Assembly (NCBI GenBank): GCA_963977015.1
Contig: CAXBMO010000009.1
Location: 1-64,000, forward strand
Source of the DNA: an uncultured bacterium
GTDB lineage: Bacteria; Verrucomicrobiota; Verrucomicrobiia; Verrucomicrobiales; DEV007
DNA length: 64,000 bases
Direction: 5' to 3'
Shown one piece after another: positions 1-64,000 of the stretch (the stretch's first letter is position 1; each line of letters begins with the position of its first letter). Made by a program: the position numbers and the translations under genes. The notes below the pieces were generated by a model that searched no databases, was not told the DNA's origin, and worked only from the letters and a program-made list of their open reading frames with translations.

Positions 1-33
1 GAAATCTCGCGCCATTCCTGTATTCGTCTAAGG

Positions 34-1452
34 ATGCCCAAACTCGGAAAGAGTCGACTTCTCGGATTCATCGCCCTCTTCGCGATGGTCGCCGTCGGCT
101 TTGTCATCGCGCTTCGAGGGCCTCAGTATTACAGTTCTCCGACGGCCAAACGGGTTCAGGATTCGCCGTGGTTGGATCCACCGGATTCGTCAACGCCAGA
201 AGCGCCCGACCTTCTGCTTCGAGAAGAGATCGAGCTGAAGATCACGGAAAACGAAATCTGGATTCGCGCAAAACGGAAACTCAGAACCAGCAACTCAGCG
301 TGGCCCAGGGTCTCGACCGCGGTCGCACCTTTCGGCCAAGCTGCAGTCTTTGCGGATGGCACCTCAATCCGTCCAATCGCCGCCTCTTACGGTTATGCGA
401 TTGATAGCGCTGAAGGCGATTATCTTTTGGAAACGACCGAATTCGATCCCCTGAGTGGAGCCATTACGGGCCCTCTCAAGGAATTCCGACCAGAAATCGT
501 GAAACTCGTCGAGTTTTGGCCCATTCGCAGGATCGGTTCCCGAGCCCTTGCCAACCTGGCCTTAATCTACGAATTGGACGGAATTCCCGATGCCGAAACC
601 GTGGACAGAAACTGGTTATGGGACCACGCCACGGGCTCGATCCTGGATCGCAGCTTGGGCGCGTTTGAAGTGAAGGATCAAATCTTCTACGACTCCTTCT
701 ATCTCTCTGCTCTGCATCCCTTCTCGGCCGTCTCCTCGATCAACCTTCAGCATGGGCCGTTCGAGGAATATCTGTTGGAACCCGTTTCGGGAGCCACAGC
801 GACCTCGCCGCACTTTCAATTCATTATCCATGAGGTCATTCCCGGGCGGATCGCAGGACGGATCAGTTCCCTTGACGGGCCCCACCTTCGACTGCGGGAG
901 AATGCCGACGAACGAAGAAATTCCTCGATCTTCATCGCATCATGGTCTTCCCCGGAACTGCTGGATTGGAGCGAAATCGAGATCGTCACCCATGCCGGCT
1001 CAATCCACACGGCCCAACCGTTTTTTCCTGGGTCTGAGGAATTTGCCTTCTTCCAGGCAGCGGTCCCAAAGGAACAGATTTCCAAGTTCAGAATCCGGTT
1101 CCGTCCATTTCTAAAGAAAGCGATATTTCAACTTGGCCCGATCCCAGGCACCCCCACCGTGAATGACGATGTCCGAAATCTCTTTGATGTCGTGATCCCC
1201 TATCATCGTGAACTCAAGAGAGATTCGCTGCTTCGCCTGACTCAATTGAGCACGGCTGATCCTTTTTTGCCGCTGACGTTTGATGCCATTTCTTCCACCG
1301 GCCGAAACGTTTCGGTCAATGAGCTCTGGGTTGATTGCGTTTCCCAATCCAAAGAAGGTCGCTACCTGATTGATCAAGATTCGCACGAAGTCGGCTATCT
1401 CCCCCCTCGTTTTCAATGGCTTCGAGATCGAATTCCGTCCTTGAAGCCCTAG
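34..1452 (+). CDS. hypothetical protein with N-terminal membrane anchor
   Basis: 472-aa ORF; K/R-rich start then hydrophobic LLGFIALFAMVAVGFVIAL; no recognisable motif. Confidence 0.7.
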   Translation: MPKLGKSRLLGFIALFAMVAVGFVIALRGPQYYSSPTAKRVQDSPWLDPPDSSTPEAPDLLLREEIELKITENEIWIRAKRKLRTSNSAWPRVSTAVAPFGQAAVFADGTSIRPIAASYGYAIDSAEGDYLLETTEFDPLSGAITGPLKEFRPEIVKLVEFWPIRRIGSRALANLALIYELDGIPDAETVDRNWLWDHATGSILDRSLGAFEVKDQIFYDSFYLSALHPFSAVSSINLQHGPFEEYLLEPVSGATATSPHFQFIIHEVIPGRIAGRISSLDGPHLRLRENADERRNSSIFIASWSSPELLDWSEIEIVTHAGSIHTAQPFFPGSEEFAFFQAAVPKEQISKFRIRFRPFLKKAIFQLGPIPGTPTVNDDVRNLFDVVIPYHRELKRDSLLRLTQLSTADPFLPLTFDAISSTGRNVSVNELWVDCVSQSKEGRYLIDQDSHEVGYLPPRFQWLRDRIPSLKP

Positions 1453-1605
1453 GGAGCGATTGAAAATGATGACGGACGCGCAAGTTGTTCCTCAATTTCA
1501 ATTCTCCCTAGCATTCTTCCAGTCCCTCCAGATTTTGCTGAAAAAGTACGTTGAACGTCGATCCCCTTGCAATTCGTGAGCGTAATGCTTTAGGAAGTCA
1601 CGCTT

Positions 1606-2319
1606 ATGAGTTTCTTTCGAGTTATCGCCGCGTTTTGTGGTTCATCGATCGGTCGAAAAATCCTGGTAGCCCTAACGGGCTTGGGATTGTTGCTGTTCCT
1701 GGCAGGTCACCTGGTTGGCAACCTCCTGATTTACCTTGGTCCAGAAGCCATTAATTCCTACGCCTACGAACTAAGGCACGCGCTTCATGGCGGCTTACTC
1801 TGGGGGGCCAGGATCGGTTTGTTAGTGTTTTTCGTGGTCCACGTGGTGTTTACCATCAAACTCACCCAAGAAAACCGGGGGGCTCGCGATGAGCGATATG
1901 CGCAGGGAGCGACGGTCCAAGCCTCCAAAGCATCGCGATCCATGATTTTAAGCGGACTCGTGGTTCTTTCGTTCGTTATCTATCACCTGCTTCATTTCAC
2001 GATCCAAACGACCGGAGTCGAGGCTGCGCCCCTCCCCAATGGTCAGCACGACGTTTACAACATGGTCGTGGCAGGATTCAGCAACCCCTTGGTGAGCGGC
2101 TTCTACATTCTTTCCATGGCCTTGCTCTGCGCTCACCTCACTCACGGATTTTCCAGCGTATTCCAGACGCTTGGACTAAGCACCCGGCAGACAAGGGGAA
2201 TTTTTAAGGCGGTTGGGATCGCCTACGCCCTTGTGATTTTTGTCGGGAACATTTCCATCCCAATCAGCGTTCTTGCCGGGTTTGTGAAACCCATTGAAGC
2301 AGTAACCGCCAATCTTTGA
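1606..2319 (+). CDS. sdhC: succinate dehydrogenase/fumarate reductase cytochrome b subunit (b558-type)
   Basis: Five TM segments, SSIGRK..ALTG start, heme-ligand His in GHLVGN, VHV, YHLLHF, AHLTHG; directly upstream of sdhA. Confidence 0.95.
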   Translation: MSFFRVIAAFCGSSIGRKILVALTGLGLLLFLAGHLVGNLLIYLGPEAINSYAYELRHALHGGLLWGARIGLLVFFVVHVVFTIKLTQENRGARDERYAQGATVQASKASRSMILSGLVVLSFVIYHLLHFTIQTTGVEAAPLPNGQHDVYNMVVAGFSNPLVSGFYILSMALLCAHLTHGFSSVFQTLGLSTRQTRGIFKAVGIAYALVIFVGNISIPISVLAGFVKPIEAVTANL

Positions 2320-2331
2320 TTTTTATTACCA

Positions 2332-4266
2332 ATGAGTTCCGTCCTCGACGCAAAAATACCAGATGGGCCACTTGGCGAGAAGTGGACGAAGCACAAGTTT
2401 GCTTCCAAGCTGATCAATCCCAAGAACAAGCGTAAGTACAAAATTCTCGTTGTCGGTTCGGGGTTGGCTGGCGCTTCGGCTGCGGCAACTCTCAGTGAAC
2501 TGGGTTATCAGGTTAGCTGCTTTTGCTACCAGGACAGTGCGCGCCGTGCTCACTCCATTGCAGCGCAAGGAGGAATCAACGCTGCCAAGAATTATCAAAA
2601 TGATGGGGACAGTTCCTACCGTCTCTTTTACGATACCATTAAGGGAGGAGATTTCCGCTCTCGCGAAGCAAACGTTCATCGACTGGCTGAGGTCAGCGCC
2701 AACATCATTGACCAGTGTGTTGCGCAAGGAGTGCCTTTCGCTCGGGAATATGGTGGCTTGTTAGCGAACCGCTCCTTTGGTGGAGCCCAGGTTTCGCGGA
2801 CTTTCTACGCGGCAGGCCAGACCGGCCAGCAACTGCTTTTGGGAGCCTACGCCGCGCTGAACAAGCAAATTGCGACCGGCGGAGTCAAAATGTATCCAAG
2901 GACCGAGATGCTGGATCTGGTTCTGGTAGACGGCCACGCAAAGGGAATCATCACCCGGAACTTGCAAACCGGTAAAATTGAAAGCCACGCTGGAGACGCA
3001 GTCCTTCTCTGCACGGGTGGATATGGAAATGTGTTTTTCCTGTCCACCAATGCCATGGGCTGCAACGTTACGGCAACGTGGAGAGCCCACAAACGGGGGG
3101 CTTTCTTTGCCAACCCGTGTTTCACCCAGATTCACCCAACCTGCATTCCGCGTTCCGGCGACTACCAATCGAAGCTCACGTTGATGAGCGAATCGCTCCG
3201 TAATGACGGTCGCGTTTGGGTGCCCAAGAATGCTGCTGACTGCGGAAAATCGCCAGCCAGCATCCCCGAATCGGACCGCGATTACTACTTGGAGCGAAAG
3301 TATCCAAGTTTCGGAAACCTGGCTCCGCGTGACATTGCATCACGAGCTGCAAAAGAGGTTTGTGACGAAGGCAGAGGCGTTGGCCCCGCCGTCGGAGGCC
3401 AAAGCCAGGGCGTTTACCTCGACTTTTCTGAAGCAATTGAAGAATTTGGCAAAGAGACCATCGGCGCCAGGTATGGCAACTTGTTCGATATGTATCAACG
3501 GATTACCGGAGAAAGTCCGTATGATATGCCAATGCGGATCTACCCGGCAGTCCACTACACCATGGGCGGCCTCTGGGTAGACTACAATCTAATGTCAACG
3601 ATTCCCGGGTTGCACGTCCTCGGTGAGGCGAATTTCAGCGATCACGGAGCCAACCGGCTTGGAGCATCAGCGTTGATGCAGGGACTCGCGGACGGTTACT
3701 TTGTGATTCCAACAACGCTTCCCAACTATCTCGCTCCTGAAACGCCAGGGAAGATAACCACCGAAAACGACGCCTTCCGAGAAGCCGAACAGCGCGTCAA
3801 CGCGCGGGTTGAGCAACTCCTCAACATCAAAGGATCTCGCAGTGTGGATAGCTTCCACCGCGAATTGGGCCTTCTTGTTTGGGAACATTGTGGCATGGCC
3901 AGAAACAAGGAAGGTCTTCAAGAGGCCCTGCAGAAAATTCCGGCGATCAGAGATGAGTTCTGGAGCAACGTTCGCATTCCGGGCGATAGCGCAACTCTCA
4001 ACCCCGAACTGGAAAAAGCGGGGAGGGTCGCAGATTTCCTCGAGTTTGGAGAACTTATGTGTCTCGATGCTCTGGAGCGGGAAGAGTCCTGTGGCGGTCA
4101 TTTTCGCACCGAATATCAGACTCATGAAGGCGAAGCGCAGAGGCGTGATGACCAATTCGCCTATGCTGCGGCATGGGAATTCACCGGAGTTGGGACCAGA
4201 CCCAATCTTCACAAGGAACAACTGGAATTTGAAAACGTGGAACTCGCCGTGCGGAGTTACAAATAA
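2332..4266 (+). CDS. sdhA: succinate dehydrogenase flavoprotein subunit
   Basis: [11 protein letters not shown] motif, [11 protein letters not shown] covalent-FAD His, QIHPT, HYTMGG, HGANRLG. Confidence 0.97.
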
Positions 4267-4287
4267 GTTAACCATCATTCGATCGCG

Positions 4288-5040
4288 ATGAACCTCACTC
4301 TCAAAGTTTGGCGACAGGCTTCGCCCAATTCGAAAGGAATGCTCGAGTCCTACGATGCTCCTGAAATTCCTGAAACTGCCTCATTCCTCGAAATGCTCGA
4401 CATCGTCAACGAGCGGATCATCACGAAGGGGGGCGAACCAATTGCTTTTGACCACGATTGCCGAGAGGGAATCTGCGGAACGTGCTCCTTGGTGATTAAC
4501 GGAGTTTCCCATGGTCCCGAGCGAGCCACCACAACTTGCCAGTTGCACATGCGCAGCTTCAAAGATGGTGACACCATCTATGTTGAGCCATTTCGAGCAC
4601 GGGCGTTCCCGGTTGTGAAGGATCTGGTGGTAGATCGAGGAGCTTTCGACCGCATTCAACAAAGCGGGGGCTTTATTTCCGTAAGAACGGGAGCAGCCCC
4701 GGAAGCCAATGGCACTCCGGTTCCGAAAGATGATGCGGATGAAGCTTTTGCATCAGCTGCCTGCATCGGCTGCGGTGCCTGTGTCGCGGCGTGTAAGAAT
4801 GCGTCTGCGATGCTATTCGTGGGAGCAAAAATCACTCATCTGAATACCTTGCCTCAAGGCCGTCCAGAGAAGGACAAAAGGACCATCGCGATGGTTGAGC
4901 AAATGGACGAGGAAGGATTTGGCAACTGCACGAATCAATATGAATGCGAAGCCGTTTGCCCGAAAGAGATCAGTGTGGACGTGATCAGCAAAATGAATCG
5001 GGATTACTCGGCTGCCGTTGCCCGGGAATCTGCTACGTAA
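4288..5040 (+). CDS. sdhB: succinate dehydrogenase iron-sulfur subunit
   Basis: [20 protein letters not shown] and [12 protein letters not shown] Fe-S motifs. Confidence 0.97.
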
Positions 5041-5059
5041 TTCGATTGCCTTGCTCGGA

Positions 5060-5497
5060 TCAGGCGGCGTTTCGCTCGACACCCCACTGGACCAGCTTCA
5101 TCAGCCGCTCTGCGGTGTACGGCTTCGGCAATACACCAACAAAGCCCCGCTGTTTTGCTCCCTGTGCCACAACGGCCGTATCATCAAAATAGCCGCTTGT
5201 CGCAATCACTCGTGCCTTCGGATCAAATTCCCGAATCGCGTCCAGAGTCTCCAGACCACTCATTCCACCCGGCAGCGTCAGATCGAGAAGAACCAGAAGA
5301 AAAGGGGTTTGATTCGCCACACCCTGCTGGTAGTACTGCAATCCTAATTCGCCGCTGGTTGCTCCAATGGCCGTGAACCCAACCGAATCCAGAATCGCTT
5401 TTGTCATCGCGAGCACGGCTTGGTCATCATCAACAACGAGAACGTAGCTACAGCTACTACCTGGATCAGGAACAACGTCTGGAAGTATCGAATTCAT
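5060..5497 (-). CDS. single-domain response regulator (receiver)
   Basis: VLVVDDD, phospho-acceptor LLDLTLPGGMSG, ATSG, KPY; last gene of the pilus operon. Confidence 0.9.
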   Translation of the reverse strand: MNSILPDVVPDPGSSCSYVLVVDDDQAVLAMTKAILDSVGFTAIGATSGELGLQYYQQGVANQTPFLLVLLDLTLPGGMSGLETLDAIREFDPKARVIATSGYFDDTAVVAQGAKQRGFVGVLPKPYTAERLMKLVQWGVERNAA

Positions 5498-5538
5498 TTC
5501 TTTGTTGCGTAAAATAATGTCTAACTCTGTGCTCAGTA

Positions 5539-7704
5539 TCAGGCTGAGCCATAGGCAAGACCTTTGATTTCTTCAATAGTGGTAGTGCCCTGTAACACTT
5601 GTATCAGGCCCTCTTGATAAAGACTCAGCAATCCATTGTGCCGGGCATTCTTGCGGATCTCCCGCATTGGGGCATCCTCGGAAATCATATCCTTCACCTC
5701 GGCATTGATTTCCGCTATCTCCATCAAGGCGACTCGCCCCTTGTAGCCGGTATGATGACATTCATCACAACCAACCTTTGTATACACAGGGGTCGATACA
5801 TTTCCGTCCGCAATGCCAAATCGAACCATCGGCTCCAGGATGTCCTCCGTCATGGCAACCGGCCGCTTGCAATAGTTGCAGAGCCTCCTCACGAGTCGCT
5901 GAGCTTGAGAAAGCACCAGCGAATCCGCCAACAAGTAGTTGGGAACGCCCATTGAGAGCAGACGAGAAATTGCCCTGAGTGAATCATTTGCGTGCAGCGT
6001 CGTCAGCACCAAGTGCCCGGTCAGCGCGGAAGTCACCGCAGCTGTAGCGGTCTCTTCATCCCGACACTCTCCAATTAGAATCACATCCGGGTCGGATCGC
6101 AGCAAGGCTCTAAGGCCAGTCAGAAATGAAATGTTATTGACGTGGTCAATCTGCGTTTGGTTTAGCCCCTCAATTCGATATTCGATAGGATCCTCAATGG
6201 TATGAATATTGATATGGTCCTCATTAATACTATTAAGAAGCGCGTAAAGCGTTGTGGTCTTACCACTTCCCGTTGGCCCCGTAATCAATACCAACCCCTG
6301 ATCTCTGCACATCGCACCATCAAACAATGTGGACTGGCGCTGAGACAAGTTCAGATCCCCCAACGCGATCATCCCCCCATCTTTGTCCAAAAATCGCATG
6401 ATGATCTTCTGGAATTCCCCGCGACAAGGAACCGCCGCAACTCGAACATCAATTCTCCGCTTCCCGATCGACATCCCAAACCGCCCATCCTGCGCTTCCT
6501 GACGGCTCTGCCCCAGGTTGGAATAGTTCTTAATCATCGCCACATACCTCGGCAACAGTTCCTCGGAAGCGGCGAAAATCACCTTCAACTGTCCATCAAT
6601 CCTCGCTCTGAATCTTACCGTATTGTAGTATTTCTCAAGGTGAAGGTCACTCGCACGAAGATTCAACGCTTGGTAAAGCACCCATTTTACGATCTCGTCT
6701 GGAGTATGATTTACATTCTTCGGATTAACCAAAAGGATATCTTCTGGAATGATTTCAACCAAGTTGGCATCATCTGAAACCTCGAAATCAGATTCCTTGA
6801 TGTCGATCTCAAAACCATCCTTCGCTCCACTATATTTAGCGATCGCATGCCTAATGACCTTATCATCAGCCAAGACGGGAACCATTTCGATCGGATCTGA
6901 GCCGCTCGACAGCCACTCATCCTCAAATGGATAAACATCAAGGTTCTCAGTCAGGAGATATACACGTTGCCGCCCACAGTACAACGGATAAACTCCATGC
7001 TTATCCAACAGCGCCATCGGAAACATCTCTTGACGCGGCGCTTCATCAGGATTGAAAACTAAAACCGGCGTACTACTCCCGATCGAGTACAAGGCCACTC
7101 CAAGATGCTTCTGTAACCCGTTGAACTCCGAGACACTCGGATCCGGATTCTTCTCCACCAACTCCCGGTAGCTGGTTCGAAGTTGCTCGGCTTGCTGTTT
7201 TTCAAGTGGATAGTGCTCGATAAACCAATCAAAAGCCCCCCTTAGATCTCCACTCTCATTCTCCGGGCGCTGAACATGCTCAAACTCATTGGATTCGTCG
7301 ATAGGCATCCCAGTGATACGCATCACCATATCCGCCTTCAGATTTTCGTATTGCTGTAGGGAAACAACAACCTTTACAACCAGAAAGTCAGGAACCCCCC
7401 AAATATCCTCACACTTTGGGTTGTGATGCGCAATCACCAAGAGAGGACCCAGCGTTGACACAGGAAGCCAAGGAGACTCTGTGCGAGGAGATCTCCCAAG
7501 CAGCCGCACCAAGCGTTCAGCATCGGCGGTACAGGCCTCCCTCAGCAAATCAATCGGCACCAGGCCGAATTGAACGGCAACCCCTTCAATCGACACCAAC
7601 GATCCTTCAAAAATGTCTTCCGCGGCTAAAGCCACACCGGATGAATCACTATTCGCCCCTGGATTTCGAACTGGAGGTAGGCTGGGCTGCTTTGGAAAAT
7701 CCAT
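5539..7704 (-). CDS. pilB: PilB/GspE-family assembly ATPase
   Basis: ASDLH, Walker A GPTGSGKTT, TIEDPIEY, LRSDPDVILIGECRD, TGHLVLTTLH, Zn motif CNYC...CDEC; long atypical N-terminus. Confidence 0.9.
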   Translation of the reverse strand: MDFPKQPSLPPVRNPGANSDSSGVALAAEDIFEGSLVSIEGVAVQFGLVPIDLLREACTADAERLVRLLGRSPRTESPWLPVSTLGPLLVIAHHNPKCEDIWGVPDFLVVKVVVSLQQYENLKADMVMRITGMPIDESNEFEHVQRPENESGDLRGAFDWFIEHYPLEKQQAEQLRTSYRELVEKNPDPSVSEFNGLQKHLGVALYSIGSSTPVLVFNPDEAPRQEMFPMALLDKHGVYPLYCGRQRVYLLTENLDVYPFEDEWLSSGSDPIEMVPVLADDKVIRHAIAKYSGAKDGFEIDIKESDFEVSDDANLVEIIPEDILLVNPKNVNHTPDEIVKWVLYQALNLRASDLHLEKYYNTVRFRARIDGQLKVIFAASEELLPRYVAMIKNYSNLGQSRQEAQDGRFGMSIGKRRIDVRVAAVPCRGEFQKIIMRFLDKDGGMIALGDLNLSQRQSTLFDGAMCRDQGLVLITGPTGSGKTTTLYALLNSINEDHINIHTIEDPIEYRIEGLNQTQIDHVNNISFLTGLRALLRSDPDVILIGECRDEETATAAVTSALTGHLVLTTLHANDSLRAISRLLSMGVPNYLLADSLVLSQAQRLVRRLCNYCKRPVAMTEDILEPMVRFGIADGNVSTPVYTKVGCDECHHTGYKGRVALMEIAEINAEVKDMISEDAPMREIRKNARHNGLLSLYQEGLIQVLQGTTTIEEIKGLAYGSA

Positions 7705-7707
7705 ATC

Positions 7708-8223
7708 CTAGTAAGAACTCAAAGGTTCAAAATTGTTGGGAAAAACTACAGACCTACCCAAATCAGATGCATCAAAGACAATCTTTAAGCCCGCCCCAGA
7801 TTCTCCAGGCTCTCGTAACTCAAAGAAAGTTCCGTTCCAAATTGCTCGATAGTCATTAGTATCGCTGGAGAGAGGTGGATCATAGTCCGGCCGCATATAT
7901 GGAGCCCCCGGATCTGCTTGGGATGAATCCGGGTGGTTCCATTGCATGGCTCTTAAAATATCAAACTCCTCAAGTGAAGAACTTGAATTTGCGGGAACCG
8001 AAAGGATGTCAGTACTTCTTAATTGAACATACTTTTTTACCGCGTTGTTCAATGTCTCCACGTGGTTCCCTCCGACCGTCTTCTTCGAAGTTTCAAAAAT
8101 CCGCTCATATACACCAACAGCACTCGCCGCAAGAATCCCCATTACGGTAACAGTAACAATCATTTCCAGCAGCGAAATCCCTGCCATCTTCCCCTTCTCG
8201 CTAGTCAGAACTTTGGAAATCAT
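7708..8223 (-). CDS. type IV prepilin-like protein (minor pilin)
   Basis: Class III signal KMAG|ISLLEMIVTVTVMGILA with E5. Confidence 0.85.
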   Translation of the reverse strand: MISKVLTSEKGKMAGISLLEMIVTVTVMGILAASAVGVYERIFETSKKTVGGNHVETLNNAVKKYVQLRSTDILSVPANSSSSLEEFDILRAMQWNHPDSSQADPGAPYMRPDYDPPLSSDTNDYRAIWNGTFFELREPGESGAGLKIVFDASDLGRSVVFPNNFEPLSSY

Positions 8224-8225
8224 AG

Positions 8226-8630
8226 TTAATAGGTGATTGCGGTGCTGGACGGATCAGAGAGGGCGACTTTGCTTAAAGTGGCAATCGAAGTTGGCAATGT
8301 GATTGTGTATCCACCAGGCATGTAGTCAGTGAATGCATCTGGCGCAAAAGCAAGATAGGGCTTTATCAAGGTATATCGTTGCGCCGCAGTGGTAGTGGCA
8401 TCCCATGCGGTCACCGCTGCCGATCGCCCCTGTGACTGAATAAAGGAAGCAAGAGACATATTAATTGCTTCAGCCCTTGCGATCGCAAGGTTGACCTCAC
8501 TATCTTCCTGCATTTGAACGATGTTTGGAATCGCAATGAAAGCCAGGATGCCAAGCAAAACTGTTGCGGTAAGCACCTCCACAAGTGAAAATGCTCTGGA
8601 GTCTTTCGTATTGGATGGTTGAACTTTCAT
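8226..8630 (-). CDS. type IV prepilin-like protein (minor pilin)
   Basis: SRA|FSLVEVLTATVLLGILAFIAIP. Confidence 0.9.
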   Translation of the reverse strand: MKVQPSNTKDSRAFSLVEVLTATVLLGILAFIAIPNIVQMQEDSEVNLAIARAEAINMSLASFIQSQGRSAAVTAWDATTTAAQRYTLIKPYLAFAPDAFTDYMPGGYTITLPTSIATLSKVALSDPSSTAITY

Positions 8631-8649
8631 TGTAAATTGAGGGTAAAAA

Positions 8650-9102
8650 TCAAGGAAGGGACTTCACTAAATCAACTTTGGGATATGACCCATCGGTCCA
8701 ACTTCCCAAGCTTATATGCCACCCCAACCTCCGGGTAGCCTCTGAAGTAACCTCATCTGAAGGGGCAATCTGACCTTGTTCATAAAAATGAGTATAACTT
8801 TCGTCATCCAAGTAATCCCGGACCAGATTGAGTCTCGTTTCGCTCGTCGAGCTCGTATTGTAGGTCGTCCGGATCTGCGATATGGATTGCGAACTGGAAA
8901 TCTGCCCCACAACCCATCCATTCACAGCAGTCTGAATTGCGGCCTGTTGCTGTCGCGCTACGATTTCGCGAGCATCTTCAGCTCCATTTGAAAAAGCGCC
9001 TATGGCCAGAGCCGACATGATACCAACAACTGCAATCACGATAACCAATTCGATGAAGGTAAATCCTTTTGTCTTGCTACCGTGTTTCATTATTGCAGTC
9101 AT
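8650..9102 (-). CDS. type IV prepilin-like protein (minor pilin)
   Basis: KTKG|FTFIELVIVIAVVGIMSALAI; start could be the second Met. Confidence 0.9.
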   Translation of the reverse strand: MTAIMKHGSKTKGFTFIELVIVIAVVGIMSALAIGAFSNGAEDAREIVARQQQAAIQTAVNGWVVGQISSSQSISQIRTTYNTSSTSETRLNLVRDYLDDESYTHFYEQGQIAPSDEVTSEATRRLGWHISLGSWTDGSYPKVDLVKSLP

Positions 9103-9123
9103 TGATCACAAAATTTTTGGTTT

Positions 9124-9154
9124 AGAAAGAGGGGGCCGGCCAGCGCCGACCCCC
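9124..9154 (-). terminator. intrinsic terminator-like hairpin after the putative major pilin
   Basis: Minus strand GGGGGTCGGC-GCTG-GCCGGCCCCC followed by an imperfect U tract TCTTTCT. Confidence 0.6.
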
Positions 9155-9198
9155 CAAATAGATACTTAGTGCGGTCTTAACAATGGACCGCGCTAGGC

Positions 9199-9591
9199 TC
9201 AGGCATCTTCCTGGTAGATCAGCATTCCATTAGCGATCGACAAGTAACTTTCTGACTTGTCTTGCTCAGCAGAGCTCAGGTTTGGAACACCAAAGAAGGT
9301 GTTGAAGAATGGGCTGCTGGTGTCAGTGATGGTGCTTCCGGTTACGATAGCAGCAACCGTTGCACTTACGTCTGATCCCGAAACAAAGTCGTGTCCAGCT
9401 GCTTGAGCTGCGTTGCAAACAGAAGAGAGCTGTTGTGCGTTACGACGATCTTTGGATTCGTTAGCAGCGTCGTTAATCCGTCCGATATTCGGAACAGCAA
9501 CAGCTGCAAGAATACCGATCACGGCAATAACAACGAGCATTTCGACGAGTGAGAAGGCACCGTTCCGTGCCTTAAGGTTTGTTTGTGTCAT
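9199..9591 (-). CDS. type IV prepilin, probable major pilin
   Basis: RNGA|FSLVEMLVVIAVIGILAAVAVP; AT-rich upstream region of its own and downstream hairpins. Confidence 0.9.
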   Translation of the reverse strand: MTQTNLKARNGAFSLVEMLVVIAVIGILAAVAVPNIGRINDAANESKDRRNAQQLSSVCNAAQAAGHDFVSGSDVSATVAAIVTGSTITDTSSPFFNTFFGVPNLSSAEQDKSESYLSIANGMLIYQEDA

Positions 9592-9673
9592 AGTAGTTAT
9601 GGTTTATTTGTTTGAGAGAGCTTAAATATCGCCCATTGAGCTATAATTACAATAATTTTTATAATTATTTTTT

Positions 9674-10900
9674 TTATTTCTTGAAAAGAAGCGCATCGCC
9701 CAAGCTGAAGATTGGCGAGTAGATGGCATAGACCAGAAATGCGACCATGCTTCCGAGAACCACGATCGTGGCCGGTTCGATGATTTTATCGATCTGGCTG
9801 GCGATAACGTCCAACTCCTCTTCGTAATCATCAGCGATCTCATTGAGAGGCTCGGCACCAGTTCCGGTCTCGCCCGCAATTTCCATCACCCCACAAATGG
9901 TTCGACTATCCTCTCCCAACCAATGGGACTCCAGGAGAAAGCTCTCTGGAAGAGTTCTCCCAACGCTAATATGATTACGAATTCGCGAGAAAAACTCGCG
10001 ATAATACAAGTGGGACGCACTTTCTGAAGTAATCTCCAAAGCGGAATTGAGTCTAACGTTGGCCTCAACAAGCATCGCCAAACACCGAAAACTTGTAGTT
10101 GCGGCCGATTTCCGGACCACATTTCCAACGACCGGAATTTTGATGAAGAGTTTCTGAACCGAAGGATGCTTGGCTATTTTTCCCCATTTTTTGAAAAAGA
10201 TGAACAAGCCGATAAATGGGATGGCCGCCGCCCAGGGGTACATAACCAATGTATCCGAGAATTTCATCAACAGCTTGGTAGCAAAAGGAAGATCCGACCC
10301 CAGAGAGGTGTAGAGCTTTGCCATCGCAGGGATCAGGGTAAAACTCATCGCGATGATGACCCCAATACCGAGAGTGACGACAATCGCCGGATAGATCATT
10401 CCTGACCTCAGTTTCCTTAGAATCGCGAGGGTCTTTCTCTGAGAAAACCCAACCCGACGAAATACAGTCGGTAATTGACCTGCTTCTTCCCCTGCTCGAA
10501 GTAGGGCAATGACATCAGAGCTAAACAGATCAGTATGCTTTGACATGGCATCACTGATCGTATCCCCGGACTGCAAATCGGCACAAATGTCCGCGATTGC
10601 TCCGCGGTACCTGGGCGATTTGACTCTGTTCGTCTGCAGTTGAAACGATTTAATGGTGGGAATACTGCGCTCAAAACAATTTGCGAGACCATTGAAGAGC
10701 GCCACACGATCTGCCAGAGATGGTTTTGGCAGTGTGAGGCGTTGGATCATCTCATCAACGCCGCTGACATCAGTAATCTCAGCAGTTTCGTTCGACGTCT
10801 GCCCCGACCCGACGATTGCCCTTTCGTCACTGAAGGTATCCACAATCAATGGGATTGAACGTTTGGTGTGAACGTTGGTTAGTGTGACTTTTTTTAGCAT
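9674..10900 (-). CDS. pilC: PilC/GspF-family inner-membrane platform protein
   Basis: Two T2SSF repeats (RAGEEAGQL...MIYPAIV; IAGETG...IIEPATIV...IYSPIF). Confidence 0.92.
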   Translation of the reverse strand: MLKKVTLTNVHTKRSIPLIVDTFSDERAIVGSGQTSNETAEITDVSGVDEMIQRLTLPKPSLADRVALFNGLANCFERSIPTIKSFQLQTNRVKSPRYRGAIADICADLQSGDTISDAMSKHTDLFSSDVIALLRAGEEAGQLPTVFRRVGFSQRKTLAILRKLRSGMIYPAIVVTLGIGVIIAMSFTLIPAMAKLYTSLGSDLPFATKLLMKFSDTLVMYPWAAAIPFIGLFIFFKKWGKIAKHPSVQKLFIKIPVVGNVVRKSAATTSFRCLAMLVEANVRLNSALEITSESASHLYYREFFSRIRNHISVGRTLPESFLLESHWLGEDSRTICGVMEIAGETGTGAEPLNEIADDYEEELDVIASQIDKIIEPATIVVLGSMVAFLVYAIYSPIFSLGDALLFKK

Positions 10901-10993
10901 GACATTCTGAGTCTCGTTTTTCTCTCCTCAATCTAAGAGCTCCCGATACACAACCGGGATCCAATTCTTCGCGCAAAAGTGGATATGACCTCT

Positions 10994-11587
10994 CTACTTC
11001 TTGGCAGCAAGCTTTGCCTTCGCCTCATCCTCTTCGCCTTCCGCCTTTAGGCCAATCCAGGCCTTCTTAGGCTCTCCATTCACATCAACCTGACCGGGAA
11101 GCACGATTTGGACCTTGGGCTCGAGTTCGATTGCGATGAGAATCTTCCGTCCATCCGCCTCCCGATTTCCTCCCTCGCTCAACCATGCAAGTTCCACTTC
11201 CTCGTTGGTGAGACTTGAGACAATCAATTCGTCATTCTGATCAGGAAGAAGTTGAGGAACCATTGCACCCTCGGTGAGTCGAAGATCCCCATAGAGAACG
11301 GTCCGGACATTGCCGTTCCGATCACGACTCAACCCTCTGACTCGCAGCCCTTCCAAAATCTGGATAATCTGCGACGCCTCACTGGTCGCGTCCTCAGGGC
11401 CAAGCTTCTCTACAGTGCGCGCCGCATAGGGATTCCGCTCGGCAACGTCAACCCTGGTTCCGCGTTTGGAACTCGGAAGAATTCCAATTTCCTGAACTCC
11501 ATCGGATCCGCCAACAGGAGTATCATCCCCCAGAACAGGCAGAACGAAACATGATAACAGGAGCAGATGAATTTTTAATGCTTTCAT
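10994..11587 (-). CDS. exported PilP/GspC-like protein
   Basis: Signal peptide, RNPY motif (cf. PilP RDPF), beta-rich LRVRGL...LRLTEG...LIVSSLTNEEVEL; position after the PilO-like gene. Confidence 0.55.
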   Translation of the reverse strand: MKALKIHLLLLSCFVLPVLGDDTPVGGSDGVQEIGILPSSKRGTRVDVAERNPYAARTVEKLGPEDATSEASQIIQILEGLRVRGLSRDRNGNVRTVLYGDLRLTEGAMVPQLLPDQNDELIVSSLTNEEVELAWLSEGGNREADGRKILIAIELEPKVQIVLPGQVDVNGEPKKAWIGLKAEGEEDEAKAKLAAKK

Positions 11588-11606
11588 GACAAATGTGCTT
11601 GATGAT

Positions 11607-12143
11607 TCAACTCTTCAGAATCGGAAGATCGATAATAAGTTCCATCCTGAGATCGTCTCCAGATTCGCCCCGGAGAATCCGGCAGGTTGTAACTCTGCTA
11701 GTCGGCAGCTCCTCTTCCAGAGAAGCCATCCAATTGAATGCTTTTGAATACTCATCCTCAATCGTGACATGAGCCCTCAAGATGTAGTCAAAGACCGGAG
11801 AATTCAGTTGGTTGATCAGTTCAAATCTTTGTGAAACGGCGAATACTTCAGCGCGTTTCACAAGATCAATTACCCGCTGCTCTGATGCTTGGGGACTGCG
11901 GGTGGCGCGAAGATATGGCTCCCATTCTGAATGGAATTTTCGAAGTCCCTTGGTTTGGAGTTCCAATGTATCCAGGGCCCGTTGAGCGGTCATGTAGGCT
12001 TGTTGCGCCTGCATGGCACTCTGCTTTTCCTCTGCTGCATCCGTCCTCATGGCCGTCATTTTTTTATACGACTTCTGAGTTCCGTATACCAAACAGCCAA
12101 TAATGAGCAGTAGAATGAGACACGCGGTTTGTTTATCCTTCAT
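11607..12143 (-). CDS. PilO/GspM-like bitopic protein
   Basis: N-terminal TM, coiled coil, ferredoxin-like C-terminus (EDEYSKAFNWMASLE); synteny. Confidence 0.65.
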   Translation of the reverse strand: MKDKQTACLILLLIIGCLVYGTQKSYKKMTAMRTDAAEEKQSAMQAQQAYMTAQRALDTLELQTKGLRKFHSEWEPYLRATRSPQASEQRVIDLVKRAEVFAVSQRFELINQLNSPVFDYILRAHVTIEDEYSKAFNWMASLEEELPTSRVTTCRILRGESGDDLRMELIIDLPILKS

Positions 12144-12165
12144 CTTATCTAATTTTTTTCAGTTC

Positions 12166-12735
12166 TTAGCTACCAGTCTTGACTTGGCTGTTCTGAAAGA
12201 CCAGCGTGGCTTTATAATCTACGGAATCCTGCTCCTTCTGCTGCTGAGCCGAGTAGGCTCTGAAGTCAAGAGCCATCCAACTGTTCAGCACCTGCTCCAA
12301 GACCGAGCTATTGACCCCGTCGATTTTCAAGTTCAGCTTGAGCTGCCTGGGGAGTTCTCCGTTTCGTGAAATCGCAACCTCCGCCACGGTCGCTTCGTCT
12401 CCAACGCTCCGGGAAATCGCAACGCACAGGGGTTGCAGCGAATGAGCTCCCTCCAGCCACTTGGCAACGGTTCTGGCTTGAGTGTTCAGCGCCTCAATTT
12501 TTTGCCGATCAGTTCCTACTTGAACGTTCTTGGCCTGAAACTGGCGAGACTGGCTAGACCACTTTTCACGAGCAGTTTTGGATTTTGAATACCCCATCTC
12601 AAACCAGACCAGCGATGTCGAGCAGAGCACGAGCGCTAGGTAAAAAAGAATGGGGACGAATCGCAACGCTGGAGACAACCCCTTGGAGATCTCCCTGCGT
12701 TCCGACTTTAAATCATGACAAATACCTGATTCCAT
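12166..12735 (-). CDS. PilN-like bitopic protein
   Basis: Short N-tail, one TM, coiled coil, C-terminal alpha/beta domain; synteny. Confidence 0.6.
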   Translation of the reverse strand: MESGICHDLKSERREISKGLSPALRFVPILFYLALVLCSTSLVWFEMGYSKSKTAREKWSSQSRQFQAKNVQVGTDRQKIEALNTQARTVAKWLEGAHSLQPLCVAISRSVGDEATVAEVAISRNGELPRQLKLNLKIDGVNSSVLEQVLNSWMALDFRAYSAQQQKEQDSVDYKATLVFQNSQVKTGS

Positions 12736-12754
12736 AACTCGAGTTTGTTAGTGA

Positions 12755-13627
12755 TTAATTTTGAGCCAGAACCATCCAAAGATGATCGTTCTGCGTCACG
12801 TCCACAGCGCCATAGGGCTGAAGATGACCCATAAGATTGGTTGCAACCTGAGATTGTGGTTGATCATGAAGCAGGACAATCGACGAACCTGCTTCCATAC
12901 CACTGAGCAGTGGCGTTGCGATTGTCATGATCGGCTCAATATCTCCGCCACTAAATAGACCACTTCGCGATCTCAATTCGCTCCACTGCCCTTTCTTCTG
13001 CACCAAGACGCAGACCGAACCATCACAGCAGGCGATAAGGGCCATATCCTTGCCAGAGCCTCCTTTTCGGGCTGCGTGTTCTCTTCGCAGATAATCTTCC
13101 ACCATCGCGAATAGGCCACAGCAAATCCGTGCAGGTTTGAGACCGTTGTCGAGAAGCGCATCCTCAACGGTTTTAATCATGGATTCTTCGCAAGCGAGAA
13201 GAAGACTGGCGCTTGTCTCAGGGTTATGATGCAACGCATAACGCTTGCCTCGATCATACTTGGTTCCAATAACAGAACGAGGATTGGCTCGAATCATGCG
13301 CTCTGCGCCTGGTTTTCGAGAAAGATTGGATTCCAAGGTAATGATGAAACGATTGTTGAGGGACAAAACCACCCAACCGCTGTCAGTATGATTCCGCCAT
13401 TCATCAGCCATCTCAGCAGCGATATTCATAAACTCCCCGTCCACCTTGACCAACTGACCAAGAACACCCTTTTTATCAACAGGGCGCCAGGTGACGTAAC
13501 CTTTGCTGATATTGAGGATGACAAATTTCTTTCCAGCAAGGCGCTTGGGAATTGCCGCGCTACTATCATCGGGGTCAGGACGAAAAGCCTGAAAGGAAAG
13601 GACGTCTTTTATATCATCGAGTTTCAT
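12755..13627 (-). CDS. PilM/GspL-like cytoplasmic protein
   Basis: Soluble 290 aa; LLLAC...LLDNGLKPARI pattern resembles PilM; position before the PilN-like gene; actin phosphate motif degenerate. Confidence 0.55.
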   Translation of the reverse strand: MKLDDIKDVLSFQAFRPDPDDSSAAIPKRLAGKKFVILNISKGYVTWRPVDKKGVLGQLVKVDGEFMNIAAEMADEWRNHTDSGWVVLSLNNRFIITLESNLSRKPGAERMIRANPRSVIGTKYDRGKRYALHHNPETSASLLLACEESMIKTVEDALLDNGLKPARICCGLFAMVEDYLRREHAARKGGSGKDMALIACCDGSVCVLVQKKGQWSELRSRSGLFSGGDIEPIMTIATPLLSGMEAGSSIVLLHDQPQSQVATNLMGHLQPYGAVDVTQNDHLWMVLAQN

Positions 13628-13632
13628 ACGCT

Positions 13633-14688
13633 TTAACTTGGGAGGAGTTCTTCACGCTCAAGATATTCAAGGACCTCGTGATCAGAGTAACCTGAGCTAT
13701 AAACCATACCAGATGGCCGCCAGCCCTCGAACTGACGCTGTTCAATGCTGCGATCAAAGTTGTACATCCCCTTGCTCTGCCCCACTTCGAGTTCTTGATC
13801 GAGCTTCTTAAATTCTCCTCGCCGGATCATCGCACAAACCGAGTCATACTGGAGGAGAAGTTCGTGCACCGGGAAGCGCTTTCCTCTTGTCTCATCCAAA
13901 AGAAGACGCTGACAGAGAATCGCTCTCATGGAATCGGCGAATGATAGAATGGCGTTCTCCACCCGCTCTGTGGGAACCAACTTCAGAAAGCGTTGGACGG
14001 TTTGCGCGGCAGACGATGTGTGAAGAGTCGCAACCACTACGTGACCGGTCTCTGCAGCCTGGAGCGCGATTTCCGCCGTTTCACCATCTCGAATCTCTCC
14101 GACGACGATGACGTCAGGAGCTTGACGCAAGGCGGCCCGAAGTGATGCACCAAAGTCCAATTCATCCGTTCCGATTTCTCGCTGTGAAATCAACGAAGGC
14201 AGGTTGTCTGGGTAAAGATACTCGATCGGGTCCTCAAAGGTGATGACATGCTCCTGGCGCCTTTGCGCTCGTGCCAAGACGAGAGATGCAATGGTGGTAG
14301 ATTTTCCGCTTCCCGTCGCACCACAAACCAGAAACAAACCGTTCTTGGCTTCCAAAAAGGACTTAATCGCAGCCGGTGGGACCAAAATATTTCTGAGTTC
14401 AGGAATCGACTCTGGCAATAGCCGCATCACCCAACGGGGACGCCCTTTCGTAACCATCCGGCTAACTCGAAACCTTCTCCCGCCCAGCGAAAGCGCATAG
14501 TCCTCACACCCTGGTCCAAACTTAAATTCGATCTGCGGCTGATAGACGAAGGAATCGAAATGCAGCTTCCCGTTGTATTTAAAGCTCAGCTGCTCCCATG
14601 GCGTAATGTAAAAGTCACTGACCGCAGAATCTTGCGACAGGTGCAGGAGTCGATGCCCGAGTGGAGTTCTTTCGTTGATTTCGTCCAT
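13633..14688 (-). CDS. pilT: PilT/PilU-family retraction ATPase
   Basis: GATGSGKSTT, ITFEDPIEY, SQREIG, LRAALRQAPDVIVVGEIRDGETAEIALQAAETGHVVVATLHT. Confidence 0.88.
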   Translation of the reverse strand: MDEINERTPLGHRLLHLSQDSAVSDFYITPWEQLSFKYNGKLHFDSFVYQPQIEFKFGPGCEDYALSLGGRRFRVSRMVTKGRPRWVMRLLPESIPELRNILVPPAAIKSFLEAKNGLFLVCGATGSGKSTTIASLVLARAQRRQEHVITFEDPIEYLYPDNLPSLISQREIGTDELDFGASLRAALRQAPDVIVVGEIRDGETAEIALQAAETGHVVVATLHTSSAAQTVQRFLKLVPTERVENAILSFADSMRAILCQRLLLDETRGKRFPVHELLLQYDSVCAMIRRGEFKKLDQELEVGQSKGMYNFDRSIEQRQFEGWRPSGMVYSSGYSDHEVLEYLEREELLPS

Positions 14689-14825
14689 GAGATTGAAACT
14701 GATGCTTAGGAAAATGAGAGCAGATCAATCAGGAACCGGGAATTGACTGCATTTTCCATTATTAACATAAATTACTATAAAGTAAATTTTTTATGAAGAT
14801 AAAGTTTCACGAACCATCTACGTGA

Positions 14826-14850
14826 TTGGAAAGTAGGAATGACTTTCCAA
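14826..14850. promoter_or_regulatory. perfect 9-bp inverted repeat, candidate operator in the divergent pil promoter region
   Basis: TTGGAAAGT-N7-ACTTTCCAA, roughly midway between the pilT and secretin starts. Confidence 0.4.
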
Positions 14851-14916
14851 GAAATAGTCCCGGCAATGGGGCACCAGGTCAAAGCGGAATTATAATACTT
14901 ATAGAAAAACTTATTT

Positions 14917-14945
14917 TTGACAATTCATTTAGCTAGATTTAAGAT
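14917..14945 (+). promoter_or_regulatory. sigma70-type promoter of the secretin gene
   Basis: TTGACA-17 nt-TAAGAT with AT-rich upstream sequence, 41 nt before the ATG. Confidence 0.65.
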
Positions 14946-14986
14946 AAGTTTGAATTAAAGTTCAATTTGTCTTAATCAAAGCAAGA

Positions 14987-16957
14987 ATGAAACATCCGCT
15001 TTATTTGCTAGCTGCAGTCCTTTGCCTATCGCCCCTCAAAGGCACGGCTCAGGTAGTAACCGATTATTCCACACTTCCCAACTCGCCGTCCTACGAATCG
15101 GCCGCGGGACCACTTCGGAATGCTCCGGGAGCCGAATACAAATTCACCGAGGCCAGGCTGTCGGATGTGCTTCAACTTTTGGCCGACGAAGCCAACATTT
15201 CATTCTTCTCACTTCCCAATGGAACGGAAGCGGGGGATCGAATCGTAACGTTTACCATTCACGCCAGCCCGTTTCTCGCCTTGGAAACACTGGCTAAATC
15301 GAACGGAATTGCATTGATTTACGAAAATGGCATCTGGTATCTCCGCCCCGAGACAGATACCCAGCTGATTGGAAGGGTTTACCAAATTCAGTATAACTCC
15401 CGCGAAGCCATCACAACAGGCGGCGTTGGTGGAAATTTGGGCCAGGTCGGAGGTACAACAACGGGTGGAAACACAACGTCCGGAATCGACCTACAGGGAA
15501 CCACTCAATCCTTTGAGACGGAGCCTAGTCAGCTTCTTGAAGACATTCGTGAACTTCTGGATATTCCAACTGGAGCGTTCGGCATTATGGCGGGAGCAAC
15601 TTCGGTTGACGCGCTTGCCGCAGGCAAAGGAAGAGCAAGCACCATCATCATGCCTTCCACGATCAGCAGCTTAAGCCGATCGGAACCGGGAACCGATTCC
15701 GGCGCAAAGGTCATTTGGAGCTCCGACTCCAATACTCTCTATGTCGTAGCCACCAGACAGCAGCACCAATGGATTGAGGGTTACCTGGCAGCCTCCGACA
15801 AACCACAAGATCAGATCGCCCTCGAAGTGAAGTTTGTTGAAACGAGTCGCGATCCATCCGTTGAATTCGGGGTCGACTGGTCCGGCACGCTTGCCGATGG
15901 ATACGATGTAACGTTGATGGGGGACCCCACCGATGACATTCCTGATTTGGTGAGCAGCGATGGCAGCTTTAACAACGCAACGTCCATTACCAACTTCATC
16001 AACCCTCAGCGACTCGGAGACTTCGAACTCCCTACGACTGCATTGCTCGACTTGGAGTTCGTCCAAGCCAAGATCAGAGCGTTCGCCACCAATTCAGAAA
16101 CGACGACCGTTTCTTATCCACGAATGATCACGACGAACAACCGCGAGGTTATGCTCCGGAGTGTGGTCAATCAGCCTGTGCTGGCGGCGACCTCGAGCAC
16201 GTCTTTGGGCGCCGGCGCAACGAGCACTCAGTCGATTACCTATCTTCCCATTGGAACGGTTCTGAATATTCTTCCCAAGAGGCTCGGAAACGGGAAGATT
16301 CAGCTCAACATCGCTCTGACGATTTCAAGCATCATCGGAGAGGAAATCATCAATGGAAACCCTTTCCCAATCGCCAGTTCACGAGTCTACAACGCTCCCG
16401 TTGAAGTCGATCCCGGTTACACCGTTGCCATCGGCGGACTGGATGAAGCCAATTGGAGCCAGCAGGAGTCGGGGATTCCCGCGCTTCGCAAGATTCCGGT
16501 TCTTGGTTACGCATTCAAAACCAAAGGAGGCGGACGCCAGCGGAAGTCCCTCATGATTATGATCACGCCAAACGTGATCGATACGAAGAATGGCGGCTTG
16601 CCTGATGAGCCGATCTCAACAAATCGGGTCACCCCTCACGACCCTGGTCCACCTCAACTTAAAGAGGATGGCACTTTGATCAATCGCTTGGACGAGCTTC
16701 AGGGGGTTCTGGTCTCAGTCAATCAGGAGGCAGGAATTCTCGAGACGGTCTTGGATGATTTGAATGCAGAAGAAATTCACAAGCAGCGCATCAACGTCCT
16801 TCTTCGCTCGGTCCGCTCAACCCGCCACAAGATCGCAGCCTGGGCTGAAGCCAGCCCCGAACTTGCCAATGCGATTTCGAGCTACGACGAACAACTGCTC
16901 GCAATCCAGAACCGCCTGGAAAAAATGCAACGCCGAGCACGCTGGCTTCAGTATTAG
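14987..16957 (+). CDS. secretin (PilQ/GspD family)
   Basis: Signal peptide, N0-like FTEARLSDVLQLLA, N3-like SNTLYV, QIALEVKFVE, C-terminal GIPALRKIPVLGYAFK...LMIMITP; extra coiled-coil tail. Confidence 0.92.
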   Translation: MKHPLYLLAAVLCLSPLKGTAQVVTDYSTLPNSPSYESAAGPLRNAPGAEYKFTEARLSDVLQLLADEANISFFSLPNGTEAGDRIVTFTIHASPFLALETLAKSNGIALIYENGIWYLRPETDTQLIGRVYQIQYNSREAITTGGVGGNLGQVGGTTTGGNTTSGIDLQGTTQSFETEPSQLLEDIRELLDIPTGAFGIMAGATSVDALAAGKGRASTIIMPSTISSLSRSEPGTDSGAKVIWSSDSNTLYVVATRQQHQWIEGYLAASDKPQDQIALEVKFVETSRDPSVEFGVDWSGTLADGYDVTLMGDPTDDIPDLVSSDGSFNNATSITNFINPQRLGDFELPTTALLDLEFVQAKIRAFATNSETTTVSYPRMITTNNREVMLRSVVNQPVLAATSSTSLGAGATSTQSITYLPIGTVLNILPKRLGNGKIQLNIALTISSIIGEEIINGNPFPIASSRVYNAPVEVDPGYTVAIGGLDEANWSQQESGIPALRKIPVLGYAFKTKGGGRQRKSLMIMITPNVIDTKNGGLPDEPISTNRVTPHDPGPPQLKEDGTLINRLDELQGVLVSVNQEAGILETVLDDLNAEEIHKQRINVLLRSVRSTRHKIAAWAEASPELANAISSYDEQLLAIQNRLEKMQRRARWLQY

Positions 16958-16987
16958 AAGAAGCATTTCATTCCTGCTATTAAGAGG

Positions 16988-17018
16988 GCCGGGCGGGATT
17001 TTCTCGCCCGGCTTTTTT
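16988..17018 (+). terminator. intrinsic terminator of the secretin gene
   Basis: GCCGGGCGGGA-TTT-TCTCGCCCGGC-TTTTTT between convergent genes. Confidence 0.8.
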
Positions 17019-17811
17019 ATGCCTTGGAAGAACGTTTGGGAGGATGGCACACTCCCTTGCCTGATGTTTCCACGAAACAATTGATAAAGGCAGAAGCCAG
17101 TTCGGACCATTCCCTGTTCCCAGCCTCAACCAAGGCTTGAGAAAGGTTGAGGCCTCCACGGTAAATGAGTTCGTAAGCCTCCTTTAAATTTTTACGCGCA
17201 GCGGCATCAAAACCAGCTCGCCGCAGGCCGACCACATTCAACCCGTGGACTTCGTTGACCAACGCACACATGACATAGGAAGGAACATCCTGGCTCACCG
17301 AGCTGTTCCCTTTCACCATGCAGTAGTCTCCAATATGAATGAATTGATGGTAGGCTGATCCTCCGCCCAAAAAGTTACGATTTCCCATCTTCACATGCCC
17401 GCCCAATAGAACGTTATTGGCCAACACATTGTCATCGCCAATCTGAACATCATGCCCCAAATGGCTGCCAACCATTAGATAGTTCCCCTTCCCGACCCGC
17501 GTCCACCCATTCTCAGTAGCTCCCCGATGGATGGTAACATGTTCGCGGAATCGATTTTCAGGACCAATCTCGACACCGCTGACGGTCTGCGGGTCAAACT
17601 TCAAATCCTGAGGAAAGCCTCCTAAAATCGTACCGCCGTTGACTTCGCAATTCGCCCCCAGTTTTACGCGCCCCAAAATCTGGACGTGCCCGGCAATGAC
17701 ACAGCCTTCCCCAATCTCCGCACCTTCCTCAACAATGGAGTAAGGACCAATGGTCACATCCTCAGCAAGCTTGGCATGGGGGTGAATAACTGCGGTGGGG
17801 TGGATGCTCAT
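17017..17811 (-). CDS. lpxA: UDP-N-acetylglucosamine O-acyltransferase
   Basis: IHPTAVIHP hexapeptide repeats, PQDLKF, REHVTIHRG, SHLGHD, YHQF, GLNVVGLRR. Confidence 0.93.
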   Translation of the reverse strand: MSIHPTAVIHPHAKLAEDVTIGPYSIVEEGAEIGEGCVIAGHVQILGRVKLGANCEVNGGTILGGFPQDLKFDPQTVSGVEIGPENRFREHVTIHRGATENGWTRVGKGNYLMVGSHLGHDVQIGDDNVLANNVLLGGHVKMGNRNFLGGGSAYHQFIHIGDYCMVKGNSSVSQDVPSYVMCALVNEVHGLNVVGLRRAGFDAAARKNLKEAYELIYRGGLNLSQALVEAGNREWSELASAFINCFVETSGKGVCHPPKRSSKA

Positions 17812-17815
17812 CGAA

Positions 17816-18520
17816 CTAAATCAGACTATATTCTCGGAAACTAAAGTAGGGCTCAGAGTGATCATTGGGAGCTCCTATGATGATATGATCCGCAAGCGTC
17901 ACCCCCATCTCCTGACAGGCTCTTATCAATCGCCGGGTCATACTTCGATCGGCCTCGCTCGGCGAAGGATCACCTGAAGGATGATTGTGAACCAAAATGA
18001 AAGAGTGAGCGGACTCAATGAGCACCACGCGGAGAATCTCACCGGGATGCGCCAGACTTTCATTTTTCGTCCCTTTCGTGATTTCAGCAACCCGTATCAA
18101 GTTTCCACGAGTGTCGAGGAGAACAACCCGAAGCGATTCCTGGCGCAGGGAGCGCATTTCAGCGCCCAGCAAGTCATAGACTTTTTGGGGTTCATCCATC
18201 TTCACGGTGCGGATTCGCTCAACCGCAAGCCGGTTTCCCAATTCAAAGGCTGCCGCCATTTGCGCCCCCTTTGCCAAACCAACGCCCTTGGTTCCCGCCA
18301 ATTCCTTGACGGAGCAACGCGCCAGCCCCGCCAGAGAGCCATGTTTTTCAATGAGGCCACGCGCCAACTCCACCGCATTCATCCCCGGAATCCCCACACG
18401 TAAAAAAATCGCCAGCAACTCTGCGTCGGTCAGCGCCGAGGCTCCCCGTTTGGCAAGTTTCTCGCGCGGACGATCTTCATCGGGGAGATCCCGAATCCGA
18501 CTGGAAAGTTGTTCCTCCAT
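17816..18520 (-). CDS. radC: RadC/UPF0758 JAB-domain protein
   Basis: RPREKL...ALTDAELLAI, HhH GVGLAKG, HNHPSGDPSPSEAD, DHIII. Confidence 0.95.
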   Translation of the reverse strand: MEEQLSSRIRDLPDEDRPREKLAKRGASALTDAELLAIFLRVGIPGMNAVELARGLIEKHGSLAGLARCSVKELAGTKGVGLAKGAQMAAAFELGNRLAVERIRTVKMDEPQKVYDLLGAEMRSLRQESLRVVLLDTRGNLIRVAEITKGTKNESLAHPGEILRVVLIESAHSFILVHNHPSGDPSPSEADRSMTRRLIRACQEMGVTLADHIIIGAPNDHSEPYFSFREYSLI

Positions 18521-18534
18521 TGGCTACGACCCTT

Positions 18535-19527
18535 TCAAGAAAGGCGGCAGCGGTCCAGTAAATCATCCAGAAAATGCGTAATCTGTTCCAACGCGCTACT
18601 GTACTCGTTTCCGGGCAATACGATCAAATGGCTCCGAGCTTCGACCAAGAGCCCCTTTGCCGTACTGACTGCGTTTTCCAATGCTCCTTCATAGTCCGCA
18701 ATGTTGGCCAGTGCTGAAATGTCGAACGGCTCCTTCTGAACCAGCAATCTTGAAAGCTTTTCACGCTGTTTGTCGGTGGCGTCAGCCAGCAAATTCAGGA
18801 TGGGAAGCGTCAGCTTGCCTTTCTCGAGATCGGTCCGCAGCGTCTTGCCGACAGCTTCTTCGTCGCCGATCAAATCCAGGCAATCATCGTAAACTTGGTA
18901 GGCAATCCCAAGTTTGCGCCCGTATTCCGCCAAGTTGTTGCAAACGGACGGACTCGCACCATTGACTCTTGCTCCCAAATCCGTCGCGACCTGAAAAAGT
19001 GCCGCGGTTTTCATCTCAATGATCTGAAAATAGTCTTCCTTACTGAGTTTGAGATCGAATCGTCGCTGGGTTTGAATGATCTCTCCCTGACAGACTTGAG
19101 ATGCAGATCTCGCGATCTTTCGGGCGATTTCGGAATCATCAAACTCCGTGGAGAGCATCAGCGCGTGAGCAAACAAGCTGTCTCCGAGAAGAACGCTTAA
19201 TCCGTTGCCCCATTTGGCACTGGCCGTCAGTAAATCCCGACGTTTCTCGGCCCCGTCGATAATGTCGTCGTGAACCAGCGTCGCGATGTGAATGAGTTCG
19301 AGAATCGTTCCCAACCTCGTGTGATCCTGATTGGTTGCCCCGGTCGAACCACCCGCCAGCATCACCAGCGCCGGACGAATGCGTTTACCGCTTGCTCCGC
19401 AAACGTAGGAAACGTAGCCCTCGACGGCTGGATCGAACGCCTTCACCTGACTCTCAAGGTCAGATTCGACTTTCGCGATATCGTTCCGAATTAGGTGAAA
19501 TGGAAACTCTCGGATTTGGGCTGGCAT
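18535..19527 (-). CDS. polyprenyl diphosphate synthase (IspB/HepT-like)
   Basis: GKRIRP, LVHDDIID, KTAALF, YQVYDDCLD, GKLTLP. Confidence 0.93.
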   Translation of the reverse strand: MPAQIREFPFHLIRNDIAKVESDLESQVKAFDPAVEGYVSYVCGASGKRIRPALVMLAGGSTGATNQDHTRLGTILELIHIATLVHDDIIDGAEKRRDLLTASAKWGNGLSVLLGDSLFAHALMLSTEFDDSEIARKIARSASQVCQGEIIQTQRRFDLKLSKEDYFQIIEMKTAALFQVATDLGARVNGASPSVCNNLAEYGRKLGIAYQVYDDCLDLIGDEEAVGKTLRTDLEKGKLTLPILNLLADATDKQREKLSRLLVQKEPFDISALANIADYEGALENAVSTAKGLLVEARSHLIVLPGNEYSSALEQITHFLDDLLDRCRLS

Positions 19528-19613
19528 GGCTTCGGTCTAAAGAGATGAACCCCATAAAATGATACGCATGAATTTACCAGCAGGATCTTCGCGATTGTCA
19601 ACTTTCCCAGTCA

Positions 19614-20141
19614 ATGCCAGAATCCCGAAGACGCGTGGAAGAGTTATCTGAACAGAATGCCGAAGACTTGTGGTCTCGGTCCTTGAATTTCCTGGATGGA
19701 GAGCGAAGCCGGTCCTGGCATGAGTTTCAGGTTCACCAGCCTGCTCTTTACCACTACATCGTGGATCGCTCGGAGAGCCGGTTTGAGCCGGAGGTCGCAG
19801 AATTGCTGGAACAAACCGCTTCACTGATCTGGCGGCTATTTTTCAGCGTCGATGACGAATTGGAACGCATCATGGCAGCAAACATTGAGGACCTCGAGCG
19901 CTCCAATGCGTCCGTTCTCCAACTCCTGAGCGATGAGTCCAGCCTGCATTCCAACTTCGAGGATCGTTTTGACATGTTGATGGAGCACTCGAGCGATCTC
20001 CCCCAGCGCCATTTATTCCGTCTCACATTTGAGCATCTGGACACCGCTCACAGCGATCGGAATCCAGAGTTGGACGACTTTAACTTCGCGCTTCTGATGT
20101 TCTATCTCCGGGTGTTCATCGATTGCCTTGATCAGGCCTGA
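19614..20141 (+). CDS. hypothetical protein
   Basis: 175-aa acidic helical ORF filling the gap; internal Q-P/R-x-L duplication. Confidence 0.7.
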   Translation: MPESRRRVEELSEQNAEDLWSRSLNFLDGERSRSWHEFQVHQPALYHYIVDRSESRFEPEVAELLEQTASLIWRLFFSVDDELERIMAANIEDLERSNASVLQLLSDESSLHSNFEDRFDMLMEHSSDLPQRHLFRLTFEHLDTAHSDRNPELDDFNFALLMFYLRVFIDCLDQA

Positions 20142-20155
20142 ACACGGAACCCTCG

Positions 20156-21526
20156 TCACTTCTTGCCGTCCTTTTTGGACTTTTTGCCGCGCTTCTGATG
20201 TTCATAGGCGGCCATCTCGGTTTCCTGGCCCATATCTCCCTGCGATTTCATCCAGGCCGCCAGCGTCACTTTCAGTTCCTCCATCACGGGCCCATATTCG
20301 GGATCAGCAGCCAGATTCGTCCATTCCAGCGGATCTTTGCTGACATCAAAGAGTTCAAACGCCGGGCGCCTCTGATAGCGGCGAACTTTTTCCTTGGCAT
20401 CCTCGTCCCCCGCATCCGCCTTCAGCACCCAACTCAAAAACTCAGGAGACTTCGTGCACGCATTGGTAAACTCCACCTCTGGAGTCAGATTCTGGATGAG
20501 CTTGAACTGGCGAGAACGAACCGACCGAATCCCATAGTGGCCCGGGTGGTTGATGACTCCGCGTGTCGTCATGATTCCGAATACGTGACTTTTGTGTTCC
20601 TTGGAATCACCGAGCATCACCGGCAAAAAGCTTTTCCCATCCAAGCCGGGCGCAGGCTCACCTCCGGCCGCATCGACCAATGTGGGTGTCACATCGACAT
20701 ACTCGACCATCGCATCCGTCAGAGATCCCTCAGCGATCCTGCCCGGCCATCGCGCGATGAGTGCGGACTGCAGCCCCGAATCATAAAGCGTCCACTTGGC
20801 AAATGGCATGCCGTTCCCCTGCTCGCTGGTCACCATCACGAGCGTGTTGTCGACCAGTCCATTTTTTTCCAACAACTTCAAAATCTGGCCAACCTGTTCA
20901 TCGTAGTAGGTGATCTCAGCCAGGTATCGCGAATACCCATCTCGCGTTTCCGGCGTATCCACCAAATAGGGAGGAAGGACGATTTCCTCCGGCGGATATC
21001 GCCCAGCATCCCCCTTATTCCACGGAGTATGCGGCTCGTTGGAACAGGCAAAAAGGCAAAACGGAACGTTCTCCGCCACACACTCCGCCATGAGGGTGTC
21101 AATTTTCGCCATATCGGGGTTATTCCCTAGGCCGGAATACTCAAACGGGAAGACCTCCTTCGGCGCAATATGAGTCTTTCCACTCAGCGCCACGCGATAC
21201 CCCAACGGCTTGAGGTAATGCACAATGCTTTGCGTTCCTGCCTTGGCAAAGGTGTGATTGGGGTAGGCGCCGCTCCGCACGGGATACAACCCCGTATAAA
21301 TGTTGTGCCGGGTGGGCGAACACATTGGGGCCGCTTGAAAGCAGTGGGTAAATCGCATCCCCTCGGTCGCAAGCCGGTCAATATTGGGAGTGTGCGCTTG
21401 CCCGCCATAACATCCCAAATCGCGATGCGTCAGATCATCCGCATTGATAAAAACGATGTTTGGCAAATCCTGCGCGCGACCAACCGTGATAAACACGAGA
21501 AAACTGAAAATTAGAAGGGGTTTCAT
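20156..21526 (-). CDS. sulfatase (formylglycine-dependent, exported)
   Basis: Signal peptide, PNIVFINADD, CSPTR...TG, GKTH, PH, SEQG, ELFDVSKDPLE. Confidence 0.93.
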   Translation of the reverse strand: MKPLLIFSFLVFITVGRAQDLPNIVFINADDLTHRDLGCYGGQAHTPNIDRLATEGMRFTHCFQAAPMCSPTRHNIYTGLYPVRSGAYPNHTFAKAGTQSIVHYLKPLGYRVALSGKTHIAPKEVFPFEYSGLGNNPDMAKIDTLMAECVAENVPFCLFACSNEPHTPWNKGDAGRYPPEEIVLPPYLVDTPETRDGYSRYLAEITYYDEQVGQILKLLEKNGLVDNTLVMVTSEQGNGMPFAKWTLYDSGLQSALIARWPGRIAEGSLTDAMVEYVDVTPTLVDAAGGEPAPGLDGKSFLPVMLGDSKEHKSHVFGIMTTRGVINHPGHYGIRSVRSRQFKLIQNLTPEVEFTNACTKSPEFLSWVLKADAGDEDAKEKVRRYQRRPAFELFDVSKDPLEWTNLAADPEYGPVMEELKVTLAAWMKSQGDMGQETEMAAYEHQKRGKKSKKDGKK

Positions 21527-21716
21527 AATCGTCTTCCTACTAATCCACCCACAAAAAAGTGTCCAAACACTTTCTTCCCCACAACTGTCCTGATTTTCCT
21601 GCGCGATGGAAAGATTTGCTTCCCAATGGCGTGTAACCTACGTGGCTATGACTGACGATCTCTCGTCGTCGAAACCTAGGTCTGCTGCCTCTTACCGCTG
21701 AAAGCTGAAACCACCT

Positions 21717-23171
21717 ATGAGCAACGCTCCTGCCAATCGCCCTGGAACCATCAAACGTGCCATCAAATGGGCTGCACCACTTTGCGCCGTCGTGTTGGGC
21801 GGCTTCTGGTTGTTCAATGCCAACACCAAAGGGCAAGGGAAAGTTGATCCGGCGACCGTGTTGACCGCCCCAGTCGAGGTTGGCGAGTTCATTCAAGAGG
21901 TGATCGAAAGCGGAGAAGTTGAGAGTTCGAGCAATGTAGAGATCCGGTGCGAAGTGAATACGGGATCTGGCGGAATCGCGATTTTGGAGATCGTTCCGGA
22001 AGGGACCTATGTTGAAGAGGGAGACTTTTTGGTCCGCCTGGACGACGCGGAGCGCAGAGAACGACTCGTGATTCGCCAAATCGAGGTCAATGGCAGCCGC
22101 GCGACGCTCGCCCAGGCAAAAGCAGACCTTCAAAAAGCCAAGCTGGAGCTGGAGGAATACAAATCGGGAACGTTTCGCGAGCAGGAAGAGCAAATGGAGA
22201 GCGAAGAGTTTGTGGCAAAGGAAAACCTCCGCCGGGCACAGGAATATCTTCGCTACAGCCAAAGCCTGGCTGAAAAAGGCTATGTTTCAGAGGTTCAGTT
22301 GGAGGCGGATCGCTTCGCGGTCGAAAAAGCAACCAAAGAGCTGGATGTCTCCCGAACCAAATTGGAAGTGCTCCGAAACTACACTCGGGAAAAAATGCTG
22401 ACCCAACTTGCCGCTGCGGTTGAAACCAGCACGGCGCGTCTCGCTTCAGCCGAAAGGGCTTTCACCATCGATAATGAGCAAATGCTCGAAGAGGAAAACC
22501 AGATCGAAAAATGTGTCATTTACGCTCCGACCGCTGGCCAAGTGGTTTACGTCAACAAGGCAACCTCGAGCGGAGAGCCACAGATTGAAGAAGGCAAAAC
22601 GGTGATCGAGCGCCAACAGATCATCCGCCTTCCTGATCCGAAACGGATGCAGGTGCAGGCTGAGGTCAACGAAGCCCGGATCGATCTGATCGAAGAAGGC
22701 ATGAATGTTGCCATCAACGTCGATGCTCTTCCCGGCGTTGAGCTCACTGGAAAGCTTACAAAGGTGACGGAATATCCGCTCCCTCGGAAGAATTCCTACG
22801 TGGCCCATATTAAAAACTACGGAGCCACCATCATGATTGTCGATCCCCCCGAAGGATTGCGCCCGGGAATGACCGCAGAGGTCGCGATCATGGTCCAAAA
22901 ACGTGACGAGGCGACCAAGGTGCCCGTTCCTGCCGTTTTTGAGCGCGAATCACGCTACTTCTGCCTGGTGAAAGACGAAGAATCTCCACTCTCCGCTCGC
23001 GAAATCGAAATTGGTGCGGCCAACGAGAAATACGTTCTGGTCGAAGCTGGTTTGGAACCTGACGAAGAAGTGGTCCTCAGTCCCGACACCTTTCTGGAAG
23101 ATATCGAACTGCCGGATCCGGCAGAATTAGCGGCCCGCAAGGCTGCCGAGAAGCAGTTGGCAGCCAAATAG
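21717..23171 (+). CDS. efflux periplasmic adaptor (MacA/HlyD-like)
   Basis: N-terminal TM, lipoyl halves (VPEGTYVEEGD; IYAPTAG), long coiled hairpin, LRPGMTA. Confidence 0.9.
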   Translation: MSNAPANRPGTIKRAIKWAAPLCAVVLGGFWLFNANTKGQGKVDPATVLTAPVEVGEFIQEVIESGEVESSSNVEIRCEVNTGSGGIAILEIVPEGTYVEEGDFLVRLDDAERRERLVIRQIEVNGSRATLAQAKADLQKAKLELEEYKSGTFREQEEQMESEEFVAKENLRRAQEYLRYSQSLAEKGYVSEVQLEADRFAVEKATKELDVSRTKLEVLRNYTREKMLTQLAAAVETSTARLASAERAFTIDNEQMLEEENQIEKCVIYAPTAGQVVYVNKATSSGEPQIEEGKTVIERQQIIRLPDPKRMQVQAEVNEARIDLIEEGMNVAINVDALPGVELTGKLTKVTEYPLPRKNSYVAHIKNYGATIMIVDPPEGLRPGMTAEVAIMVQKRDEATKVPVPAVFERESRYFCLVKDEESPLSAREIEIGAANEKYVLVEAGLEPDEEVVLSPDTFLEDIELPDPAELAARKAAEKQLAAK

Positions 23172-23173
23172 AA

Positions 23174-25297
23174 GTGATGGTTGCAGACTCCGGCACTGAA
23201 TCGCTCTCAAGCCCTTCCTCGGATCGTCCTGATGCGGTTAAAATCCGCGATTTGCGCAAAGACTACATCGTCGGCGGCGAGCCACTCCATGTCCTGAAGG
23301 GAATTGATCTCATCGTCCCCGAGGGAGATTACGTCGCGATCATGGGGCCATCGGGTTCTGGAAAAAGTACGCTGTTGAATCTGCTTGGATGCCTCGACCA
23401 AGCCACCAGCGGTGAGTTTTTACTGGGAGGCGAGGAAGTCTCCACCCTGGATGATGATCGACTTGCTGAAATTCGCGCGCAGAATATCGGCTTCGTCTTT
23501 CAGAGTTACAATCTCATCACCACATTGACGGTGGAAGAGAACATCCAGGCCCCCCTTTTCTATGCGGGCCATATCACGGCTGAAGATCGCCAGCGAAGCG
23601 TCGATTTGGCCACCAAAGTCGGATTGGCCAACCGCCTGGACCACCGGCCTGCCCAACTTTCTGGCGGCCAGCAGCAGCGTGCAGGAATCGCCCGAAGCCT
23701 GATCAACAATCCCAGGTTTATTTTGGCGGATGAGGCGACCGGAAACCTGGATTCTGTGACCACCGAGGAGATTCTCGATCTGCTCGACGAGTTGAACGCG
23801 GAGGGAAAGACCATCATCATGGTCACTCACGAGCCTGAAGTTGCCGAGCGCGCCCGTCGCATTATCCGGCTTAGGGATGGCTTGGTGCAAAGCGACGAGC
23901 GATTGAAGGAAATCGAGGCAGATCCACAGCCGCCGGACGTCCACGAACCTCCAAAACTTAACACTCAGGACCGTCTCAACACCGCATCGAAGCGCTTCCT
24001 TCGACCATGGCTGCTGGGGATAAAGAGTCTTTATCTTCACCCGATGCGTTCGCTCCTGACCGTCCTCGGCATTTTTATCGGGGTTGCTTCCGTCATCTGG
24101 TTACTTGCTGTCGGTGAGGGAATTAGCGCGAAAGCCCAGGAAGAGATCGCCAAGCTTGGAGCCACCAATATTATCGTTACGTCGGTACGCCCCCCGCGTG
24201 ACCCGAAGAATCCCTACAACCGCTTGTATGGCGTCACGAAATCCGAATTCGAGGGGCTGACGGAAACGATTCCCACGATCGAACGGGCGATTCCCTACCG
24301 CTACTACAGTCGAGCTCACTACCAATTCATGGGCCGAACGGAATCTTCACCCATCAAAGGCGTGACGACCGATTATCTCAAGATTCACCACATGGAGGAG
24401 ACCGCGGGCCACTTCATCACTGCCGCGGACTATGCGCAGGAAAGCAAAGTCGTGGTACTGGGCAAATTGCTGGCCGACAAGCTCTTTCCCTACGAAGACC
24501 CCATTGGGAAGTCGGTCCAGGTTACAACCTACGACCTGAGCGACTTTTATCGGGTCGTCGGGGTGACGCGCCCGAGCAATCTCGAAGACGAAGATTTGGA
24601 GGGCGAGATCGACGCAAACATGGCTTTCATCCCGCTGTCCACCTACTGGAGAAACGTCTACGACTTCTACTCTCGATCCGAGAACGGAGAACCGACCATT
24701 ACTTCGGTCACCTTTCAGATCACGGACCAGGATGCGGTCCAGCAAACTGCTGATATCATTCGCCAGCGACTCGACACACTTCACGAAAAAGACGATTTTG
24801 ATGTTCTGGTACCGATGGACTTGCTCGAGCAGGCGCAAAGCTCGCGCATTATGTTTATTTCGATGCTGGGACTCGTTGCCGCAATTTCTCTGGTTGTCGG
24901 CGGAATCGGGATTATGAACATCATGTTGGCGACCGTGACGGAAAGAACCCGCGAAATCGGAATCCGCCGTGCGCTGGGAGCCAAGCAGAACGACATTACC
25001 CGCCAGTTTCTTGTCGAAACCATCATCCTTTCCGTCGTGGGCGGATTGGTTGGCATTATTGCAGGCTTTCTGGCCAAGCCCGCAATCATCGGCCTCCGGG
25101 CCTTTGTCCAATCCAGTGCTCCCAGTTTGATGGAAGCCGCCCCGGAGTCGATCCAGACCATGGTTCCGATCGTTGTGCCATGGTCCATTCCTCTCGCCTT
25201 CGGGATTTCAGTGGTTGTTGGGGTTGTTTTTGGAATCTACCCAGCCAACCGGGCTGCGGCGATGAATCCAATCGAAGCGTTACGCCATGTGAATTAG
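23174..25297 (+). CDS. MacB-type ABC transporter (ATPase fused to FtsX-like permease)
   Basis: GPSGSGKST, LSGGQQQR, ILADEATGNLD; RSLLTVLGIFIG; GGIGIMNIMLATVTERTREIGIRRALGA; NPIEALR. Confidence 0.93.
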   Translation: MMVADSGTESLSSPSSDRPDAVKIRDLRKDYIVGGEPLHVLKGIDLIVPEGDYVAIMGPSGSGKSTLLNLLGCLDQATSGEFLLGGEEVSTLDDDRLAEIRAQNIGFVFQSYNLITTLTVEENIQAPLFYAGHITAEDRQRSVDLATKVGLANRLDHRPAQLSGGQQQRAGIARSLINNPRFILADEATGNLDSVTTEEILDLLDELNAEGKTIIMVTHEPEVAERARRIIRLRDGLVQSDERLKEIEADPQPPDVHEPPKLNTQDRLNTASKRFLRPWLLGIKSLYLHPMRSLLTVLGIFIGVASVIWLLAVGEGISAKAQEEIAKLGATNIIVTSVRPPRDPKNPYNRLYGVTKSEFEGLTETIPTIERAIPYRYYSRAHYQFMGRTESSPIKGVTTDYLKIHHMEETAGHFITAADYAQESKVVVLGKLLADKLFPYEDPIGKSVQVTTYDLSDFYRVVGVTRPSNLEDEDLEGEIDANMAFIPLSTYWRNVYDFYSRSENGEPTITSVTFQITDQDAVQQTADIIRQRLDTLHEKDDFDVLVPMDLLEQAQSSRIMFISMLGLVAAISLVVGGIGIMNIMLATVTERTREIGIRRALGAKQNDITRQFLVETIILSVVGGLVGIIAGFLAKPAIIGLRAFVQSSAPSLMEAAPESIQTMVPIVVPWSIPLAFGISVVVGVVFGIYPANRAAAMNPIEALRHVN

Positions 25298-25425
25298 AGC
25301 CCCATTGCGGTTCTGTTAGGATCTTCGTTGCTTTTTCGGGATTTTGCTTGCGTGAGGCTTGCACCGTTCGGCATAAGAGGTAGTCTGAATTTGCCGGTTC
25401 AGGCCCTACCCCCCACCCTATTTCC

Positions 25426-25899
25426 ATGCAAAAAATTGGCTTCGACGACTCGATCGACATCATCACGAAACGAGATCCACGCTATCACAGAGACGCCTAC
25501 TACTTCCTCCGTGAGTCTCTTGATCACACCGTGAAGAGTTTGGGGAAGAAGAACAGTCTTGAGCCCGCGCGCCACGTTCGGGGGCCTGAATTGCTCAATG
25601 GTTTCCGCGAAATGGCGCTCGAGAATTTCGGTCCCATGGCTCCGACGGTACTCAGTGAATGGGGCATTACTCAAACCAGCCATATCGGCGACATGGTTTT
25701 CAATTTGATTGGCGAGGGGACCTTCGCTCAATCCGACGATGACAATCCGGAAGACTTTGTAGACATTTTTGACTTTCACGACGCATTTTCCGCTCCCTTT
25801 CTCCCCGCCAGAAAACGGGAGCGGCCTGACCGTTCGAAGAAGCCGGGTAAAGACGGCGATGCTTATCTATCCAATCACCAGGGCGAGAATCAAGACTGA
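25426..25899 (+). CDS. Minf_1886-family (Verrucomicrobia/Planctomycetes-restricted) protein
   Basis: DPRY..AY.FLRESL, RHVRGPELL.G.RE.AL..FGPMA..VL..WGI, GDMVFNLI. Confidence 0.85.
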   Translation: MQKIGFDDSIDIITKRDPRYHRDAYYFLRESLDHTVKSLGKKNSLEPARHVRGPELLNGFREMALENFGPMAPTVLSEWGITQTSHIGDMVFNLIGEGTFAQSDDDNPEDFVDIFDFHDAFSAPFLPARKRERPDRSKKPGKDGDAYLSNHQGENQD

Positions 25900-25904
25900 G
25901 CTCA

Positions 25905-28448
25905 ATGGCAAAACGAACCATTGAACTCCCTGCGCACGAGCCGCAGCAAGGAACGCTTCCAAACGGCCTTCAATACCTGATCAAAGAGGACGCGCGAGCT
26001 CCGATTGTAAGCCTGCAAGTCTGGGTTCGCGTCGGCAGCATCCACGAAGAAATTTGGTTGGGCGCGGGCATGTCCCACCTTTTGGAGCACATGCTCTTCA
26101 ATGGAACCGCAAAACGGGGTTCCCGTCAGGTTTCCGAAGACGTCCAGGCAGCCGGTGCCTACATCAATGCCTACACGTCGTTCGATCGCACCGTTTACTG
26201 GATCGAAACGCCGCCGGAGGAAACGAACAACTGCCTGGAAATTCTGGGCGACATGACACTGCATTCGACGCTTCCGGAAGAGGAGTTCGTGAAGGAGCTC
26301 GACGTCATCCGCCGCGAAATGGCGATGGGAGATGACAGCCCGGGTTCGGTGGTGAGCAAGCTGATGTTTTCGACCGCTTACCAGGCTCATCCCGTCAAGT
26401 TTCCCGTGATTGGGCACCGCGAAGTCTTCGATCAAATCACCCATGACGATCTCGTCAGCTTCTACCGGAGACACTATGTGCCTAACAATATGTTTTTGGT
26501 CGTGTCAGGACCGGTCGACAGCAAGAAGCTGCTCAAACAGATCGAAACGGTTTTTGGGAAAATCCCGAGAGCACCGCTGCCGCCGGTAATCCTGCCGCCC
26601 GAACCGCGCCAGCAAGGCCGCCGAATCAATCACATCGAAGGCAGCACTCAGCACACGCAGCTTCGCCTGCTCTGGCATGGACCGGAAGTCACGGATCCGG
26701 ACACGGGTGCTCTTGACCTTTTTTCCAGCATTCTGGGTAACGGCCGGAGTTCGCGGCTCTATCGGAAATTGCGCGATGAAAAGGCGTTGGTCCATTCCAT
26801 CTCCTCGTTTGTCTACTCGATGCCCGACACCGGCCTATTCGTCATTTCAGCGGAAGTTGATGCGGATAAACGGGAGGAAGCGGAGGCCGAGATTCTCAAA
26901 CTGGTCAACGAAACCGTCCAAAATGGCATCACCGAACCGGAATTGGCCAAGGCCTTGAATATGGCGCTCAGTGAGTCCCTCGATTCGCTGACGACAACGC
27001 GCGGGGTTGCCAGCGACATTGGCTCAAGTTGGATGCTGACCGGAAATCCTGAGTTTACCCAGGACTACCTCAGGGACCTTCAGTCGGTTACCACAAAGCG
27101 CGTCGCAGAAACCGCACAACGCTGGGTTCATCCTCACAATTTCACGACCGTTTCGTTGAATCCGGAAGGAAGCCTCGCAAAAACCAAGAAGCGGCGATCC
27201 AAAAAAGCCGATGGTAAAACCGAGCGCGTTATGCTCGACAATGGGCTTACATTGTTGGTTTGCCCGGATCGCCGGTTACCGTTGGTCACCGTTCACACGG
27301 CGCTTCGCGGAGGATTGCTCGCGGAACAACATGCACCTGCCGGATTGACGCGCGTTTTTTCCAAACTGTTGACCCGGGATACCCAATCCCGGTCCGCTGA
27401 AGACGTTGCCAACCTGATTGAAAACGTCGGCGGCGACTTCAACAGCTTCTCGGGGTTCAACAGTTTCGGGCTGAGTTCCGAATTGATGGCTCCCGACTGG
27501 AAGATTGGGCTTGAGGCAATCGCGAATGGACTCAATGAGCCGAAATTCGTTCAGGAAACCCTGGATCGGGAACGCGAATTCCAAATCGCCAGTATCAGAT
27601 CCGAGCTTGATCGCCCGATGTCACAGGCGGCCAAGCGCATGCGCGAAACGCTGTTTGCCGGTCACATCTACGAGAATCCGCTTTCGGGAACCGAAGAAAG
27701 CATGTTGCAGATTTCCCAGGATAGTCTCGTTCAATACCAGTCCGAAAACGTGCTCGCGAAAAATGCGGTGCTTGCCGTTTACGGCGATATCGATGCCAAT
27801 GAAGTCAAAGACGCGGTAGCAGAAGCCTTTGGTTCACTCCCGTCCGGTGAACGTCGTTTTTCCAAAGTGGAAGCGCTTCCTGCGTTTAAGGAAACCAAGC
27901 GCATCGTTGAAACGGAATCCCAAAAGCAACAGACCATTGTGCTTGTCGCGTTTCCCACAGACGGCGTGTTTGGCGAGGACCTACTGACCTTGGAACTGAT
28001 TGACGATGCCTGCAGTGACATGAGTTCCCGTCTCTACGTCAAAATTCGTGAAGAACTGGGAGCCGCATACATGGTTGGAACCAGTCGCATCCTCGGTTTT
28101 GCCGGCGGCTGCTTCTATTTCTACACGGCAACCTCACCGGAACAGGCTGATGAGGTTGAGGAAGGCCTTCTCGCTGAAATCGAGCATCTTGGAAAGAACG
28201 GCATTGCCCCGGATGAGTTGACCCGGGCAAAACGGTCCTGGCAGGGAAGCCACAAAAACCGACTCCAGAGCTTGGCCAGCTGCGCCCGCACCCACGCAAT
28301 GGATGAGCTTTACGACTTTGGCTGGGATCACTCACACAAAACTCCGGCGATGATGGACGCCATCGACGGTGAACGGGTTCGGGAAACCGCCGAGCGGCAT
28401 TTCCTCAACAAGCCCCATGTGATCGTTCGATTTGGTCCCGAAAACTGA
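25905..28448 (+). CDS. M16 family zinc peptidase (two fused modules)
   Basis: LPNGL, inverted HLLEH motif, NAYTSFDRTVY, SSRLY..LR; second module lacks HxxEH. Confidence 0.93.
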   Translation: MAKRTIELPAHEPQQGTLPNGLQYLIKEDARAPIVSLQVWVRVGSIHEEIWLGAGMSHLLEHMLFNGTAKRGSRQVSEDVQAAGAYINAYTSFDRTVYWIETPPEETNNCLEILGDMTLHSTLPEEEFVKELDVIRREMAMGDDSPGSVVSKLMFSTAYQAHPVKFPVIGHREVFDQITHDDLVSFYRRHYVPNNMFLVVSGPVDSKKLLKQIETVFGKIPRAPLPPVILPPEPRQQGRRINHIEGSTQHTQLRLLWHGPEVTDPDTGALDLFSSILGNGRSSRLYRKLRDEKALVHSISSFVYSMPDTGLFVISAEVDADKREEAEAEILKLVNETVQNGITEPELAKALNMALSESLDSLTTTRGVASDIGSSWMLTGNPEFTQDYLRDLQSVTTKRVAETAQRWVHPHNFTTVSLNPEGSLAKTKKRRSKKADGKTERVMLDNGLTLLVCPDRRLPLVTVHTALRGGLLAEQHAPAGLTRVFSKLLTRDTQSRSAEDVANLIENVGGDFNSFSGFNSFGLSSELMAPDWKIGLEAIANGLNEPKFVQETLDREREFQIASIRSELDRPMSQAAKRMRETLFAGHIYENPLSGTEESMLQISQDSLVQYQSENVLAKNAVLAVYGDIDANEVKDAVAEAFGSLPSGERRFSKVEALPAFKETKRIVETESQKQQTIVLVAFPTDGVFGEDLLTLELIDDACSDMSSRLYVKIREELGAAYMVGTSRILGFAGGCFYFYTATSPEQADEVEEGLLAEIEHLGKNGIAPDELTRAKRSWQGSHKNRLQSLASCARTHAMDELYDFGWDHSHKTPAMMDAIDGERVRETAERHFLNKPHVIVRFGPEN

Positions 28449-28550
28449 GCAACCAATCTACCTGGGAAAAAAAATCCCGTAACCTAAGAAACGGGGTGAA
28501 AGACGGGGGAATTCACGGCGTGTTTTATGGGTATTACCCAGTAAATGCTC

Positions 28551-28727
28551 TTGAAGTCTATCCACCTATCCTTAGCCCAGCCGCCGTTTCCGGGATTGGC
28601 AGCCGCTGCGCTTGCTGGCGGAGGTGTCGATGATGGCCGGAAGCATGGGAAGTTGAACACAGGACGCGAGCAGGTTGCCGGGGATCCGCCCCGGTTAAAT
28701 ACGCCCCACACGGACAGCCCATTTCAA
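28551..28727 (+). ncRNA. candidate structured RNA (unidentified)
   Basis: GC-rich intergenic segment with extended pairing (28598-28610 with 28665-28679; 28624-28627 with 28657-28660; hairpin 28678-28694) upstream of an intrinsic terminator; strand and ends uncertain. Confidence 0.35.
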
Positions 28728-28782
28728 AATTTTTCGCTCATAAACCCCTAGCGAAATCGAAAACCCCGCCCTACCTAGTAGG

Positions 28783-28818
28783 AGCGCCTCTGGGAGTCAG
28801 TTCCAGAGGCGCTTTTTT
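28783..28818 (+). terminator. intrinsic terminator upstream of sucC
   Basis: AGCGCCTCTGGGA-GTCAG-TTCCAGAGGCGCT-TTTTT. Confidence 0.8.
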
Positions 28819-28869
28819 ATTGCCAAGCATCGCGACCTCACCGACGGAACTCACATTCAGAATCGCCTC

Positions 28870-28897
28870 TTGACGGATCATTAGCATTCCTTATGGT
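28870..28897 (+). promoter_or_regulatory. putative sigma70 promoter of sucC
   Basis: TTGACG-16 nt-TATGGT, 25 nt before the ATG. Confidence 0.45.
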
Positions 28898-28922
28898 GCG
28901 GCGCTCGTTCTGACCCTAACTG

Positions 28923-30107
28923 ATGAATATTCACGAATACCAAGCCAAGGAGCTCTTCGATCAATTCAACGTCGCCAGTCCGCGCGGCAAAGTGGCCGAA
29001 ACGGCTGAAGAGGCTCAAAAAGTTGCCGAAGAACTGGGCGGGGCAGGACTGGTCGTCAAAGCCCAGGTTCATGCCGGCGGTCGCGGAAAGGGCACCTTCA
29101 AAAATGGATTCAAAGGTGGCGTTCATCTTTGCAACTCGCCTGCGGAAGTCGCCGAAAAGGCGGGCCAAATGCTTGGTCAGGTTCTCGTTACTCACCAGAC
29201 CGGTGAAGAAGGGAAGCTGGTTCGCAAGGTTCTGGTTGCTGACTCGGTTGATATTGCCAACGAACTCTATTTTGCGATCCTGATGGACCGCGACACCGAA
29301 CGCCCGGTCATCATCGCCAGTGAAGAAGGTGGTGTGAACATTGAGGAGGTGGCCGAGTCCTCCCCAGAGAAGATTTTGCGTGAGCCAGTTCATCCATTGA
29401 TGGGCTTGCAGCCTTACCAGACGAGGAAGCTTGCAGCCTTCCTTGGATTGAAAGGAGATCAGGCCAAGGCCGCTGGAAAGCTCTTTGCCGCCCTCTTCAA
29501 ACTGTTCATCGCACGTGATTGTTCGCTGGTGGAGGTCAATCCCTTGGTCGTGACAACCGACGGTCAGGTTCTCGCCCTGGATGCGAAATTCAATTTCGAC
29601 GACAACGCGTTGTATCGTCACAAAGACATCGCGGAAATGCGCGATCCGGAAGAGGAAGATCCTCGCGAGGTCGCCGCATCCGAATACGATCTCAACTACA
29701 TTGGCTTGGATGGAAATATCGCCTGCCTCGTGAACGGAGCGGGCTTGGCCATGGCAACCATGGACATCATCAAGCATTACGGCGGCGAACCGGCCAACTT
29801 CCTCGACGTTGGTGGTGGCGCAACCCAGGAGCAGGTTCGCAATGCGTTTAAGATCATTTTGAGTGACCCGAACGTGAAAGGGCTCTTGGTTAACATTTTC
29901 GGCGGCATCATGGATTGCGACGTGATCGCGAAGGGAATTGTCGCCGCCTGCCAGGAGGTTGAATTGAACCTGCCTTTGGTCGTTCGCCTGGAGGGCAACA
30001 ACGTGGAGGCAGGAAAGGCAACGTTGGCAGCTTCCACCGTGAATTTGATTGCGGGTGATGACCTGGCAGATGCGGCCCAGAAAGTCGTGAAAGCGATTGC
30101 TGCCTAG
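28923..30107 (+). CDS. sucC: succinyl-CoA synthetase beta subunit
   Basis: [53 protein letters not shown]. Confidence 0.98.
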
Positions 30108-30118
30108 TTTCGAGCTTC

Positions 30119-30667
30119 TTGATGAGTCAAAACCACAGCTTCGTCCTTAAGTTTGACCGGCGCTACAGCATGGCTCACCGGCTGAACTCGGGTGTAGCTC
30201 CGAATTGCCAAATTCCGCACGGTCACGATGAGGTGGTCAGCGTGGAAGTCGCCGGTTCTCGGGATCTGGATCCCGACACCAATATGTTGGCGGAGTTTTC
30301 CCAGGTTAAAGGCCGCTGGTTTGATTGGGTCGATCGTGGAGTCGATCACAGCTTCCATTTGGGCGAAAGCGATCCGCTGATTGCGTATTTTCAGGAGAAT
30401 GAACCACACCTGCTCCGCAAAATCCTGGTGACACCGGGAGATCCGACCACAGAAATCAGAGCAGCTTGTTTTGCGGCGAAAATGTCCGCCTTTCTCAGCA
30501 AGGATAATCCTGGACTCGAATGCCAGAGTTTGACGATTCAGGAAACTCCGACCAACGCTGTCGAATTCCTTCCTCCCAACGGGCGCGTGGTGGAAGACGG
30601 TAACCATCGCTGGTGGAATCGCGCAGACTTGAGCATTAACGATTTTGAGGCTCCGCAACCTTCCTGA
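30119..30667 (+). CDS. queD: 6-carboxytetrahydropterin synthase / PTPS family
   Basis: AHRL...CQIPHGH (C-x3-HGH), DH, PTTE, QETP tunnelling-fold motifs. Confidence 0.75.
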   Translation: MMSQNHSFVLKFDRRYSMAHRLNSGVAPNCQIPHGHDEVVSVEVAGSRDLDPDTNMLAEFSQVKGRWFDWVDRGVDHSFHLGESDPLIAYFQENEPHLLRKILVTPGDPTTEIRAACFAAKMSAFLSKDNPGLECQSLTIQETPTNAVEFLPPNGRVVEDGNHRWWNRADLSINDFEAPQPS

Positions 30668-30824
30668 GATGAGCATTGGAATCAAAAAAATCGCATCGAT
30701 TGGCCATCCGCTTGCCGATCTGAATAGAGCCGAGTCTCATGACAAAATGCCCGTCTCAACCAACACGACGTTTTCCTTTTCATAGCCCTTCACCCGCACA
30801 TCCAGACTTTTCAACCTAACTACT

Positions 30825-31718
30825 ATGGCCATTCTCGTTGACGAAAACACCAAGATCCTCATTCAGGGCATCACCGGCTCTTTTGGAGGCAAACACGCGC
30901 AACTCAGCCTCGACTATGGCACTCAGGTTGCCGCTGGAGTCACCCCCGGAAAAGGAGGCCAGATGTTCGCCGACCAAGTTCCGATTTTTGACACGGTCGA
31001 TGAAGCGGTCAAAGCAACCGGCGCAACGGTTTCCGCCGTTTTTGTTCCGCCTCCGTTTGCCGGAGACGCGATTCTTGAAGGTGTCGATGCCGGATTGGAT
31101 CTTGTCGTCGCGATTACGGAAGGAATTCCCGTGATGGACATGATGAAGGTCAAAGCCGCCATGGAGGGGTCCAAAACGCGGCTGATCGGCCCCAACTGCC
31201 CCGGAGTCGTGACTCCTGGTCGTGGCGAGAATTCTCACGGCGGCTGCCGAATTGGAATCGCGCCCGGTTACATTCACAAGCGCGGCAATGTTGGCATTGT
31301 ATCCCGCTCTGGAACGCTGACTTATGAAGCCGTTTGGCAGGTTTCAAACATGGGCCTCGGCCAGAGTACGTGTGTCGGTATCGGCGGAGATCCGATCAAC
31401 GGAACTTCGCATTTGGACGTTGTGAAAATGTTCAACGATGACCCGGAAACCGAATCCATCATCATGATCGGGGAGATTGGCGGAACTCGCGAGGAAGAAG
31501 CCGCCGCTTGGATCAAGGAGAACTGCAAGAAGCCCGTCGCGGCCTTCATCGCCGGAGCCACCGCGCCTCCCGGACGTCGCATGGGTCACGCCGGAGCCAT
31601 CATTTCAGGCGGTCAGGGAACTGCTGAAGCAAAAATCGAAGCACTCCAGGACGCCGGTATTTCGGTCGCGCAAACGCCTTCGGAAATGGGAGCAGCATTG
31701 AAACGGGCTCTCGGGTAA
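30825..31718 (+). CDS. sucD: succinyl-CoA synthetase alpha subunit
   Basis: [31 protein letters not shown], phospho-His RRMGHAGA. Confidence 0.98.
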
Positions 31719-31821
31719 CTTGTTTGAAATTCACCAAGACAACTCGGTAGACTACTGCCGATTCCTATTTAAAGTGTTCAGACACTTCTCAAAGCCCTAA
31801 GAATAGCCAAGCAAAATCGTT

Positions 31822-32952
31822 ATGTCAGACCCTGTAATTGCCCGCGGACTAGAAGGAATTATCGCCAACGAATCCAAGTTGAGCGACGTTCAAGGGGCCG
31901 ACGGAAAGTTGTTCTATCTTGGCTACACCATTGACGATCTGGTCGAGAACGCGACTTACGAAGAAGTTCTTTACCTCCTGCATCGCGGCAAACTGCCGAA
32001 TCGGAGTGAACTCCACGCGCTCAACACGATTTTGCGGGAGCAGCGGACCCTTCCCAAAGGCGTCATCGACTATCTGCACAACGCGCCAAAGGACGCAGGT
32101 CCAATGGATGTCATTCGCACCGGAGTTTCCATGTTGGGACTCTACGACACCCGCGGCGACGACCAGAACCGGGATCTGAACGAAGAACGGGCCTTGAGCA
32201 TCTGCGCCAAGATCCCGCTGATCATTGGGATTTATCACCGGGTCCGCCAAGGCCTCGAAGTTCCTCCAATTCGGAAGGACCTTCGCGAAGCGGCACATTT
32301 CCTCTACCTCATCAACGGTGAAGAGCCTACGGAGTCGATGGCAAAGACCTTGGATGTTGCCTACATCCTTCATGCTGACCACGGCATGAACGCTTCCACC
32401 TTTAGCGCTCGCGTTACGGTCGCAACTCTCAGCGACATGTTTTCCGCCATTACGTCAGCAATTGGCACGCTGAAGGGACCACTTCACGGTGGAGCCAACG
32501 AAGGAGTCATTCACATGCTTCAAGAAATTGGCGAACCTGACCGGGTAGATGCCTGGGTCGAAGAAAGGTTGGCCAAAAAGGAGAAGATCATGGGAATCGG
32601 TCACCGCGTTTACAAAGTTCTCGATCCTCGTGCCCCGCACCTGCGGAAAATGGCGATCGAGATGACGAAAGATCTCGGCGAAACCAAGTGGATCGAAATG
32701 TCTGAGCGAATCGCGGAAATCATGCGCGAGCGCAAAGGACTGAACGCCAATGTCGATTTCTACTCCGCCACAGTTTACTATTCCCTGGGGATCCCGACCG
32801 ATTTGTTCACCCCGATTTTCGCGATCTCTCGTGCGGCAGGATGGACAGCCCAAGTGTTGGAACAGCTCGATGACAATCGACTATATCGTCCACTGACCCT
32901 TTACACGGGAAGTCACGACGCAAAAGCCGTTCCAATCGGGCAACGGGCTTAA
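31822..32952 (+). CDS. gltA: citrate synthase (short, type I-like)
   Basis: RGLEG, LHADHGMNASTF, GPLHGGANE, GIGHRVY, NVDFY; 2-methylcitrate synthase not excluded. Confidence 0.88.
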   Translation: MSDPVIARGLEGIIANESKLSDVQGADGKLFYLGYTIDDLVENATYEEVLYLLHRGKLPNRSELHALNTILREQRTLPKGVIDYLHNAPKDAGPMDVIRTGVSMLGLYDTRGDDQNRDLNEERALSICAKIPLIIGIYHRVRQGLEVPPIRKDLREAAHFLYLINGEEPTESMAKTLDVAYILHADHGMNASTFSARVTVATLSDMFSAITSAIGTLKGPLHGGANEGVIHMLQEIGEPDRVDAWVEERLAKKEKIMGIGHRVYKVLDPRAPHLRKMAIEMTKDLGETKWIEMSERIAEIMRERKGLNANVDFYSATVYYSLGIPTDLFTPIFAISRAAGWTAQVLEQLDDNRLYRPLTLYTGSHDAKAVPIGQRA

Positions 32953-32966
32953 GCCCCGTTTGAGTC

Positions 32967-33569
32967 TCAACCTCTCAAACTCCGTTCGTTTTCGCCAAAA
33001 TCGTTGGCGAGCTGCTCAAGCTTTTCCAACTGGGGAACTGGAATGCGATCAATTTCGATCCGTTCTCCTGAGCGGAGGAGAATGGAGAATACGCGGAGGT
33101 GTTCCCTTCCCTTGATGCGAACGCTGGCAAGGTGGATGTCGCTCCAGTAGTAGATATCGAAACTCAAGCTGCCATTCAGCTTCTGGTGGGCGATACAAAC
33201 ACGTCGATCCGTTACCGCGATGACGGCCGGTCCCTTGAGCCGGATCGGCGGCTTGTCTTGAACCGCAATGTAGTAGATTTCTTCGTCTTTGGCCGTGACG
33301 TCCGATAAATCCGCAAAAACCTGGCCAACCAGAGACCGGTCCTGGCCTTCGTCCTCGAAATTGGAAATGCCTTCGTGAAGCTCAAAGACTTCCCCGAGCG
33401 GCTTCCAGTCTTCAAGGCCGTCGAAATACACCAAATCCGACGATAAAATGTCGCCATCGTTCAGGAGATTGACGATTTGGTCTTGGCTGTAAGGTCCGAT
33501 CGGATCTTCCTCACCACCGCGAAGGATCGAGAAGATTTGATACTCCGGTAAGTCCGTTTTCGTGCTCAT
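32967..33569 (-). CDS. GYF_2 (DUF4339) domain plus probable bacterial PH domain protein
   Basis: GPYS...L..G.I...DLVY..GLEDWKPL; C-terminal AVTDRRV...YWSDI. Confidence 0.75.
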   Translation of the reverse strand: MSTKTDLPEYQIFSILRGGEEDPIGPYSQDQIVNLLNDGDILSSDLVYFDGLEDWKPLGEVFELHEGISNFEDEGQDRSLVGQVFADLSDVTAKDEEIYYIAVQDKPPIRLKGPAVIAVTDRRVCIAHQKLNGSLSFDIYYWSDIHLASVRIKGREHLRVFSILLRSGERIEIDRIPVPQLEKLEQLANDFGENERSLRG

Positions 33570-33666
33570 GCGTGCGTTTGGCTGATTTTCAGTCTGTCAG
33601 AATTCACTCAGACTACGAGTCATAATATCAAAATTTCCCCCACCAAACGGCAAGTCCACACCGTGT

Positions 33667-34107
33667 TCAGTTTTCGTTCGAATCGCTCAAAGACTGGGCT
33701 CCTTGATACAACTCCGTCCATTCTCTGGGAATCCGCAACGGTCGGCCTTTGGGCATTTGAACCAACGCCAATTGTTGTCGGCAGGTAATCAATAGAGCTT
33801 CGTCGGTTGGGCGAACCACTTCAAAACGCATCCAGAACCGGACTCTTTCCAAGCTTTCCAACTCTCCCCGGATTTCGATGACATCGCCCAGTCGCGCCGG
33901 CTTTCGATAGTCAATTTCCGTTCGCACGACCACGGGGTATTCCTGCCGATCAGCCATTTCGACAAGCTTCATTCCCATCTGAGCAGCAAGACGCGTCCGT
34001 GCGGTCTCAATCATCCGAAGATACGCGATGTTATGGACGACTCCACCGACGTCAGTATCGAAAAACATGACTTCTTCCGTAGTGATGATTCTGGGGACTT
34101 TATCCAT
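33667..34107 (-). CDS. acyl-CoA thioesterase (YbgC/4HBT family)
   Basis: DTDVGGVVHNIAYLRMIETAR, IDYRKPARLGD; start moved to ATG at 34107. Confidence 0.9.
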   Translation of the reverse strand: MDKVPRIITTEEVMFFDTDVGGVVHNIAYLRMIETARTRLAAQMGMKLVEMADRQEYPVVVRTEIDYRKPARLGDVIEIRGELESLERVRFWMRFEVVRPTDEALLITCRQQLALVQMPKGRPLRIPREWTELYQGAQSLSDSNEN

Positions 34108-34230
34108 TTGAATTGGTTTTAGCTCGACTATTGGAGGGCGAACCTTCAAACAGGTCAATTCTGACTCGCAAATCTTTTACGTGTCGCACTACCACAGAAC
34201 CTTTTTATCTTAAAGAATTGGCTTCTCCTC

Positions 34231-34259
34231 TTGCAGAACTCCTTTGCTCACGATAAAAT
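34231..34259 (+). promoter_or_regulatory. putative sigma70 promoter
   Basis: TTGCAG-17 nt-TAAAAT; a second TATAAT at 34269-34274. Confidence 0.45.
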
Positions 34260-34282
34260 TATGGTTTTTATAATATTTAGTT

Positions 34283-34702
34283 ATGTCCGAGCACAACAGC
34301 CCTGATCCAACCCCCGCCAATCATCTCGACGAAGTCCAAAGCTTGATTGCTCAGATCGTCATGCAGATGGCGCGCAAAGTAACTCAACTTCGCAAGGAAA
34401 ACGAGAGAGGTTCCAACGACATTCCCCAGCGGGTCAAAGAAACCGCGGCTCATCTTTCCGAAGCCATCGATCGCCTCGAATCACGAGTGTCAATTCCTGC
34501 GGGTTCACCGGAGCTTGGTCCGGTCCAGGTTGAGCGGCAAAAGATGCTTTCGCGGGTTCATGACCTGCGGGTTTATCTTCACTCTGAGCTCGCCGCAGTT
34601 CTTGAGACCGAAAAAACGCCGCTTTCCGGAAATCTCGCCAGCTCTCTGGCGGCGCTCATTGCAGCCGAAAGCACCGAGTTTCCCGAACCATCGCTCAACT
34701 AG
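34283..34702 (+). CDS. hypothetical protein
   Basis: 139-aa helical ORF behind an AT-rich promoter. Confidence 0.7.
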   Translation: MSEHNSPDPTPANHLDEVQSLIAQIVMQMARKVTQLRKENERGSNDIPQRVKETAAHLSEAIDRLESRVSIPAGSPELGPVQVERQKMLSRVHDLRVYLHSELAAVLETEKTPLSGNLASSLAALIAAESTEFPEPSLN

Positions 34703-34819
34703 CCAATTCTCCGGATATCCGGAAAAAACGACACAGACTTTGGCGTTGCCAAGTCAGAGCGTTATGTGTTTGCTAGCCGCCAAGCACCCACGCTTGCCCT
34801 TCCCCCTTCCTAAAGTTAA

Positions 34820-35296
34820 TTGGCCGATTTCATGGGACCTTTACCCGTTGTTCACCTCAGTATGTTTCTGCTCCGCTGTTTCAGCGGACTAATTCTCATC
34901 TATTATCAAGGTTGGGCCCAAGTCCGCTTGGGATGGAATCACGTTTGGAAGAACGATCCATGGCCACTCGTTCTGCACTTCGCGGATTTCCCGACACCTG
35001 TCGCAATCTTCTTTTCCGTGATGATCGCGGTGTTTTTCTTCCTCAGCCCGCTTCTTTTGGCGCTCGGATTTTTGACTCGTCTCAATGCGCTGTCGATTTT
35101 CATCGGAATCCTCGTCGCCGTCTACAATGACCTGGGCGACAAGCTCTCCGCGACAGAATTGACGTCGCAGACCATTCTCCTCTTTCTGCTGATCAACGTC
35201 TTCTTCATTCTCAATGGTGGCGGAATGTTAGCGACCGATCGCCTTTTCGACACCCGCCGCGGAAGAAGTCGAATGGCCGGCAGCCTTTATTCGTAG
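34820..35296 (+). CDS. DoxX-family membrane protein
   Basis: LLR...G, LLALGFLTR, GGGMLATD; four TM; start uncertain (TTG 34820 or ATG 34832). Confidence 0.75.
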   Translation: MADFMGPLPVVHLSMFLLRCFSGLILIYYQGWAQVRLGWNHVWKNDPWPLVLHFADFPTPVAIFFSVMIAVFFFLSPLLLALGFLTRLNALSIFIGILVAVYNDLGDKLSATELTSQTILLFLLINVFFILNGGGMLATDRLFDTRRGRSRMAGSLYS

Positions 35297-35303
35297 ACTC
35301 TGT

Positions 35304-35846
35304 ATGGATCACGTTCTTTACGAAGGGAAATACCTGAAACTCGGCCACGATGAGGGAAAGACCTGGGAGTACGTGACTCGGGCAAACGCGACCGGGGTAG
35401 TCGCGGTATTGGCAATCACCGAGAATCGGGAAATCCTGGTGGTGGAACAATTCCGACCACCTCTCGGCAAAAACGTGATCGAGCTCCCCGCCGGACTGGC
35501 CGGTGACGAGCCATTCAAGGAAGAGGAACCCTTCGTCAGCGCCGCGAAACGGGAGCTCTACGAAGAAACGGGATACGAAGCGAAAAAGTGGTGGAGCCTC
35601 TTCGCTGGCCCGACCTCCAGTGGAATGAGCGATGAAGCGATCACGTTCTTTCTCGCCACCGAACTCACGAAAGTGAGTGATCGCGATCGCTTTGGCGTGG
35701 GAAACGAAAGCATCAAGCTGCATCACGTGCCCATTGGCGAAGTCCTGGATTTCGCGCGTCGCTGCGCCGATGACGGGAAGGATGTAGACTTCAAGATTTA
35801 CGCGGCGCTCTATGTTGCGCGGCAGCATCCGATGTTTCCCGCTTAA
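35304..35846 (+). CDS. NUDIX hydrolase (ADP-ribose pyrophosphatase-like)
   Basis: VEQFRPP, IELPAGL, AAKRELYEETGY. Confidence 0.92.
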   Translation: MDHVLYEGKYLKLGHDEGKTWEYVTRANATGVVAVLAITENREILVVEQFRPPLGKNVIELPAGLAGDEPFKEEEPFVSAAKRELYEETGYEAKKWWSLFAGPTSSGMSDEAITFFLATELTKVSDRDRFGVGNESIKLHHVPIGEVLDFARRCADDGKDVDFKIYAALYVARQHPMFPA

Positions 35847-35861
35847 GCTCGGAATCGGCAA

Positions 35862-38807
35862 TCAGCGCAGCTCACTCAAATAGCGAACGAGATCGCGGAG
35901 TTCTTCGCGAGACAAACTCGCCGTAAGCCCAGCCGGCATCAACGTTCCAACATCGTTTCGATTCGCGATCTGGCTGTGGCGAATCGGTTCGCTCTTTCCC
36001 GAGATCACGTCGCGCAGCCAGAGAACTCCTTTCTCGTCGCGGTCCCGATATCCATTGTAAACGCGCCCTTCTTTCGTGGTGACGGAGACGGAGAAATAGC
36101 CTTCCTTGAGCTGGCGCTCCGGCCACAGGATCGCTTCGATGAGAAGATCAACCGGCAAGCCCGCGCCAACCGTTGTCAGCTGTGGCCCCAGAACGCCGCC
36201 CTTCCCCTCGATCGCATGGCAGGCGACACAACTCAGCAAGGGAGATTCATAGACTCGCTTCCCATTGTCCGCATTTCCAGATTTGCGGACTTCCTCAGCA
36301 AGTTTCTGAACAAAGTCCGCATGATAGGTCGCCGCGACTGCTGACGTTCCACGCTTCTTCTGAAGCACCGACACCAGCCCTTGATCACTTCGCCCCAGGC
36401 TGGCGAGCGCCTGCGTTAGATAATCGACGACGGAAAGAGGAAGGTCCCGCTCCTTCAGCTGTTCCGCCAGGATGGCGCTTCCATGGTCACGCTCGAGAAA
36501 TGGAGCAAGGAGCAAAGCCGCTTCATCCGCATTTTGAATCGAGGGAAGTAGCTCGGAGGTGAGTTTCGCGGCGTTTTCCAAATCCAGATTCGCCAATCCC
36601 GCAATTGCGGACTGTTTGAGGGTCAGGCTTGTATCACTGGCGATGACACTGGCAAAAAGCGCAGGGTCTCCGGCCTTGGGAATGGTGGCGGCGGCAAGCA
36701 GGGCGGCTTGCCGAACCTCTTCCGCAACTGCAGGATCGCGAGCCAGCGTTACGATGGGTTGTGCAAGTGGTTGCACCTTCCAGAGTCCGGCCAACTGAAT
36801 GGCGTGAACACGCAAGGAATTCGAATCGGAATGCAACGCTGGTTTCAACAACGCCGCGAGGTCTCCCTTCGGCTGAGTTTGCCGAACCCGTGTGGTTTGT
36901 CCCAACACGTTGAGCAATTCCTGATCCAAAGGAAGAGCCTCCAATGCCATCCTCAGGTGATCCGGCTTACCAACCTGGGCAAGAGCAAGGAAAAGCTCCC
37001 GCTTCTCGGATTTCGTGGATGAATCGAGCAAATCCAGCAGCACCTGGATTCCTTCAGAACTTCCCAGAGTTTCCACCGCAAATGCAAGGTGCCTCGACGA
37101 ATCGAAATTGAACGTTCCCGTTTGCAAGGCCGGTAACCAGGCGTCGCTGAGGGCGTGGGTTGCCTGAACCAGCGCGTAGTCGAGAAAGGTATCGCGAGGA
37201 GCGTTGAGCGCGCGCAGCGCAATTTTCTGAGCCTCGGGTGTCCCGACATGGCTTGCCGCGACGATGGACTCCATCCGCACTCTCGGATCTTCGTCGGCAA
37301 TCGCGACTTCGAGCAGCTTTTCCGGCTCCCCCAAATGCTCAGCCCAGCGACCAATCATGCGAGCGGCATAGGCTCTCTGGGGAACGCCCAGCGCCTTGAG
37401 AGAATGCCGAATAGCGTCGTCGTTGATTCGGAATTGTTGCGCTTCGCGTGCCCAGGTGACCTCCATGGCATGAACGTTCCCTTTGGGCTCGAAATCCATC
37501 GCTTCAGTAAAATCCTCGGACGACAGATCCGCCAGTCGTCGCCGGGCCTGGTATCGCACCCAGCGTTCCGGAGATTGGAGATGAGTTTGCAGCAGTTCGC
37601 GGGCGTTTGCTCTCTCCAGGTCGGGAGTTTCGATGAGCGCCCTCCCCTTTCTCGTGATTCGCCATATCCGGCCATGGACGGTATCTCGATCCGGATGCCG
37701 CAAGGACGCCTGGTAATGCCCAATAATCGGGTTAAACCAATCCGCGACATAAATCGCACCATCAGGACCGACCTTGACCTCGACCGGGCGAAAACTGGTG
37801 TGCCGCGAAATCAGCAACTCGGTCCCCTTCGTTTCGCGGAATCCTGCACCGTCGGGTTCCAAGGGAAACGCGGTGACCCGATTGGCAAAGTATCCGGCAA
37901 TCAGCACATGATCGTTCAGCTCCGGGAGGTGACTGGATTCGACGAATTCACATCCCATGCTCTTTCCCGGGGTGGTTGCGACGGTCGCGCGTTGCATCAG
38001 TTCCTCGTAATGCATTGTCGGAATGATTCCCGGAGAAACGTAACCCAACTGGGTATTGTTCGATTTCAGAAACATGGATCCCCATCGATCCCAGCCCATG
38101 CCCCAGGGATTCTGCGACGCCATGCTTCCCATGCAAAACGGCTCCAGCTTTTGCTCACGAATCCGCAATCGCCAAAACCCAGCCTCTTCTCCCCGAACAA
38201 TTCCCCACGGCGTTTCAACGCGACTGAAGTTGTGGAGCCCTTGGGAGAACCAGAGGTCGCCAGCCGGTCCCCAACTCAGCGAGTTGATATTCTGGTGAGT
38301 GTCGCCCGTCCCGAAACCGGTCAGAAGCAATTCCCGCTGATCGGCTTTGCCGTCGGAATCACTGTCGCTCAAAAAATAGAGGCCCTCGCCTTCCGCCAGG
38401 TAAACTCCGCCATGGCCAAGCGCGAAACCGGTCGGCATGTTCAGTCCATCCGCCCAAACCTGAGTTTGATCGACTCGACCATCGCCGTCGGTGTCTTCCA
38501 GAATCAGAAGTTGATCATCGGGCTGCCGTCCGGGCTCTACCTGGGCATAAGCCAGAGTGGTCAATACCCAAAGCCGCCCCGCCGGATCCCAATGGATGGC
38601 GATCGGATTGGCAATTCCATCCGCTTCCGAGGCGAACAGATTGACTTCGTAACCTTCGGCGAGTTCAAACTGCGCCATCTCGGCCTCCGGTGAGTTGTCG
38701 GCGGCTCGTTCGGCGACCGAGATTCCCACGCGTTCGGCGCCGTGCGCGGCGATTCCAAAACCAACAATCGAGAGGACGGAAAGGAGCTTAGGGGTTGGCC
38801 ATTTCAT
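35862..38807 (-). CDS. PVC-type heme-binding CxxCH protein (dehydrogenase-like beta-propeller, HEAT repeats, cytochrome c)
   Basis: Signal peptide, EDTDGDGRVD, NPWG, FRPV...GPDGAIYVADW, GRIWR, CVACH...GPQL...LMP. Confidence 0.9.
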   Translation of the reverse strand: MKWPTPKLLSVLSIVGFGIAAHGAERVGISVAERAADNSPEAEMAQFELAEGYEVNLFASEADGIANPIAIHWDPAGRLWVLTTLAYAQVEPGRQPDDQLLILEDTDGDGRVDQTQVWADGLNMPTGFALGHGGVYLAEGEGLYFLSDSDSDGKADQRELLLTGFGTGDTHQNINSLSWGPAGDLWFSQGLHNFSRVETPWGIVRGEEAGFWRLRIREQKLEPFCMGSMASQNPWGMGWDRWGSMFLKSNNTQLGYVSPGIIPTMHYEELMQRATVATTPGKSMGCEFVESSHLPELNDHVLIAGYFANRVTAFPLEPDGAGFRETKGTELLISRHTSFRPVEVKVGPDGAIYVADWFNPIIGHYQASLRHPDRDTVHGRIWRITRKGRALIETPDLERANARELLQTHLQSPERWVRYQARRRLADLSSEDFTEAMDFEPKGNVHAMEVTWAREAQQFRINDDAIRHSLKALGVPQRAYAARMIGRWAEHLGEPEKLLEVAIADEDPRVRMESIVAASHVGTPEAQKIALRALNAPRDTFLDYALVQATHALSDAWLPALQTGTFNFDSSRHLAFAVETLGSSEGIQVLLDLLDSSTKSEKRELFLALAQVGKPDHLRMALEALPLDQELLNVLGQTTRVRQTQPKGDLAALLKPALHSDSNSLRVHAIQLAGLWKVQPLAQPIVTLARDPAVAEEVRQAALLAAATIPKAGDPALFASVIASDTSLTLKQSAIAGLANLDLENAAKLTSELLPSIQNADEAALLLAPFLERDHGSAILAEQLKERDLPLSVVDYLTQALASLGRSDQGLVSVLQKKRGTSAVAATYHADFVQKLAEEVRKSGNADNGKRVYESPLLSCVACHAIEGKGGVLGPQLTTVGAGLPVDLLIEAILWPERQLKEGYFSVSVTTKEGRVYNGYRDRDEKGVLWLRDVISGKSEPIRHSQIANRNDVGTLMPAGLTASLSREELRDLVRYLSELR

Positions 38808-39780
38808 AAATTTGCATCTCCAACTTGGTGATCATCGGCAAAGCCCGCTCCAATTCGAACGGGAACCAACGCTTCTCGCTGTCTTCATGATCCCGGCTGC
38901 TGGGGACATGCTGACGATCACCGTAGAGAAAGGCCCAATTGGTCGGACGAAAATACTGATACCAAATCTGGTTTTTCCGCTGGATCACCGACCGCAGGGA
39001 CACCGTCGAACTCCAGTCGATGTCGGTGGAGCGATTGGTGACTTGCATGACAAGGCGTTCCGCGATCGCCTCTTTTCCTGCCTCATTCAGATGAATCCCG
39101 TTGGTCGAATAGGCGCGATCGGGTTCGAACTGATACAAATCCGCAAAAAAGAGATCCCGTTCGCCGCTCAGTTCGGCAATGGCCATGCAATACGACACGA
39201 GGACCCGATTGCGCTCTTCCGCCAACTGCGCAGCTGGTCCGGTCTCGAAAAATGGCGTCGGCGTCACGACAATTACGCGAGGAGTGATCTCCATCAACGC
39301 ATCGAGCATCTTTCCGTAGACTTCCCGAAACTGCGGAAGAGCGTCCATTCCATCGAGCGATTCCAATTTGCCGAAGCGAACGAAAATCGTATCCGGCTGA
39401 ACCCGCTTTCGAGTGTCGTGAGTGCTTCCTGGCCGTTGATCCCTGTTTTCGGAGTCATAAAAATACAGTGGGCGCTGTTGGCGGTACACCGTGTCGGCCT
39501 GCCAGGCGAGATTACGGCATTGCAGCTTCTTCCCGGGCCAGGCGAGATGAAGCAGCGCCTCGAAATGACCGCCAAATTGCTCCTGCTCGACATTCGTTCC
39601 TCCCAGAAACGCAATGACTTCGCCAACGCGGGGCTCCCATCGTTCACCGATCGGCTCAACGGTTGATTGGAGCGGCTCCATTGCACGAAGCGCACCAAAC
39701 GCATCATCTCCAAGCGGTTTCCCAGCGTGAAGCTGGCTGGCAAGCAAAAGCGCTAAAACGAACGTGGCAGATCCCTTCAT
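38788..39780 (-). CDS. SGNH/GDSL-like exported protein
   Basis: Signal peptide from ATG 39780 (MKGSATFVLALLLASQLHA); IAFLGGT, RNLAWQADTV, NGIHLN. Confidence 0.8.
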   Translation of the reverse strand: MKGSATFVLALLLASQLHAGKPLGDDAFGALRAMEPLQSTVEPIGERWEPRVGEVIAFLGGTNVEQEQFGGHFEALLHLAWPGKKLQCRNLAWQADTVYRQQRPLYFYDSENRDQRPGSTHDTRKRVQPDTIFVRFGKLESLDGMDALPQFREVYGKMLDALMEITPRVIVVTPTPFFETGPAAQLAEERNRVLVSYCMAIAELSGERDLFFADLYQFEPDRAYSTNGIHLNEAGKEAIAERLVMQVTNRSTDIDWSSTVSLRSVIQRKNQIWYQYFRPTNWAFLYGDRQHVPSSRDHEDSEKRWFPFELERALPMITKLEMQIYEMANP

Positions 39781-39856
39781 AGTTTGATGGCGGCCCAAAG
39801 TGGAAACTAAAACCCCTTCAGTTGCAACCAACCACGAGGCGAAGCCCCGAATCGTT

Positions 39857-40330
39857 TCACAATTGAAAGAGCGAAGTGCCATCCTCACAGGCTTTTTCCA
39901 AAACCTTCCTGCGATGCGCAAAAATTCCAGCGACCACCCGGTCCACGAACAACCAATGGGCAATCCATCCGATCGGCCCCCACCCCACATGATAGTGGAC
40001 CACATCCGTCATCCTCACTCCGCCCTCAATTTCCTCGAAGGTGTGACGATGATACCAAAGCTTGTAGGGTCCCACTCGTTGATCGTCAATAAACTCGCGG
40101 CCCTTCTCAACGTGGACAATCTCGGTGATCCAGGTCGACCAAATCAGCGGTGCGAGACGAATCCTATAGCCGATGATCTGCCCTTCGTGCATCGTTTCGC
40201 TTTCCAGCGAAGTGATCTGGAACTTCATCCACGGCGGCACCAGTTTTTGCAGATTTCGTGGCGAGGAAAAAAACTCCCACGCCTCATCCAAACTCATCGG
40301 CACATCTTGTTCCTGGCGTAGCAACTTCAT
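39857..40330 (-). CDS. SRPBCC-family protein
   Basis: WEFFSSPRNL...PP, W.TEI, FIDDQRVGPY..W.H.H.F, IFAHR; start moved to ATG 40330. Confidence 0.88.
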   Translation of the reverse strand: MKLLRQEQDVPMSLDEAWEFFSSPRNLQKLVPPWMKFQITSLESETMHEGQIIGYRIRLAPLIWSTWITEIVHVEKGREFIDDQRVGPYKLWYHRHTFEEIEGGVRMTDVVHYHVGWGPIGWIAHWLFVDRVVAGIFAHRRKVLEKACEDGTSLFQL

Positions 40331-40335
40331 CGCAG

Positions 40336-41088
40336 TCAGGTTACGATCAGCCACGCCGCGCCGGCTGCCGAGAGGCAAAAAAGAACCCACTCGAAGGCCT
40401 TTTGGGGGATTCTTTTCACGATTTGGCGACCGATGTAGATTCCCAGGAGAATGGCGGGCAGCAAGGCAAGATCCAGTTTTATCGTCCGCTCGTTGATGAT
40501 TCCAAGATCAAGATTGAATGGCACTTTCAGGAGGTTGATACAAAGAAAGAACCGGGCTCCAATCCCGAGGAAATCCTCTTTGGACAGGTTTTTGACCAAC
40601 GCCCAGATAGAATACGCAGGGCCGGCGGCGTTTGCGACCGTTGTCGAAGTTCCAATCGCCAATCCCGAACTGATGAGAAAACTTCGCGAATCCGGCAAAT
40701 GCTCCAGAAAAGACTGACTTCGCGCACGCACGATCTGCAGAACCAGCATCGCCGCAATCGTCCAGCCGATCGCCCGCTTCATCGTCGTGTCGTCCTGAAT
40801 TTGACCGAGAATCCAATAACCGATCAATACACCAACCACGGCTGGAATCATGAGCGGCCATACCTTCCCCCAACTGGAATAGCGGCGGTAAATCGGATAG
40901 ATCACCAAGTCGCAAAACACGAGCATTGGTAAAACGATTCCCACCGATTCCTTTCCAAACAGATGCGCCATGATGATGACGTTGAGCAACGCCAGGCCGG
41001 GCAAACCGGTTTTCGACATCCCGAGGCTGAAAGCGCCGAGAAGTGTAAGCGCATAAACCGCCGGTGTGATTTCGAGAAGTGGGATCAA
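40336..41088 (-). CDS. TauE/SafE-family membrane protein
   Basis: GMSKTGLPG, LPML..CD, TTVANAAGP, NLLKVPF; multiple TM. Confidence 0.88.
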   Translation of the reverse strand: MIPLLEITPAVYALTLLGAFSLGMSKTGLPGLALLNVIIMAHLFGKESVGIVLPMLVFCDLVIYPIYRRYSSWGKVWPLMIPAVVGVLIGYWILGQIQDDTTMKRAIGWTIAAMLVLQIVRARSQSFLEHLPDSRSFLISSGLAIGTSTTVANAAGPAYSIWALVKNLSKEDFLGIGARFFLCINLLKVPFNLDLGIINERTIKLDLALLPAILLGIYIGRQIVKRIPQKAFEWVLFCLSAAGAAWLIVT

Positions 41089-41154
41089 GTCGGCGGCTGT
41101 TCTCGCCCGAGTTGGTTCTTCCTTCCAGAGAAATCCTCAGGTTTTGGGAAACAC

Positions 41155-42525
41155 TTATTTAAAATAACGCTCCAAAACCGCCCGCTCGCTTGGCAACAAA
41201 TTCGAGTCCCAGACGGTTTCCCCACCCTGCCCCACGGAATTCACCGGACCTCCCTGAGTCGGACCGACGGGAGATTCGTCGATGTCATGCTCCGCCGTTC
41301 CCTCTGCGATCACTTCGCCCGGAGCGGCCCGCGATACATCCAGGTTTTGGACTTCTTCCGGCTTGTTGGTGCTGAGATTGGACTCTTCATCATTGTGGAA
41401 CATGGGGGCATCTCCTTTTCCCCGCGTAATTCCCCCTTGGCCCGGTTTCATTCCTTCTCTCCAGCCTTCGCCAAAGAGCAGCTTCATCAATTCATCCTCA
41501 TCTTCCATTTTGCTCCCCCATCCAGCGCCCTGTCCCTGGCCTTCCCCCTGCCCTTCGCCTTCACCCATCATCTCGCGAAGGGCTTGGGCATTCTGTTGCA
41601 TCGCCTTCCGCAATTGCTCCATCTGCTCGGCGGTCATTTGCTGCATTTGTGCCGGATCAATTTTCTTCAGCGCATCCATCATCTCTGAATTGGCGGGCAA
41701 GTTCCCAAATTCCATTCCTTTCAGCGCGTTGCTGAACTCCTGCATGAGCTGATCCTTGGCCGACTCGCTCATGGCATCGGAATATTTCTCCAATGCCCCC
41801 AGGCTCCGCTCCGCCGTCGAAAGGTTCTTCTCCATGTCGTTGATGGATCGCTGCAGACTTTCGCGAAGAGAGTCCGTCGCCTCCAGACTGCTGTGACTGA
41901 ACCACTCATCCTCCGGCCGGTCTCGTAAGGCTCCGATTTGCTCGAGGATCTCATCAACCTTCTCTTCCTCTGCGACTTCTTCCTCCTTCAACTCTTCCAA
42001 CCATTCCTCCATTTCTTCCCAAGCAATCGGCTCGTTCGGCGATTTTGCCTTCGCTTCGATGGGCTCAACCGGAATCAGAAATGCGGCAGCCACCAAGGTG
42101 ATGGCGAGAGCCGGCGGAATGACAAGTCGGCTCCAATTCCAGGCGAAGCCATCGGTCAGGCTCGGCTTCATAGGCGGGTCAGGCCATGGCGCAATCTCGG
42201 CGTCGGCCGCGGAAAGCGCGTTGTGCAGCTTCATCTCGCTTTCCAATCTGACGGCGGCCTCTTTGGTGGTGATGAATCGTCGGCGCGCAACAAACCAGGC
42301 AATGATCGGCAAACCGAGCAGAACCCCGATCGCGATGTAGGCAGCAATCTCCTTGTTCTCCTCAAACCAGATCTGCGTCCGGAAATAAAGGAGCCAACTC
42401 GCAGCAAGAACGCCAAAGCCGATACTGATCGGCCCGAGTATTTCGAGCCACCAACCCACATTCACCTTGCGCCGGGTTTTCGAAATTGCGCTGCGCCACT
42501 CTCGTGCTCGTTGCTGCTGCGTCAT
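41155..42525 (-). CDS. membrane-anchored coiled-coil hypothetical protein
   Basis: Three N-terminal TM, E/Q/M-rich coils, Gly-rich linker, C-terminal LLPSERAVLERYFK. Confidence 0.85.
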   Translation of the reverse strand: MTQQQRAREWRSAISKTRRKVNVGWWLEILGPISIGFGVLAASWLLYFRTQIWFEENKEIAAYIAIGVLLGLPIIAWFVARRRFITTKEAAVRLESEMKLHNALSAADAEIAPWPDPPMKPSLTDGFAWNWSRLVIPPALAITLVAAAFLIPVEPIEAKAKSPNEPIAWEEMEEWLEELKEEEVAEEEKVDEILEQIGALRDRPEDEWFSHSSLEATDSLRESLQRSINDMEKNLSTAERSLGALEKYSDAMSESAKDQLMQEFSNALKGMEFGNLPANSEMMDALKKIDPAQMQQMTAEQMEQLRKAMQQNAQALREMMGEGEGQGEGQGQGAGWGSKMEDEDELMKLLFGEGWREGMKPGQGGITRGKGDAPMFHNDEESNLSTNKPEEVQNLDVSRAAPGEVIAEGTAEHDIDESPVGPTQGGPVNSVGQGGETVWDSNLLPSERAVLERYFK

Positions 42526-42537
42526 CGTAAACTCAGA

Positions 42538-42921
42538 CTAACGGACTTCTGATTCCGTTGCAATCGAACGCTTGGATGAATCAAGCGGGACAGGAATTGC
42601 CTCACAGGAATCCCGCCAGCCAGGAAAATTCCATTCGTTTGGAAAACCGCGGCACTGAGCCGGTTTGGCGGAATTGACGGTGCAATCGATTCCGTCCAGA
42701 AAGACGCACTCGCCATTCTCTTTTTCCGTCAACGTCAGCCCGGTCCGGTTTTCGCGAAGAGCCGTGTATTCCGCAACAAAATCGTAGAGCGACACGTTCT
42801 TAAACTTCGCCAATGCTTCCAAGTCTTCCTCAGTCAAAACCACCTCCCCAGGCCAGCGGCAACAATTCCCGCAGCGCTGGCATTGGTAAAACACATCTCT
42901 GGATTCCGAAGAGGCTGGCAT
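42538..42921 (-). CDS. YkgJ-family (CxxCxxCC) cysteine-cluster protein
   Basis: CQRCGNCC, CVFL, CTV...KPAQCRGFP; start moved to ATG 42921. Confidence 0.88.
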   Translation of the reverse strand: MPASSESRDVFYQCQRCGNCCRWPGEVVLTEEDLEALAKFKNVSLYDFVAEYTALRENRTGLTLTEKENGECVFLDGIDCTVNSAKPAQCRGFPNEWNFPGWRDSCEAIPVPLDSSKRSIATESEVR

Positions 42922-43246
42922 GGAGGAACTAAACCGCGTTGAGCATTTCGCGCAAGCAACCGGAACCATGGCAATTTTCAATTTCCTCCAGAGAAAAGCC
43001 AAAAAAACATGGAAATTCAGAACGATCTACGTCAGAAAAGGAACAGACTTCAGTCAAAGGTAAAATGATTTGACAATAATGACCTTTTCCTTGAGTTAAT
43101 TGCCTCTGCAGGCGCCCGGTTTGGTGCCTGTGGAACCCTTCGCCGAAGAGGCCAGAATGCCTCCAAGAAACACACCCACATGGTTGCCCAGGTTACTGAT
43201 ATTTGGCGATCCAACGATTTGCCCAGGCTTTAAGCTTCATCACTAG

Positions 43247-44275
43247 ATGTTTGGAAAACTATTCGGAGTATTTTCGAACGACATCGGGATCGATCTCGGA
43301 ACCGCCAATACCTTGGTCAACGTCAAGGACCACGGCATTGTTCTACGGGAACCCTCTGTTGTCGCAGTTCAAGCAGGAACCAACAAGGTCCTTGCTGTCG
43401 GAGACGATGCAAAACGCATGCTCGGACGGACCCCCGGTAATATTGTCGCAATCCGGCCATTGAAAGATGGGGTGATTGCCGACTTCGAGGTGACCGAAGC
43501 CATGCTTCGCCACTTCATCCGCAAGGTCCACTCCCGAAAAGGCTTTGTCCGGCCTCGAGTCGTCATCGCTGTTCCTTCCGGAATTACCGAAGTCGAGAAG
43601 CGAGCGGTTCGGGAATCTGCCCAAAACGCAGGTGCTCGGGAAGTGTTCCTGATCGAAGAGCCCATGGCAGCGGCGATCGGAGTTGGCCTCCCGGTGCAGG
43701 ACGCATCCGGCAACATGATCGTGGACATTGGTGGGGGAACCACTGAAGTGGCTCTGATTTCCCTTTCCGGTATCGTTTACAGCAGAAGCGTCCGAGTCGC
43801 GGGTGATGAATTGGACGAAGCGATCGTCCAGTATCTGAAGCGAGCCTACAATCTGATGGTCGGCGAACGAACGGCTGAAGAGATCAAGATCCGGATTGGA
43901 TCGGCTTACCCTCAAGGCAAAGAGGCTTCAATGGAAGTGAAAGGTCGCGACTTGGTCGCCGGTCTGCCCAAGACGATCAAGATCACGTCCCAAGAAGTTC
44001 GCGAGGCGATGCTCGATCCCCTCAATACGATTATTGACTCCGTTCGCGTCACACTGGAACGCTGTCCTCCGGAACTTTCTGCGGATTTGGTCGATCGAGG
44101 ACTCGTTTTGGCCGGTGGTGGCGCCCTGCTTCGCGGGCTCGACAAACTCCTTACGGAAGAGACTGGCCTGCCAGTACACGTGGCTGAAGATCCCCTGAGT
44201 GCTGTAGCTGAAGGTGCAGGCAAAGTCCTCAACGAACTGTCCTTCCTCAAAAAAGTGGCCAATCTCGACGGGTGA
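43247..44275 (+). CDS. mreB: rod shape-determining actin MreB
   Basis: [43 protein letters not shown]. Confidence 0.98.
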
Positions 44276-44348
44276 TTTTCACCTTTTCAAATACGACCTC
44301 TTTTCAAGTTGGCTGCGCTAAGCTAAATTCATCCCGAATCTACAACCA

Positions 44349-45218
44349 ATGAGTCGGGTCAACATCATAGCCCTTGCCGTTTTGGTGGCGATTGTTGTCT
44401 GGGTGCTCACCTGGGGTGATAATGCAATCCAAGGATGGCAGCGGGGAGCGCTTTCAGCGGCGACACCTTTGATCAAAACCCGACACAACGTCGAGGCACA
44501 GACTCAAAAATTTTCCCAAGCTCAAACGCCGAGGAAAGAGCTCGAAGATCAGATTCAGCGGCTCACCGAAGAAGTGAAGCAACTCCGGATCGAAAACGAC
44601 GCGGTTGAACGACTCTACGAGGAGAACGCCCGCCTTCGCCAAATGCTGGCACTGAAGAAGATGCCGAGTTTTGAGTTGGTCGCTGCCGAAGTCATCGGGC
44701 GGGAGACGGCAACTTGGTATCATACCATTGTGATTGATAAGGGGACCGAACACGGCCTGAAGGAAAACGACCCCATCATTATCGACAGCGGTTTGGTCGG
44801 GAAGGTCGCGCTCGCTTCCGAGAAGACGTCAACGGTTCTCCTGTTGACCGATGAGGCGTGTAAGGTAACGGCCCGGGTCATGGGAACTGATCAGCGCGGA
44901 ATCATGCACGGTCAGGGAAATCGCAGTTTGGGCGACAATCGAGAAGTGATGATGGGACAGGGAACCGTGAGCGGAGAACGCGGAGGCATCAACAATCAGC
45001 CAACTCTGCGCCTTCGCTACCTGGACAAGACGTCGCCGATTACTCCCGGAATGGATGTGATCAGCTCCGGGCAAGGACTCGTGTTCCCGCCCAACCTGGC
45101 CCTCGGCAAGGTCAAATCCGTTCACCCGGGTGACATCACCACCGAAGCGGAAATTGAGCCCAGCGTCGATTTTTCAAACTTGGACTTCGTGTTCGCCATC
45201 ATCGGAACCAAGAAATGA
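44349..45218 (+). CDS. mreC: rod shape-determining protein MreC
   Basis: TM, coiled coil ENARLRQML, IDKG...G, GLVGKV, SSG.G.VFP. Confidence 0.93.
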   Translation: MSRVNIIALAVLVAIVVWVLTWGDNAIQGWQRGALSAATPLIKTRHNVEAQTQKFSQAQTPRKELEDQIQRLTEEVKQLRIENDAVERLYEENARLRQMLALKKMPSFELVAAEVIGRETATWYHTIVIDKGTEHGLKENDPIIIDSGLVGKVALASEKTSTVLLLTDEACKVTARVMGTDQRGIMHGQGNRSLGDNREVMMGQGTVSGERGGINNQPTLRLRYLDKTSPITPGMDVISSGQGLVFPPNLALGKVKSVHPGDITTEAEIEPSVDFSNLDFVFAIIGTKK

Positions 45219-45781
45219 TCTTTTCGGCGCTCATGTTCGTCTTTCTGATCCTGGCGATGATGATCCAGGAGTTTCTCCCCGTCTTGGGCTTGGGCGGCAT
45301 CAAGATTCTGATTCTGATGCCCTGGTCTTTCTTTTACGTCATCGCACTCACGGTCCCCTACCCCGTAATGCTGTTTTTTGCCCTCGCCACGGGTTTGATG
45401 TGGGACGCCCGGCATGGCCTGCCCCTTGAGTCACCACTCCCGTTCGGCACGAGAGTCATCTTGTTCGCGCTGATGGGCTCATTCATGCAGGGAATCCGCC
45501 CCTTGTTTCAACGTGGGCATTGGTTCCTCCCAATCATTATGGTTGGGCTGGCCGTCCTCTTTCAGCGCATCAGCGAATTTCTTCTCATTAGTTTTGCCGC
45601 CGGTGAATTCCAGTTTTCCGCCGAAATCTGGATGACGATGATCGCAACTTCGCTGGCCGCCATGTTGATGGCACCTTTTTTGTTAATTATCATCAGCCGG
45701 GTTGCCAAACGGTGCGGTTACCAGCTAGAATTCGAACAGTTCATGTTCAGAAGAGCCTACAGCCATGGTCACCAGATTTAA
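45215..45781 (+). CDS. mreD: MreD-like membrane protein
   Basis: Five TM, GLMWD motif, ATGA-coupled to mreC. Confidence 0.75.
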   Translation: MIFSALMFVFLILAMMIQEFLPVLGLGGIKILILMPWSFFYVIALTVPYPVMLFFALATGLMWDARHGLPLESPLPFGTRVILFALMGSFMQGIRPLFQRGHWFLPIIMVGLAVLFQRISEFLLISFAAGEFQFSAEIWMTMIATSLAAMLMAPFLLIIISRVAKRCGYQLEFEQFMFRRAYSHGHQI

Positions 45782-48170
45782 GCTCCGAATCTATCTGCTC
45801 GCGATTCTGGTCGTGACCGGAATGGGTATTCTGGTTCACCGGCTCTACAGCGTTCAGATCGTTCAGCATGAAGAATGGGTGAGCCAGCTTCCCGGAGAAA
45901 AGGAAGTCACGGTCCGGGTTCCCGGTGTACGTGGTGAAATCCTCGATCGCAATGGAGAAGTCCTAGCCACCAATGAGGCCAGTTACGAGGTGATCTTCGA
46001 TCTCAAATCGATCATCGATAACTACAAGGACAACTTTGAGAATGTTCCGATGACGTTCTTCGACGCGAAAGTATCGGGAATGCAGCGGGAAAAACGGGAA
46101 GCGGATATTCTTCACATTGTTGAGGAAACCGTGCTGCCCAAGATGATGCAGATTGGGTTGGCCACGGATTTCAACTCGCGGCAGCTACAAATTCACTACC
46201 GAAGCACCAGCGGTATTGTTCCCTACACCTATCGCCGGGATTTGACGTTCGAAGACTTTGCCATGTTTGCCGAAAACGACTTTGACGTCCCCGGCGTCGA
46301 TGTCGCCGTCAAACCCAGCCGAATTTATCTCTATGACTCCCTGGCATGCCATCTCCTGGGCTACGTCAATCTCCCAGACATCCAAACAGTCCCAAAAGAT
46401 AAGAGGCTTGAGTTCGATCATTACGTTCCCGATGACTACGGCGGGGCCGGGATCGAAAAAAGCATGGACGAGTACCTTCAGGGCAAGCCTGGCAAGCGGG
46501 TGCTGCGTCGCGATGAGAAGGGAATCATCCGCAACGAAATATCCTACGAATCGCCGAAACAGGGCGCCAACGTTTACCTGACGATTGACGCAAAGATTCA
46601 ATACATTGCGGAACAGGCGATGCGGAACATCCTGCCAAAAGAAGATGGCACTTCCGGCCGTGGCGCCGTCGTGGTTATGGATCCCCGAAATGGCGACATT
46701 TTGGCCATGGTCTCGGTCCCTTCCTACAATCCAAACAATTTTGTGCCTTCGGTTTCTCCTGATGACTGGAAGCGATACTCCACCGATCGCTCTGCTCCGA
46801 TGTATAATCGTGCGCTAAGCCAACATGCGCCTGGCTCCACCTTCAAAATTCCGATCGCGCTTGCCGGATGTTTGTCAGACTCCCATCGCCGCAATTTTTA
46901 CTGTGGAGGCGGGGTCCAATACGGCGCAAAATTCATGAAGTGCTGGATTTTGAGCAAGGGCGGAAGACATGGCTCCATCAATCTCAGCGACGCGATCAAG
47001 AAGTCCTGCAATTGCTACTTCTACCAATACGGCAATCACACCGGCATCAATAACATTGTCGAGGTCACCAGCAAAATGGGGCTGGGTCGTAAAACCGGTA
47101 TCCCATTGGATGGGGAAGCCCCGGGACTCGTCCCGAGTCCAAACTGGCTGAAGCTCCAGGGTCAACTTTGGAGCGACGCCTTCACCGCAATGACCTCCAT
47201 CGGTCAGGGGTTCGCGGAAGCGACACCATTGCAGATGGCAGCCGCCACCTGCACGGTCGCCAACGGTGGCAAAGTCTATCAACCTCGCCTGATTAAGAAA
47301 ATCGTCGACAAGGATGGCCCGGAGCGCCGCAAGTTGGTTGAGAAGGTTCGCGCAGGTCAAAGTATGGACGACGTAGCTCAAGAGACAGGAGCATTACGCA
47401 GCGAAGTCGAAACTTGGGTCAAGCGAGCCGAAGGCAAGGACCTGGATGAGGTTGCCTGGAATGAACTCGTGCCCGATGAACCCCAACTGAAATATGACCT
47501 TTCCGAGGAAGGGCTGACCAAGGACGAACTGGAACTGGTCAAGCGTGGCATGTATAAGGTCGTCAATGAAGCTGGCGGAACCGCAAGGCGGGCCAAATCA
47601 GAGGACTTTATCGTTTCCGGAAAAACGGGAACGGCACAAAGTGGGAAGCCGTCTGAGCCCACCAATGCCTGGTTTATTTCTTTTGCACCCTACGAAGAGC
47701 CCGAATTGGCCGTTTGTGTCTTTGTACACAACGGTGATTCAGGTGGTAGGTGCGGCGCTCCCATTGCGGGGCGAATCTTAAAGGAAACGATGGCGATGAA
47801 ATTGGGCAAACGCGATATTGCTCTCGCACCTCTGAAAGAGGCAACGGGGCATTTCGAGCGCGTCCTACTCGTCGACTTCGACAATACGGGTCTTGATAAT
47901 TTCATGGACGGCGATGACGCCGACGGATTGGTAGAACTCCCCGAAGGAATGACTCCTTCTTCTGACGGTTCTTCCAGTTCTTCACGATCAACTTATCATT
48001 CACCATCGATCACCCAAACGGCCGATCAACGGGGATCCGTAGCCCAAAAACAAAAAGTCTATCAAGCCAAGAAAGTGGACAAATGGAAAGATGTCCGCCA
48101 ACCAGTTCCTGCACAGCGTCCCAAGGGAGTCTTGAACAAATTGTTCGGAGGGAAGAAGAAAAACCGATGA
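45765..48170 (+). CDS. mrdA: penicillin-binding protein 2 (class B transpeptidase)
   Basis: RGEILDRNG, HLLGY, PGSTFK (SxxK), SCN (SxN), KTGTAQ; insertion and long C-tail. Confidence 0.93.
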   Translation: MVTRFKLRIYLLAILVVTGMGILVHRLYSVQIVQHEEWVSQLPGEKEVTVRVPGVRGEILDRNGEVLATNEASYEVIFDLKSIIDNYKDNFENVPMTFFDAKVSGMQREKREADILHIVEETVLPKMMQIGLATDFNSRQLQIHYRSTSGIVPYTYRRDLTFEDFAMFAENDFDVPGVDVAVKPSRIYLYDSLACHLLGYVNLPDIQTVPKDKRLEFDHYVPDDYGGAGIEKSMDEYLQGKPGKRVLRRDEKGIIRNEISYESPKQGANVYLTIDAKIQYIAEQAMRNILPKEDGTSGRGAVVVMDPRNGDILAMVSVPSYNPNNFVPSVSPDDWKRYSTDRSAPMYNRALSQHAPGSTFKIPIALAGCLSDSHRRNFYCGGGVQYGAKFMKCWILSKGGRHGSINLSDAIKKSCNCYFYQYGNHTGINNIVEVTSKMGLGRKTGIPLDGEAPGLVPSPNWLKLQGQLWSDAFTAMTSIGQGFAEATPLQMAAATCTVANGGKVYQPRLIKKIVDKDGPERRKLVEKVRAGQSMDDVAQETGALRSEVETWVKRAEGKDLDEVAWNELVPDEPQLKYDLSEEGLTKDELELVKRGMYKVVNEAGGTARRAKSEDFIVSGKTGTAQSGKPSEPTNAWFISFAPYEEPELAVCVFVHNGDSGGRCGAPIAGRILKETMAMKLGKRDIALAPLKEATGHFERVLLVDFDNTGLDNFMDGDDADGLVELPEGMTPSSDGSSSSSRSTYHSPSITQTADQRGSVAQKQKVYQAKKVDKWKDVRQPVPAQRPKGVLNKLFGGKKKNR

Positions 48171-48290
48171 ATCATCAATTCTTCTCTCGCCCCCCTGTCG
48201 TCCCCGAAGTCCTTCTCTTGATGAAGTTTCGCGATGTTGTTTCAAGGAACGGAATTGGTTTGAACCCTTGTGAATCTTTGAACCAACCGA

Positions 48291-49877
48291 ATGTTGAAAC
48301 GAATCAGAAAACTCTTTGGAGGTAAGCGACTTAATGAAGGAACGAGAATCGTCATTAACTGTGAAAAGCTTGAGAACCGGGTAGCCCTTCTCGAACATGG
48401 CTCCGTTGAAGAATACGGAGTCGAACGCGCCAACGAGGAGAATATCGTTGGCTCGATTTTTAAAGGCAAAATCAAGAACATTGAACCCGGCCTGAAGGCC
48501 ATGTTCGTGGATATTGGTTTGGAAAAAAACGCATTCCTCCACTTCTGGGATGCCATTCCGCAAGCGCTCGAAGATCTACAGAACGAACACGACGAGACGC
48601 TGGAAGAAGTCCGCAAGCCGAAGAAAAAGCAGCAAAAGCGAATCTCGGCGAAGGACATTCCATCTCTCTATCCGATCGGGTCTGAAGTGATGGTTCAGGT
48701 GAGCAAGGGACCGATTGGCAGTAAGGGGCCTCGAATCACCACCAACATTTCGCTTCCCGGCCGATTCATGGTGTTGATGCCACGAAACGATCAGTTTGGT
48801 ATTTCGCGCCGAATTGATGATCCCAAAGAACGCGCCCGCCTTCGCAAGATCATGGAGCGCCTTGAGCTTCCCGATCACATGGGCATCATCCTGCGGACCG
48901 TTTGCCAAGGCCAACGGCTGCGCTATTTCATCCGCGACCTCAGCATTCTTCTGGAGCAATGGGAGAAGATTGAAGACGAGTATGACGACAATCCGGCGCC
49001 CCACTGCGTGTTCCGCGAACCCGATGTGATTGAGCGAACCGTTCGCGACTTTCTGACCGAGGACGTTGAGGAAGTGATCATCGACGACCCGGAGATGGCG
49101 GAACGCATGAAGGACCTCGTCGGGCAGATTTCCCGTCGTTCCCGCAACCGAATCAGTCTCTACAATTCGCCGGAGCCGATCTTCGAAAAGTTCGGAATCC
49201 AGCGCCAGATTGACGACGCCTTTTACCGCCAGGTCTGGCTGCCCTGTGGCGGCTATCTGGTGATCGACGAAACGGAAGCATTGATCACGGTCGACGTGAA
49301 CACCGGCCGGAACAAGGGCACGGGTGACAGGATGATTCTGGAAACAAACCTGGAGGCAGCGGAAGAAGTCGCTCGTCAATTGCGCTTGCGGAACATCGGC
49401 GGATTGATCGTGGTCGACTTCATCGACATGCGCAGCCGCAAAGATCAACAGCAGGTTTACAAAGTGGTGAAGGAACGCCTTCGGCTCGACAAGGCCAAGA
49501 CCCAGGCCCTTCCCATTTCCCAGCTTGGTCTTCTCGAGATGACTCGTCAGCGTCTCAATGAAAGCCTCAGCGTCACCACAAGCGAGCAGTGCTCCTACTG
49601 CTCAGGGAAAGGCGTGGTCATGTCCACCATGACCATGAGTGTTGAAATCCAACGGAAAATCAACGCGCTGATGTATCGCAAAAAAGGCGGCGTCAACAAT
49701 CTCCTCATCGTGGTTCATCCGGAAGTTCTGCAACGGCTCAAATCTGAGGATACCGAGCACATTGTCGATCTGGAACGCCGCCATCAGGCCCGGTTTACGT
49801 TCCGGAGTGATCCTTCCTACCATCGCGAGCAAATCATGATCGCGGATGCAGATACGGGTGAAGAGTTTCGGATCTAG
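48291..49877 (+). CDS. rng: RNase E/G family endoribonuclease (RNase G length)
   Basis: S1 domain GSIFKG...AMFVDIG, DVNTG, ARQLRLRNIGGLIVVDFIDM, LEMTRQR, CSYC Zn-link. Confidence 0.93.
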   Translation: MLKRIRKLFGGKRLNEGTRIVINCEKLENRVALLEHGSVEEYGVERANEENIVGSIFKGKIKNIEPGLKAMFVDIGLEKNAFLHFWDAIPQALEDLQNEHDETLEEVRKPKKKQQKRISAKDIPSLYPIGSEVMVQVSKGPIGSKGPRITTNISLPGRFMVLMPRNDQFGISRRIDDPKERARLRKIMERLELPDHMGIILRTVCQGQRLRYFIRDLSILLEQWEKIEDEYDDNPAPHCVFREPDVIERTVRDFLTEDVEEVIIDDPEMAERMKDLVGQISRRSRNRISLYNSPEPIFEKFGIQRQIDDAFYRQVWLPCGGYLVIDETEALITVDVNTGRNKGTGDRMILETNLEAAEEVARQLRLRNIGGLIVVDFIDMRSRKDQQQVYKVVKERLRLDKAKTQALPISQLGLLEMTRQRLNESLSVTTSEQCSYCSGKGVVMSTMTMSVEIQRKINALMYRKKGGVNNLLIVVHPEVLQRLKSEDTEHIVDLERRHQARFTFRSDPSYHREQIMIADADTGEEFRI

Positions 49878-49900
49878 GATTCCGCACCGCCGAATCACGA

Positions 49901-50623
49901 ATGCAAGCCGATCAAATTCTCGCGGCCACTGATCAACTTTGCCAACGCCTCAAGAAATTGAGGGTTGGCGAGCCGGTCACCCATGTCTACAACCCGCTGG
50001 AATATGCGCGGGCGCCGCACGAAGCCTACCTCCGCCAATACGGAAATTCTTCCAAGAAGGTTCTGATGTTAGGGATGAATCCAGGTCCCTGGGGAATGGC
50101 CCAAACCGGGGTGCCGTTTGGAGAGATTCCCGCCGTGAGGGATTGGCTCGGAATTCACGAAACGGTCAAGAAACCTCGTGTCGAAAACCCAAAACGCCCG
50201 ATTGAAGGATTCGACTGCACGCGGTCGGAAGTCAGCGGCCGGCGATTGTGGGGGCTCTTCGCCGAACGATTCGAGTCAGCCGACGCCTTCTTTCAGGACC
50301 ACTTCGTCTTGAACTATTGCCCGCTCGTCTTCATGGCGGAAACCGGTCGCAACATCACACCTGACAAGTTATCCGCGAAGGAAACCGCCGCCATCCAGCA
50401 GGCTTGCGACGAATATTTGGCCGTCTGCTTTTCGGTTTTGGCGCCCGAGTGGCTCATTGGTGTGGGAGCCTATGCGGAGACCGCGCTGAAGCGTGTGGCC
50501 GAGACAGCCGGCTACTCGGCCAAGTTGGGCAGAGTTCTCCATCCGAGCCCCGCCAGCCCCGCCGCGAATCGCGGATGGAGCGAAGCCGCGACGAAGCAAC
50601 TCGAAGCCTTGGGAGTGTGGTAG
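49901..50623 (+). CDS. SMUG1-like (family 3) uracil-DNA glycosylase
   Basis: YNPLEYA, GMNPGPWGMAQTGVPFG, SEVSGRRLW, NYCPL, HPSP. Confidence 0.92.
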   Translation: MQADQILAATDQLCQRLKKLRVGEPVTHVYNPLEYARAPHEAYLRQYGNSSKKVLMLGMNPGPWGMAQTGVPFGEIPAVRDWLGIHETVKKPRVENPKRPIEGFDCTRSEVSGRRLWGLFAERFESADAFFQDHFVLNYCPLVFMAETGRNITPDKLSAKETAAIQQACDEYLAVCFSVLAPEWLIGVGAYAETALKRVAETAGYSAKLGRVLHPSPASPAANRGWSEAATKQLEALGVW

Positions 50624-50748
50624 AATTCGATCCAGAAATTGTAACTGCGGGATTCGGTCAAATCTGGCCGATTCAGGTTCTGAAGCTTGTGTTCCAAGCA
50701 CGAGACTGCTAACTAATCTATCGAGTAAACGAACCCGACCAGCCTACA

Positions 50749-51768
50749 ATGACGCACCCTTCCGAAGAGGACTTGGCGATTTACGCCGCTGAGATCAAAA
50801 AACTCACCGACGCGCTCAATCAAATTCTCTTTGGTCAGGAGGAACTCATCAACACGGTTGTGACCGGGGTGCTCGCACGCGGCCACATGCTGTTGGAAGG
50901 GTTGCCCGGATTGGGCAAGACGGAACTGGTCAAAGGGTTAAGCAAGGCCCTCAAACTGGATACAAAACGCATTCAGTTCACGCCCGACCTGCTTCCGGGC
51001 GATATTACCGGAAACCCGATCCTCCAGGAAACCGCCTCGGGACGGGAATTCGTCTTTCAACCGGGACCGCTGTTCACCAATCTCTGCCTGGCGGACGAAA
51101 TCAACCGGGCCTCGCCCAAGACGCAATCCGCATTGCTCGAAGCGATGCAGGAACGCCGGGTTACGGTCCTGGGCCAATCCCACACGTTGCCCGATCCTTT
51201 TTTCGTCCTGGCGACCCAGAACCCGATCGAGTTGGAAGGCACCTACCCGCTTCCGGAAGCCCAGCTGGATCGCTTTCTCTTCAAGGTCGAAGTCTATCGC
51301 AACAGCGCCGAAACCCTGGAGAAAATCGTCAACCATCGCGAGTTAGGCGTTGAGCCCATGATCGAGCCGGTGATGGAAGCCGCTCAACTCGCGAAAATCA
51401 CCCAGGCGGTCCGAACCGTTTACCTGCCGGATGTCGTCGCCAACTACATCGCGCGTCTGGTCGACGGAACCCATCCCGGTCAAAGCGAAGCCGCCAAGGG
51501 CATCAAGTTTGGAGCCAGCCCACGAGCCGCCCTCAGTCTCGCGTCGGCAGCCAAGGCGCGGGCGCTGATGAATGGCAGGGTCAACGCAAGTTTTGAAGAC
51601 GTCAAAATGGTAGCAACTCCCGTTTTGCAGCACCGAATTGTTTTGGACTACAACGCCCGAATTGATGGGAAGACCAACCGTCAAATCGTTGCTGAATTGC
51701 TGATGGAGATTCCTGCCCAATCCATGAATGTCCCCAAAACATTGAAAGAAACGGAGACAGCAGCCTAG
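50749..51768 (+). CDS. MoxR-family AAA+ ATPase
   Basis: EGLPGLGKT, RIQFTPDLLPGD, DEINRASPKTQSALLEAMQE, ATQNPIELEGTYPLPEAQLDRF. Confidence 0.96.
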   Translation: MTHPSEEDLAIYAAEIKKLTDALNQILFGQEELINTVVTGVLARGHMLLEGLPGLGKTELVKGLSKALKLDTKRIQFTPDLLPGDITGNPILQETASGREFVFQPGPLFTNLCLADEINRASPKTQSALLEAMQERRVTVLGQSHTLPDPFFVLATQNPIELEGTYPLPEAQLDRFLFKVEVYRNSAETLEKIVNHRELGVEPMIEPVMEAAQLAKITQAVRTVYLPDVVANYIARLVDGTHPGQSEAAKGIKFGASPRAALSLASAAKARALMNGRVNASFEDVKMVATPVLQHRIVLDYNARIDGKTNRQIVAELLMEIPAQSMNVPKTLKETETAA

Positions 51769-51776
51769 TATCAGTA

Positions 51777-53642
51777 TTGGAATCCTTGAAAATGGCGGAG
51801 GACATGAACCAGTTGGCGAGCGCTCTCATTTTGAGGTCGCGATTGGCATTTCTCCCGGTCCTGGCCCTGCTCTCGTTCCTGTCCCCTTCCCCAACTTGGG
51901 CGCGGGGAAATTTTGGCAATTGGACGGTGGATGGCCTGACCAAAACCCAGGTTGAAGTCTATTCCGCCTTCGAAGGCTTGCCGGACCGCGGCTATCTCCC
52001 TGTCACGGTCAAAATCCGGAACGGTTTCGAATCCGAGCGCCGGTGGAGCATCTCGTTTGATGCCAAACCCCAGTACAGCTACGGCGACGGAATCACCTCC
52101 AAATCGTCCTTTTCCATCACCACGCCCGGGCAATCGGAAACGGAGCACGAATTGATGGTTCCAATTCCGAGTTCCCTCGATCGCTCACCCAACACGGAGG
52201 TGATCATGCGACTCTCTTCGCGTGGCGTCGGCCCTCGATCCGGCAGCATTGAGGGATTTCACCATCGAGACTGGCCCAGCATTGCCTTCAGCGATGAACT
52301 GGACGGCCGCGACAACCTGGATCAACTCAGCACGCATCTTCGAAACGTGGCGAAGAAGATTTCGAGCAATGAAGCCGCCGCCACGCTCTTCGAAGCGGAA
52401 GCGCTGTCCGCAGACTGGCGCGCTTACACCGGCTTTGACGCAATCATGTTGACCGATACGGAGTGGATGGCCCTGGAGCCGTCGGTTCGCCGCGAAATCC
52501 TGGCTTGGAATCGTTTGGGCGGGCACTTGTTTCTCTACACCACCGCTGCCAATGCCAACGCCGCTTCGTTTGGAATCAACGACATTGGCCCCAAATCCAA
52601 TCGCTCGTTGGGCAAAATCCGGATCAATCAATGGGATGGCGACCGCATCAATCTCAAGGAAACCGCAAACCAACTCATCCAGGCTCCCGTTCTTACCACT
52701 CAACTTGACCAAAACTTTGTTTCCAAATGGGGACTCCAGAAAACGTTCGGGTTTCGGAACTTCAATCCAATCGCCGTTTTCCTCATTTTGATCGCCTTCG
52801 CCATCGCGGTTGGGCCGGTGAACCTGTTTGTGCTCGCGAAACCTGGAATGCGGCATCGCCTGTTCATCACGACGCCGATCATCTCGCTCGCCGCCAGTTT
52901 TCTGCTGATCCTGCTGATCGTCTTTCAGGATGGATTTGGCGGAAGTGGAATCCGGACGGCACTGATGCTCCTGAACAGTGAACCGGACGAGCGACGCGCC
53001 TACGTCATCCAGGAGCAGATTTCGCGAACCGGAGTCTTGCTGAATCGTTCGTTTGAAATGGACGAACCCACGTTCATCACGCCAGCCGTCATGAACACTT
53101 CACGCTGGACCCATTTTGACGATTCCAGTGGACTCGGAGCCACGTTCCGCTACGTCGGCAATGATCTCGGCGGAGACTGGTTTCAGAGTCGAAGCGAGCA
53201 GGCTCATTACGCGCAAACCATTCGCCCGACGCGAGCCCGGATTGAGCGCCTTGATCCGGACGCCGAGGGAACGCCCCGCTTTTTCTCCAGCATCGATTTT
53301 GGATTGCGGGAGTTTTTCTACATCGCGGAAGACGGAAAGGTTTGGAAGGCAAAGGACGCAGTGAGCGCGGGCCAGGAAATCGAGCTGGCGGAAAGCGATC
53401 AGGAAGCGCTGACCGCGTTTTGGAATTCGGCGCGCGAAGATTTCACCAAAACGCTCAAGAAGAAGATCGGAGAATTGGTCGAGTTGGAACGCGACACGTT
53501 TTTTGCGGTGGCCACAAAACCACGCGATCACCTCATCCCAACGCTTCAATCGATCCGGTGGAGAACGGGAACCGATGGCGATCGCCTTCTCCTCGTCGGC
53601 TCCCCGATTGAACGTGAACCCAAAAACGCGGAGGGACAATGA
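51777..53642 (+). CDS. exported/membrane hypothetical protein of the MoxR operon
   Basis: Signal-like N-terminus (true start possibly ATG 51805), W.AY.GFDAIML...W..LGG.L segment, two TM with VGPVN. Confidence 0.85.
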   Translation: MESLKMAEDMNQLASALILRSRLAFLPVLALLSFLSPSPTWARGNFGNWTVDGLTKTQVEVYSAFEGLPDRGYLPVTVKIRNGFESERRWSISFDAKPQYSYGDGITSKSSFSITTPGQSETEHELMVPIPSSLDRSPNTEVIMRLSSRGVGPRSGSIEGFHHRDWPSIAFSDELDGRDNLDQLSTHLRNVAKKISSNEAAATLFEAEALSADWRAYTGFDAIMLTDTEWMALEPSVRREILAWNRLGGHLFLYTTAANANAASFGINDIGPKSNRSLGKIRINQWDGDRINLKETANQLIQAPVLTTQLDQNFVSKWGLQKTFGFRNFNPIAVFLILIAFAIAVGPVNLFVLAKPGMRHRLFITTPIISLAASFLLILLIVFQDGFGGSGIRTALMLLNSEPDERRAYVIQEQISRTGVLLNRSFEMDEPTFITPAVMNTSRWTHFDDSSGLGATFRYVGNDLGGDWFQSRSEQAHYAQTIRPTRARIERLDPDAEGTPRFFSSIDFGLREFFYIAEDGKVWKAKDAVSAGQEIELAESDQEALTAFWNSAREDFTKTLKKKIGELVELERDTFFAVATKPRDHLIPTLQSIRWRTGTDGDRLLLVGSPIEREPKNAEGQ

Positions 53643-54649
53643 GCACGACGAACGGAGATACCCCAGCAATCCGCGTTACCAGCCTGCATCGCAGCTTCGG
53701 CACGCTCAAGGCTGTCGACGGAGTCACGTTCGAGATCCCCAAAGGCCAGGTGGTCGGCTTCGTCGGCGCCAACGGAGCCGGTAAAACCACGACGATGCGG
53801 ATCCTGGCCACGCTCGATTATCCGAGCACGGGCACGGTCGAGATTCTCGGAATCGATGTTGTCGATTACCCGGCCGAGGTAAGAAAAATTCTGGGGTGGA
53901 TGCCGGACGATTTCGGCACCTACGAATACATGACCGTCGTCGAATACCTCGACTTCTTTGCCCGCGCGCTCGGTTTCAAAGATCAGGAGCGCATCCAGCG
54001 CATCAGCGACGTGATGGAATTCACGGAGTTGGACAAATTGGCGGACCGCCTCATCAACAAGCTCTCCAAAGGGATGGGCCAGCGCCTTTGCCTCGGTCGC
54101 GCGTTGATTCATGATCCCGAAGTCCTCATTCTCGACGAACCAGCTGCGGGACTCGACCCAAAAGCGCGCGTCGAGCTGAAACACTTGATCCGGATTCTGG
54201 CGGAAGAGGGAAAAACGATCTTCATCAGCTCCCACATTCTCAGTGAACTCGGCGAAATGTGCGATGCCCTCCTCTTCATCAACAACGGGCAGATCATTCA
54301 CCATGGAAGCGCTGACGATCTCAAGCAGCACAAAGACGCCGGTGTCCTGGTCGATGTCCAGTTGGATGCCGAATCCGCCAAGCTTGAGGAATGGGCCGCC
54401 CTTTCCCCTCACGTCCGGTTTGTGGACTCCAGGAAAAACGGCGGGCGCATCGAGATCGACTCCGGCGAGCCGGAGATCGTGGCCGGCGTGTTGAAGAAGA
54501 TGGTAACCGACGGCCTTCCCATCATCGAGTTCCACCGTGAAGAGCGAAACCTGGAAGACGCCTTCATCGAAATCGTCGGGAACCTGGAACGCGAAGCTGA
54601 GCTGAAGAAAGCAGCTCTCAGCCCACCTGAAATTCCAACGACTTCGTGA
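53639..54649 (+). CDS. ABC transporter ATP-binding protein (DrrA/CcmA-like)
   Basis: GANGAGKTT, LSKGMGQR, LILDEPAAGLDP, SSHIL. Confidence 0.95.
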   Translation: MSTTNGDTPAIRVTSLHRSFGTLKAVDGVTFEIPKGQVVGFVGANGAGKTTTMRILATLDYPSTGTVEILGIDVVDYPAEVRKILGWMPDDFGTYEYMTVVEYLDFFARALGFKDQERIQRISDVMEFTELDKLADRLINKLSKGMGQRLCLGRALIHDPEVLILDEPAAGLDPKARVELKHLIRILAEEGKTIFISSHILSELGEMCDALLFINNGQIIHHGSADDLKQHKDAGVLVDVQLDAESAKLEEWAALSPHVRFVDSRKNGGRIEIDSGEPEIVAGVLKKMVTDGLPIIEFHREERNLEDAFIEIVGNLEREAELKKAALSPPEIPTTS

Positions 54650-56094
54650 CCGCCACCGACAAACTGAGCGATTTCAAGGATTGGATCAGCCCCATCATCG
54701 TGAAGGAGCTGCGCCAGGGAATGCGAACCCGGCTCTTCACGGCCGCCTTTATCGTGCTCCAGGGATTCATGGTGTTGTTCGTGATGATCGGATTTGCCGA
54801 GGGGAGCGGCTCCAATGCCGGAACGTCGGGATTTTTCTGGTTCCTCATTTCCATCACCCTGCTGCTGGTCATGCCGCTTCGGGGCTTCGCCGCCTTGAGC
54901 TCCGAAATTCGGCTGAACACGATGGATTTGATCGCGCTGACGCGAATGAGTTCCTGGCGGATCACCGCCGGAAAATGGGCCGCCCTCGTCAGCCAGACGG
55001 CTCTGCTGACGGTCGCGGTGCTGCCCTATGTCGTTTTGCGCTACTTTTTCGGTGGGGTAAACCCGATCAGCGAGCTGTTTTTTCTCGGGCTCATCCTCAC
55101 CGTTTCCTGTGTCCTCAGCGCCGCGATGGTCGGCTTGTCGGCCTTCCCCAATTTCCTGGTTCGCGCACTCATCGCGGTCGGCGCCAGCATTGCCGCGATC
55201 TCATTCAGCAGCGCCATGGTCGGAATGAGCAACGAAAATTTCGCATTCGACGATCCTGAATTCCGCTGGGGAATGGCGGCTTTTCTCTCAATTTCCGCGT
55301 TTTTGACCTACTACTTTCTTGCGATGGGAGCAACCCGCATCGCGACAGAGGCGGACAACTACAGCACGCTCAAACGCCTCATCTCCTTCCTGGTCACAGC
55401 CATCGTTCTGGGCTTGCCTCTGATTTCTTCCAGCATCGATTCCGAGCCCTGCTACGTCATCGCGGGAATCCTCATCGCGTTTTTTGCACTGGATGCGTTG
55501 ACGGAAGCCCCGTCCGGCGTCCGCAGTCTCCACCTCCCCTTCAACCGGAAAGGGATGCTGGGTTTTGCGCTTCAGTTTCTCCTCACTCCGGGATGGTTTT
55601 CCGGAGTGTTCTACGTTCTCTGCCTCGGCCTCATGCATACCGTGGCTGCCGTGGCTTACGGAACGACCGACTTCAGTTGGAGTGCCGATCAAGCCATCAC
55701 CATCGGAGTCGCGATTACGGGAACGCTGCTCTTTCCCCTCCTCATCATCCACCTTTTCTTCACGGAACCCAAAAACCTCTTCGCGACCTACTTTTTTGTC
55801 CAGGTTGCAGTTGCCGCAGTCGGGTTTTGTCTGCTTGCGGTCCAGGACGTCATTCCGGCGTTCATGTGGGCGGGAAGTCCCATCCCCTTTGTGAACTTCC
55901 TCATGTCGGTCGACGACAGCAACAACAACTACGACTCCATGCTGCTGGTTCTTGCGTTGCTCACTCTCATCGTCACCATCCTCGTCTGCCTTTGGCGGGC
56001 TGCGCCTCTGATTCAGCAGATCAAGAGTTTCCGACAAGACTTTCTCGCCAAATCTCAACCGTCTCCATCCTTGAGCACCGCGACCGATGAGTAA
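54646..56094 (+). CDS. ABC-2 type permease-like membrane protein
   Basis: PIIVKELRQ, E...NTMDL..LT.....I..GK, about 12 TM; GTGA overlap with the ATPase. Confidence 0.85.
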   Translation: MTATDKLSDFKDWISPIIVKELRQGMRTRLFTAAFIVLQGFMVLFVMIGFAEGSGSNAGTSGFFWFLISITLLLVMPLRGFAALSSEIRLNTMDLIALTRMSSWRITAGKWAALVSQTALLTVAVLPYVVLRYFFGGVNPISELFFLGLILTVSCVLSAAMVGLSAFPNFLVRALIAVGASIAAISFSSAMVGMSNENFAFDDPEFRWGMAAFLSISAFLTYYFLAMGATRIATEADNYSTLKRLISFLVTAIVLGLPLISSSIDSEPCYVIAGILIAFFALDALTEAPSGVRSLHLPFNRKGMLGFALQFLLTPGWFSGVFYVLCLGLMHTVAAVAYGTTDFSWSADQAITIGVAITGTLLFPLLIIHLFFTEPKNLFATYFFVQVAVAAVGFCLLAVQDVIPAFMWAGSPIPFVNFLMSVDDSNNNYDSMLLVLALLTLIVTILVCLWRAAPLIQQIKSFRQDFLAKSQPSPSLSTATDE

Positions 56095-56983
56095 TCTCAA
56101 CATCGCCAAAGACGAGCTCGGGAAAATTGGCCGGCAAGCGGAAGCCTGGGCCGATCTCTACAAACTTCCGCTCGGCAAACGAACCTGGCGCGGAATGACG
56201 GGAGATTTTCAGGGCAGCGGAGTCGGTTCCTCACTCGATTTCCAGGATCATCGGGCCTATGCCCCGGGCGACGATCCCCGCCACATCAACTGGCAGGCCT
56301 ACGCGCGCAGTGGCAATTACACCATGAAGCTGTATCGCGAGGAAGTCCGCCCTCTCATCGACGTCATTTTTGATGTCTCCGATTCCATGTTCTTCGAGCC
56401 GGCAAAAAAGCAGCGCAGTCTCGAGCTCTTCTACTTTGTGGTTCACGCGGTCCTCAAAAGTGGCGCCAGCGGCAAGTTTCTCCTCGTGAAAGGTAGCGAA
56501 CACCGCTTTCTGCGCGATGAAGCAATTCACACGCACGCCTGGGTCGACGTTGCCGCCGACATGCCCGCCACCGCCACTTCAGAGCCGCCCCGCCTCGCTC
56601 CCATCCCGGTTCGCGCCCAAGCCATGCGCATCTTCGTGAGCGATTTGCTTTTCCACAGTGAGGTCGAGCCCATTCTCCAGGCTCTCGTCAGCCGCAAAGG
56701 TTTCGGAACCGTGTTCGCGCCGTTTTGCGTCAGCGAAGCGCGACCGGATTGGAGCGGAAACTACGAGTTTGTCGATTCCGAGGATGGCTCCAAACACGCC
56801 CACCGCGTCCAATTCAGCCTCCTCGAACGCTACCGCAAAGCCTACGATCGGCATTTTGCCCATTGGAAACACCTGGGGCGGAAATACGACGTCGGGATTG
56901 TTCGACTCCCGGCGGAATCGGAATTTTCCGAAGCCATGCGCTGGGAAGGAATCGCTGCGGGAGCCGTCGAACTGTGGACCTGA
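56087..56983 (+). CDS. DUF58 (vWA-like) protein
   Basis: G.SLDFQDHRAY.PGDD.RHINW..YAR, MIDAS-like DVSDSM, FVSD. Confidence 0.92.
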   Translation: MSNLNIAKDELGKIGRQAEAWADLYKLPLGKRTWRGMTGDFQGSGVGSSLDFQDHRAYAPGDDPRHINWQAYARSGNYTMKLYREEVRPLIDVIFDVSDSMFFEPAKKQRSLELFYFVVHAVLKSGASGKFLLVKGSEHRFLRDEAIHTHAWVDVAADMPATATSEPPRLAPIPVRAQAMRIFVSDLLFHSEVEPILQALVSRKGFGTVFAPFCVSEARPDWSGNYEFVDSEDGSKHAHRVQFSLLERYRKAYDRHFAHWKHLGRKYDVGIVRLPAESEFSEAMRWEGIAAGAVELWT

Positions 56984-57047
56984 GAAAACTTCCCAAAAAT
57001 CAGACTAATTGCTTGATCTACGTTGAGCACTGCGAGTTTGGTCTGGG

Positions 57048-58475
57048 GTGAAACAAACCCCCACCAGCATCCTGGCGTTTATCGCCACCACCCTGATTCT
57101 TGCTTCCCAGTTTGCGGCAGCTGCGAAACCGAACTTCATCATCATCTTCGCTGATGATCAAGGCTATGGCGACCTGAGTTGTTTCGGCTCCGAAACCATC
57201 CAAACACCGAATATCGACCGGTTGAGCACGGAAGGCCGCAAGTTCACCAGTTTCATGGTCGCTTCACCCGTGTGCACACCTTCGCGGGCTGCGCTGCTGA
57301 CGGGCTGTTATCCCAAACGCGTCGGCATGCACCAGCATGTCCTGTTTCCCTCCTCCACCAAGGGGCTGAATCCTGAGGAACACACCATCGCCGATCACCT
57401 GAAGTCACAGGGTTTTGCCACGGCCTGCTTTGGCAAATGGCACCTGGGCCACCACCCGGAAGTGTTGCCAACTTCGAACGGGTTCGACACTTACTACGGC
57501 ATTCCGTATTCCAACGACATGAATCACCCGGACAACAAAGGCAAACCCAAGGGCGGTCCGAATGGCATGGATTTGCTCTGGAATGATCCGGAATCGACCC
57601 TGACCAAGTGGAAAACTCCGTTGTTTGAGGATGAGGAGATTGTGGAACTGCCGGTTGACCAACGAACCATCACCCGTCGCTGCACCCAAAAAGCAATCGA
57701 CTTCGTGAAAGCCAACCAGGACGAGCCCTTCTTCGTTTACCTGCCTTATTCCATGCCACACATCCCGCTCTATGTGCCGGATGACGTGCGCGATCCCGAT
57801 CCCAAAAATGCTTACATCAATACGATCGAGCACATCGACACGGAAGTCGGTAGGTTACTGGACGTTCTGGATGAGCTGAAACTGACGGAGAACACCTATG
57901 TCATTTACACGACCGACAACGGCCCTTGGTTGACCTTCAATCACCACGGCGGCTCTGCCGGACCTCTGCGCAATGGAAAAGGCACCACGTTCGAAGGCGG
58001 CCAGCGCGTTCCCTGCCTCATGCGTGGACCGGGAATTCCAGCAGGAACGGTTTGTGAGGAGTTGACGGGAACGATTGATCTGTTGCCAACCATTGCAGCC
58101 ATCACCGGCGAGCCACTACCTGCCGGAAAAACGATCGACGGGATGGATGTCTCTGGATTGTGGATGGGCACAGAAGAAAAATCTCCGCGAGAGGAATTCG
58201 TTCACTACACGTCGCGGGGCGATCTCGAAGGAATTCGCCGGAAAAATTGGAAGCTGCTGGTGAAGAAACCGCGCGCCCCCCGCAATCAGAAAAACGCGCC
58301 CCCTCAAGCCCCCAAACCACCCGAGATTCTGCTCTTTGATCTCAGTCAGGACCTTGGAGAAATGAACAACGTCGCGGAGGCAAATCCCGAAATCGTGGAA
58401 ACACTTCAGGCGCGGATGACCGAGTTGGACGCTGAGATCACGGAAAACGCCCGCGCTCCCTGGGTGAAGCAATAG
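57048..58475 (+). CDS. arylsulfatase-type sulfatase (exported)
   Basis: Signal peptide, PNFIIIFADDQGYGD, CTPSRAALLTG, GKWHLG, DNGP, EGGQRVP. Confidence 0.95.
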   Translation: MKQTPTSILAFIATTLILASQFAAAAKPNFIIIFADDQGYGDLSCFGSETIQTPNIDRLSTEGRKFTSFMVASPVCTPSRAALLTGCYPKRVGMHQHVLFPSSTKGLNPEEHTIADHLKSQGFATACFGKWHLGHHPEVLPTSNGFDTYYGIPYSNDMNHPDNKGKPKGGPNGMDLLWNDPESTLTKWKTPLFEDEEIVELPVDQRTITRRCTQKAIDFVKANQDEPFFVYLPYSMPHIPLYVPDDVRDPDPKNAYINTIEHIDTEVGRLLDVLDELKLTENTYVIYTTDNGPWLTFNHHGGSAGPLRNGKGTTFEGGQRVPCLMRGPGIPAGTVCEELTGTIDLLPTIAAITGEPLPAGKTIDGMDVSGLWMGTEEKSPREEFVHYTSRGDLEGIRRKNWKLLVKKPRAPRNQKNAPPQAPKPPEILLFDLSQDLGEMNNVAEANPEIVETLQARMTELDAEITENARAPWVKQ

Positions 58476-58486
58476 CCCTTCTTGAG

Positions 58487-58906
58487 CTACTCCATTCCTG
58501 ATACGAACTCCAAACTCCCATCCTCGTTGAGCCGGCGATAGTAGCACCCATGCCGCGCTTTGCCGTCGGCTCCCTTGGTGTGGCAAGAACCCGCTCCGGC
58601 GAGTTTGACCCAATAGAGGATGGAGTTTTGCTCGCAATTGACGCGGACTTCGATGAGTTCGAGGTAGTCGCCGCTGGTTTTCCCTTTGATCCAGAGTTCA
58701 TTGCGGCTCGTGCTCCAAAATGTCGCTTTCTTCTCTTTCAGGGCGGTGTCCAGCGCGAGTTGGTTGGCGTACCCGACAATGAGCAATTCACCGGTTTCGA
58801 CATCCTGTGCGACGGCGGGAACGACTTCCGAGCCTGTCGCCGCGATTTTCTGCAGCTTGGTAAAGTCCAGCTTCAGCTGGGTTCCTTCTTCAATTTCTTT
58901 GGCCAT
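58487..58906 (-). CDS. hisI: phosphoribosyl-AMP cyclohydrolase
   Basis: VPAVAQD, FWSTSRNELWIKGKTSG, NCEQN, SCHT...CYY. Confidence 0.9.
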   Translation of the reverse strand: MAKEIEEGTQLKLDFTKLQKIAATGSEVVPAVAQDVETGELLIVGYANQLALDTALKEKKATFWSTSRNELWIKGKTSGDYLELIEVRVNCEQNSILYWVKLAGAGSCHTKGADGKARHGCYYRRLNEDGSLEFVSGME

Positions 58907-58974
58907 TTCTAGGGAAATTCAGGTTTCAAGCCTTCCGTTTTAAGTTAGGGGATTGCAAGCACTTCTAAGATTCT

Positions 58975-60378
58975 ATGGATTTTGACTTTGTTGTATTAGG
59001 CGGCGGTAGCGCGGGTTACGCGGCGGCAAGAACTGCTGTCGATCTTGGTTTGAAGACCGCGGTAATCGATGGCGCCGCAGAACTGGGAGGGCTCTGCATT
59101 CTACGCGGTTGCATGCCGAGCAAGACGCTGATTGAATCGGGAAATCGCTTCCGAACGTTGCGCCGCGCCGAAGAGTTCGGCCTCCGCGCCGACAATCTGA
59201 AAGCGCATGGCTCCGAGATCATCGCGCGAAAACGGAAGTTGATCGACGAGTTCGCGAGCTATCGCCAGGAACAGCTCCAGAGCGGAAAGTTCGAGCTCAT
59301 TCGTGGCCGCGCCAAATTTCTGAATCCGACGAAGCTCGAAGTGACGCTGAATGATGGGACCACCCAAACTGTAAAAGCGGCAACGAGCATAATTGCAACG
59401 GGCTCCGTAGTTTCCAAACTGGAATTGCCGGGTTTGGAAGAGGCCGGGTATTTGATCAGCGATGACATCCTCAACCTTGAGGAGATTCCAAAGTCCACCA
59501 TTGTGCTGGGCGGAGGACCCATTGCTCTGGAAATGGCGCACTATCTGGAGGCAGTGGGAAGCAAAGTCACGGTTGTTCAGCGAAGCAATCACGTCCTCAG
59601 CTCGATGGATGACGATTTGGCGGAAGTGGTCGAGTCCGCGTTCCGCGAACGAGGCCTGGAAGTGTATACCGGAACCAAACTAACCAAGGCCGAATCGAAG
59701 GGCGATCTCAAGGTGATCCACTTCGAGCACGAAGGTGAAGTCAAAACGGTTGAGGCTGAGCAAATTCTGCAGGCTTTGGGACGATCCCCCGCCACTGCGT
59801 CGTTGGGATTGGAAGCCGCCAGGGTCGAAACCAGTCGCGGGCGCGTCAACGTCGAGCCCACACAGGCCACCTCAGCCCCTAACATTTTCGCCGCAGGAGA
59901 CGTTTGCGGTCCGTTGGAAGTGGTTCACCTGGCAATCGAACAGGGAGAAGCCGCCGCTTTCAATGCCGCCCTTCATCTTCAGAAGACCTCCGGAATTTCA
60001 AAAACAATGGATTACCGGCTAAAGCTTTTTGGCGTCTTCACCGAGCCTCAAGTGGCTGCGGTTGGCATGAGCGAGAAGGAACTGAAGGACGCCGGAACAC
60101 CCTACGACGTCGAAACTTATCCGTTTGATGATCATGGAAAATCCATGGTGATGGGAGAAACGCACGGCTTCGTCAAGCTCATTGCCGAACCCAAAACGGG
60201 CAAGCTGTTAGGAGGCTCGGTCGTTGGCCCGGAGGCTGTGGATCTGATCCACGAAATTGTCGTGGCGATGCATTTTCACGCGACCTCCGCAGATTTGGCG
60301 CGAGTTCCTCACTATCATCCCACGCTCAGTGAGATTTGGACCTATCCAGCGGAGGAATTGGCTGAAAAAATGGCGTAA
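58975..60378 (+). CDS. class I pyridine nucleotide-disulfide oxidoreductase (dihydrolipoamide dehydrogenase-like)
   Basis: GGGSAG, GGLCILRGCMPSK, GGGPIALE, FAAGD, HYHPTLSE; no MerA C-terminal Cys pair. Confidence 0.9.
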   Translation: MDFDFVVLGGGSAGYAAARTAVDLGLKTAVIDGAAELGGLCILRGCMPSKTLIESGNRFRTLRRAEEFGLRADNLKAHGSEIIARKRKLIDEFASYRQEQLQSGKFELIRGRAKFLNPTKLEVTLNDGTTQTVKAATSIIATGSVVSKLELPGLEEAGYLISDDILNLEEIPKSTIVLGGGPIALEMAHYLEAVGSKVTVVQRSNHVLSSMDDDLAEVVESAFRERGLEVYTGTKLTKAESKGDLKVIHFEHEGEVKTVEAEQILQALGRSPATASLGLEAARVETSRGRVNVEPTQATSAPNIFAAGDVCGPLEVVHLAIEQGEAAAFNAALHLQKTSGISKTMDYRLKLFGVFTEPQVAAVGMSEKELKDAGTPYDVETYPFDDHGKSMVMGETHGFVKLIAEPKTGKLLGGSVVGPEAVDLIHEIVVAMHFHATSADLARVPHYHPTLSEIWTYPAEELAEKMA

Positions 60379-60544
60379 TTTTCGCTTCCCTTTTGATGAA
60401 TTACCGTGAGGATCACGTCTGTCCAGACAAGCAGCCGACAACTGAATCCTAAGATTCGGAGTTGCTTTGAAGAACACTCTAACTATGAAACGTCAGTCCG
60501 AGTTGGACATTGACATCTCCATAACAACTTGATTTAGTTGCGCC

Positions 60545-61072
60545 GTGCTCAAGCAAATTATCAACCAAGATCCTGCAGGGTCCAAGCCGCCACCAGCGCC
60601 TGCGCCAGAGCCAGCTCCGGCACCCGCTGCCTACGCCGAACCTGCACCGCAAGCCCAAACCGTACAACAACCGTCTACAACTGCCAGCCTGATGAGTTCC
60701 AGTAAAAATATCTTGTCGAATGATGTCGAAATCGTCGGAAATCTAAAATTCTCTCACGATTTGATCATTGATGGGAAAATCGAAGGTGAAGTTAATTCAG
60801 ATGGCAACCTGACCGTTGGCGAAAACGCCAAGGTCAAAGGGGAAATCAAAACGAAATCCGTGACGGTTTTCGGCAAGGTTGAAGGAAACATTACGGTTAC
60901 CGACCGCTGCGAGCTGAAATCCAACGCCGAATTGGTTGGAGACATCCGCGCTGGAACACTTTCTATCGAAGAGGGAGCTGCCTTCATGGGAGCTTCAACC
61001 GTTGGCGCTGCCGCCAAAGCATCCACACCTCCAGGAGGGGGATTGCCAAAGCCACCAGCACCACCTCAGTAA
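60545..61072 (+). CDS. bactofilin (polymer-forming cytoskeletal protein)
   Basis: Pro/Ala-rich N-tail, then ILSNDVEIVGNL...IIDGKIEGEV...VFGKVEGNI...LVGDI...LSIEEGAAFMG. Confidence 0.93.
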   Translation: MLKQIINQDPAGSKPPPAPAPEPAPAPAAYAEPAPQAQTVQQPSTTASLMSSSKNILSNDVEIVGNLKFSHDLIIDGKIEGEVNSDGNLTVGENAKVKGEIKTKSVTVFGKVEGNITVTDRCELKSNAELVGDIRAGTLSIEEGAAFMGASTVGAAAKASTPPGGGLPKPPAPPQ

Positions 61073-62248
61073 TTTCAGGAGCCGCAAGGCTCTTACCTCC
61101 CGCTTTTCAGTACGGACACGTCAAAAACAGCGTCGAACAAGAATTTCGTCAAGGCCGTCTGCCCCCATTGTGGGGCAGACCAACTTGAGCCTTCGATCGC
61201 TGTTTCTACTTTCTGCAAGAACTGCGGAGAGCATTTCAAGCTGACGCCTCCCCCCAAACGTTCCTTTGGGTTTGGGATCTTCGGAAGCCGTCAGGATAAG
61301 TCGCCCTTCCAACCCGCCGTTGATCGACCGGTCAGTCAGACCGAGTCCCTGACCAACGCCCCGTCCAAATCAGATTCCGGCGATGAATTGGAGTCTGATG
61401 AAGACAATCACGACGATTTCAACCAAACCGCTGATGGCGTGGAATGGCATGAGGCAGATGAGTTCGTGCCGCCACCACAACCGCCTCCCCGGCCTCTGCC
61501 CTCCCCTCCACCAATTCGCCAGAATGAAGGGGACGAAGTGGAAATCGATGGACAGCGTTTTGTCGAAGTCGAAGCCTACACCACGGTAGAAACTGCCGGG
61601 GCTCCTTTCACTCCGAAAAAGCCTGATCCCAAGGATCGGAAAATTCTCTGTGTCGGCTGTCGCGAGACTCTGTTTGTCAGCAAGCACGCGACATCGACGA
61701 TTTGCCCCCATTGCAGCGAATACTGCAGTTTGGAAAACTTCACCATCGCCAATCACCGGCGGGAGAACATCCGGACCCGGGGCAATGTGGCGATCCAACG
61801 CAAGGCCTCACTCACCGCCAGCGAAGTCATTTGCGATAACCTGAAAGTCTACGGAAAGATCTCCGGGAAAATCGATTGCACAGGAGACGCCTTCTTCCAT
61901 TGCTCTGGGAAAGTTGTGGGGAGTCTTCGCTGCAAGCATTTGATCATTCACAAGATCTGCAACCTCACGTTCCTGCCGGGAATTCACGCCGAAACGGCGG
62001 AGATTCACGGCGAAGTCAAAGGTGACATCATCTGCGACGGGAAGATCAAGATCACGAAAACCGCTACGGTCATTGGCGATTGCACCGCCCCGACGGTCGT
62101 TCTCGAAGATGGAGGTAACCTTTGCGGTCAGATGCGCTTCATGAAGCCTGACCAGGAGATGATGGCGGAATACGCCCGCCGTGCTCAGGAGGCACATGAC
62201 GAACTTTTTGACGAGGAAACGGAAGACGTCGCCGACTCGGAGGAGTAA
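61073..62248 (+). CDS. zinc-ribbon-containing tandem bactofilin; start unresolved
   Basis: Frame open from 61073 to stop 62248; CPHC-x14-CKNC (61160-61225) lies upstream of the first canonical start (TTG 61388); second ribbon CVGC-x14-CPHC; two bactofilin repeats. Confidence 0.85.
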   Translation, partial: FQEPQGSYLPLFSTDTSKTASNKNFVKAVCPHCGADQLEPSIAVSTFCKNCGEHFKLTPPPKRSFGFGIFGSRQDKSPFQPAVDRPVSQTESLTNAPSKSDSGDELESDEDNHDDFNQTADGVEWHEADEFVPPPQPPPRPLPSPPPIRQNEGDEVEIDGQRFVEVEAYTTVETAGAPFTPKKPDPKDRKILCVGCRETLFVSKHATSTICPHCSEYCSLENFTIANHRRENIRTRGNVAIQRKASLTASEVICDNLKVYGKISGKIDCTGDAFFHCSGKVVGSLRCKHLIIHKICNLTFLPGIHAETAEIHGEVKGDIICDGKIKITKTATVIGDCTAPTVVLEDGGNLCGQMRFMKPDQEMMAEYARRAQEAHDELFDEETEDVADSEE

Positions 62249-62435
62249 TTTAGCCTCTTTTTCGGAACAAGCGCTCGAAATAAGCCCGCGCGTTGGAGCC
62301 GCGGGCCTATAACCACTCGATTTCCAAGATTTTTGAGACCAACAATTGCTCCGAATTGCACCAGATCGAAGAAAAGTGAGAAATAGGCAATTTTAAGCTT
62401 GCCTTTTCTTCAGCTTTCTGCATGTTCCTCACGTC

Positions 62436-62532
62436 TTCAGCAACTGCTGAAACATCAGGCAGCCCGATTGATTTGTGTTTTGTGAGTTTGGGGGTTTTTT
62501 CTCACGGAACCATCAATCGGGCTGCTTTTTTT
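62436..62532 (+). ncRNA. candidate small RNA or attenuator ending in an intrinsic terminator
   Basis: Hairpin TTCAGC/GCTGAA, then 14-bp perfect stem GCAGCCCGATTGAT/ATCAATCGGGCTGC enclosing a 10-bp inner stem, then T7. Confidence 0.45.
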
Positions 62533-62594
62533 ATGCCCTGAGCTTAGTTTTTTCTGGTGCGTTAGGCGGCTGTCCTATTAAACTGAGCCGCCCC

Positions 62595-64000
62595 ATGTAT
62601 CGCCCCTTTTTGTTGTTGTTGGCGGTCGTAACCCCTCAAGCGACCGGTCAGGAGATCTATCTCAGCCCCCTTTCCCGTTTCGAGTTCCTGTTGGAAACGA
62701 AGCCCATGCAGGAGCGTTGCCAAAAGGAGATCTGGCTCGCCAACGCGCTTGTCCAAAGTTCTCAATCCCGGCTCGCCAAGATGGAAGACCTCAAGGAAAA
62801 GGGATTCAGCTCAACGCCGGTCGTCGAAAAGCAGCGGCAGCGGGTCGCCGGGAACCAATCCCTCGTTCTGATGTGGCAAACATTTGCCCGTGCCGTCTCA
62901 ACTGCGGAAACTCGCGTTCAGGAAAGTTCTTCGCCCGCCTTTACGAATCAGACTTCCGTCCTAGTTCCCGGGATCACTCAACGAATCGGGAACATCAACC
63001 TGTTCACATTACGGTGCCAGCCCGGCGAAGCTCAACTGCAATCCGCGATCGCGTATCTGGAAGCACGCAAAGTCCCGACAAATCTCGGGAAAAAACTGGG
63101 CGAGTTGGACCGAAACTTTCTTTCCGGATTGGGCGAAGCCATTGAGCAGTTGAATTCGCCTTATGCGAGTGACGTTGGCCGCTATCAGTCCCAATTGTTT
63201 CACGCAGCATCCCATCACGCTGACTCTGAGCATGGTATCGAACAACTGGAACGTGACATTGCCCGTCTCAAACGAGCGGTCGATGACGGCGCTCTCGAGA
63301 ACGTGGCGAGCTTTCCTTGGCTCAGCCAACCACTCGGCCTGCTCGGGTCCGGCTGGCGTTGCGGGACCGAAGCTTCGCCCGAAGTCATCGCACTGTGTTT
63401 GCCGATAGCCAAAGCTCAAGAAAGCGCGACGGCACCCATTGAGCTCGCAAAGCTTCAACTGGAATTGGCGGAACATCGTTTAAAGGTGAAAACGCAGGCT
63501 CGAACCCGAAATGTCGCCTCCGATCTGGAGTTGGAAGCCGCACAGATTCAACTTACGGTCGCCAGAACCCAGCTTGCCGCGAACCAAGCCTCAGCTGCGG
63601 GCCATCGACTCCGCTATGAGCAACTTCTTGGGTTGCTCGATCGCCCCCCCGTCTCCCACGGACCACCTCACTTGACTGAACTGGCCCAGATCGAGAAGTT
63701 CGCGAACGCGAAACTCGAGCCGTTGCTGGATTCGCCACAGTTTGTCTATGGATGGCTGAAAAACCTGGAAGGCTGGCTTCGGGCTTGGAACAGCTGGGAA
63801 AACGCCAGGCAAAATCAGCAGTTTGAGGAAACGCAAACCGAGCGCATTCTCGCGCTCAAGAAGACGACCGAAAATGAGCGGCGCAAGGTAACGCTCAAGG
63901 CCCAATTGGCCCGGGCCGTTTGCAACGCAGCCCGGGAACAGCTTCACCTCAAAGCACTGGAGTTCGACCAATGGATCGCCATCGCCGAATTGGCGAGAAA
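62595..64000 (+). CDS. TolC/outer-membrane-efflux-like coiled-coil protein, truncated by window end
   Basis: Not in the ORF track (no stop in window); hand translation MYRPFLLLLAVVTPQATG|QEI...; OEP-like ELAKLQLELAEHRL...VASDLELEAAQIQL...YEQLLG. Confidence 0.7.
   Translation, partial: MYRPFLLLLAVVTPQATGQEIYLSPLSRFEFLLETKPMQERCQKEIWLANALVQSSQSRLAKMEDLKEKGFSSTPVVEKQRQRVAGNQSLVLMWQTFARAVSTAETRVQESSSPAFTNQTSVLVPGITQRIGNINLFTLRCQPGEAQLQSAIAYLEARKVPTNLGKKLGELDRNFLSGLGEAIEQLNSPYASDVGRYQSQLFHAASHHADSEHGIEQLERDIARLKRAVDDGALENVASFPWLSQPLGLLGSGWRCGTEASPEVIALCLPIAKAQESATAPIELAKLQLELAEHRLKVKTQARTRNVASDLELEAAQIQLTVARTQLAANQASAAGHRLRYEQLLGLLDRPPVSHGPPHLTELAQIEKFANAKLEPLLDSPQFVYGWLKNLEGWLRAWNSWENARQNQQFEETQTERILALKKTTENERRKVTLKAQLARAVCNAAREQLHLKALEFDQWIAIAELAR

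Follow-up and report, generated by a model that had tools for sequence, protein, structure and literature searches.

The window, that is, the whole 64,000-nucleotide stretch of DNA that was analysed, belongs to a metagenome-derived assembly of 51 contigs (genome G000), which is grouped here with genomes G001, G002 and G003 in genus g1. On its forward strand lie two adjacent bactofilin genes, b1 and b2, and an operon of the two is the best explanation of the layout. The first, b1 (60545..61072), is a canonical bactofilin gene whose 175-amino-acid translation starts at a GTG, kept in relatives together with the N-terminus MLKQIINQ, and matches Pfam PF04519 (E 5e-28). It ends in CAG TAA at 61067-61072, with the stop codon at 61070-61072, and its frame then remains open from 61073 to the stop of b2 at 62246-62248. 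If started at the ACG at 61112-61114, which is proposed here as its initiation codon, b2 would occupy 61112..62248 and encode 378 amino acids; the spacer of 39 nt between the b1 stop and this codon (61073..61111) holds AGGAG at 61077-61081 and TACCTCCC at 61094-61101. In the public protein collection b2 begins at the TTG at 61388-61390 and is entered as P0001, a product of 286 amino acids that lacks the first of two ribbons described below, and the b2 entries of G001 and G002 are likewise truncated.

The structure model of the 378-amino-acid product runs in the order ribbon, disordered linker, ribbon, beta-helix and C-terminal helix. Ribbon 1 (CPHC-x14-CKNC, 61160..61225, pLDDT about 88) and ribbon 2 (CVGC-x14-CPHC, 61649..61714, with invariant C166, C169, C184 and C187, pLDDT above 90) are equal in spacing and each carries an A-x-S-T-hydrophobic motif, a match that an earlier, sequence-only reading of this DNA had pointed out and that is confirmed for both. 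Short strands are modelled at both ribbons (pLDDT 87-95) and about 110 disordered residues lie between them. Across 19 orthologues the eight cysteines of both ribbons are invariant, as are positions C3, P4, C6, Q10, E12, C21, C24 and G25 of ribbon 1. Each with a pair of CxxC knuckles spaced by about 14 residues, these segments are, as judged from alignment and model, zinc ribbons for which metal binding is predicted; the Pfam zinc-ribbon matches in b2 are weak and fall under their cut-offs. Ribbon 2 packs in the model beside the bactofilin beta-helix (61739..62140; PF04519 E 1e-19; strands at residues 196-329, pLDDT 92-98), and both b1 and b2 exceed the 27.9-bit cut-off of PF04519. Throughout the order Verrucomicrobiales b2 follows the plain bactofilin b1 in 329 of the 401 genomes searched, and co-polymerisation of the two proteins is assumed. 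Most b2 orthologues start MFGK, MFRK or MLGK. A membrane-targeting peptide is common among bactofilins and is not obligatory; the N-terminus of b2 in G000 (x-DTSKTASNKNF) lacks the Phe2 and Lys4 of such a pattern, and MLKQIINQ of b1 does not match the consensus MFSKKKK given in the main text of PMC12448750, in which 'zinc' and 'Verrucomicrobia' have 0 mentions each.

The difficulty posed by b2 is that conserved protein begins ahead of any conventional start. In-frame ATG, GTG and TTG are absent for 105 codons, from 61073 to 61387, up to TTG 61388, and as far as about 61165 none of the three was seen, by eye, in any frame of the forward strand. [quoted passage not shown] ATG, GTG and TTG together account for 5.7% of codons in the long ORFs of this genome, and a run of 105 codons lacking all three has a chance probability of about 0.002. 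The sequence-only reading had described the letters correctly, from the CAG TAA at the end of b1 to the start-less codons and the annotated TTG, and had taken the stretch to be coding. That conclusion holds, because the ribbon is invariant in orthologues and purifying selection is strong, with pS 0.60 against pN 0.012 for the N-terminus and ribbon 1 of G000 compared with G003. Sequence comparison thus establishes that these 105 codons are genuinely coding and comprise ribbon 1 and the linker. Nor is this peculiar to one genome: in 24 of 113 usable orthologues conserved coding sequence reaches 5' of any canonical start, no ATG, GTG or TTG being present before Cys1. Only 3 of the first 25 codons are changed synonymously between G000 and G003 and most of the next 51 are changed, which was considered as a sign specific to ACG and rejected, since GTG-started lineages show the same 5' constraint. 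A genome-wide scan of codon statistics for other start-less extensions was uninformative, ranking b2 57th behind top matches that look non-coding.

Within genus g1, an ACG stands 16 codons before Cys1 in all four genomes, among neighbouring codons that vary and with synonymous sites near saturation (pS 0.6-1.0). In G003, a genome that is 59% complete, an in-frame TAA known from a single contig of low coverage lies one codon 5' of this ACG, and the region upstream differs from that of G000 by indels; in-frame codons of the annotated set are absent between the TAA and Cys1. The alignments show that the ACG is kept and that conservation at the protein level begins there. Because G001 has a TTG and G002 a CTG, each six codons upstream, the ACG could be an ordinary threonine codon in these two genomes. 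Furthermore, the N-terminal tail of genus g1 (TDTSKTASNKNF in G000) is not alignable to the MF/MLGK motif, so the argument that ACG and GTG share one column rests on other genera. Non-canonical initiation had already been put forward in the sequence-only reading, which placed it at a second in-frame ACG of G000, at 61118-61120; the kind of start is supported and the codon chosen is not. The ACG at 61118 is in frame and shared with G003, and sequence alone cannot separate two ACGs 6 nt apart. However, it is AAC in G001 and CCT in G002, whereas ACG 61112 is found in 4/4, and the AAG codons further downstream that might serve instead are not conserved. Initiation in G000 at 61118, or at such an AAG, is considered unlikely.

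Evidence from outside the genus points in the same direction. In genus g6 no ATG, GTG or TTG start is available in any of six genomes and the ribbon is intact; five of the six read 'ACG tta ggt aaa ctc' (x-L-G-K-L) where family f5 reads 'GTG ctc ggc aaa ctt' (M-L-G-K-L), three of these ACG genomes possess no start codon of the annotated set whatever, and in the remaining genome TCG replaces ACG. In genus g3 (2/2 ACG), nonsynonymous differences affect 8 of the 12 codons before ACG against 1 of the 15 after it (Fisher P 0.003). Genus g5 (2/2 ACG) has the sequence 'ACG ttt gag cga' (x-F-E-R), with 3 nonsynonymous changes in the 9 codons ending with ACG and 0 in the 15 codons after the following ttt. 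Thus in three genera besides g1 protein-level conservation begins at ACG. In family f1, 9 of the 17 genera have an ACG 14-19 codons before Cys1, where codon usage predicts about 10% (binomial P 1.5e-5, or 5e-4 at a 16% background), and the codon at this position is always ACG and never another threonine codon, although ACG makes up only 36% of threonine codons. Because the genera are related, these P values exaggerate the strength of the evidence. The same distance window contains ACG as an internal threonine codon behind a clear GTG start in 9 of 29 genomes of g30, and in g11 an ATA 13 codons before Cys1, replaced by ATG in one member, is an alternative candidate.

Most other b2 orthologues start at GTG. 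The f4 genera g25 (7/7) and g32 have CTG, with GGAGG or GAGGA 7-9 nt 5' of it in the genomes whose upstream sequence was read, and in g19 the candidate is the ATT of 'ATT ttt ggg aaa aag'. In g6 (x-LGKL against MLGKL), g5 (x-FER) and g19 (ATT-FGKK) the candidate codon falls in the start column of the orthologues. At the level of aligned sequence, GTG, CTG, ATT or ACG is carried at the equivalent place, and the 24 start-less orthologues appear to use ACG, CTG behind the GGAGG motif, or ATT. The ACG lineages do not form one clade in the protein tree, and their scatter requires several origins or several losses. Taken as a family, b2 seems to carry weak start codons, and the protein is plausibly kept scarce relative to b1.

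It is therefore suggested, with a probability of roughly 0.6, that the locus is a two-bactofilin operon in which b2 is translated from ACG 61112-61114, weakly and in small amount compared with b1. The ordinary initiator tRNA would read the near-cognate ACG with one mismatch and insert methionine. Initiation would be weak, ribosomes finishing b1 may provide the initiating subunits by translational coupling, and the cell would end up with little b2 in a fixed proportion to b1. Decoding of ACG as a start, insertion of methionine, help from coupling and a low b2:b1 ratio as the purpose of the arrangement are what we infer. The earlier reading had proposed that a minor bactofilin is held at a low ratio by its weak start; this is in keeping with the weak starts found across the family, and the ratio itself is still to be read as a deduction. 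In E. coli, ACG initiates poorly. An ACG-started GFP yielded peptides with N-terminal methionine in that organism, according to the text of 10.1101/063800. A search of paper listings turned up no bacterial gene reported to start naturally at ACG, which does not prove absence.

Coupling is possible because just 39 nt separate the b1 stop from the ACG and no promoter-like site was found in this spacer (61073-61111). By hand count this distance is about 25-45 nt within the genus; other ACG lineages have longer gaps, about 166 nt in g3, so coupling cannot be a general requirement. Upstream of unambiguous starts in this genome there is no Shine-Dalgarno enrichment (68/480 against a background of 13.6%). 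The spacer element TACCTCCC copies the 3' end of 16S rRNA, which in this genome is GGATCACCTCCTTTCT, and a CACCTCC-like motif is found 4-10 nt before ACG in all four members of the genus and in genus g39, in differing reading frames, which argues that it acts at the nucleotide level; pairing of this motif with an upstream GGAG was considered and, by eye, is not conserved. The perfect 9-bp GC stem that the sequence-only reading had remarked on is indeed present: GTCTGCCCC/GGGGCAGAC (61157-61165/61172-61180) forms in the minimum-energy fold as a hairpin spanning the first CxxC knuckle (61157..61180). Part of it is preserved in 5 sequences, one base pair being compensatory, and a strong form is confined to genera g1, g39 and g37 and some of g18. 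A role as an initiation aid was rejected, as its strength is unlinked to start type across 113 genomes and it starts 45 nt past the ACG; most of it probably arises simply from the codons for V-C-P-x-C-G-A-D. A special initiator tRNA for ACG was likewise rejected: the two tRNA-Thr(CGU) genes have, by eye, no initiator features, and the A29:U41 pair that replaces the first of three G:C pairs in the anticodon stem of the initiator tRNA is present in 16/16 sequences read and so does not correlate with start type.

A rival explanation is programmed readthrough of the b1 TAA, by which a 567-amino-acid b1-b2 fusion would be made beside the 175-amino-acid b1. In G000 the two genes do share one frame with a single TAA between them, 9 of 19 loci are in frame, slightly more than one third, and the g6 genome G307 also has its b1 TAA in frame, followed by 42 open codons. 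However, frame relations 0, 1 and 2 occur in 9, 6 and 4 of the 19 loci, and the continuity across the b1 stop that readthrough would require is not conserved even within the genus: b1 lies in other frames in G001 and G002, where the b2 frame also contains an additional TGA, two stops (TAG and TAA) interrupt G003, and only G000 has one in-frame stop. Intergenic gaps vary from 0 to 122 nt, the sequence from TAA to ACG contains indels and is not conserved as protein, an Rfam search matched no known recoding element, and the hairpin sits 85 nt past the stop. Readthrough, the first of the options raised from the sequence, is thus very unlikely. Ribosome hopping from CAG 61067 to CAG 61076, noticed by eye, was discarded, the relatives having no counterpart.

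It is also very unlikely that the start has been lost and ribbon 1 goes untranslated in genus g1, with only a 286-amino-acid product made from TTG 61388 or a later GTG. Gene finders do call P0001 at this length, and a GTG within the conserved 'GVEW' motif is common to the genus. Against this, ribbon 1 is under purifying selection (pN 0.012 against pS 0.60) with all cysteines kept in 4/4, the frame is open in all four genomes, and a start-less state with an intact ribbon persists in the six g6 genomes. TTG 61388, moreover, is not conserved: it is not kept as a start-type codon in G002 and G003, where the first start-type codon after the ACG is codon 111 or 110. A C-to-U edit of the mRNA, turning the genomic ACG into AUG for canonical initiation, would account for the strict conservation of ACG over other threonine codons, but we know of no C-to-U mRNA editing system in bacteria, the ACG contexts of different genera share no sequence able to guide an editing factor, and the CTG and ATT found at the same place in relatives would go unexplained. 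We consider editing most improbable here, even with the precedent of chloroplasts, in which ACG-to-AUG editing creates start codons (PMC9845219). An assembly error, which had also been proposed, or a sequencing error concealing a normal start is hardly credible even for a metagenome-derived assembly of 51 contigs, since contigs of runs X1, X2 and X4 from two studies are identical over 61070-61132, X1 differs at 60997 and 61012 and is therefore a separate assembly, and metagenome scaffold L181, perhaps not an independent one, shows no difference over 60331-62645. A recent mutation, the other part of that proposal, is not supported either: related genomes are start-less too, the three other species of the genus having ACG and two of these also lacking a canonical start. 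A metagenome scan for further members of genus g1 found none, the single scaffold recovered being identical to the window.

If ACG 61112 is the start of b2, bacteria would have in it a natural and conserved initiation codon that the accepted set does not include, with comparative support in several genera, and a whole gene family could be tuned by moving among the weak starts GTG, CTG, ATT and ACG. Since gene finders cut off the first zinc ribbon of b2, surveys of bactofilin domains and families miss this architecture. The gene also offers a test case for how ribosome start choice operates in a genome without Shine-Dalgarno enrichment. A wider reading, speculative and rather doubtful, is that evolution has maintained ACG as a true initiation codon in Verrucomicrobiales and that start choice there would be unusually permissive, possibly by reason of the A29:U41 pair of the initiator tRNA, so that one gene family drifts among GTG, CTG, ATT and ACG; other genes of these genomes would then start at codons that gene finders ignore and be misannotated likewise.

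Among known systems, infC (IF3) and genes with AUU, AUA, AUC or CUG starts are a close parallel, sharing a conserved codon other than AUG, GUG and UUG, the use of initiator tRNA, weak translation and potential sensitivity to IF3. The ACG of b2 differs from this group in that its mismatch is at the middle position and in that b2 gives no sign of a feedback loop. In this genome infC, too, seems to start at ATC or ATA, in front of a basic tail. Initiation at ACG in Sendai virus P/C and in mammalian cells reportedly uses initiator Met-tRNA and gives a low-abundance product. Eukaryotic and viral ACG initiation relies on Kozak context and on scanning by the 40S subunit, whereas b2 lies in a bacterial operon of a genome without Shine-Dalgarno enrichment. 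Programmed stop-codon readthrough likewise involves two in-frame ORFs with one stop between them, as in G000, but the in-frame arrangement of b1 and b2 is not conserved within the genus. In plant organelles whose start codons are edited from ACG to AUG, as described in PMC9845219, the genomic codon at the start position is likewise an ACG. As to the protein itself, the PF04519 beta-helix of known bactofilins is common to b1 and b2, and most b2 orthologues begin M-F/L-G/R-K/R, resembling the bactofilin membrane-targeting consensus in the main text of PMC12448750; the extra parts of b2 in comparison with known bactofilins are its two zinc ribbons and its long disordered linker.

The upstream gene, b1 (60545-61072, forward strand), starts with GTG, encodes 175 aa with a Pfam Bactofilin match (PF04519, E 5e-28) and ends CAG TAA; in the ORF list and translation of the window its frame continues uninterrupted past that TAA, from 61073 to a second stop at 62246-62248. 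This downstream ORF, b2, also matches PF04519 (E 1e-19) and its translation carries two CxxC-x14-CxxC zinc ribbons, at 61160-61225 and 61649-61714 (both +). No in-frame ATG, GTG or TTG occurs over the 105 codons after the b1 stop, the first being TTG 61388, a run with a probability of about 0.002 given the 5.7% share of these codons in long ORFs of the source genome (G000), and reading by eye found none of the three in any forward-strand frame from 61073 to about 61165. Every fact that the sequence-only reading had reported at the junction (the TAA, the 105 start-less codons, the ribbons and a stem) was confirmed on re-reading the window. Upstream of b1 lies a 467-aa ORF (58975-60378, +) which, judged by eye, resembles a pyridine-nucleotide disulfide oxidoreductase; since its C-terminal coding sequence also opens a locus of another genus (L010), the gene neighbourhood seems to be conserved.

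The earlier proposal that the 105-codon spacer encodes protein is borne out by comparative evidence. The b2 ORF was detected by search in 34 of 41 related genomes, a profile of 19 orthologues finds it in 329 of the 401 genomes of the order (E <= 1e-10), and a single open frame that follows a b1 homologue spans ribbon 1 and the bactofilin part in the first 20 loci. Eight ribbon 1 residues (C3, P4, C6, Q10, E12, C21, C24 and G25) and all four ribbon 2 Cys are invariant in the 19-orthologue alignment, and over the N-terminus and ribbon 1 pS is 0.60 and pN 0.012 in a comparison of G000 with G003, its closest relative. In the AlphaFold prediction from this alignment (mean pLDDT 77), a small ribbon (pLDDT about 88) is followed by disorder over residues 39-151, the second ribbon, a beta-helix (pLDDT 92-98) and a C-terminal helix. 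The bactofilin domain (61739-62140) is unusually Cys-rich: its beta-helix region contains about nine Cys, of which several, including C227 and C260, are conserved in the alignment. At the 5' end (61112-61186, compared with locus L004), G000 and G003 differ in only three of b2 codons 1-25, and most of the following 51 are synonymously changed; GTG-started orthologues show a similar constraint, which thus seems characteristic of the b2 family.

Codons 5' of the first Cys of ribbon 1 (Cys1) were right-aligned for 128 genomes, of which 113 were usable, 14 having no ribbon pattern in the fetched stretch and one running off the contig end. In the genus of the source genome (g1, G000-G003) 4/4 genomes have an ACG 16 codons upstream of Cys1, at 61112-61114 in G000. 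Non-canonical initiation had been among the earlier options, with ACG 61118 as best candidate; initiation of this kind is supported, whereas that codon is not, being variable in relatives (AAC in G001, CCT in G002). In G000 and G003 the open frame ahead of Cys1 lacks every codon of the set annotated as starts in bacteria (ATG, GTG, TTG, CTG, ATT, ATC and ATA, according to the available part of 10.1101/063800), and G003 has a TAA one codon ahead of the conserved ACG. In G001 and G002, TTG and CTG lie six codons upstream, so the ACG is not the sole option in those two species. It is suggested, with a probability of roughly 0.6, that b2 is translated by non-canonical initiation at ACG 61112 and not at 61118.

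Readthrough of the b1 TAA, which had also been proposed, would fit the frame shared across the stop in the window. Nevertheless, in 19 loci with b1 upstream (L008 was excluded, its best b1 match falling inside b2) b2 is in frame 0, 1 or 2 relative to the b1 stop in 9, 6 and 4 cases, with gaps of 0-122 nt from that stop to the point where the b2 frame opens. Continuity varies even within the genus: in G001 and G002 b1 lies in other frames and a TGA follows its stop in the b2 frame, two stops separate the genes in G003, and the stop-to-ACG stretch carries indels between G000 and G003. Readthrough was rejected on these frames and stops. Assembly or sequencing error was likewise rejected because three sequencing runs of two studies (X1, X2 and X4) gave contigs that match the window throughout 61070-61132, X1 being a distinct assembly given its differences at 60997 and 61012; a metagenome scaffold identical over 60331-62645 may not be independent.

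Initiation at an unusual codon also appears likely beyond this genus. The usual b2 N-terminus is M-F/L-G/R-K/R, as 'GTG ttc gga aaa...', lying 14 codons (genus g2 of family f1) or 23-24 codons (family f5) before Cys1, and is similar to MFSKKKK, the membrane-targeting consensus of bactofilins given in the available part of PMC12448750. Before Cys1, 24 of the 113 genomes have no ATG, GTG or TTG and five have no annotated-type start. Nine of the 17 f1 genera carry an ACG 14-19 codons upstream of Cys1, compared with an expectation of about 10% (P 1.5e-5, or 5e-4 at 16% background), values overstated because these genera are related; the ACG lineages form successive branches of the protein tree, not a single clade, and b1 keeps GTG throughout f1. 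In g6, ATG, GTG and TTG are absent in 6/6 genomes and any annotated-type start in three; five read 'ACG tta/cta ggt/agt aaa ctc', which corresponds to 'GTG ctc ggc aaa ctt' of f5 g26, and the sixth (G307, L171) has TCG at this place and ATT six codons further upstream, possibly one weak start replaced by another. At that locus 42 open b2 codons share the frame of the b1 TAA. Genus g5 reads 'ACG ttt gag cga', with changes upstream of the ACG and none downstream, and in g3 non-synonymous codon changes number 8/12 before the ACG versus 1/15 after it (P 0.003); g11 is ambiguous, since ACG is present in 4/4 yet ATA (ATG in one member) follows five codons later. Both g19 genomes lack a canonical start and read 'ATT ttt ggg aaa aag'. 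Within family f4, canonical starts are absent in 7/7 g25 genomes, where CTG is present, with GGAGG or GAGGA 7-9 nt upstream in G027, G054, G047 and G033, and in 3/6 of g32, where CTG stands behind GGAGG in most members read.

The simplest reading would be that the ordinary initiator tRNA reads the ACG as a near-cognate start: GFP with an ACG start gave peptides with N-terminal Met in E. coli (available part of 10.1101/063800). No initiator-like tRNA with a CGU anticodon was found among the G000 tRNA genes. In the G000 initiator tRNA (C2:80297-80371; L115/L116) A29:U41 replaces the first anticodon-stem G:C pair (tcagg/cctga), and as the same holds for 16/16 relatives read, including GTG-start ones, this is at most a permissive background. 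Its acceptor end is U1-G72 with U73 in G000, G001, G010 and G018, and C1/U1 opposite A72 (or U72/C72) with A73 in other members. Outside the window, contig C32 (about 3298-5337) holds a dense tRNA gene array (aragorn, at least 17 on the contig) including atypical tRNA-Thr(CGU), tRNA-Ile(UAU) and two tRNA-Met(CAU), which may be mobile or phage-derived. Shine-Dalgarno enrichment is absent in G000 (68/480 unambiguous starts against 13.6% background, from a crude start set). The CACCTCC-like TACCTCCC (61094-61101) is located 10 nt ahead of the ACG and is a copy of the G000 16S rRNA 3' end (anti-Shine-Dalgarno); in G000-G003 and g39 such motifs precede the ACG by 4-10 nt, in differing reading frames. 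The 39-nt b1-b2 spacer has no promoter-like site, so coupling of b2 initiation to b1 termination is plausible; gaps in other ACG lineages reach about 166 nt by hand count. Weak starts may keep b2 scarce relative to b1. The 9-bp stem (61157-61180, +), starting 45 nt downstream of the ACG, is present in the predicted fold and is partly retained in five sequences, with one compensatory pair; its strength is unrelated to start type across the b2 family, and it would be largely a by-product of the V-C-P-x-C-G-A-D codons.

A direct consequence for annotation is that the b2 entries of G000, G001 and G002 are all truncated: in the public protein collection P0001 is a 286-aa product from TTG 61388, P0002 (371 aa) begins within ribbon 1 and P0003 (242 aa) begins in the linker. 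No naturally occurring ACG start in a bacterium was reported in the literature searched, which is no proof of absence. The G000 infC (IF3; C30:16651-17133, minus strand; L191) has a basic N-terminal tail, AKKRRKFNRPRR, upstream of its first ATG and preceded by ATC and ATA, so that it too probably starts at a non-canonical codon (ATC or ATA), like infC of other bacteria. Conserved AUU-type starts such as that of infC, ACG initiation in eukaryotic and viral mRNAs, and ACG-to-AUG editing in plant organelles (available part of PMC9845219) are the closest known cases to the b2 ACG.
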